From: a virus
IMG/VR virus record: IMGVR_UViG_3300020041_000031
Span: 1-6,103 of that record
Length of the DNA: 6,103 bases
Direction: 5' to 3' (one strand)
The notes under the pieces were generated by a model. It did no database searches, was not told the origin of the DNA, and saw only the letters and a list, made by a program, of their open reading frames with translations. The position numbers and the translations under genes were made by a program. Positions 1 to 6,103 of the stretch are shown here, piece by piece (the first letter of the stretch is position 1; the number at the start of each line of letters is the position of its first letter).

Positions 1-121
1 GAACTTACTACTGTTCGTCCTCAACTCAGGATGGTAAAGCTGGAGCGGCACCCAGAAGCGATGAAGTCGAATAGTGTAGGGGTTGAATGTCGGAACAGCG
101 AGGGGATTGCTGCGAATGTCA
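1..121. repeat. Terminal redundancy, copy 1 (identical to 5983..6103)
   Basis: Base-by-base comparison shows 121/121 identity with the last 121 nt of the window. The repeat lies inside the capsid gene, so it is a circularisation overlap and not a biological repeat. Confidence 0.97.
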
Positions 122-276
122 ACGCCTTGCTCGATAGATACACGGTCTCGAGCATTAATAAAATCAATCCGCACCGGATACAAAATACCCGGCGTGCAAG
201 TAAACGCCTTACTCTCGGGAACATCGTAACGAGAATAGCCATTTACGGCATGTGAAATAAAAGGTTGTTTTCCCAT
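1..276 (-). CDS. VP1: Major capsid protein (VP1 / phiX F-like), N-terminal 92 codons; continues across the circular junction into 5982..4453
   Basis: My translation from the ATG at 276..274 reads MGKQPFISHAVNGYSRYDVPESKAFTCTPGILYPVRIDFINARDRVSIEQGVDIRSNPLAVPTFNPYTIRLHRFWVPLQLYHPELRTNSSKF. It runs in frame into the 4453..6033 ORF, because codon 3..1 equals codon 5985..5983. A TAA lies one codon upstream at 282..280. The pattern (G.L.P ... R..PL..P ... FWVP.QL) resembles the conserved N-terminus of microvirus capsid proteins. Confidence 0.9.
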   Translation of the reverse strand, partial: MGKQPFISHAVNGYSRYDVPESKAFTCTPGILYPVRIDFINARDRVSIEQGVDIRSNPLAVPTFNPYTIRLHRFWVPLQLYHPELRTNSSKF

Positions 277-279
277 AAA

Positions 280-1350
280 TTAAATAATTAGTTGAAGTTT
301 GTAGTGATCTTGCCAGAATCGAATAACATCCGGGCAGAGCCAAGTAGGGGGATCAAAATCGGGCATCTTGCGAGAAGACGCGGCGAAACGCATCATTTGC
401 TTTTGCTCCCACGTATACGACGCTCTACGGGATACGGAGGGATGGAGATTGAACCGCTCAATACACAAAGACACAACACGCTTAACCAGAGAAGACTTGC
501 TAAAGCGTGCATAGGAATCAGCAGAAATGATCGAACGAGATACCTCGTCTTCCGGTTTGAGGTATCTATGATAGTAGCGAGGAATCGAGTAGTTATAATT
601 GATACGCTTCTCAAAATCGTAATAAGACCACGACGAAACACGAACAGAAGAGCGAGGCATATAACCAAGGAAATTACCAACGCCAGCAGATACGAATTTT
701 CGCGTATAACGGCGATGTTGGAGGACGATAGATAAAGGTGTAATCTTTCCATTTAAAACGATATTTTGATTGGATATTTCTGCAGGATCAAATTGAATTT
801 GTTTTGTAATGTATTTGACGACGTATCGCGCACGCTGATGCGTGCCTTTCGCAAGCCAAACAAAACCAAGGTCACGGACAGCTGACCGAATCTCGTTGTA
901 CAAACAATCGGTTCCGAAGAGAAAGCCGTGAAAGTGAAGGCGCGGCGCCGATCCTGTTTCTGGATGGGTGCCAAACTCCTGGAAAAACGCATGTTTAAAG
1001 GAGTGGCCGATCTTATGGCGCACTCGCTCATTCCATCGTCTAATAAACGCAGAAGGATTTCGCAGTGCTTCATCGTAATATTTAGGTGCTATGGTTATCG
1101 TAATAAAAATAGCCTGTCGAGACTCAGCCTTACAGCGGGCAAGCTCGCGCTCTATACGCACGAACCAGTCATTGCGTTGACGGCGCAAGCAATCCTCGCA
1201 CTTTCCGCACGGAACCATCAACCATTGGCGCGCGATATCCCAGGGACGGAGAGCAAGGGCAGATTTGGCTACATCCGAGCCGTCACGACAAGGGTTCTTT
1301 TTGTCGAAATAACGGCGGTTGCGTATCCATATGGGCGACAAACAGGGCAT
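280..1350 (-). CDS. VP4: Replication initiation protein (VP4 / phiX gpA-like HUH endonuclease), 356 aa
   Basis: Motif I-like FITITI. The HUH motif HFH is encoded at 936..928 (cac ttt cac). The two-tyrosine motif YVVKYITK is encoded at 825..802 (compare phiX gpA YVAKYVNK). The Cys cluster PCGKCEDCLRRQRNDWFVR is typical of microvirus Rep. I chose the ATG at 1350..1348 (MPCLSPIWIRN...) because the track start at 1371 is a TTG. Confidence 0.93.
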   Translation of the reverse strand: MPCLSPIWIRNRRYFDKKNPCRDGSDVAKSALALRPWDIARQWLMVPCGKCEDCLRRQRNDWFVRIERELARCKAESRQAIFITITIAPKYYDEALRNPSAFIRRWNERVRHKIGHSFKHAFFQEFGTHPETGSAPRLHFHGFLFGTDCLYNEIRSAVRDLGFVWLAKGTHQRARYVVKYITKQIQFDPAEISNQNIVLNGKITPLSIVLQHRRYTRKFVSAGVGNFLGYMPRSSVRVSSWSYYDFEKRINYNYSIPRYYHRYLKPEDEVSRSIISADSYARFSKSSLVKRVVSLCIERFNLHPSVSRRASYTWEQKQMMRFAASSRKMPDFDPPTWLCPDVIRFWQDHYKLQLII

Positions 1351-1568
1351 TATAAGAGACTTTGAATACAATCAAACTTAATATGAGGACTTTCGCGACG
1401 ACAGCGAATGAGATAATCTTCGGCGGCTCTTTCGTCGGCAAACCAGGCAATAACAACACGTTTTTTTCCACGATACGCGCCAATAGAATAGCGATAAGAG
1501 ACACAATCGACTACCGGGGAAAATCTGGGGCGAAAATCAAAATAATCCATACTTGAAAATATTAACAT
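1350..1568 (-). CDS. Small hypothetical protein (72 aa from the ATG at 1568), translationally coupled to rep; positional analogue of gokushovirus VP5 / phiX C
   Basis: Minus-strand ORF directly upstream of rep. Its TAA (1352..1350) overlaps the rep ATG (1350..1348) as TAATG. Alternative starts are GTG at 1610 (86 aa, immediately after an in-frame TAG) and ATG at 1550 (66 aa). No motif was recognised with certainty. Confidence 0.6.
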   Translation of the reverse strand: MLIFSSMDYFDFRPRFSPVVDCVSYRYSIGAYRGKKRVVIAWFADERAAEDYLIRCRRESPHIKFDCIQSLL

Positions 1569-1639
1569 GCGCTTCGAAAGACGGTACTTTCGATCGCGAG
1601 AACTGCGCACCTATGCGGGCTGCGCCATTTCGGGCCTCA

Positions 1640-1655
1640 ATCTCGCATGCGCGAT
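1640..1655. repeat. Imperfect 16-bp palindrome atctcgcatgcgcgat (14/16 self-complementary) in the non-coding region
   Basis: The reverse complement atcgcgcatgcgagat differs at 2 symmetric positions. The core cgcatgcg is a perfect palindrome. Confidence 0.5.
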
Positions 1656-1732
1656 ATTTTCGGCTCCGGAAATGCTCACTCGCCTCGCCTTTAACGGTGC
1701 GCGAATCTATATATCGCTAAAAGCGATGAGTC

Positions 1733-1768
1733 TGCAAAAGACCCCCAGAAGGTATCTCCTCCTGGGGG
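1733..1768 (-). terminator. Intrinsic-terminator-like hairpin for the minus-strand transcript
   Basis: Stem 1742..1752 (cccccagaagg) pairs with 1758..1768 (cctcctggggg). That gives 10 pairs and one A/C mismatch, with a 5-nt loop tatct. On the minus strand it is followed by TCTTTTGC (1741..1734). It lies 10 nt after the TAG at 1778 and 47 nt after the stop of the 107-aa ORF. Confidence 0.55.
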
Positions 1769-1777
1769 GTTAGCGTA

Positions 1778-1852
1778 CTAAAGAACTCTTCCACCAAGAG
1801 GGCGGACAATAACTTTAGTCCCTTTTCCTTTCTTCTTCCGTCGAGCTTTCAT
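1778..1852 (-). CDS. Candidate 24-aa highly basic peptide MKARRKKKGKGTKVIVRPLGGRVL (J/VP8-like DNA-binding peptide), or the C-terminus of the 60-aa overprinted ORF 1778..1960
   Basis: ATG at 1852..1850 and TAG at 1780..1778. There are 9 K/R in 24 aa. It overlaps the last 38 nt of the 107-aa ORF in another frame and ends just before the terminator hairpin. It may be a frame artefact of the purine-rich run gaagaagaaaggaaaaggg. Confidence 0.3.
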   Translation of the reverse strand: MKARRKKKGKGTKVIVRPLGGRVL

Positions 1853-2138
1853 TACGATCGAGTTCAAAATCAAAGATAAGAATAATTGTATTATCGAAGA
1901 ATTCAACATCAAAGCCAGGAAGGTTCTCACAGGCGGTGATGAGGTTAGAGACATCTGCATGATCGATATAGAGCGAGTCGCTGATATGAGAGCTCTTTAG
2001 AAAACGTGCAACGGGAGAACCCGAGATGGCACTAAAGGGAAGGGGCTCAAATTGACAATCTTTGAGATGACCTACCTGGACGAGGTCGATCTTGAGAGCC
2101 GGGTTGATCCGGCGAATAACAACATGAATTTCTGCCAT
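1815..2138 (-). CDS. Hypothetical protein, 107 aa (acidic C-terminal tail ...DRNESSTEEERKRD)
   Basis: ATG-initiated minus-strand ORF that fills the space between the 106-aa ORF (11-nt spacer) and the terminator. No motif recognised. Confidence 0.6.
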   Translation of the reverse strand: MAEIHVVIRRINPALKIDLVQVGHLKDCQFEPLPFSAISGSPVARFLKSSHISDSLYIDHADVSNLITACENLPGFDVEFFDNTIILIFDFELDRNESSTEEERKRD

Positions 2139-2145
2139 AATAAAA

Positions 2146-2154
2146 AAGTTTAAA
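2146..2154. repeat. Copy of the intergenic 9-mer AAGTTTAAA (minus strand TTTAAACTT)
   Basis: Exact 9-mer in the 11-nt spacer between the 106-aa and 107-aa ORFs. It overlaps the TAA of the former. Confidence 0.85.
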
Positions 2155-2470
2155 GTCTTGATTGCAGTTTACTATAAAAGCATTCCCAGGCGGCCGACTG
2201 CTTTTGCCAAAAATCAGTGCCCTCAGGCGTCTCAGAAAACAAGAAAGCAGTGGCAATAAGGAGGGTCGGATCAAAGCCGGGACTGCAAAGAGAACGTCGA
2301 ACGTGGGCGCGTAAGCGATCGCGAAAACCTCCATAAGGAGAAACGATAACATCGCAATTCGTCTTAAAAGCAGTGAAAACCCCACGCCGAACGAGCCACT
2401 CCGTAAAAGCGTACTCGACAATGTCGATCATTAGATCGTTAATTCTGCATTCTGCACTCGCTTTTTTCAT
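2150..2470 (-). CDS. Hypothetical protein, 106 aa
   Basis: ATG at 2470..2468 and TAA at 2152..2150. It is on the same strand as all core genes and is the first gene after the VP2-proximal spacer. It is Trp/Phe-rich (EWLVRRG..., TPEGTDFWQKQSAAWECFY). No family recognised. Confidence 0.65.
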   Translation of the reverse strand: MKKASAECRINDLMIDIVEYAFTEWLVRRGVFTAFKTNCDVIVSPYGGFRDRLRAHVRRSLCSPGFDPTLLIATAFLFSETPEGTDFWQKQSAAWECFYSKLQSRL

Positions 2471-2496
2471 AGTAATATGGTTATTGGTTTACGATG

Positions 2497-2504
2497 CAAA
2501 TATA
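2497..2504 (-). promoter_or_regulatory. Possible Bacteroidota-type -7 promoter element TAnnTTTG (TATATTTG on the minus strand)
   Basis: Exact match to TAnnTTTG, ending 26 nt upstream of the ATG at 2470, in the 80-nt spacer after VP2. I found no clear -33 TTTG partner, so this is a single short-motif hit. Confidence 0.2.
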
Positions 2505-2525
2505 CAAGGAGGGAGATTAGCGGTA

Positions 2526-2534
2526 AAGTTTAAA
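2526..2534. repeat. Copy of the intergenic 9-mer AAGTTTAAA, followed by a degenerate copy aGGTTTAAA at 2535..2543
   Basis: Exact 9-mer in the spacer just downstream of the VP2 stop (2551..2553). Confidence 0.85.
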
Positions 2535-2550
2535 AGGTTTAAAAAAATGT

Positions 2551-3816
2551 TCAATTTCTCTCAAAATAACTGCGACGCACATACGTGGCACCCATCCTGT
2601 CGCCCGAAGGGCCATAAATCTCACGCGTCTCATCGTAACTATTGGGTGTAGCGGCACCCTTAGTAAGGGCCATACCGCTAATAGCCAGAGCGCCGGCAAG
2701 GGCAGTACGAGCCATCGAATATCCAAAAGCATTCTTCTCGGAACGGTTAGAAAACCATTGGGCGGAAAGACCCTGCGACGCGTTGGCGGCATTCATAGCA
2801 ATTAGATGTTCGTGTATCTGACGGCCAGTCATTTTAACAGTCTTACCAGTAGGCTTGCCTGACTCAGTAACCTGCGGAACTTCGATTTCAGCCTCCCAGT
2901 TGAGGCGAAACCACTCGCGAAGATCAGACAACCGAACTTTAGCTATATTAAACTCAGCGTTCGCGAGGTCACCTGTAGCAGCAGAACTGTAGGCGGCAGC
3001 ATAATCGCGAGCAATCTGTGCAGCATAAATCTGATCGAAATACTTTGAATTAAACTCTTTGATCTGAACAGCCTCCTCAACATGCTTAGCATACTGTGCA
3101 ACAAAATCTTGAAATTTGTAAGTAGCCATTAAATCCGCGTACTCAGCGTCGGCCATATGAATGTCAGCAAGAGCGCGATTAAGATCGGCAAGAGCAGCAG
3201 CATTATTGACGTTGTGCGTACGAATCTGCTTATCCAGCTCATCGATATCCTTACGCCATTGAACAGTATGGGTATTTCCACGAAGCATATCGGCCTCGGC
3301 ATTGTCACGATTAGAAGCAGCATCATTGCGATCGACCGTGGATCGAGCGACCATATTCTGCGCAATAGCGGCAGGGTCGCCAGGAGAAAAAGCGCCAGGA
3401 GCAACGGGCGAGCCACCCGAAGGGCCGGAGGCAGAAGGCATGGATGCAGAACCGCCCGACATGGTGGCATTCACACCGACACCCGAGGAGCCAAGGACGG
3501 CGGCGGGCGTTACGCCAGCTTTCAAGTAACGATCGAAAACCTTCGAAGGGTCGTTATAAGCATTCTCGTAATCGAATTGTTTCTGCCAGTTAGCATAGGA
3601 AAGTTCAGACTGCTTCTGCATTTGCTCGAGAGCATACTGTTGCTGAAGCTTCATCTGTTTTTGCTGAAATCGCCACTGGCGGCGGGCGTTCATGCCGCCA
3701 AAAAGCTGTCCTAAAAAACCATTAATCAAACCAGTAGTGCCGGTAGAGGCGGCAGATTGACCAAGAGCTTGACCAAAAGAGGCAGCAGCACCGGCAGCAG
3801 CAATAGGAGCAGGCAT
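2551..3816 (-). CDS. VP2: Minor capsid / DNA pilot protein (VP2 / phiX H-like), 421 aa
   Basis: Gly/Ala-rich hydrophobic N-terminus (MPAPIAAAGAAASFGQALGQ...GLINGFLGQLFGG). Gln-rich helical segment (RRQWRFQQKQMKLQQQYALEQMQKQ). NWQKQFDYENAYNDPSKVFDRYLKAGVTPAAVLG resembles the conserved microvirus VP2 core (...aGlNP..l). A Gly/Ser/Pro low-complexity linker is encoded at about 3376..3495. The position is typical for VP2. Confidence 0.85.
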   Translation of the reverse strand: MPAPIAAAGAAASFGQALGQSAASTGTTGLINGFLGQLFGGMNARRQWRFQQKQMKLQQQYALEQMQKQSELSYANWQKQFDYENAYNDPSKVFDRYLKAGVTPAAVLGSSGVGVNATMSGGSASMPSASGPSGGSPVAPGAFSPGDPAAIAQNMVARSTVDRNDAASNRDNAEADMLRGNTHTVQWRKDIDELDKQIRTHNVNNAAALADLNRALADIHMADAEYADLMATYKFQDFVAQYAKHVEEAVQIKEFNSKYFDQIYAAQIARDYAAAYSSAATGDLANAEFNIAKVRLSDLREWFRLNWEAEIEVPQVTESGKPTGKTVKMTGRQIHEHLIAMNAANASQGLSAQWFSNRSEKNAFGYSMARTALAGALAISGMALTKGAATPNSYDETREIYGPSGDRMGATYVRRSYFERN

Positions 3817-3817
3817 A

Positions 3818-4009
3818 CTAAATACGGGTTAAATTGTTAGAACGGATAATATAATCGACGCGCACAGTATCGATGTGAACGCCACTGCGCTGCATCTTAG
3901 CCTGAGCAGCACACGACGACAAGAAAAAGGCAGCCAAAGCGGCGACAATGGAGGAAACAAGTGTCCAAAAAGCCTTCGACTTGTAAAAAGGAGCCTTAGT
4001 GTCTGACAT
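3818..4009 (-). CDS. Small predicted lipoprotein / membrane-anchored protein, 63 aa
   Basis: ATG at 4009..4007. Basic n-region (K5, K10, K12), hydrophobic core AFWTLVSSIVAALAAFF, and the lipobox-like L30-S31-S32-C33, leaving a 31-aa mature part. The TAG at 3820..3818 lies 1 nt before the VP2 ATG, so the two are tightly coupled. Confidence 0.65.
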   Translation of the reverse strand: MSDTKAPFYKSKAFWTLVSSIVAALAAFFLSSCAAQAKMQRSGVHIDTVRVDYIIRSNNLTRI

Positions 4010-4018
4010 AAGTTTAAA
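4010..4018. repeat. Copy of the intergenic 9-mer AAGTTTAAA
   Basis: Exact 9-mer directly abutting the ATG of the 63-aa ORF (minus strand: ...TTTTTTAAACTT-ATG). Confidence 0.85.
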
Positions 4019-4035
4019 AAATTAAAGAACGATAG

Positions 4036-4113
4036 AAAAATGCGCGACCTCTCCTGCAGTCGTTACCAATAACCTTCAGCGATTCACGAACTCTCGCAGA
4101 AGGGGTTCGCGCA
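4036..4113 (-). terminator. Long imperfect stem-loop followed by a T-run on the minus strand (candidate leaky terminator or structural element)
   Basis: 4041..4047 tgcgcga pairs with 4107..4113 tcgcgca. After a 1-nt bulge, 4048..4052 pairs with 4101..4105 (one G-T pair), and 4054..4057 pairs with 4096..4099. On the minus strand the stem base is followed by TTTTTCT (4040..4034). It lies in the 134-nt spacer after the 98-aa ORF. Confidence 0.35.
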
Positions 4114-4143
4114 CGTAGCATATATCGTCAAGTAAAGAGTGTA

Positions 4144-4440
4144 CTATTTTTCTTCAGGGTTAGACGGATTCGAGACAGGCTTAGGTTTATCGAGCATAGA
4201 ATCAATAAGTTCCTGACCAACCTCTAAACCGTCGAACTTATCCATACGGGAGAACGAATTAGGATCAAAATCAATTTCAGGGTTAAACTTCTCGCCCTTC
4301 TCAAAGTCAGAGGGCTCAGCCGTCACATCCGGGCGGCCGGGAAGAACCTCAACAGAGCCGGAGCCGTCGAGAACAGAAAGAATGCGCTGACCGCGGGAAA
4401 CGTAAGCGGGGGCGTCCTCAAGGAGCCAATCAAGTGCCAT
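4144..4440 (-). CDS. Strongly acidic hypothetical protein, 98 aa (possible scaffolding-type protein)
   Basis: ATG at 4440..4438, 12 nt after the VP1 stop, and TAG at 4146..4144. By my count there are about 21 D/E versus about 10 K/R. No family motif recognised. Confidence 0.7.
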   Translation of the reverse strand: MALDWLLEDAPAYVSRGQRILSVLDGSGSVEVLPGRPDVTAEPSDFEKGEKFNPEIDFDPNSFSRMDKFDGLEVGQELIDSMLDKPKPVSNPSNPEEK

Positions 4441-4452
4441 AAAATCAATGTA

Positions 4453-6103
4453 TTAACGATTAGACAAACGAGTTGCAAAGGTTTTATTAATCAGATTCTT
4501 CTTCTGTACCGCGTAGGACATATTTACAAAGAAATTATCCTCAACTTTGGATGAAAAAGGAGAGTTAACTTGCGACATATCGGTAAAAAGTATCGGGTAG
4601 TAGTGAGACGTAGGCAGACTACCCGAGCCATCGGAGAGTTTAGCGGAGCGCTGTTGTACCCAATAAGAGTAAAGAGGAATATAAGATGAGCCTGCAACCT
4701 CCGGCAAAGGATAAGCCTGAAGTTGTCCAAGAACCTCGTCATAGGATGCTCGAAACTCATTAAAACACGGTTCGGAAGCGGATGTAGCACCCGCATTTCC
4801 GTTGAAAACTATACGAGCCGAAGGAACGTCCTGATAGCCAATGTCATTATAAATAGGGTTGAAATAGTCGGGACCCAAGTAGTTGAGATAGTCCGGCTTA
4901 ACGAAACTCCAGTAATAAACAGGTCGAATACTCAACATGTCAATCAGATAGCCAGGTTCGCGGAAGTAGTAAGACTGTCGGCGACCGAGGCGATCGTTAA
5001 AGGCAATAGCACCACCCTGCTGACCGAGAGGGCCATTGACTGACGGACCGGAAAAATTATTCTGGCCAGCTTGATTCATAACAATCTGCACATTAACAGT
5101 CTGCGAGGCGCTAAACAAGAGCTTGGGGCGATCGACATGTTCGATCCTTGAAGCAAAGAACGTCTCGAGCCAATCCGAATAACGATTGCCGCCAGCGCCG
5201 AGAAGGTCTTTATACTCCTGAAGCCGCGAAGCAATGGCCAACTGGGGGATAGTGGTAACGCCAGACATCGAAACAGCGGAGGATGAACCAGTAGGGATGA
5301 GGCGACTAAATCGATCAGGATTCGAGGGAACGACTGCCATAGGATGAGCGACCAAAAAATAAGACAAGGCGGAGTTGGCAGTAGGTGTAGTATCCGCCAC
5401 AGTCTGAGATTTAATACCGGTAGATCCGAGCAAATTAGAACCCGGATAAGTGGTGCTAACGGGAAAACCGTCTCCAGTGCTACCCATGCTGTCTAAATCC
5501 GAATGAATAATCTGAAAGAAAAGATTACCACGGTTAAACGTATTATTGGAAGAGGGGACAGACGAGGGATAAAATTGACTCTCGAAAAATGCATCCAAAA
5601 ATTCAAGGTTTCCGTAACATTGTGTAAAAAACCTCGAGCCGGTCGGATTATCGGCATCAAGAGCAACCGAAGATTTAGAATAAAGAAGTCTATTCGCCAT
5701 AGGCCACGCGAAAGAATAGAGGCCCCACTGCGAATAACCGTAATAATTTCGAACGATATCCCAATAAGCTAAATAAGTATCGGCGTTAGACCATTGCGTA
5801 ATCGAAGCGTTCGACGGAAGCGCCACAGAGACCAAAGGAGTCCCACCTATATTACTTCTATTTCCAATGCGAAGCCAGGAAAAAAGGGAGTTTACATACG
5901 ATGCACCGAAACGATTAGAATTGAGTGCGCCGGTATCGGTCATAGTGGAACAAATCCAATTTGTGCTCAAGTCATTCATGTCGAACTTACTACTGTTCGT
6001 CCTCAACTCAGGATGGTAAAGCTGGAGCGGCACCCAGAAGCGATGAAGTCGAATAGTGTAGGGGTTGAATGTCGGAACAGCGAGGGGATTGCTGCGAATG
6101 TCA
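4453..6103 (-). CDS. VP1: Major capsid protein (VP1 / phiX F-like), main body; the frame is open to the window edge and the true start is at 276 after circularisation
   Basis: This is the longest ORF in the window. The M at 6033 in the track is a GTG codon inside an open frame (6031..6033 = cac). The frame stays open through 6103. The stop is TAA at 4455..4453. The non-redundant CDS is 276..1 + 5982..4453 = 1,806 nt = 601 aa, a size typical of non-phiX microvirus capsid proteins. Confidence 0.93.
   Translation of the reverse strand, partial: DIRSNPLAVPTFNPYTIRLHRFWVPLQLYHPELRTNSSKFDMNDLSTNWICSTMTDTGALNSNRFGASYVNSLFSWLRIGNRSNIGGTPLVSVALPSNASITQWSNADTYLAYWDIVRNYYGYSQWGLYSFAWPMANRLLYSKSSVALDADNPTGSRFFTQCYGNLEFLDAFFESQFYPSSVPSSNNTFNRGNLFFQIIHSDLDSMGSTGDGFPVSTTYPGSNLLGSTGIKSQTVADTTPTANSALSYFLVAHPMAVVPSNPDRFSRLIPTGSSSAVSMSGVTTIPQLAIASRLQEYKDLLGAGGNRYSDWLETFFASRIEHVDRPKLLFSASQTVNVQIVMNQAGQNNFSGPSVNGPLGQQGGAIAFNDRLGRRQSYYFREPGYLIDMLSIRPVYYWSFVKPDYLNYLGPDYFNPIYNDIGYQDVPSARIVFNGNAGATSASEPCFNEFRASYDEVLGQLQAYPLPEVAGSSYIPLYSYWVQQRSAKLSDGSGSLPTSHYYPILFTDMSQVNSPFSSKVEDNFFVNMSYAVQKKNLINKTFATRLSNR
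5983..6103. repeat. Terminal redundancy, copy 2 (identical to 1..121)
   Basis: Same as copy 1. The repeat runs to the last base of the window. Confidence 0.97.

What the first reader, a model, noticed from the sequence alone, without database searches (positions are those of the whole stretch)
3818..4009. Small lipoprotein-like gene fused tightly upstream of the pilot-protein gene: candidate lysis or superinfection-exclusion factor
The 63-aa ORF has a textbook basic n-region, a hydrophobic h-region and an L-S-S-C lipobox, with a 31-aa mature peptide lacking acidic residues right after the Cys. It stops 1 nt before the VP2 ATG. Outside phiX-like phages (protein E), microvirus lysis functions are mostly unassigned. 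Small phage lipoproteins elsewhere act as spanin components or receptor-blocking exclusion factors (for example T5 Llp and Cor). As far as I know, a lipoprotein in this slot of a microvirus genome is not part of the canonical gene set.
Basis: partly seen in the sequence, partly recalled or inferred. Interest (0 to 1): 0.7.

Follow-up and report, generated by a model that had tools for sequence, protein, structure and literature searches.

The report
Conserved small lipoprotein gene of gut microviruses
A real 63-codon gene for a small secreted lipoprotein is the best-conserved gene of a large group of gut microviruses that infect Bacteroidales, and it is a leading but untested candidate for how these enzyme-less phages break open or modify the host envelope.

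Summary
On the minus strand, 4009→3818 encodes a 63-aa protein with a basic n-region, a hydrophobic core, an L-S-S-C lipobox (Cys33) and a 31-aa mature peptide. Its TAG lies one base before the VP2 ATG.

It is a real gene. All 81 related genomes keep exactly 63 codons, dN/dS is about 0.06 with near-saturated synonymous sites, and it is the most conserved gene in the genome.

The wider family has about 60 clusters at 50% identity, seemingly all from microviruses. It is modular: signal peptides and mature domains recombine, but the [G/A/S]-Cys junction is almost invariant. This supports true lipoprotein processing.

Six prophages at dif-like sites, two of them in named Alistipes assemblies, point to Bacteroidales hosts.

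The function is inferred, not shown. I favour an envelope-directed lysis effector (about 0.4):
- it is a core gene;
- none of the 115 carrier loci has the M15 peptidase found in other Bacteroidota microviruses;
- it does not co-vary with the capsid, which argues against receptor masking.

A strong rival surfaced: a conserved two-helix membrane protein overprinted inside VP4.

Nothing in the searched literature describes the family; GenBank calls it "hypothetical".

The parts
3818..4009 (-). orf63: precursor of a small lipoprotein (63 aa plus TAG stop).
   Evidence: for the sequence. It is intact in 81/81 relatives, has dN/dS of about 0.06, and is the most conserved gene in the genome (median 88.5% aa identity).
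3914..4009 (-). Signal peptide, codons 1-32: n-region MSDTKAPFYKSK, h-region AFWTLVSSIVAALAAFF, lipobox L-S-S before Cys33.
   Evidence: It meets the PROSITE and G+LPP rules. pN/pS is 0.09, as constrained as the mature part. The motif KSK[KA]FWTLVxxIVAALxAFF is shared across family types even though synonymous sites are saturated (pS 0.72-0.81).
3911..3913 (-). Cys33 codon (TGT): the predicted lipidation and SPase II cleavage site.
   Evidence: It is invariant in alignments A1 and A2. [GAS]-C is present in 60 of the 62 sequences checked.
3821..3913 (-). Mature 31-aa lipopeptide CAAQAKMQRSGVHIDTVRVDYIIRSNNLTRI ('type 1' domain, core G-V-H-x-D-T-V-R-V-D-Y).
   Evidence: The core, codons 41-59, has pN/pS 0.05. 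G42, H44 and D46 are invariant across the long and short forms. There are no acidic residues at +2 to +6. The AlphaFold model is uninformative here (pLDDT 57-68).
3814..3820 (-). TAG-T-ATG junction with VP2, implying translational coupling.
   Evidence: The sequence is. The same TAG/TAA/TGA-N-ATG junction is present in all 81 relatives.
2551..3816 (-). VP2 (DNA pilot protein), the downstream coupled gene.
   Evidence: It matches PHROG 8689, pilot protein, at E = 2.5e-8. It is highly variable among relatives (median 56% identity, minimum 40%).
4030..4114 (-). Conserved long hairpin (arms 4114-4097 and 4056-4040) followed by a T-run (4039-4030), just upstream of orf63. It is a candidate attenuator/terminator or a single-stranded DNA element.
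   Evidence: The 23-sequence alignment has 88% mean column identity, far above coding synonymous sites. RNAalifold gives -26.9 kcal/mol with 2 compensatory pairs. The inner part was flagged as terminator-like. There is no Rfam match.

Best explanation
orf63 is a genuine gene for a small exported lipoprotein.

Shown:
- The ORF is under strong amino-acid-level purifying selection.
- It carries a canonical lipoprotein signal, whose [G/A/S]-Cys junction is kept across a modular family.
- It is a core gene of gut microviruses. Six prophage copies sit at dif-like sites, two of them in named Alistipes (Bacteroidales) assemblies.
- No gene in the genome has a Shine-Dalgarno sequence, which fits a Bacteroidota host.

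Inferred pathway:
- The precursor is translated from the same mRNA as VP2, downstream of a conserved hairpin plus T-run that probably limits read-through from VP1/orf98.
- It is exported by Sec, lipidated at Cys33 and cleaved by signal peptidase II.
- The 31-aa lipopeptide lacks the acidic export signal that Bacteroidota use for surface display, so it should stay on the periplasmic side of a membrane.

Inferred function (most likely, about 0.4): it is the phage's envelope-directed lysis effector. This would be a lipoprotein-type single-gene lysis protein, doing the job that an M15 endolysin does in other Bacteroidota microviruses. It would work like the small bacteriolytic lipoproteins (colicin release proteins, entericidin B) or like the 'protein antibiotic' lysis proteins. 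The lipidated beta-prone peptide, and/or the unusually conserved and possibly persistent signal-peptide helix, would bind a conserved host envelope component. The wall or membranes would then fail at the end of infection.
For: Real gene:
- 81/81 relatives keep 63 codons.
- dN/dS is 0.06 in this frame only.
- It is the most conserved gene: 88.5% median aa identity, against VP1 66%, VP2 56% and VP4 81%.

Lipoprotein:
- It meets the PROSITE and G+LPP rules.
- [GAS]-C sits at a fixed offset in 60 of the 62 sequences checked, although both halves are swapped between family members. Signal peptide SP-A occurs with mature types 1-4, and mature type 1 also occurs with a different signal peptide.
- One nr entry is named 'lipoprotein'.

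Periplasm-facing: no D/E at +2 to +6 in 55/60.

Host:
- Prophages lie in Alistipes montrealensis and an Alistipes MAG. Four more IMG/VR contigs carry the same host flank (HTH gene, plus the HIT-family gene in two) and a dif-like site.
- No gene has an SD motif.

Core and essential-like:
- Every one of the top 25 GenBank VP1 relatives carries a family member in the same slot.
- It is present in at least three genome architectures whose VP1 is only 22-28% identical.
- It is kept in a genome with no dif-like site, so presumably a lytic phage.

No other lytic enzyme:
- There are no Pfam, PHROG or NCBIfam lysis hits in any window ORF.
- There is no M15 peptidase in the 115 carrier loci.
- phiHBP1 and three other peptidase-bearing microviruses lack any intergenic lipobox ORF.

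Conserved-target signature:
- The signal peptide (pN/pS 0.09) and the mature core (0.05) are both tightly constrained.
- The protein does not track capsid changes.
Against: - No experiment and no homology links the protein to any lysis protein. Pfam Lysis_col, PHROGs, NCBIfam and PDB are all negative.
- The complementary distribution with M15 peptidase is confounded by phylogeny and rests on only 4 peptidase-bearing genomes.
- A second conserved membrane protein exists: 119 aa, two hydrophobic helices, basic C-terminus, overprinted in VP4. It is at least as E-like.
- Known single-gene lysis proteins are usually fast-evolving and overprinted. They are not the most conserved gene, and none is reported to be a lipoprotein.
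- Colicin-release-type quasi-lysis does not breach peptidoglycan enough for 25-nm virions, so an additional mechanism would be needed.
- In prophages the gene is the first one after attL, a position typical of lysogenic-conversion or exclusion genes.
- There are weak PADLOC hits to a defence-candidate model, PDC-M02A (E = 0.003-0.03).
Confidence: 0.4

Rival explanations
1. Superinfection-exclusion or progeny-protection lipoprotein, working like T5 Llp, Cor or TP-J34 Ltp. The periplasm-facing lipopeptide would bind the phage receptor or the DNA-entry route and block adsorption or VP2-mediated DNA delivery by related microviruses.
For: - Size, lipobox and periplasmic orientation resemble Llp and Cor.
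- The gene is adjacent to and coupled with the pilot-protein gene.
- It is the first gene after attL in six prophages.
- Discrete alternative mature-domain types could correspond to different targets.
- There are weak PADLOC hits to a defence-candidate model.
Against: - Exclusion genes are normally accessory and patchy. This one is core, and the most conserved gene in a 6-kb genome.
- It does not co-vary with the presumed receptor-binding capsid. Type-1 genomes span 57-92% VP1 identity and 40-91% VP2 identity with a near-constant lipoprotein.
- L112 and L115 share a 100% identical lipoprotein but only 70% identical VP1.
- There is no homology to Llp, Cor or Ltp families.
Confidence: 0.2
2. Lysis is carried out by the VP4-overprinted membrane protein (752→393), which is E- or holin-like. 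orf63 would then be an accessory envelope factor. It might disrupt the outer membrane at the last step (what a spanin does), or tune burst size and timing like phiX174 K.
For: - The overprinted ORF is open in 78 of 79 relatives.
- VP4 synonymous diversity drops from 0.64 to 0.28 exactly over its span (p = 2e-21).
- It has two strongly hydrophobic segments and a basic C-terminus. Homologous or analogous +1-frame membrane ORFs are seen in VP4 of other architectures.
- Overprinted membrane proteins are the precedent for microvirus lysis (phiX174 E).
Against: - The overprinted ORF has no known homologue or motif.
- Its presence in type-B and type-C genomes was not tested for selection.
- A holin-like protein without an endolysin does not explain wall breakdown.
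- orf63 lacks the defining spanin context: no i-spanin, and no Pro-rich or Cys-bearing mature part.
Confidence: 0.2
3. orf63 is not processed as a lipoprotein. The N-terminal helix would be a permanent signal anchor, and the protein would act like phiX174 E or ssRNA-phage Sgl proteins, through helix-helix inhibition of a membrane enzyme of wall-precursor synthesis (the MraY or MurJ class). The Cys would be conserved for another reason.
For: - The hydrophobic segment is long (about 18 residues) and sequence-specifically conserved (pN/pS 0.09; the KKFWTLV...AALxAFF motif is shared across types). This is unlike ordinary signal peptides.
- AlphaFold gives a confident helix for residues 11-30.
- The Ala/Ser-rich composition resembles SAR-type helices (my own reading of the sequence).
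Against: - [GAS]-Cys is kept at a fixed offset in 60 of the 62 sequences checked, even where the whole signal peptide is replaced by an unrelated one (L083, P0145, P0153). This is what a cleavage and lipidation site predicts and a plain helix does not.
- The type-1 mature core is as constrained as the helix.
Confidence: 0.1
4. A morphogenetic or DNA-handling role. In this reading orf63 would be a membrane anchor for assembly or packaging, or a chaperone for VP2. The lead is the 'long forms', in which the same N-terminal module is in frame with a J-like basic tail.
For: - About 30 clusters are 170-223 aa with the orf63 module at the N-terminus and a conserved RRGGRRG..PLGGSHL tail.
- The long frame is kept open in 8/8 loci while it overlaps gene X.
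- orf63 is coupled to VP2 in the window type.
Against: - In the window type the basic tail is a separate 24-aa gene with its own ATG, about 1.9 kb away. In type-B loci a GTG immediately precedes the tail. The fusion may therefore not be functional.
- An exported lipoprotein and a cytoplasmic DNA-binding peptide are topologically incompatible.
Confidence: 0.08

Closest known systems
Colicin lysis / bacteriocin release proteins (Pfam PF02402) and entericidin B
   Same: They are very small lipoprotein precursors (about 45-52 aa, against 63 here) with a mature lipopeptide of about 28-35 aa (31 here). They are bacteriolytic when expressed. In the pCloDF13 release protein the cleaved signal peptide is stable and contributes to killing (my own knowledge). 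That parallels the unusually constrained signal peptide found here.
   Different: There is no sequence similarity: Pfam gives no hit even at E = 0.1. Those proteins are plasmid or chromosomal genes of Enterobacteria and act through outer-membrane phospholipase A. They cause quasi-lysis, not virion release. The host here is Bacteroidales.
phiX174 protein E and ssRNA-phage single-gene lysis proteins (LysM, Sgl-PP7, MS2 L)
   Same: Each is a single small membrane-targeted protein in a tiny phage genome that lacks a muralytic enzyme. The functional part is a conserved hydrophobic helix. In sister genomes the long form of this family overprints another gene, as E overprints D.
   Different: orf63 has its own coding space and a lipobox, and it is the most conserved gene rather than a fast-evolving one. 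No lipoprotein Sgl is mentioned in the Sgl papers checked. No target is known.
T5 Llp and the Cor family (phage-encoded exclusion lipoproteins); TP-J34 Ltp
   Same: They are small phage lipoproteins that face the periplasm or the outer face of the membrane, and they can be carried by lytic or temperate phages.
   Different: There is no homology. The mature part here is half the size of Llp's. The gene is core rather than accessory, and it does not co-vary with capsid or pilot proteins.
Lambda Rz1 o-spanin / T1 gp11 u-spanin
   Same: They are small outer-membrane lipoproteins encoded by a phage, and overlapping-gene arrangements occur in the family.
   Different: There is no i-spanin, holin or endolysin. 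The mature peptide has no Pro-rich region and no Cys for intermolecular disulfides. The C-terminal hydrophobic stretch of the long forms is only about 11-15 residues, too short for the membrane anchor of a u-spanin.

Membership tests
Bacterial lipoprotein precursors (PROSITE PS51257 / SPase II substrates) | Positively charged n-region (K/R within the first 7 residues) | tested here: met
   K5, K10 and K12 are present; the n-region has net charge +2.
Bacterial lipoprotein precursors (PROSITE PS51257 / SPase II substrates) | Uncharged h-region followed by lipobox [LVI..][ASTVI][GAS]-C, with Cys between residues 15 and 35 | tested here: met
   AALAAFFLSSC matches the pattern and Cys is at position 33. 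[GAS]-C is conserved in 60 of the 62 sequences checked.
Bacterial lipoprotein precursors (PROSITE PS51257 / SPase II substrates) | Actual diacylglyceryl modification and cleavage by LspA | not testable with these tools
   This needs labelling, mass spectrometry or globomycin. SignalP and LipoP were also unavailable.
Bacteroidota surface-exposed lipoproteins | Acidic lipoprotein export signal just after the +1 Cys | tested here: not met
   The sequence after the Cys is CAAQAKMQR. There is no D/E at +2 to +6 in 55/60 family members. The motif definition comes from my own knowledge.
Colicin lysis proteins (Pfam PF02402 Lysis_col) | Match to the family profile | tested here: not met
   The Pfam scan of orf63 at E <= 0.1 returned 0 families.
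Colicin lysis proteins (Pfam PF02402 Lysis_col) | Small lipoprotein with a mature peptide of about 30 aa | tested here: met
   The precursor is 63 aa and the mature peptide 31 aa.
Two-component spanins (o-spanin, Rz1-like) | Partner i-spanin gene (N-terminal membrane anchor plus periplasmic coiled coil) embedded in, overlapping or adjacent to the gene, within a holin-endolysin cassette | tested here: not met
   No holin, endolysin or Rz-like gene appears in any library. The adjacent gene is the pilot protein VP2. There is no M15 peptidase in the 115 carrier loci.
Two-component spanins (o-spanin, Rz1-like) | Pro-rich mature lipoprotein with periplasmic Cys for disulfide-linked dimers | tested here: not met
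   The mature peptide has no Pro and no Cys other than the lipidated one.
Llp/Cor-type exclusion lipoproteins | Sequence or profile similarity to known members | tested here: not met
   No PHROG or Pfam exclusion family matched. The only PHROG hit is to an unknown-function family at E = 0.04.
Llp/Cor-type exclusion lipoproteins | Specificity linked to the phage's own receptor-binding protein | tested here: not met
   The lipoprotein is constant while VP1 and VP2 diverge. L112 and L115 have identical lipoproteins but 70% identical VP1. This assumes that VP1 determines the receptor.
Llp/Cor-type exclusion lipoproteins | Blocks adsorption or DNA entry when expressed | not testable with these tools
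   This needs an infection assay.
phiX174 E-like single-gene lysis proteins | Small protein with a conserved N-terminal membrane helix that is sufficient for lysis | tested here: inconclusive
   A conserved helix is present. Lysis activity was not tested, and there is no sequence similarity to E.
phiX174 E-like single-gene lysis proteins | Gene overprinted within another gene | tested here: not met
   orf63 occupies its own space between the hairpin and VP2, and the alternative frames are not conserved. Only the long forms in other genomes overprint gene X.

The most novel reading that the evidence does not exclude
A lipoprotein-type single-gene lysis system. The conserved signal-peptide helix plus lipobox junction would itself be the effector, or half of it. 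It could jam or hijack the host lipoprotein-maturation or envelope-assembly machinery, or trigger autolysis. The short lipidated hairpin would supply target specificity.

If true, this would be the first lysis mechanism defined for microviruses outside the phiX174 group, the first 'protein antibiotic' aimed at Bacteroidales, and the first that needs lipidation.
Probability: 0.25. Interest if true: 0.85.

Novelty: new variant of a known kind. Interest (0 to 1): 0.62.

Why it matters
How microviruses other than phiX174 lyse their hosts is a long-standing gap. Roux 2012 states that phiX174 is the only case solved, and only some lineages carry an M15 peptidase.

This family gives a concrete, testable candidate for a very abundant group of human and animal gut phages that infect Bacteroidales. 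It is a tiny, synthesisable gene with clear mutational handles: Cys33, the G-H-D core and the KKFWTL helix.

If it kills cells, its target would be a new vulnerable point in the Bacteroidales envelope. If it excludes phages instead, it would be the first exclusion system described in microviruses.

The side finding of a conserved membrane protein overprinted in VP4 means both candidates should be tested together.

Tried and rejected
- Not a gene / chance ORF: rejected.
- A 100-aa version with an N-terminal extension (MLRARTP...), as called in about a third of database entries: rejected. The extension is out of frame in the window and closed by a stop in 37 of 82 genomes. The block is conserved at the nucleotide level as a hairpin, not as codons.
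- Other overprinted ORFs with hydrophobic stretches, in orf106, VP2 and VP1: broken by stops in most relatives.
- Spanin: rejected because partner and cassette are absent, and the C-terminal hydrophobic stretch of the long forms is too short.
- Structure route: the AlphaFold2 model is a single helix with low confidence in the mature part, so no fold search was run.
- PDB sequence search, Pfam, NCBIfam and PHROGs: no informative hit.
- PADLOC gave only weak hits to PDC-M02A (E = 0.003-0.03). These could be signal-peptide composition, and no paper on that candidate was found.
- Rfam on the whole window: nothing.
- Prophage attL/attR direct repeats: none of 10 nt or more in the three prophages whose right flank was examined (L082, L084, L089). 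The right flanks of L082 and L083 differ.
- dif-like site in the window: none.
- Literature: no paper in the library links microviruses with a lipoprotein or a lipoprotein Sgl.

Full report
**Context.** The window is a complete microvirus genome with a 121-nt terminal repeat, so the circle is about 5,982 nt. All genes lie on the minus strand:
- VP1 (6033→4453)
- orf98 (4440→4144)
- a non-coding block
- orf63 (4009→3818)
- VP2 (3816→2551)
- orf106, orf107 and orf86
- VP4 (1371→280)

VP1, VP2 and VP4 are identified by Pfam and PHROG matches. No gene has a Shine-Dalgarno motif, and the regions upstream of the starts are A/T-rich.

**Observation.**
- The n-region is MSDTKAPFYKSK.
- The h-region is AFWTLVSSIVAALAAFF.
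- The lipobox is L-S-S-C, with Cys33.
- The mature peptide is 31 aa, with no acidic residue at +2 to +6.
- The TAG stop is followed by one base and then the VP2 ATG.
- The PROSITE PS51257 rule and the G+LPP pattern both match.

**Is it a gene?** Yes.
- A database search found 405 homologues.
- 80 IMG/VR genomes and the closest GenBank genome all carry an intact 63-codon ORF with the same stop-N-ATG junction.
- Relative to the window, orf63 has the highest median identity of all genes: 88.5%, against VP4 81%, VP1 66% and VP2 56%.
- Pairwise Nei-Gojobori estimates give pN 0.08 and pS 0.63, so dN/dS is about 0.06. Of the other five frames, four give ratios above 1; the antisense frame whose codons are in register with orf63 gives 0.14.
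- The 100-aa versions in databases fuse the upstream block by chance of frame. In the window it is out of frame, and the frame is closed in 37 of 82 genomes.

**How wide is the family, and what is constant?** A profile search of 1.8 billion representatives found 64 clusters at 50% identity. At least one of them (P0177) is a repetitive, spurious match.

The family is modular.
- The signal peptide 'SP-A' (KSK[KA]FWTLVxxIVAALxAFF) precedes at least four unrelated kinds of about 30-aa mature peptide:
  - type 1, GVHIDTVRVDY;
  - type 2, TTRHYVVQS...TITYEQ;
  - at least two further kinds.
- The type-1 mature peptide also occurs behind a different signal peptide (L083, P0145, P0153).
- Through all these swaps the junction stays [G/A/S]-Cys at a fixed offset. 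This holds in 60 of the 62 cluster representatives and added loci that carry the FW motif. I take this as the strongest in-silico evidence for real SPase II processing.

The signal peptide itself is unusually constrained.
- Within the window clade its pN/pS is 0.09.
- SP-A is conserved between type-1 and type-2 genes even though synonymous sites are saturated (pS 0.72-0.81).
- So the helix is likely to have a sequence-specific role, not merely a targeting role.

**Distribution and host.**
- Every one of the top 25 GenBank VP1 relatives has a type-1 or type-2 member immediately upstream of VP2. They are annotated 'hypothetical protein' or not at all.
- The module also occurs in two other genome architectures whose VP1 is only 22-28% identical to the reference capsids.
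- Six copies lie in prophages in the same chromosomal neighbourhood.
  - In five the gene lies about 80-130 nt downstream of a dif-like site (GAATTAATATnnnnATTATGTTAAAT, or its reverse complement in L089), as the first phage gene.
  - In L110 about 380 nt intervene.
  - Two are in named Alistipes assemblies.
- The window has no dif-like site, so it is probably a lytic relative.
- The first cultured Bacteroidota microvirus, phiHBP1, has an M15A peptidase and no family member.

**Function.** Nothing was tested, so this section is inference.

For a lysis role:
- The gene is core and essential-looking in a 6-kb genome.
- No muralytic enzyme is detectable in the window or in the 115 carrier loci.
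- Four peptidase-bearing Bacteroidota microviruses lack any intergenic lipobox ORF.
- The tight conservation of both halves suggests a conserved host target.
- Small bacteriolytic lipoproteins exist as a precedent: colicin release proteins, whose stable signal peptide contributes to killing, and entericidin B (my own knowledge).

Against receptor-masking exclusion:
- The lipoprotein stays constant while VP1 and VP2 diverge to 57% and 40% identity.
- L112 and L115 have identical lipoproteins and 97-99% identical backbones, but VP1 only 70% identical.

Against lysis:
- There is no homology to any lysis protein.
- The complementary distribution is phylogenetically confounded.
- The position next to attL is typical of conversion genes.
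- A second candidate exists (next section).

**Rival candidate found in passing.** A 119-aa ORF (752→393) lies in the +1 frame of VP4.
- It is open in 78 of 79 relatives.
- Synonymous diversity in VP4 falls from 0.64 to 0.28 exactly across its span (p = 2e-21).
- It has two strongly hydrophobic segments and a basic C-terminus.
- It has no known homologues.

It resembles phiX174's overprinted membrane proteins and could be the lysis protein, or a partner of orf63.

**Long forms.**
- About 30 clusters encode 170-223-aa proteins in three parts:
  - the orf63 module at the N-terminus;
  - about 100 poorly conserved Ser/Thr/Pro/Leu-rich residues;
  - a conserved basic tail, RRGGRRG..PLGGSHL.
- In 8/8 such loci the long frame and an overlapping gene X are both free of stops, while the third frame has 4-7 stops.
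- The tail looks like phiX/G4 protein J.
- In the window type it is a separate 24-aa gene with its own ATG (1852→1778, MKARRKKKGKGTKVIVRPLGGRVL). The ATG is conserved in 63 genomes, and a strong terminator-like hairpin follows the gene.
- In type-B loci a GTG precedes the tail.
- I therefore treat the fusion as unresolved, not as evidence of function.

**Expression context.**
- A very conserved hairpin (4114→4040) followed by a T-run lies just upstream of orf63. The alignment has 88% mean column identity, and the consensus fold has two compensatory pairs.
- It has no Rfam match.
- It may attenuate transcription from VP1/orf98 into orf63-VP2, which would suit a low-dose late effector. This is inference.

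**Verdict.**
- The lipoprotein reading is well supported, at about 0.85.
- The lysis reading is the best single hypothesis, at about 0.4.
- Exclusion stands at about 0.2.
- 'The VP4-overprinted protein is the lysis factor and orf63 is accessory' stands at about 0.2.
- The family is unstudied but widespread. It is a new variant of the known kind 'small phage lipoprotein', in an unexpected virus family and with an unusually constrained signal peptide.

Noticed in passing
window 393-752 (minus strand), inside VP4 (280-1371): A conserved overprinted gene in the +1 frame of VP4: 119 aa, two strongly hydrophobic segments and a basic C-terminus. It is open in 78 of 79 relatives, and VP4 synonymous diversity halves exactly over its span (0.28 against 0.64, p = 2e-21). 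It has no known homologue and is a rival lysis candidate.
   Followed up: partly
window 1778-1852 (minus strand); hairpin 1742-1768: A 24-aa basic ORF, MKARRKKKGKGTKVIVRPLGGRVL, overlapping the end of orf107. Its own ATG is conserved in 63 related genomes. It resembles the J DNA-binding protein of phiX/G4 in size and composition. A strong terminator-like hairpin (CCCCCAGGAGG...CCTTCTGGGGG plus T-run) follows it, as terminator TJ follows gene J in phiX174.
   Followed up: partly
window 4030-4114 (minus strand): A highly conserved non-coding hairpin plus T-run between orf98 and orf63 (88% mean column identity, two compensatory pairs, no Rfam family). A minority of relatives carry a different upstream block (CACCGTAGCTTCCCC...). 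It is miscalled as an N-terminal extension of orf63 (the 100-aa entries) in databases.
   Followed up: partly
L082 7977-8585; L084 2432-3025; L085, L086, L087, L089, L090, L111: 'Long forms': the orf63 module heads a ~190-200-aa ORF that overlaps another gene (X, motif EQELFDGPEWPIGRV) in a second frame and ends in the J-like basic tail. Both frames have 0 stops and the third has 4-7. A GTG directly precedes the tail in the three loci checked (L082, L084, L111). Whether the fusion protein is made is unknown.
   Followed up: partly
L082 ~7880-7905, L084 ~2335-2360, L088 ~475-500, L110 ~3675-3700, L089 (reverse complement), L083 ~7800-7830: Six microvirus prophages of three different gene orders sit beside a dif-like site (GAATTAATATnnnnATTATGTTAAAT) in the same chromosomal neighbourhood. 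In five of them the site lies downstream of the same host HTH gene; in L083 another host gene intervenes. The lipoprotein gene lies about 80-130 nt downstream of the dif-like site in five of them and about 380 nt in L110, and a second XerD-arm-like motif (ATTATGTTCAATG) overlaps its start codon in three (L082, L084, L088). L082 and L083 are named Alistipes assemblies. The window has no such site.
   Followed up: partly
L112 vs L115 (GenBank PQ007377, PQ006896): Two genomes with 97-99% identical VP2, VP4 and orf98 and an identical lipoprotein have VP1 only 70% identical. L115's VP1 is closer (75%) to that of a type-1 genome. This suggests capsid-gene exchange or hypervariation independent of the backbone.
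   Followed up: no
window 1-121 and 5983-6103: A 121-nt terminal direct repeat, i.e. assembly overlap of a circular genome of about 5,982 nt. The VP1 ORF probably starts upstream of the listed GTG at 6033; relatives annotate a VP1 of about 600 aa.
   Followed up: no
window, upstream of all gene starts: No Shine-Dalgarno motif precedes any gene, and the leaders are A/T-rich. This matches Bacteroidota-style translation initiation and agrees with the Alistipes prophage evidence.
   Followed up: partly
orf63 residues 23-63 and P0126 residues 27-62: Weak matches (E = 0.003-0.03) of two family members to the N-terminus of PADLOC defence-candidate model PDC-M02A. They could be signal-peptide composition or a distant link to a defence-island protein. 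No literature was found.
   Followed up: no
L082 8874-9209, L084 3329-3646, L089/L090 ~2340-2686, L111 1118-1306: Type-B genomes also have a +1-frame ORF inside VP4 with hydrophobic segments and a shared motif (LFIGGRFVIFG). It sits at a different place in VP4 from the window-type overprinted ORF. Selection on it was not tested.
   Followed up: no
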